14,462 bases of DNA from a virus (lineage: Duplodnaviria; Heunggongvirae; Uroviricota; Caudoviricetes). A model generated the notes under the pieces. It was not told the origin of the DNA. It saw nothing but the letters and a program-made list of their open reading frames with translations, and did not search any database. This document shows positions 1 through 14,462 of the stretch, piece by piece. The DNA lies in the IMG/VR virus record IMGVR_UViG_3300010412_000010, positions 1 to 14,462 of that record; one strand, given 5' to 3'. Positions within the stretch are counted from its first letter, which is position 1. Every line of letters begins with the position of its first letter. Position numbers and translations under genes: made by a program.

Positions 1-20
1 TACTGTCGCATCTTGCCCAT
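1..20 (-). CDS. 5' end of a gene running off the window (MGKMRQ...)
   Basis: ATG at 20 preceded by AAGGTG SD-like sequence; open to the window edge, only 6 codons visible. Confidence 0.3.
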
Positions 21-30
21 AACAATCACC

Positions 31-78
31 TTATCCGACAAACAAAGGTGTTAACAACAACAATTGTTTAGCAATCAT
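31..78 (-). CDS. possible 15-aa hydrophobic peptide MIAKQLLLLTPLFVG
   Basis: ATG at 78 after GAGGGGG; overlaps the end of the PQ-loop gene and fills the gap to the next SD; too short to be sure. Confidence 0.25.
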   Translation of the reverse strand: MIAKQLLLLTPLFVG

Positions 79-340
79 GATATTCCCCCCTCGGAAAATA
101 CATGTATTTCATTATCACCAAAACAAACACCGTGTTCACCCAGTAGTTCACTAATAGCGGCATGTCCCATCCATGTTTGCCAAACACATACACCTGCATC
201 AACACTTCACCAACAACCCACATCCATACAAACGCATGTGATAATCCTTGGCCATGACCATCGCGCCAACACTTTATGGCTTGTGGCGCACCACACAACG
301 CAAACAATATTCCAGCAGTCCAGCCGATAAGCTCAATCAT
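68..340 (-). CDS. SemiSWEET / PQ-loop family small membrane protein
   Basis: 90 aa, three hydrophobic segments, PQ motif (CGAPQAIK), GLS..F..MW..GE and PL..NY..N patterns; ATGA overlap with upstream gene. Confidence 0.8.
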   Translation of the reverse strand: MIELIGWTAGILFALCGAPQAIKCWRDGHGQGLSHAFVWMWVVGEVLMQVYVFGKHGWDMPLLVNYWVNTVFVLVIMKYMYFPRGEYHDC

Positions 341-612
341 GCATTTGCGCCATGTACCAACTTGATATCCGGAAAGTGTTTTTTGACAAACTGTTCCAGC
401 CCATCACGCGAATAACATTGCCGAAGCTCTGGGACATCTTGATAATGGTCACCAAGTCGTCCAGCCAATTCTAGCGCATATCCAAGTCGACTGTCCACAT
501 CGACAAAATCCCCAGACAACACAAGGGTTGCTTCAAACTGTGGGTCGTTTGAAAAAATTGTTTTGCCGTCTGGGCTTACCGACCACGGACCAAAATCTTG
601 ATATTCTTTCAT
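337..612 (-). CDS. hypothetical phage protein
   Basis: 91 aa, GGAG upstream, ATGA overlaps at both ends. Confidence 0.8.
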   Translation of the reverse strand: MKEYQDFGPWSVSPDGKTIFSNDPQFEATLVLSGDFVDVDSRLGYALELAGRLGDHYQDVPELRQCYSRDGLEQFVKKHFPDIKLVHGANA

Positions 613-926
613 GAACCGACTCCACCAATAGTTTTTTGTTTGTTTCTTGCATTGTTCAGTACAGCATTCGACACATTGATAACGACAACACCAGAAACAT
701 CCATTCCAATTTTTTCAAAATGTTCTTTTATATACTGGACATCCAATATTGCATCAATGGCACATCGTTCTTTTTTGACAAGCGCGTTCAGGATATTGGC
801 AAGTGATTCGGCTTCGTTTTTTGTTGGGAAAACAAATTCGTTTACGGCAGGCTCACTTCCAAGCAATCGACTGCTAGAATCCAAACAACCCCATTGCCCA
901 TTAGAATGCTTTCGTATAACCCACAT
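609..926 (-). CDS. hypothetical protein
   Basis: ATG at 926 in a TGATG overlap with GAGGA upstream (ORF track starts one codon earlier at TTG 929). Confidence 0.75.
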   Translation of the reverse strand: MWVIRKHSNGQWGCLDSSSRLLGSEPAVNEFVFPTKNEAESLANILNALVKKERCAIDAILDVQYIKEHFEKIGMDVSGVVVINVSNAVLNNARNKQKTIGGVGS

Positions 927-1186
927 CAAAAAACATCCTCGCGGTCAATGACTTCACAATCTTCCAATGTGTCTTCCAGCAAATCGGCGGCCAATCTCAA
1001 CAGGGCAGCAAGCTCTTCTGCGGAAGATGGTTTCTTTGCTGAAAACGCCAGTTTGCCGGTATTGAAATAAAATTCACACCGACAGTTGACAAATTGATTT
1101 TTTGCAAAATCTTTGAACAGTCTTTTTGTAAGCCTGTCCATCTGCCATTGTTTATGGCATTCTTTTATTTTTTTGAAAATTAACAT
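926..1186 (-). CDS. hypothetical protein
   Basis: ATG at 1186 after GGTGAG (alternative GTG start at 1195); fills the operon without gaps. Confidence 0.75.
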   Translation of the reverse strand: MLIFKKIKECHKQWQMDRLTKRLFKDFAKNQFVNCRCEFYFNTGKLAFSAKKPSSAEELAALLRLAADLLEDTLEDCEVIDREDVF

Positions 1187-1187
1187 G

Positions 1188-1478
1188 TTACTCACCGATT
1201 GATTTTTTGAAAAAATGCTTTATGCCTTCTATTCCTATTTCTTGTAAAATGGCATCTTCGCCATGATACGAAATGAAATCCGAAATGTCAACAGCAGCAA
1301 TCGCATGGTCGTCGACATACGACTGTAGCGCCACGGTTCCATGCAGGTGGTCAATGATATCGTATGGGTCAATTTCGTTCAGCACATCCGACACATCAGC
1401 ATCAAACTCGATTGACATGCGATACGCGCTATCGGCACTGACATCCAAGGAGCTTACTGTAATACTAAATGTTGGCAT
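1188..1478 (-). CDS. small acidic hypothetical protein
   Basis: 96 aa, GGAGG SD; 19 D/E versus 4 K/R. Confidence 0.85.
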   Translation of the reverse strand: MPTFSITVSSLDVSADSAYRMSIEFDADVSDVLNEIDPYDIIDHLHGTVALQSYVDDHAIAAVDISDFISYHGEDAILQEIGIEGIKHFFKKSIGE

Positions 1479-1587
1479 TATGTGCCTCCACCAAATCTTT
1501 TATCGCCCATTCGTTTCTTGTGATTGGGTTTGCTATCCATGCCTCAACAGCAGTCAATAGTTCACCATGAAATCCGGTTTGATAATA

Positions 1588-2160
1588 TCATCGGGCATAA
1601 TAATTTTCCCATTCTCTTATGTTTTTGAATTTTCCTTCGTATTCAACACCATCAATTATCAACCGCCAATCAGACCATCTAGCCAGTTTTCCGGTTTCGG
1701 CATACTCAACAATATTGGCTTTGAGTTGGTGATAGTTTTCAACAGAAGCATCATCGGCAAGTTCCAATATGGTTTCACCATGCGCAATGATATCGTCGTA
1801 TTTCTTTTTTGGAATCTCCCCAGTTTCATGTTGTATTGCCAATAGACCGCTATGAATAAACATATGGCACGAATGGCACAATGCAACGATTTCGATAAGT
1901 TCCATTCTCCCTCGTTGGTAATCGAAAGAATAAAATTCGTGTGCCTCAAGTCTCTGGTAATACTTGGCGTCACTTTTATGAATGCCACATGCAGCACAAC
2001 GATATCCTGTTTTTCGATATGCCGTCTGTCGCTTATCATCCCACCAAGATTTTCCCATAACCGTGCGCGGGTTTAATCCATGCATTGGTTTTGGAATATT
2101 CGGGTGCAACAATAATTCTGGTCTTGGTGAAAATTTTTTCGGCAAAGTTGGTGTTGTCAC
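1588..2160 (-). CDS. HNH-type zinc-binding endonuclease-like protein
   Basis: WWDDKRQTAY, CAACG, LEAHE and LCHSCHMFIH motifs; GTG start 7 nt after AGGA. Confidence 0.75.
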   Translation of the reverse strand: MTTPTLPKKFSPRPELLLHPNIPKPMHGLNPRTVMGKSWWDDKRQTAYRKTGYRCAACGIHKSDAKYYQRLEAHEFYSFDYQRGRMELIEIVALCHSCHMFIHSGLLAIQHETGEIPKKKYDDIIAHGETILELADDASVENYHQLKANIVEYAETGKLARWSDWRLIIDGVEYEGKFKNIREWENYYAR

Positions 2161-2169
2161 ATGGGAGTC

Positions 2170-2448
2170 CTATTCGTCAAATCGGTAGATATCAAGTCGG
2201 TTCCCATCACCATCAATTGGCCAACCATCTTCGCCATAGAATTCAGGATGAAGCTCTTTGTCGCCATAAACAATTCTGGAACTCACCAACTTCTTCCCAC
2301 ACTTGGCACACCGAATCTCACAAATGGTTGCTCTGGTTGGAGTGAAATCCCAATCCAATGTTGCCCGAATCAACCCGACAGCCGAGCCGGTTTCGAAATC
2401 ATGAATGCAAAAAAATTCTTTCAGTTTTTTTAGAAATTTCTTCATCAT
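2170..2448 (-). CDS. hypothetical protein with C-x-H and CxxC (possible Zn ribbon)
   Basis: FCIHDF ... CAKCG; ATGA overlap with the phosphoesterase stop. Confidence 0.75.
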   Translation of the reverse strand: MMKKFLKKLKEFFCIHDFETGSAVGLIRATLDWDFTPTRATICEIRCAKCGKKLVSSRIVYGDKELHPEFYGEDGWPIDGDGNRLDIYRFDE

Positions 2449-2975
2449 TGCTGGTTCCTAATTCTGGTAAACACTTCTTCGATGTGAATTGGTCGATAAT
2501 CAATATGCTCCACAGACACGCAAAAATATCGCGGGTCAATAAATCCATCAGCGTCAACCACACGACGATAGTGCAGGTGTCCATGAATGTTACACTTCCA
2601 TCGAGACAAACTTTCTTCGTGCACTGGGATATGACTAATCAAACACCCACCCAAAATGTGGTATGCGCGAATGTCTTTGAAATGTGGCGCATAATCGGAC
2701 ATCTTGAAAATGTCGTGATTGCCTTTGATTAGGACTTTCGTACCATTGAGCCTTGGTAAAATGGACAATGATTTCCGGTTGATAACAACATCACCAGCGA
2801 CATACACTTTATCGGTTGGACGAACCGTATCATTCCAACGCAACACCATTTCTTCATCCATTTCGGAAACATCATCCCATGGACGAAGTTTGCTTCCGTC
2901 ATCGCGAAGAAACCGACACACACCATGATGTCCAAAGTGTGGGTCGGCAATCAAGAACGATTCGCCGCCGAACAT
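2445..2975 (-). CDS. calcineurin-like metallophosphoesterase (phage/AQ1575-like type)
   Basis: All five signature motifs: DPHFGH, GD, GNHD, SH(IP), HGHLH; TAATG overlap with upstream gene. Confidence 0.92.
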   Translation of the reverse strand: MFGGESFLIADPHFGHHGVCRFLRDDGSKLRPWDDVSEMDEEMVLRWNDTVRPTDKVYVAGDVVINRKSLSILPRLNGTKVLIKGNHDIFKMSDYAPHFKDIRAYHILGGCLISHIPVHEESLSRWKCNIHGHLHYRRVVDADGFIDPRYFCVSVEHIDYRPIHIEEVFTRIRNQQ

Positions 2976-3241
2976 TAGTCAATGTTCGAACTGATAACGG
3001 CGCGCGCCAACGAAAGTAGTTTCGGTGTATTCAGTACAGCAATACATACGGCAACCATTTCATTACATGCCAGCGCTTCGTCATCTGGTTTCTGCATCGA
3101 CAGAAAGATTTCAACACGGTTGTCGGGACGGATAACAATAGCCGCGTCCCCAGGATTCACAACAACGGTGGCCGAGTTGTCGGTTAATTCAACAACATCC
3201 AATCCAGCCAACTTCAATCGCTCCAGCTTATCATTACTCAT
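2975..3241 (-). CDS. hypothetical protein
   Basis: 88 aa; AAGGAG SD; first gene after the 3280-3307 promoter. Confidence 0.85.
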   Translation of the reverse strand: MSNDKLERLKLAGLDVVELTDNSATVVVNPGDAAIVIRPDNRVEIFLSMQKPDDEALACNEMVAVCIAVLNTPKLLSLARAVISSNID

Positions 3242-3279
3242 ATATGACTCCTTATAAACAACATTATCAAATTTTCGTA

Positions 3280-3307
3280 ATTATATACGACCCCAGTGAT
3301 TGGTCAA
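3280..3307 (-). promoter_or_regulatory. sigma70-type early promoter TTGACC-16-TATAAT
   Basis: -35 at 3307-3302, -10 at 3285-3280, A/T tracts upstream, in an 86-bp intergenic gap. Confidence 0.8.
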
Positions 3308-3327
3308 TGGGTTTTTTTCAAAAAACT

Positions 3328-3693
3328 TTATTTGTACTTGGCAATCAGGATGATGATTTCCTTTGCCAGTTCTTCCATCCCATCCCGTTTAATAGCGACA
3401 CACGCCACATCACGAAGGGAATCCAATACATCGGCTGCGTCTATATTAGCCGACATGTTGTTTTTGGAAATGTCGGTTACAGCAATACCATAAACCGACC
3501 GTAAACTGGAAAGAACATGTGCCGGAGGCAATGGCACAGAATCAGTGTGGACAAATTCTTTACCCGAAAAAAGACCATCCGCGATATCCTTTGCCTCTCT
3601 CAAACCAAACCCAAAAACCGTGCGCAATTCCCTGATTGTCGCGACTCTATTCGCAACCAAATACCCCTGAACGAGCGATAGCCGAACTTCCAT
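3328..3693 (-). CDS. protein with N-terminal ribosomal bL12 (L7/L12) C-terminal-domain-like motif
   Basis: ANRVATIRELRTVFGFGLREAKDIADG aligns to E. coli L7/L12 [27 protein letters not shown] (13/27 identical); GGGGGT SD. Confidence 0.75.
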   Translation of the reverse strand: MEVRLSLVQGYLVANRVATIRELRTVFGFGLREAKDIADGLFSGKEFVHTDSVPLPPAHVLSSLRSVYGIAVTDISKNNMSANIDAADVLDSLRDVACVAIKRDGMEELAKEIIILIAKYK

Positions 3694-3711
3694 AATTTAC
3701 CCCCCACCAAA

Positions 3712-4284
3712 TCAAGCAGCGGTTTTTGTTGCGTTCAATTTCACCAAGTTCTTGATAAGCACGGCCAAATCCGAATTCACATCCGCCACTTCCAGATACG
3801 CATTAGCGGCAGCAATCACATCGGCTTCCACTGGCTCAACATCAACGGCAGGTTCGCCAGTATACACGAACGGTTTATTCCAACGACCAAGATTCAGGTC
3901 AACATAATGGCCAACATCGAAATAGTCGGCTTGGATGTCGCTGTTGTTGTAGTTGTCGGTGTTCAGCGCGCTCATGATATTCTCAATCACTTCCAGCGTT
4001 TCATCAAAATAGTCACGGAACCAATATGGATTCACATCGACATATGTCGGTGCGTTCGCGCTCAGTCGCTTGTATGCTTCGACTGAGTGATAATCGGTTT
4101 TGTATTTCAGCTTGTCCATCACGACGCGAGCATATTCGGCCATCAAATCAACCGGAGCCGAATACACGGTCATGACGATGGTTGAGTGATTATCGACAGC
4201 CAACGACCATTTCCAGTCTTTTGGGACAACCTTTTTCAGTTCCGCGCGAATCTTTGCTTTCTTCTCTTTGCTCACATATGCCAT
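3712..4284 (-). CDS. conserved phage protein, LPD29-like (polyvalent-protein-associated domain; tentative)
   Basis: MAYVSKE..KIR..LKK, NHST, VNPYW and SDIQADYFDVG.Y.D...G.WNKP motifs; GAGGA SD. Confidence 0.7.
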   Translation of the reverse strand: MAYVSKEKKAKIRAELKKVVPKDWKWSLAVDNHSTIVMTVYSAPVDLMAEYARVVMDKLKYKTDYHSVEAYKRLSANAPTYVDVNPYWFRDYFDETLEVIENIMSALNTDNYNNSDIQADYFDVGHYVDLNLGRWNKPFVYTGEPAVDVEPVEADVIAAANAYLEVADVNSDLAVLIKNLVKLNATKTAA

Positions 4285-4313
4285 GATAAAATCCTCTTTG
4301 TTTTCACCAGTCC

Positions 4314-4342
4314 ATTAAACCACAACTCGACAAAAAACACAA
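4314..4342 (-). promoter_or_regulatory. probable sigma70-type promoter TTGTGT-17-(TGn)TTTAAT
   Basis: Correct spacing, extended TG and upstream A-tract, but the -10 lacks the conserved A. Confidence 0.45.
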
Positions 4343-4355
4343 TATTTTTTGGAAT

Positions 4356-4484
4356 TTATTTGTAGAACCAGCAGGTGAATGGGGCGCTTCGATACAACAC
4401 CCAACCATCGTTTTTTAGCCGCTCGGCTCGCGCCATTCCAGCAATGGTAGATACATCGACGGTTACATAATTGCGATTCTGCAT
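4356..4484 (-). CDS. 42-aa small protein absent from the ORF track (MQNRNYVTVDVSTIAGMARAERLKNDGWVLYRSAPFTCWFYK)
   Basis: GGAGG 4 nt before ATG 4484; TAA at 4358-4356; fills the gap between the upstream gene and the next promoter. Confidence 0.75.
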   Translation of the reverse strand: MQNRNYVTVDVSTIAGMARAERLKNDGWVLYRSAPFTCWFYK

Positions 4485-4496
4485 ATATCCTCCAAG

Positions 4497-4784
4497 TTAC
4501 TCTTCTTCTTCTTCTTCGGGTTCAGCCAAAATAACGCCATGGATGACTCGAATTTCAGTGAGGTATTTTGCACCAAGCAGCGCGGCAACAATTTCTTCCC
4601 TATCCATGGTATCCAATTTTGCAACCAACTCATTGCGGCGACATTCATGACACACACCATTAATTGCCACATACCCGTTCTTTTTGTATTCGCTAATTCG
4701 AGAGCGGTCCATACGATTGCGACCATCCATCGTATTACTGGCCTCACAACCGCATTCCCATCGAACAATCACTTTAGTACCCAT
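4497..4784 (-). CDS. hypothetical protein with Cys pairs and poly-Glu tail
   Basis: ATG 4784 after GGAGG (ORF track starts at TTG 4805); CGC...CHEC; ends PEEEEEE. Confidence 0.8.
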   Translation of the reverse strand: MGTKVIVRWECGCEASNTMDGRNRMDRSRISEYKKNGYVAINGVCHECRRNELVAKLDTMDREEIVAALLGAKYLTEIRVIHGVILAEPEEEEEE

Positions 4785-4817
4785 CAACTTCTTCCTCCCA
4801 AACAAACCTTCACTGTC

Positions 4818-4846
4818 ATATTAGCAAGATTTTTTCGAAAAAACAA
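4818..4846 (-). promoter_or_regulatory. sigma70-type promoter TTGTTT-17-(TGn)TAATAT overlapped by palindromes
   Basis: -35 at 4846-4841, -10 at 4823-4818, extended TG. Confidence 0.6.
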
Positions 4847-4861
4847 GGTTTTCGAAAAAAC
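4830..4861. repeat. tandem palindromes TTTTTTCGAAAAAA and TTTTCGAAAA
   Basis: Perfect palindromes at 4830-4843 and 4849-4858; the 13-mer TTTTCGAAAAAAC is repeated at a 17-bp period. Confidence 0.9.
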
Positions 4862-4862
4862 A

Positions 4863-5162
4863 TCAATAAAAATCATACCCTTCTTTTTCTTTAGCATCGA
4901 CCAACCAAGTCGGAATCAAATACGCCACTTGTCCACGGGTATCATTGTAAAAATCATCGACCACCCTAATCAGTTGGCTTTTTGGGAACCAACAATACCC
5001 GTCAGTTAGGTAACCAACCGAATTGAATTTACGCACCTTGAAACATACGGCCTTGGCGCTTGTTCGGTATGGCTCTTTAGAAAACAGGCTGTAACCGCTT
5101 GACATTGCGCCTAATGAGACCCAACGACTAACCAATCCATCGAAACGCGGTTTGTCTTTCAT
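4863..5162 (-). CDS. conserved phage hypothetical protein
   Basis: ATG 5162 after GGGGGT (the ORF-track extension to 5258 runs through the promoter); T.KA...W.PKSQ...IP.WL pattern. Confidence 0.75.
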   Translation of the reverse strand: MKDKPRFDGLVSRWVSLGAMSSGYSLFSKEPYRTSAKAVCFKVRKFNSVGYLTDGYCWFPKSQLIRVVDDFYNDTRGQVAYLIPTWLVDAKEKEGYDFY

Positions 5163-5187
5163 AACGACCCCCAATCCATACAATTTC

Positions 5188-5216
5188 AGTATACCAGAAT
5201 AACAGATTTTTTTCAA
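5188..5216 (-). promoter_or_regulatory. strong sigma70-type promoter TTGAAA-17-(TGn)TATACT
   Basis: -35 at 5216-5211, -10 at 5193-5188, 25 nt before ATG 5162. Confidence 0.85.
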
Positions 5217-5286
5217 AAATATTCGGGGAGTTGATTTGGGGATTATCCATGAAACCATGGGGACAATTTACAAAATAAAAAACAAC

Positions 5287-5433
5287 AAATCCAGCAATCA
5301 AGCGCGTTCCACGAGATGTTCCACGGACAGGTATCGGCAACCATAGTTTTGGCGTCGTTTTCCAAAAAACACCTATACCACCCATACCACAACGAAATCC
5401 AACAACCAAGCATGTTCCACGGGATGTTCCACG
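5287..5433. repeat. 39-bp imperfect direct repeat, two copies 108 bp apart, each holding two GTTCCACG cores
   Basis: 5287-5325 versus 5395-5433, 34/39 identical; cores at 5306, 5318, 5414 and 5426. Confidence 0.95.
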
Positions 5434-5462
5434 ATTTTGAGGTGCCGACCCGTTTAACGGAC

Positions 5463-5490
5463 TTGACAGCCCGAATTTTATGTTTACAAT
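5463..5490 (+). promoter_or_regulatory. sigma70-type promoter TTGACA-16-TACAAT
   Basis: Perfect -35 at 5463-5468, -10 at 5485-5490. Confidence 0.7.
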
Positions 5491-5502
5491 ACTTTCTGTC
5501 AA
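5475..5502 (-). promoter_or_regulatory. sigma70-type promoter TTGACA-16-TAAAAT
   Basis: Perfect -35 at 5502-5497, -10 at 5480-5475; mirror image of the plus-strand promoter. Confidence 0.7.
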
Positions 5503-5514
5503 GAAAAGAAAAGG

Positions 5515-5597
5515 TATAAACCAAGTTCACTTTATAAACTTCAAGTTACTTAAGATACCTTAAGGTTCTAGTATACTTAAAGTTCCTTAAGTTTAAC
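5515..5597. repeat. AT-rich cluster of short palindromes (CTTAAG x3, ACCTTAAGGT, AGTATACT, TTTATAAA, AACTTCAAGTT)
   Basis: About 27% GC over 5503-5597; imperfect 17-bp inverted arms at 5548-5564 and 5576-5592. Confidence 0.85.
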
Positions 5598-5598
5598 A

Positions 5599-5620
5599 GG
5601 GCGCATTATGCGCTTTTTTT
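5599..5620 (+). terminator. intrinsic terminator GG-GCGCA-TTA-TGCGC-TTTTTTT
   Basis: 5-bp GC stem plus possible G-U pairs followed by 7 T. Confidence 0.7.
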
Positions 5621-5649
5621 GTGCCCGTCGTTTTTGTCCAGAATGTTCG

Positions 5650-5657
5650 TATAAATA
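5650..5657 (+). promoter_or_regulatory. T4-type late promoter TATAAATA
   Basis: Exact T4 gp55 consensus, 27 nt before ATG 5685. Confidence 0.85.
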
Positions 5658-5684
5658 ATCACAAACACTCTGGTAAAATTCTCG

Positions 5685-7610
5685 ATGTCAAATAATCAAA
5701 ACGGAAGCCTTTCCGACAGACTTGTTTCTATTCTGGTAAAAAATCAATTACCAGAATTTGTTCGATTTGATTATCCAACCTTTGTTGCGTTCTTGGAAGC
5801 GTACTATGAATGGATGGAATTGACCGGCAATGTAATCGAACGAAGCCAGTGTTTGGAAAATTATCTGGATGTCGATACAACCATAGATGATTTCATCACC
5901 GCATTCAAAAAAGACTATTTGACCAATGTTCCGGAAAAACTATTTTCCAGCCATGTTAATCAAGACATCGTATTTGTTGGTGGAAGCCTCGAATATGAAA
6001 TTGACTATGTTGTTACCGATTCAACCAATATCACCGTTTATGCCGATGGAATAAAAATTCCACCAGAAGACTATTCGATTTCCAGTGTTGGTGGTGCGTG
6101 TGCCAGTCACAAGTTTGTTATCACATTGGACGGTGCTTATATCGGCGCAACCGAAATAAAAGTCAATATCCAAGAGGACGCGGAAGTCAATGATGCCCAG
6201 TTGATTAAAAATATCATTGAATTTTATCGAGCGCGCGGAACAGAAAAATCGTTCAAGTTGCTGTTCCGTATTCTGTTCAACCAAGACATCGAAATCCTGT
6301 ACCCAAAAGAAAACATCCTGAAGTGGTCTGACGGTAAGTGGCTATCGGATGAAACATCTATCAGGGTAACAACCGAAACAGATGTGGATGGGTTGTTGTA
6401 TCGCCAAGTCAATATTGTGGAATACAACCCGATACTTGGCCAAGACCAATTGATAGGCAAGGCATCCGTTGAGCGGATTTCAAAGCGAAGTCTCGGAAAA
6501 TATTATGTGGCTGATTTGTTCTTGACTAACATTATCGGAACAATCAAACCGGCAAACCAATATTTCAATATTGCTGGAACAATCAAACCGAATGTTCGCG
6601 TGGTGGCGGACTTCAAGGACATTAACGGCGTTGATGTCCATATTGAAGAGTCCATCTATCCAGTATTGACCGCCATGGATGTCACCGTCGCTGGTGCTTC
6701 TTATAATGTCAGCAACACATTCACTATTCCGGATGACAAGACATATGCGTTGTCATATAAGGTGCGAAACTCATCCGGCCATCCACTAAACTATGTTTTC
6801 TCTCTTGGTTTGAGTGCCAACCTGATAACTGCTGATGTCGATGTTTCTGTAAACTCCATTCCACTGGTTGCCGGTGTTGACTATACAGTATCCGGCGATA
6901 ATGTGACTTTTGTCAATGGGTTGTCATATAACGATGTTGTCGATTTCTGGTTGATAGCTACTGGTGCTAAGTGCTCAATCAAGAAAACCGATGGTGCTGG
7001 TGCTATACAAAAAATCAAAGTAGAAGAACTTGGTGTTGGTTATATCGACGGATATATCGTAAACATCACATCCATTGGCGATGGTAATGCGCAAGCAGTC
7101 ACAAGTGACGGTGCGCGATTCCTGTATGACGGTAGATATATCAATGTTGATGGGCACTTGTCCGAGCGTACCATGCGACTACAGGATGGTTTCTATTACC
7201 AACAATATTCATATGTAATCAAATCGTCACTGTCTGTTGACCAATATGCGGACGCTGTGAAGCGGTTGGTTCATCCAGCCGGTATGAAGATGTTCGGTCA
7301 ATTGACCATCGAATCGTGTGCAAGTGCTGCGACGAATTTTTGTAAATTCTATGTTGATGACGAAACCTCTTCTGTTATCCAGATTGTGTCTGGAAACTCA
7401 CCATGGCATGGGCCAACTTGGGAATCGTTTGATTACATAATGAAGTTTCGCTTCCCAGAAAACTACACTGGTTCTGGTACATACCCAACACAAATTGAAT
7501 ATTTTGAAGACTACGATGTGGATACCATCGAATCCATGTATCCGGATAGTGTTCAATACGCAACTGGTGCCGAGGTGGAGATTGTGATTGCTGTTCCACC
7601 AGCCCCATAA
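5685..7610 (+). CDS. gp7: baseplate wedge protein, gp7-like (cyanomyovirus-type)
   Basis: LPEFV..YPTFV.FLEAYYEWME, LIKNI.EFY.A.GTE.SF..LFRILF, SDGKW, LQDG.YYQ.YSYVIKS and LVHPAGMK.FG motifs; directly upstream of the gp8-like gene. Confidence 0.7.
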   Translation: MSNNQNGSLSDRLVSILVKNQLPEFVRFDYPTFVAFLEAYYEWMELTGNVIERSQCLENYLDVDTTIDDFITAFKKDYLTNVPEKLFSSHVNQDIVFVGGSLEYEIDYVVTDSTNITVYADGIKIPPEDYSISSVGGACASHKFVITLDGAYIGATEIKVNIQEDAEVNDAQLIKNIIEFYRARGTEKSFKLLFRILFNQDIEILYPKENILKWSDGKWLSDETSIRVTTETDVDGLLYRQVNIVEYNPILGQDQLIGKASVERISKRSLGKYYVADLFLTNIIGTIKPANQYFNIAGTIKPNVRVVADFKDINGVDVHIEESIYPVLTAMDVTVAGASYNVSNTFTIPDDKTYALSYKVRNSSGHPLNYVFSLGLSANLITADVDVSVNSIPLVAGVDYTVSGDNVTFVNGLSYNDVVDFWLIATGAKCSIKKTDGAGAIQKIKVEELGVGYIDGYIVNITSIGDGNAQAVTSDGARFLYDGRYINVDGHLSERTMRLQDGFYYQQYSYVIKSSLSVDQYADAVKRLVHPAGMKMFGQLTIESCASAATNFCKFYVDDETSSVIQIVSGNSPWHGPTWESFDYIMKFRFPENYTGSGTYPTQIEYFEDYDVDTIESMYPDSVQYATGAEVEIVIAVPPAP

Positions 7611-7616
7611 ATGAAC

Positions 7617-7624
7617 CATAAATA
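7617..7624 (+). promoter_or_regulatory. late promoter variant CATAAATA
   Basis: NATAAATA immediately after the gp7 stop, 48 nt before ATG 7673. Confidence 0.65.
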
Positions 7625-7672
7625 AACCATACGGCAGCTATTTGCGCCATATATGAACCACGGAATAAACCA

Positions 7673-9016
7673 ATGACTGCGATTATTACCAAAAAATCAA
7701 AAATCAACAACGCGAAAAATTTCATTGAGTCTTTTTATGAAAAGTCTCCGGACTATATGTACCTGTTTATTGGCAGGAATAGTGCATGGCCAAACGAAGC
7801 GGTTCCGCCCGTTCCATTGGACACCGTATACGAAGAAATACAACGCCACACTGAATTGATGGCCGGTAAGAAAATAAATGAGACTGGATTGTCGCTTGTT
7901 ATTCCGAGACACGACTGGGTAAGCGGAACCATATACGCCGAATATGACGACCAAGACCCGTCACTTTTTACAAAAAATTTCTATGTAATCAACAACGAGT
8001 TCGATGTGTTCAAGTGTGTGTCGAACAATGGTGGCGCGGCTTCTACTAACATGCCGGATTCTGGTGATGCCGTTTCTGGGTCAAACACCGGCATGATTGA
8101 AACCTCGGACGGATATGTCTGGAAGTTTATGTACAATGTCAATGCACAAATGCAGCAATATTTGACCGCCAACTGGATTCCTGTTCGCGACATTTATTTT
8201 GACGATGGTAGCGCCCAAGCAAACCAAAAGTTTGGTGCGGTAGATGGGGCAATTCACCGATACATTGTATTGGATGGTGGTTCTGGTTATACGACTGCTA
8301 CCGTGTCTATTGTCGGTGTTGGTTCTGGTGCTACTGCAACCGCGACAATTTCTGGTGGCGCAATCACCGAAGTGTTTATTGATGCCGCTGATAGTGCTGG
8401 TTCCGGATATTTTACCGAGCCGGTAGTAACCATCGTTGGAGACGGCTCTGGTGCTGATGTGCGCGCCGTTCTTAGTCCTATTGGTGGCCATGGCTATGAT
8501 GCTGTCCGTGAGCTTGGTGGGCACTATGCGATGGCGTACACCGTGCTTGAATCTGATGAGGGCGGCACTTTCCCTGTTGATTTGGGTGGTGGTGAGGGTG
8601 AGTTCCGTGTGTTTGGATTGATTAAAAATCCTCGCTCATCCGTTGATGATGGTCTGTATATGAAGATAACTGGGTTCGACGCGTGTGATATCGCTGTTGG
8701 TGATACGCTCGAAAAAGCATCCGATGCTGGCGTCAATGGTACTGTGTTTGGGTTTGATTGGAAGACCCAAGAAATTTATGTTGGCAATATCACTGGCACT
8801 TTTGTAGATGGCGATTCGGTTAAAAAATCCGGCAGTGCTGTGATTGGCTCTATCAGTGATTTACAGACAAACTATCCGATGCCTATTATCGCGTCCGTGT
8901 TCGAACAAAGTGAATTTTTGGCCGGAACCGGCGATATTTTATATGTCGAAAATAGATTGTCTATTACCAGAAACCTGAACCAAAACGAAGAAGTTCGGTT
9001 GGTAGTAGAGTTCTAA
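7673..9016 (+). CDS. gp8: baseplate wedge subunit gp8-like
   Basis: NAKNF, YLFIGR..AW, IPRHDW.SG..Y, FYV.N....V.KC..N, DGY.WK.MY, GGSGY repeats, SP.GGHG.DA..ELG and C-terminal E.VRLVVEF motifs. Confidence 0.88.
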   Translation: MTAIITKKSKINNAKNFIESFYEKSPDYMYLFIGRNSAWPNEAVPPVPLDTVYEEIQRHTELMAGKKINETGLSLVIPRHDWVSGTIYAEYDDQDPSLFTKNFYVINNEFDVFKCVSNNGGAASTNMPDSGDAVSGSNTGMIETSDGYVWKFMYNVNAQMQQYLTANWIPVRDIYFDDGSAQANQKFGAVDGAIHRYIVLDGGSGYTTATVSIVGVGSGATATATISGGAITEVFIDAADSAGSGYFTEPVVTIVGDGSGADVRAVLSPIGGHGYDAVRELGGHYAMAYTVLESDEGGTFPVDLGGGEGEFRVFGLIKNPRSSVDDGLYMKITGFDACDIAVGDTLEKASDAGVNGTVFGFDWKTQEIYVGNITGTFVDGDSVKKSGSAVIGSISDLQTNYPMPIIASVFEQSEFLAGTGDILYVENRLSITRNLNQNEEVRLVVEF

Positions 9017-9023
9017 AATAACA

Positions 9024-9031
9024 CATAAATA
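9024..9031 (+). promoter_or_regulatory. late promoter variant CATAAATA
   Basis: In a 43-bp gap, 28 nt before ATG 9060. Confidence 0.75.
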
Positions 9032-9059
9032 GTTATAACAACGAATTTGGGATACCTAA

Positions 9060-12000
9060 ATGTCTAAACCAAAGACAGATTTTAATGTTGCTCCGTATTA
9101 CGACGATTTCGACGAAGCAAAACAATACCTGAAACTTTTGTTCCGTCCTGGCTATGCCGTTCAGGCGCGCGAGGGAACACAAATCCAGTCTGTTCTTCAG
9201 AACCAAATTTCCCGATTTGCTGATTACACTTTCAATGAAGGTTCTGAAATCCTTGGTGGCAAGACTGTTATTGACTTGGAATATTCGTATGTGAAGCTTC
9301 AGTCAATCAGCACAACCATGTCAAACATTTCCCAGTTGTTGTCGACATATACATTAGTGATTACTGGTGATACGACTGGCATTGAATCCGAGTTGTCAAA
9401 TATCGCGGTTGCTGGTGGCGGTGACCCAAACACTTTCTTTGTTAAATATCGCTCTGGTGGTGCTGCTGGCGAAAAAACATTCCAACCATCCGAACCGCTG
9501 ACTATTGTTGCATACGAAACCCAAGATTTGGTTGACAATGGTATTGGTGGAGCGACGCCGATTGAAACTCATAGTGCCGTTGTTGGTGCTGCTGGTGATT
9601 CGGTTGGGGTCGGTTGTGCCGCGTCTATTGGTGATGGTACTCGTTATGTTGGTGGATTTGCTGTTCTGGTTAGTGAACAGACATTGATTCTTGACAAATA
9701 CAACAATCGCCCAAGCTACCAAGTTGGATTGAAAATCGTCGAAGAAATCATTGACGAAGAAGATGACCCAACCCTGTTGGACAATGCACAGGGTTCTACC
9801 AATTTCACTGCTCCTGGTTCACATCGTTTCCGTGTGCGATTGGTGTTGACAAAATACGCACTGAACGACAATACCGATGAAGATTTTATCAAGATTGTTG
9901 AATTGCGCGAAGGTACCGTTCAGCGTGATTACCGCGAATCACAACTGAAAGCGCCTGGTATTGGTAGAGAGTTTGCTCGTCGATTCTATGACCAATCTGG
10001 CGACTTTATTATCGACAAATTCAAGATTGATATTCGTGAGCATTTGTTGGAAGGTGGTAATCGCGGTAAGTTCTTGCCGCCACCTACTGGCACCGGCGAT
10101 GAAACAAAACTGGTTGCCGATTTCGACCCAGGTCGTGCGTATGTAAACGGATATGAAATCAATACCACTGGTTCTGAATTTGTGGAACTGGATAAAGCGC
10201 GTGATACTGGATTTGAAAACAATGCTGCCGTGTCTACTGACATGGGATACTATACCCTTATTACCGAACTGACTGGTATTCCTGATATCGTCAACTTCAC
10301 TAAGGTGGAGTTGTATGAAGGTGACCCAGATTTGCCAGGTGCGGTTCTTGTTGGTTATGCGAGAATCCGCCACTTGGAACCACATGTTCTAAAAGATGGT
10401 GACGCAAACGACATTCTTGATTCTGATTCTGTTTGGAGAATGTATGGGTTTGCTCTTGAAATTGTCGCCGCTCCATCTTCCGATGATATTTGGCTTACCG
10501 ACGGTCAATTCAAGGCGCGTTCACTGACTACCGCCGAAGGTGGTGTGTTTGTAACAAAAGAACCGGCTGCTATCAAAGAACTGCCATTCAAAATTATCGA
10601 ATCGACATCCGATTTGATTTATTCGACCCGAAGAATCATGAACGGTGTTCTTGTTGCGGATGGTTTGTTGACCAAAGTTGTGCTGTCTGGTCTTCCGTCT
10701 GGCGAAGCATTTGCGCCAGCAACACAAGAAAACTACATTTTGCAGTATGACTCTGGGGCATATGTAGACCAGTTCGCAAATATTGCCGGTAATGTGGCAA
10801 TTGACTCTATTAATAATATTGTGACCATTGGTAGTTTGCAGGGAGCCGTTGGTGACCTTGTGAAAGTAATGGTTACTATCATTAAAGAAACACCACCAGC
10901 ACCGAAACTGAAAAACCTGACAAACCGAGTTCAAAATTTTGTTTCCCCTGGTTCTGGTAATATTACCCTTGACCGCGCCGACATTTTCCGTGTGAATAGT
11001 GTTATTGACGATGTTACATTGGAAGACATTACGCTTAAATATGCAGTTGATGGTGGCCAAAGAGACGGTTTCTATGGTCTTGGTCGATTGGTGCTTCGTG
11101 CTGGCGTTGTCGAGCCTACCGGAAATGTTACCGTCAATTACGACTATTTTGCGCATGTTGGTTCTGGTGATTATTTCTCCGTTGAATCATATGACCATAT
11201 TGGTGGTGTTGATTATGCGGACATTCCATCATATACGGACACCACCGGAAAGATATTCAATCTTCGCGATTGTTTGGATTTCCGCCCACGCATTGACAAT
11301 ACTGGTGACAACTTTACCGCTCCTGGTTCCAGCCGAAACGAAATTTACATTCCAATTGGCCAGATTACTGCGGATACTACCTACTACCTGAGCCGCATTG
11401 ACAAAATTGTAATGACAGAAGAAGGCGTGTTCCAAGTTATTCGTGGTGAACCCGCATTGAATCCAGTTCCGCCACCAGACCCAAAAAGCGGCATGGTGTT
11501 GTATGAACTGTTTATTCCAGCATACACATTCAACCCGAAAGATGTGATTATCAATTATCGTGAGCACAAAGGCTACACGATGAAAGACATTTCCAACTTG
11601 GAGCGTCGTGTTCATAACATTGAATACTACACCGCGTTGAACCTGTTGGAACGCAATGTAAAAGACCAATCCATTGTAGACCCAGACACCGGCATCGAAC
11701 GATTCAAGAACGGGTTTGTGGTGGATGGTTTCACTAACCACAAGGTTGGTGATTTGGAAAACCGTGACTACAAATGTTCGATGGACCAACAGTTTTCTGA
11801 AATGCGTCCAGAATATTTTGCGAATGATATTGGGTTGGAATTCAACCCAAGCAAGAGCCAGAAGTTCAAGCAAACAGGAAAAATGTTGTCTGTTGACTAC
11901 ACCGAAACCGCTTTCATTATTCAGGCCAGCGGAACCGGCACTATCAATATTAACCCATTCAATATTTTCAACTGGGTTGGTGGTCGTGTCGAAATGACCC

Positions 12001-14396
12001 CGAATTCTGATACTTGGAAGTCCGTTAAGTACGAACAACCAATTCGTACTTGGGTTCAGAACGAAGACTACGCGGAAGAAAAGGCCGCATTGTCAACCAA
12101 GTTCTTGGATGAACACCCAACCGAACGATTCAATTCGTATTACCACAATGCACCTCAATATGGTTGGTATGGTGCCGACGGAAGCTTCAACTCGCAAGGA
12201 ACATTGTCGAAGGTAACCACTGGTTGGGGCGGTCCAACAGTAAACGATTATCGTTTGGCATACAATGGATATTTCTCTAGCTGGAACACTATCGGCAAAG
12301 ACTATCTGTTGTCTGGTTATATCAACCGAATTATTCCAGAAGAAGTAACTACCGTGGTTGGCGACAAGATTGTTCGTACAGACCAAGTTGAGTTTATTCG
12401 GGCGAATACTGTTCAGCTTAGTGTGTATGGTCTGAAACCAAATACAAGACACTATGCATTCTTCAATGATGTTAATGTGGATTCGCTTGTCTCTCCTGCC
12501 ACTTTGGTGAGTAATGACCAAGGCGAAATCACTGCTACATTTACAATTCCAGACCCGACCAATCCACCAAGCCCAGAATATGTGTTCCGTACTGGTGAGA
12601 GAATTTTCCGTATTATCGACAACAACACAAACAATGTGTTGGAAGCCGAGAGCTATGCGGAAGGTGTTTACACGGCTGCTGGTATTATCGAATTCAGACA
12701 ACAAACAATTGAAGCGACGGAAAAACCTCGTGTATACCGCGTACCGTTTACACAGAAGGTGTTGTCTCGAACCGTGAACAATGCGCCGAGTGGGTATAAT
12801 GGATTCTTGTATGGTTATAACTATGCGTGGGGATTCTATTTCTACAACCAACAACAACAGGGCGACCAGAAAGTTGCATATGCCGACCCATTGGCACAGA
12901 CTTTCCTAGTGAACAAAACAGGCGGCGTATTCGCAACGAGTATCGACTTGTATTTTGCATCGAAAGACCAAAACATTCCGGTTACGCTGCAAATTCGTGA
13001 AGTAGAAAATGGCTTCCCGACACAAAGAATTATCCCGTTTGGCGAGGTGACAAAAAACCCGTCCGCAATTTCTGTGTCCACTGATGGTTCCGTTCCTACC
13101 AGATTCACCTTCAGTGCTCCGGTATACCTGAAAGAAGGCATCGAATATTGCTTCGTGTTGCAGACCAACACCGATAAGTACAATGTATTCATGTCCCAAA
13201 TGGGTGAAGTTGATATCCTGAGTGGACAAGCAGTTACCAAACAATCGCACTTGGGCGTGATGTTGGTATCGTCAAACTCATCCACATGGACTCCGGAACA
13301 GGACAAAGACCTGAAGTTCACTATGAACATCGCGGATTTCCAAGATGTCAATGACAATATTGACACTGTATTGGTATTCGACAACAAACAAGTTCCGGCG
13401 CAGCAAATGAAGAACAACCCATTCTTTGCCGATACCACTTTCTTGGTGAAAGTTAGCCAACGAAACCATGGCATGGTGGATGGTAGTGAAGTTGTATTGG
13501 CTGGAACAACTGCGGTAACAACAGGACCAGCCGTTACTATTGATGGTACTTGGACGATATTCAATTCCGGTATTGACCATTATTACATTGATATGTCGGA
13601 GAATGGGCTGGAACTTTTGAATCTTGGTGTTGATTTTGGTGGGCCAGTCGCACAGGCAACTCGCCAGATTCAAATTGATTCGTTGTATCCGTTAGTACAG
13701 AGACTTGTTCCGAAAGGTACGCAGGCGCGCGCGTTCGTGCGCATGACTACCGGAAAACAAGTTCCTGGGTTTGCCACAGGCTCATATGTTCGCGATGTCA
13801 ATGTTTCTCCAATCACAATGGATGAATACACGGACATGAGTCGTCCATATATTGTCGCGTCGGATATTAACGAACTGAACAAACTTGGTGGTCTGAAGTC
13901 ATTCGAATTGCATGTTGTAATTGGTACTGCGGTTCGTAACCTGTCGCCGCTGGTTGATTCTACCCGCGTAGCATGTAATGCGAAATCAAATCGAATTGAA
14001 TATTTCTCAGACATTTCTGATGAGCTAACTGCTTATGGTCAGAAGTCTTCTGCGAGATATATCACAAGGGCTATTCCGCTTAACAGCACATCCAATGGGC
14101 TTCGTATCCTATTTGATGCAAATAGACCAAACGATTCTGATATTACTGTTTATTATCGCGGAACCAACTCGGATGCGATTAATATCGCGGAACAAGGGTG
14201 GACGGAAATGACCGTCGTTAGAAAACCAGGTGTGACCAGCGATAGAACTCGATATGAAGAATATGAGTATGAGGTTGACGATTTGGTTTCAGCATCACAG
14301 TTCTCGACATTCCAAGTCAAGTTAGTGATGCGCGCTAGAAACTCTTCTCGTCCACCAATTATTCGCGCGTTTAGGGCAATTGCACTTGGTACATAA
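9060..14396 (+). CDS. vrlC: large virion structural protein, VrlC-like (DUF4815)
   Basis: PYYDDFD...Y...LFRPG..VQARE.TQ.QS.LQ.QI N-terminus; DENDP-like EEDDPTLLDNAQG..N..APG.HR; LE.RV.NIEYYT.L.LLE; RFKNGF.VD.F; DPLAQTF; S.N.STWT..Q..DLKF motifs. Confidence 0.85.
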   Translation: MSKPKTDFNVAPYYDDFDEAKQYLKLLFRPGYAVQAREGTQIQSVLQNQISRFADYTFNEGSEILGGKTVIDLEYSYVKLQSISTTMSNISQLLSTYTLVITGDTTGIESELSNIAVAGGGDPNTFFVKYRSGGAAGEKTFQPSEPLTIVAYETQDLVDNGIGGATPIETHSAVVGAAGDSVGVGCAASIGDGTRYVGGFAVLVSEQTLILDKYNNRPSYQVGLKIVEEIIDEEDDPTLLDNAQGSTNFTAPGSHRFRVRLVLTKYALNDNTDEDFIKIVELREGTVQRDYRESQLKAPGIGREFARRFYDQSGDFIIDKFKIDIREHLLEGGNRGKFLPPPTGTGDETKLVADFDPGRAYVNGYEINTTGSEFVELDKARDTGFENNAAVSTDMGYYTLITELTGIPDIVNFTKVELYEGDPDLPGAVLVGYARIRHLEPHVLKDGDANDILDSDSVWRMYGFALEIVAAPSSDDIWLTDGQFKARSLTTAEGGVFVTKEPAAIKELPFKIIESTSDLIYSTRRIMNGVLVADGLLTKVVLSGLPSGEAFAPATQENYILQYDSGAYVDQFANIAGNVAIDSINNIVTIGSLQGAVGDLVKVMVTIIKETPPAPKLKNLTNRVQNFVSPGSGNITLDRADIFRVNSVIDDVTLEDITLKYAVDGGQRDGFYGLGRLVLRAGVVEPTGNVTVNYDYFAHVGSGDYFSVESYDHIGGVDYADIPSYTDTTGKIFNLRDCLDFRPRIDNTGDNFTAPGSSRNEIYIPIGQITADTTYYLSRIDKIVMTEEGVFQVIRGEPALNPVPPPDPKSGMVLYELFIPAYTFNPKDVIINYREHKGYTMKDISNLERRVHNIEYYTALNLLERNVKDQSIVDPDTGIERFKNGFVVDGFTNHKVGDLENRDYKCSMDQQFSEMRPEYFANDIGLEFNPSKSQKFKQTGKMLSVDYTETAFIIQASGTGTININPFNIFNWVGGRVEMTPNSDTWKSVKYEQPIRTWVQNEDYAEEKAALSTKFLDEHPTERFNSYYHNAPQYGWYGADGSFNSQGTLSKVTTGWGGPTVNDYRLAYNGYFSSWNTIGKDYLLSGYINRIIPEEVTTVVGDKIVRTDQVEFIRANTVQLSVYGLKPNTRHYAFFNDVNVDSLVSPATLVSNDQGEITATFTIPDPTNPPSPEYVFRTGERIFRIIDNNTNNVLEAESYAEGVYTAAGIIEFRQQTIEATEKPRVYRVPFTQKVLSRTVNNAPSGYNGFLYGYNYAWGFYFYNQQQQGDQKVAYADPLAQTFLVNKTGGVFATSIDLYFASKDQNIPVTLQIREVENGFPTQRIIPFGEVTKNPSAISVSTDGSVPTRFTFSAPVYLKEGIEYCFVLQTNTDKYNVFMSQMGEVDILSGQAVTKQSHLGVMLVSSNSSTWTPEQDKDLKFTMNIADFQDVNDNIDTVLVFDNKQVPAQQMKNNPFFADTTFLVKVSQRNHGMVDGSEVVLAGTTAVTTGPAVTIDGTWTIFNSGIDHYYIDMSENGLELLNLGVDFGGPVAQATRQIQIDSLYPLVQRLVPKGTQARAFVRMTTGKQVPGFATGSYVRDVNVSPITMDEYTDMSRPYIVASDINELNKLGGLKSFELHVVIGTAVRNLSPLVDSTRVACNAKSNRIEYFSDISDELTAYGQKSSARYITRAIPLNSTSNGLRILFDANRPNDSDITVYYRGTNSDAINIAEQGWTEMTVVRKPGVTSDRTRYEEYEYEVDDLVSASQFSTFQVKLVMRARNSSRPPIIRAFRAIALGT

Positions 14397-14462
14397 TGAT
14401 GTTGAATATTGAAAGGAACCCAGAAAGATTTGCTCCGGTAGAAGGCGAACCAGACTTGGTTC
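14396..14462 (+). CDS. start of the small gene following vrlC (truncated by window)
   Basis: TAATG overlap; MMLNIERNPERFAPVEGEPDLV, VEG..DLV motif recalled from the post-vrlC small protein of T4-like phages. Confidence 0.7.
   Translation, partial: MMLNIERNPERFAPVEGEPDLV

Follow-up and report, generated by a model that had tools for sequence, protein, structure and literature searches.

A diverged phage protein with a bL12 C-terminal-domain-like region and a C-terminal helical hairpin in the early region of an uncultivated T4-like bacteriophage

The window analysed here, a stretch of phage DNA of 14,462 nucleotides, contains an array of small open reading frames (ORFs) on the minus strand (positions ~60-5260) facing plus-strand genes of the T4 baseplate type, which encode gp6-like and gp8-like proteins and a large structural protein with a DUF4815 domain (Table 1). 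The gene under study lies within the minus-strand array, and its product is designated P0001. The frame is free of stop codons on translation and is validated by the homologies described below; gene calls on five further metagenome contigs have the same neighbours and give the identical product. Its ATG is located 18 nt past the stop codon of an upstream gene for a 190-aa protein, and a G-rich purine run in this interval may act as its Shine-Dalgarno-like signal. A consensus scan returned three sigma-70-like promoters with 11/12 matches, all of which are intergenic, these being pattern matches only whose total count in the region is the same as in shuffles. Two of them face each other where the early genes meet the structural genes, and the P0001 gene lies downstream of sigma-70-like promoters from the same scan. 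The third is positioned just past the P0001 stop codon and would open a separate transcription unit with the following gene (2975-3241, 88 aa); if this candidate promoter does serve that gene, P0001 is the last gene of its own unit. No tRNA was found in the window. The DNA is present in marine-sediment metagenomes of at least two studies, and the P0001 gene is genuine, part of the early region of a T4-like phage from marine sediment that has not been cultivated. In line with the early role proposed in the earlier note on this DNA, it sits in an early-type gene array.

Table 1. Positions of the P0001 gene, its parts and the neighbouring features in the window
Feature	Position	Strand	Description and basis
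P0001 gene	3328..3693	-	121 aa; ATG 3693-3691, stop TAA 3330-3328; ORF list and translation
Probable whole bL12-CTD-like domain	3466..3687	-	P0001 residues 3-76; family profile A3
Helix hairpin	3574..3654	-	P0001 residues 14-40; corresponds to bL12 helices 4 and 5, E. coli residues 63-89
C-terminal two-helix hairpin	3331..3444	-	P0001 residues 84-121; conserved in, and specific to, the phage family described below; family motif LR.LG.QALLQGEDELANEILQLVLAEKLRR
Candidate Shine-Dalgarno-like G-rich purine run	3700..3708	-	GGTGGGGGG; ends 6 nt before the P0001 ATG; direct reading
Sigma-70-like promoter (candidate)	3280..3307	-	TTGACC, 16 nt, TATAAT; 11/12, consensus scan; just past the P0001 stop
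Sigma-70-like promoters, facing pair (candidates)	5463-5490 / 5475-5502	+ / -	11/12 consensus; early/structural gene boundary
gp6-like baseplate wedge protein	5685-7610	+	641 aa
gp8-like baseplate wedge protein	7673-9016	+	447 aa
Structural protein, DUF4815 (phrog_358)	9060-14396	+	1778 aa; after the gp6-like and gp8-like genes

Two of the neighbouring genes could be given a partial identity. The 190-aa protein encoded upstream (3712-4284, minus) belongs to phrog_10415 and is without a Pfam match; about 75 nt of its gene match phages of the Sinorhizobium phiM12 group and Agrobacterium phage Atu_ph07 at ~80% DNA identity, and some of these records label the matching gene 'DnaJ'. Two genes downstream of P0001 (2445-2975, minus) is a 176-aa metallophosphoesterase-like protein of phrog_547, which weakly resembles the ligase-associated phosphoesterase of the PdeM type.

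The window corresponds to contig C289 in an archaeal genome bin (G000) of 1.7 Mb, and the two agree in G+C. The elongation factor of the bin is aEF-1alpha, located on contig C36, and the archaeal P-stalk protein family PF00428 was not found in the bin, which is 77% complete. Archaea are not known to have bL12; PF00542, the Pfam family of the bL12 C-terminal domain (CTD), was detected in 0/20 relatives and is present in ten bacterial control genomes. The baseplate protein of the contig is closest to those of T4-like phages of Pseudomonas, Pelagibacter, Methylophilales and cyanobacteria, and the intergenic promoters are bacterial in type. The contig is probably that of a bacteriophage mis-binned into an archaeal genome bin, a misplacement that the P0001 case serves to flag, and a host inferred from the bin would thus be wrong.

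The feature that drew attention to P0001 is a segment near its N-terminus, residues 14-40, which the earlier note had matched to E. coli L7/L12. HMMER alignment reproduces the 13 identities in 27 positions, and the segment corresponds to the hairpin of bL12 helices 4 and 5, the face that contacts translational GTPases. Of the residues on this face, V66, I69, R73 and K84 are kept as V17, I20, R24 and K35, and K65, K70 and K81 are replaced by arginine (R16, R21 and R32), both as originally stated; the factor-contact residues of helices 4 and 5 present in P0001 occupy positions that are 78-100% conserved in the family described below. The best 11 PDB sequence matches of P0001 are all L7/L12, and residues 13-51 align by HMMER to the E. 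coli L7/L12 CTD chains 1ctf, 3j9y and 2bcw with E ~0.02. The Pfam search proposed in the earlier note does match PF00542 (Ribosomal_L12), at profile positions 10-36 of 67 and with E 2.2e-4, although the score of 21.9 bits falls below the cut-off of 25.9. The NCBIfam L12 model matches P0001 with E 0.004, and hhalign against 31 full CTD modules gives a probability of 95.3% and E 2e-8. The resemblance of the hairpin to bL12 is, as judged from these sequence comparisons, real and beyond chance. The N-terminal domain of bL12 and the hinge are missing, in agreement with the original claim: P0001 has no match to PF16320 (bL12 N-terminal domain), and the hairpin begins after only 13 residues.

Structure prediction recovers this hairpin and little else of the ribosomal domain. 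The AF2 model of P0001 computed from an alignment of modules (A2) is all-helical and without strands, with helices at residues 2-12, 16-27 and 31-43 and, after a loop, at 58-78 (pLDDT ~60), 86-102 and 107-120 (both pLDDT 80-89). The hairpin has pLDDT values of 82-95 over residues 11-40, those of residues 1-10 and 44-80 being ~49 and ~60, so that low-confidence helices occupy the places where the CTD strands belong. From the single sequence the model was unusable (pLDDT 51.5). In local Foldseek superpositions the hairpin fits L7 chain 2zjq_5 with an rmsd of 0.6 Å over 24 columns, and 8rdw_D, the bL12 chain of a ribosome-EF-Tu complex entry, with 0.7 Å over 23 columns. The whole AF2 model gave no match at E <= 0.001 in a Foldseek search of the PDB, and the Atlas shape search returned mixed families at TM <= 0.44. 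The nearest feature clusters to P0001 in the ESM Atlas are viral, 121-128 aa in length and carry PF00542. ClpS, an N-degron adaptor of the L12-CTD fold class, also appears in these comparisons: the P0001 hairpin superposes locally on chain 1r6o_D (rmsd 0.7 Å, 29 columns), the structural neighbours in the Atlas include a viral ClpS cluster, and a low-confidence ESM Atlas model of residues 1-77 resembles both ClpS and bL12 models (TM 0.43-0.55). However, PF02617 (ClpS) gives no Pfam match at E <= 1 in P0001 or in members of its family, and all of the sequence evidence points to bL12 and not to ClpS.

The affiliation of P0001 beyond the hairpin becomes visible only at the level of a protein family. 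IMG/VR was scanned for a conserved motif and the candidates were then confirmed against P0001. A 122-aa ORF on a 385-kb phage contig (P0063) matches residues 5-117 of P0001 at 30% identity (BLASTP E 2e-10), and a second full-length match is the member at locus L020. P0063 itself has ~85 cluster relatives of 107-141 aa, each with a precomputed PF00542 match and some of them on contigs of 290-388 kb. The P0001 family comprises at least 80 clusters, all from uncultivated phages, some of whose contigs are of jumbo-phage size. P0001 was left out of a family hidden Markov model (HMM), which recognizes it over residues 10-117 with 42.5 bits; residues 77-121 by themselves reach 13.3 bits in this model, where they fall on the collinear positions 83-113 of the profile (E 3.4e-6 as a single comparison). 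Because the whole protein is recognized by this HMM and its C-terminal hairpin scores on its own, P0001 is, by sequence, a divergent member of a 'bL12 CTD + C-terminal hairpin' family. The full-length family was not detected in 50,697 cultivated-phage records or in PHROGs; tblastn of P0001 and P0063 against cultivated phages detected only the hairpin of a Ralstonia RSJ5 protein and one uncultured 642-kb record, and a word-based homologue search with P0001 returned P0001 alone. The family with the C-terminal hairpin appears to be uncharacterised so far.

In the alignment of P0001 with 81 relatives (A3) the family begins with a strand-like segment (F.I..P), followed by the nearly invariant hairpin, a short strand-like segment and a variable loop. 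After the loop stands EEQ.RILR.EGVEVG, the counterpart of bL12 helix C and strand 3, and then a strongly conserved C-terminal stretch ending GEDELANEILQLVLAEKLRR. The profile of this alignment matches complete CTD modules with an hhalign probability of 99.0% (63 columns, template positions 5-67 of 71); it also matches residues 56-125 of Thermotoga maritima L7/L12 (1dd3) with E 1.3e-12 and a dozen further L7/L12 PDB chains with E values between 1e-12 and 1e-10. Similarly, PF00542 is matched at E <= 1 in 82/82 family members (best E 5.2e-12). The whole CTD thus probably extends over residues ~3-79 of P0001, strongly diverged outside the hairpin; the elements expected in residues 3-76 are strand 1, the hairpin, strand 2, helix C and strand 3, with residues 42-80 too diverged for significant alignment. 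An initial reading, in which P0001 was a short three-helix module only, was superseded by the alignment of the family to the whole CTD. The family profile also revises the statement in the earlier note that residue 40 is followed by an unrelated region of ~75 aa: a helical tail that is not L12 does exist, but it comprises ~40 aa, with CTD homology reaching to residue ~79.

The C-terminal hairpin has no Pfam or PHROG match and was not found in longer proteins, the latter being weak evidence. Two candidate relationships for it were rejected: residues 85-112 do not qualify as another, degenerate L12 module (E 2.4), and the best PDB match, the designed helical repeat protein 7rdr, is taken to reflect generic helical similarity. 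It could be argued that this hairpin replaces the N-terminal hairpin of bL12 and docks on uL10 or the 50S subunit, such that phage heads would be built into host ribosomes. The element is indeed two-helical, highly conserved and similar in size to the N-terminal domain of bL12, and mass spectrometry of 70S fractions has identified one phage bL12-domain protein (PMC6375957). The hairpin, however, displays no sequence similarity to bL12 N-terminal domains (hhalign probability 1.2%; PF16320 in 0/82 family members), and in the same study the tagged phage protein did not co-purify ribosomes (PMC6375957), which leads us to view a stalk substitute as improbable. Still less credible is a DNA-binding helix-turn-helix (HTH) regulator of early transcription whose likeness to bL12 derives from the HTH-like geometry of helices 4 and 5. 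This proposal draws on weak structural neighbours (KorA, HigA, CueR, TetR, sigma factors and an MqsA/HTH_3 cluster) and on weak HTH_27 matches in 10/82 family members (best E 0.004). None of the HTH structural matches is significant (Foldseek E > 3), whereas the sequence signal is repeatedly and specifically that of bL12 and, at the family level, covers the full alpha/beta domain, making a regulator of this type very unlikely.

Conservation within the family is centred on the factor-contact hairpin, which is its most conserved block. In the 81 relatives the equivalents of I69, K70, R73, G79, L80, K81, A83, K84 and D85 are 100% conserved, with E82 at 99%, K65 at 91% and V66 at 78%. P0001 deviates at near-invariant positions of this block, with lysine replaced by arginine three times and the changes A22E and T27F, and it has lost the helix-C/strand-3 signature; its function may thus have shifted or relaxed. 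Indeed P0001 is the most divergent member, sharing 17-31% identity with the others. These data could reflect a decaying or functionally released copy that is drifting away from its family and lacks the family function, given that residues 91-100% conserved elsewhere are altered and that such a gene is absent from three related T4-like loci. Against this possibility, the frame is intact and preceded by a good ribosome-binding site, the hairpin changes (K to R) are conservative, the C-terminal hairpin can still be recognised and at least three independent studies have the identical P0001 sequence; we thus hold decay to be a poor explanation and quite unlikely. Three further runs yielded contigs spanning part of the gene; these agree letter for letter and hence carry no information for a selection test on strain variants.

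Members of the family are found, in every context examined, within long arrays of small unannotated co-directional ORFs. No neighbours are common to the different family contexts, and no protein of the window other than P0001 has a homologue near the members. Furthermore, an L12 module is missing from three related T4-like loci that were reached by way of the 190-aa neighbour. The P0001 gene, without common neighbours and missing from these relatives, thus behaves as a mobile accessory early gene.

Searching with the single P0001 sequence leads to a different group of proteins. An exhaustive phmmer search of 1.8e9 representatives returned 61 matches at E <= 1e-3 (best 4.9e-12), all through residues ~14-45, and no full-length relative. 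The matched proteins (P0002-P0062) are non-ribosomal and bacterial, with 2-7 tandem L12-like modules; complete CTDs account for 47 of the 202 modules and the short hairpin-only form (~30 aa, helical) for the other 155, and several of the proteins start or end with a hydrophobic segment resembling a membrane anchor. Non-ribosomal bacterial proteins with tandem L12 modules are apparently a large uncharacterised class. In one of them, P0003, the modules are fused to LRV/HEAT repeats. These proteins share with P0001 the hairpin motif (starting NKI.) and provide its best single-sequence matches. In contrast with their 2-7 copies, which mostly lack beta strands, and with the membrane-anchor-like segments of several of them, P0001 contains one copy, belongs to a family with a full CTD and has a different C-terminal part. 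The existence of this class raises the possibility that the hairpin is a generic L12-derived interaction module and that P0001 is an early protein binding some other host or phage target outside translation. The 61 best database matches of P0001, being multi-module and not ribosomal, the predominance of the hairpin-only form among their modules (155/202) and the AF2 model (module alignment), in which residues 2-43 fold as a three-helix unit like those modules, are all consistent with this proposal, and no conserved neighbour ties the family to translation genes. It should be emphasized, however, that the phage family aligns with the complete ribosomal CTD and not just with the short module, that its invariant residues are those contacting factors in bL12, and that the bacterial modules, their function being uncharacterised, could likewise bind GTPases. 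We regard a generic module of this kind as rather unlikely.

The two-helix face of bL12 contacts IF2, EF-Tu, EF-G and RF3. These contacts between CTD and factor are weak and normally need several copies held on the stalk. In P0001 and its relatives the factor face is the best-kept part and an anchor is absent, and the simplest reading is that the protein would dock the same partners off the stalk. PMC3299993 describes the CTD as the site of interaction with translational GTPases (citing Helgstrand 2007 and Kothe 2004) and the bL12 N-terminal domain as the element that anchors dimers on helix 8 of uL10. As the most conserved block of the family coincides with the two-helix factor face, a free head would likely dock a translational GTPase. 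The best explanation for the whole of the data, to which we would grant a little less than an even chance, is that P0001 belongs to a family of phage proteins with a bL12 head, in which a free head would dock, off the stalk, either a translational GTPase of the host or the GTPase-associated centre. In its most likely mode, docking would take place early in infection, and the C-terminal hairpin may supply self-association or a second contact.

Docking of translational GTPases by the P0001 family is thus plausible, but conserved residues need not mean GTPase binding, since the hairpin also occurs as a stand-alone module in non-ribosomal bacterial proteins. Also counting against the docking reading are the weakness of CTD-factor contacts and their usual dependence on several stalk-held copies, the PF00542 score of P0001 below the Pfam cut-off, the AF2 model without beta strands and the binning of the contig with an archaeon. 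A complex prediction of P0001 (with A3) and E. coli EF-Tu scored 0.01 against a mark of 0.32, a run without controls that speaks neither for nor against binding. A narrower proposal is that P0001 is a soluble 'free stalk head' that captures EF-Tu, EF-G, IF2 or RF3 early, the hairpin serving to oligomerise the protein, with a gain in avidity, or to tether the factor to a phage partner or the ribosome; in this specific form we consider it unlikely. If true, the free stalk head would constitute a dedicated class of phage translation-takeover factors common to T4-like and jumbo phages.

Phage proteins with a bL12 domain but without the ribosomal N-terminus were described by Mizuno et al. (2019, Nat Commun 10:752; PMC6375957), who proposed that they might offer interfaces to translation factors and whose evidence for ribosome association is ambiguous, and rpL7/L12 genes are listed for huge phages by Al-Shayeb et al. 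(2020; PMC7162821). The statement that bL12 homologues have been reported in some phages is thus documented in both studies. The role of adaptor or decoy for translational GTPases suggested in the earlier note is a possible one, and had been raised for such phage proteins before (PMC6375957). P0001 is a new, diverged member of this kind of phage bL12-domain protein, known since 2019. Like the proteins of Mizuno et al. it has a PF00542-type domain in a phage, keeps the factor-contact residues, lacks the ribosomal N-terminal domain and appears patchily acquired in varied contexts; unlike them it is part of a separate family of ~120-aa proteins in which a C-terminal helical hairpin is conserved. 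The published list contains bL12 only in phages under 80 kb (PMC6375957), whereas members of the P0001 family are found on contigs of 290-388 kb as well as in a T4-like phage. The bL12 examples of cultivated phages are of other families, namely phrog_26927, where the Ralstonia RSJ5 protein is placed, and four further PHROGs; they match through the hairpin only. With bacterial bL12 (1CTF, 1DD3) P0001 has in common the face of helices 4 and 5 (V66/I69/K70/R73/K81/E82/K84), and its family profile shares the whole domain of three strands and three helices. P0001 differs from the ribosomal protein in that it lacks the hinge, the N-terminal dimerisation and uL10-binding domain and an rplJL operon context, in its additional C-terminal hairpin, and in the divergence of its strand 2, helix C and strand 3.

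Phages are thus known to acquire the factor-docking head of the stalk. This study extends that picture with a compact family of ~120 aa, present in at least 80 clusters on T4-like and jumbo-sized contigs, that combines an invariant factor face with an extra hairpin. A consensus member of the family would be a convenient subject for binding and translation work, to which the diverged P0001 itself adds little. A separate architecture was also observed on the IMG/VR contigs L009 (2291-2689) and L012 (2216-2674), whose 130-150-aa proteins have a helical domain at the N-terminus and, after it, a complete bL12-like CTD at the C-terminus, an arrangement distinct from that of the P0001 family.
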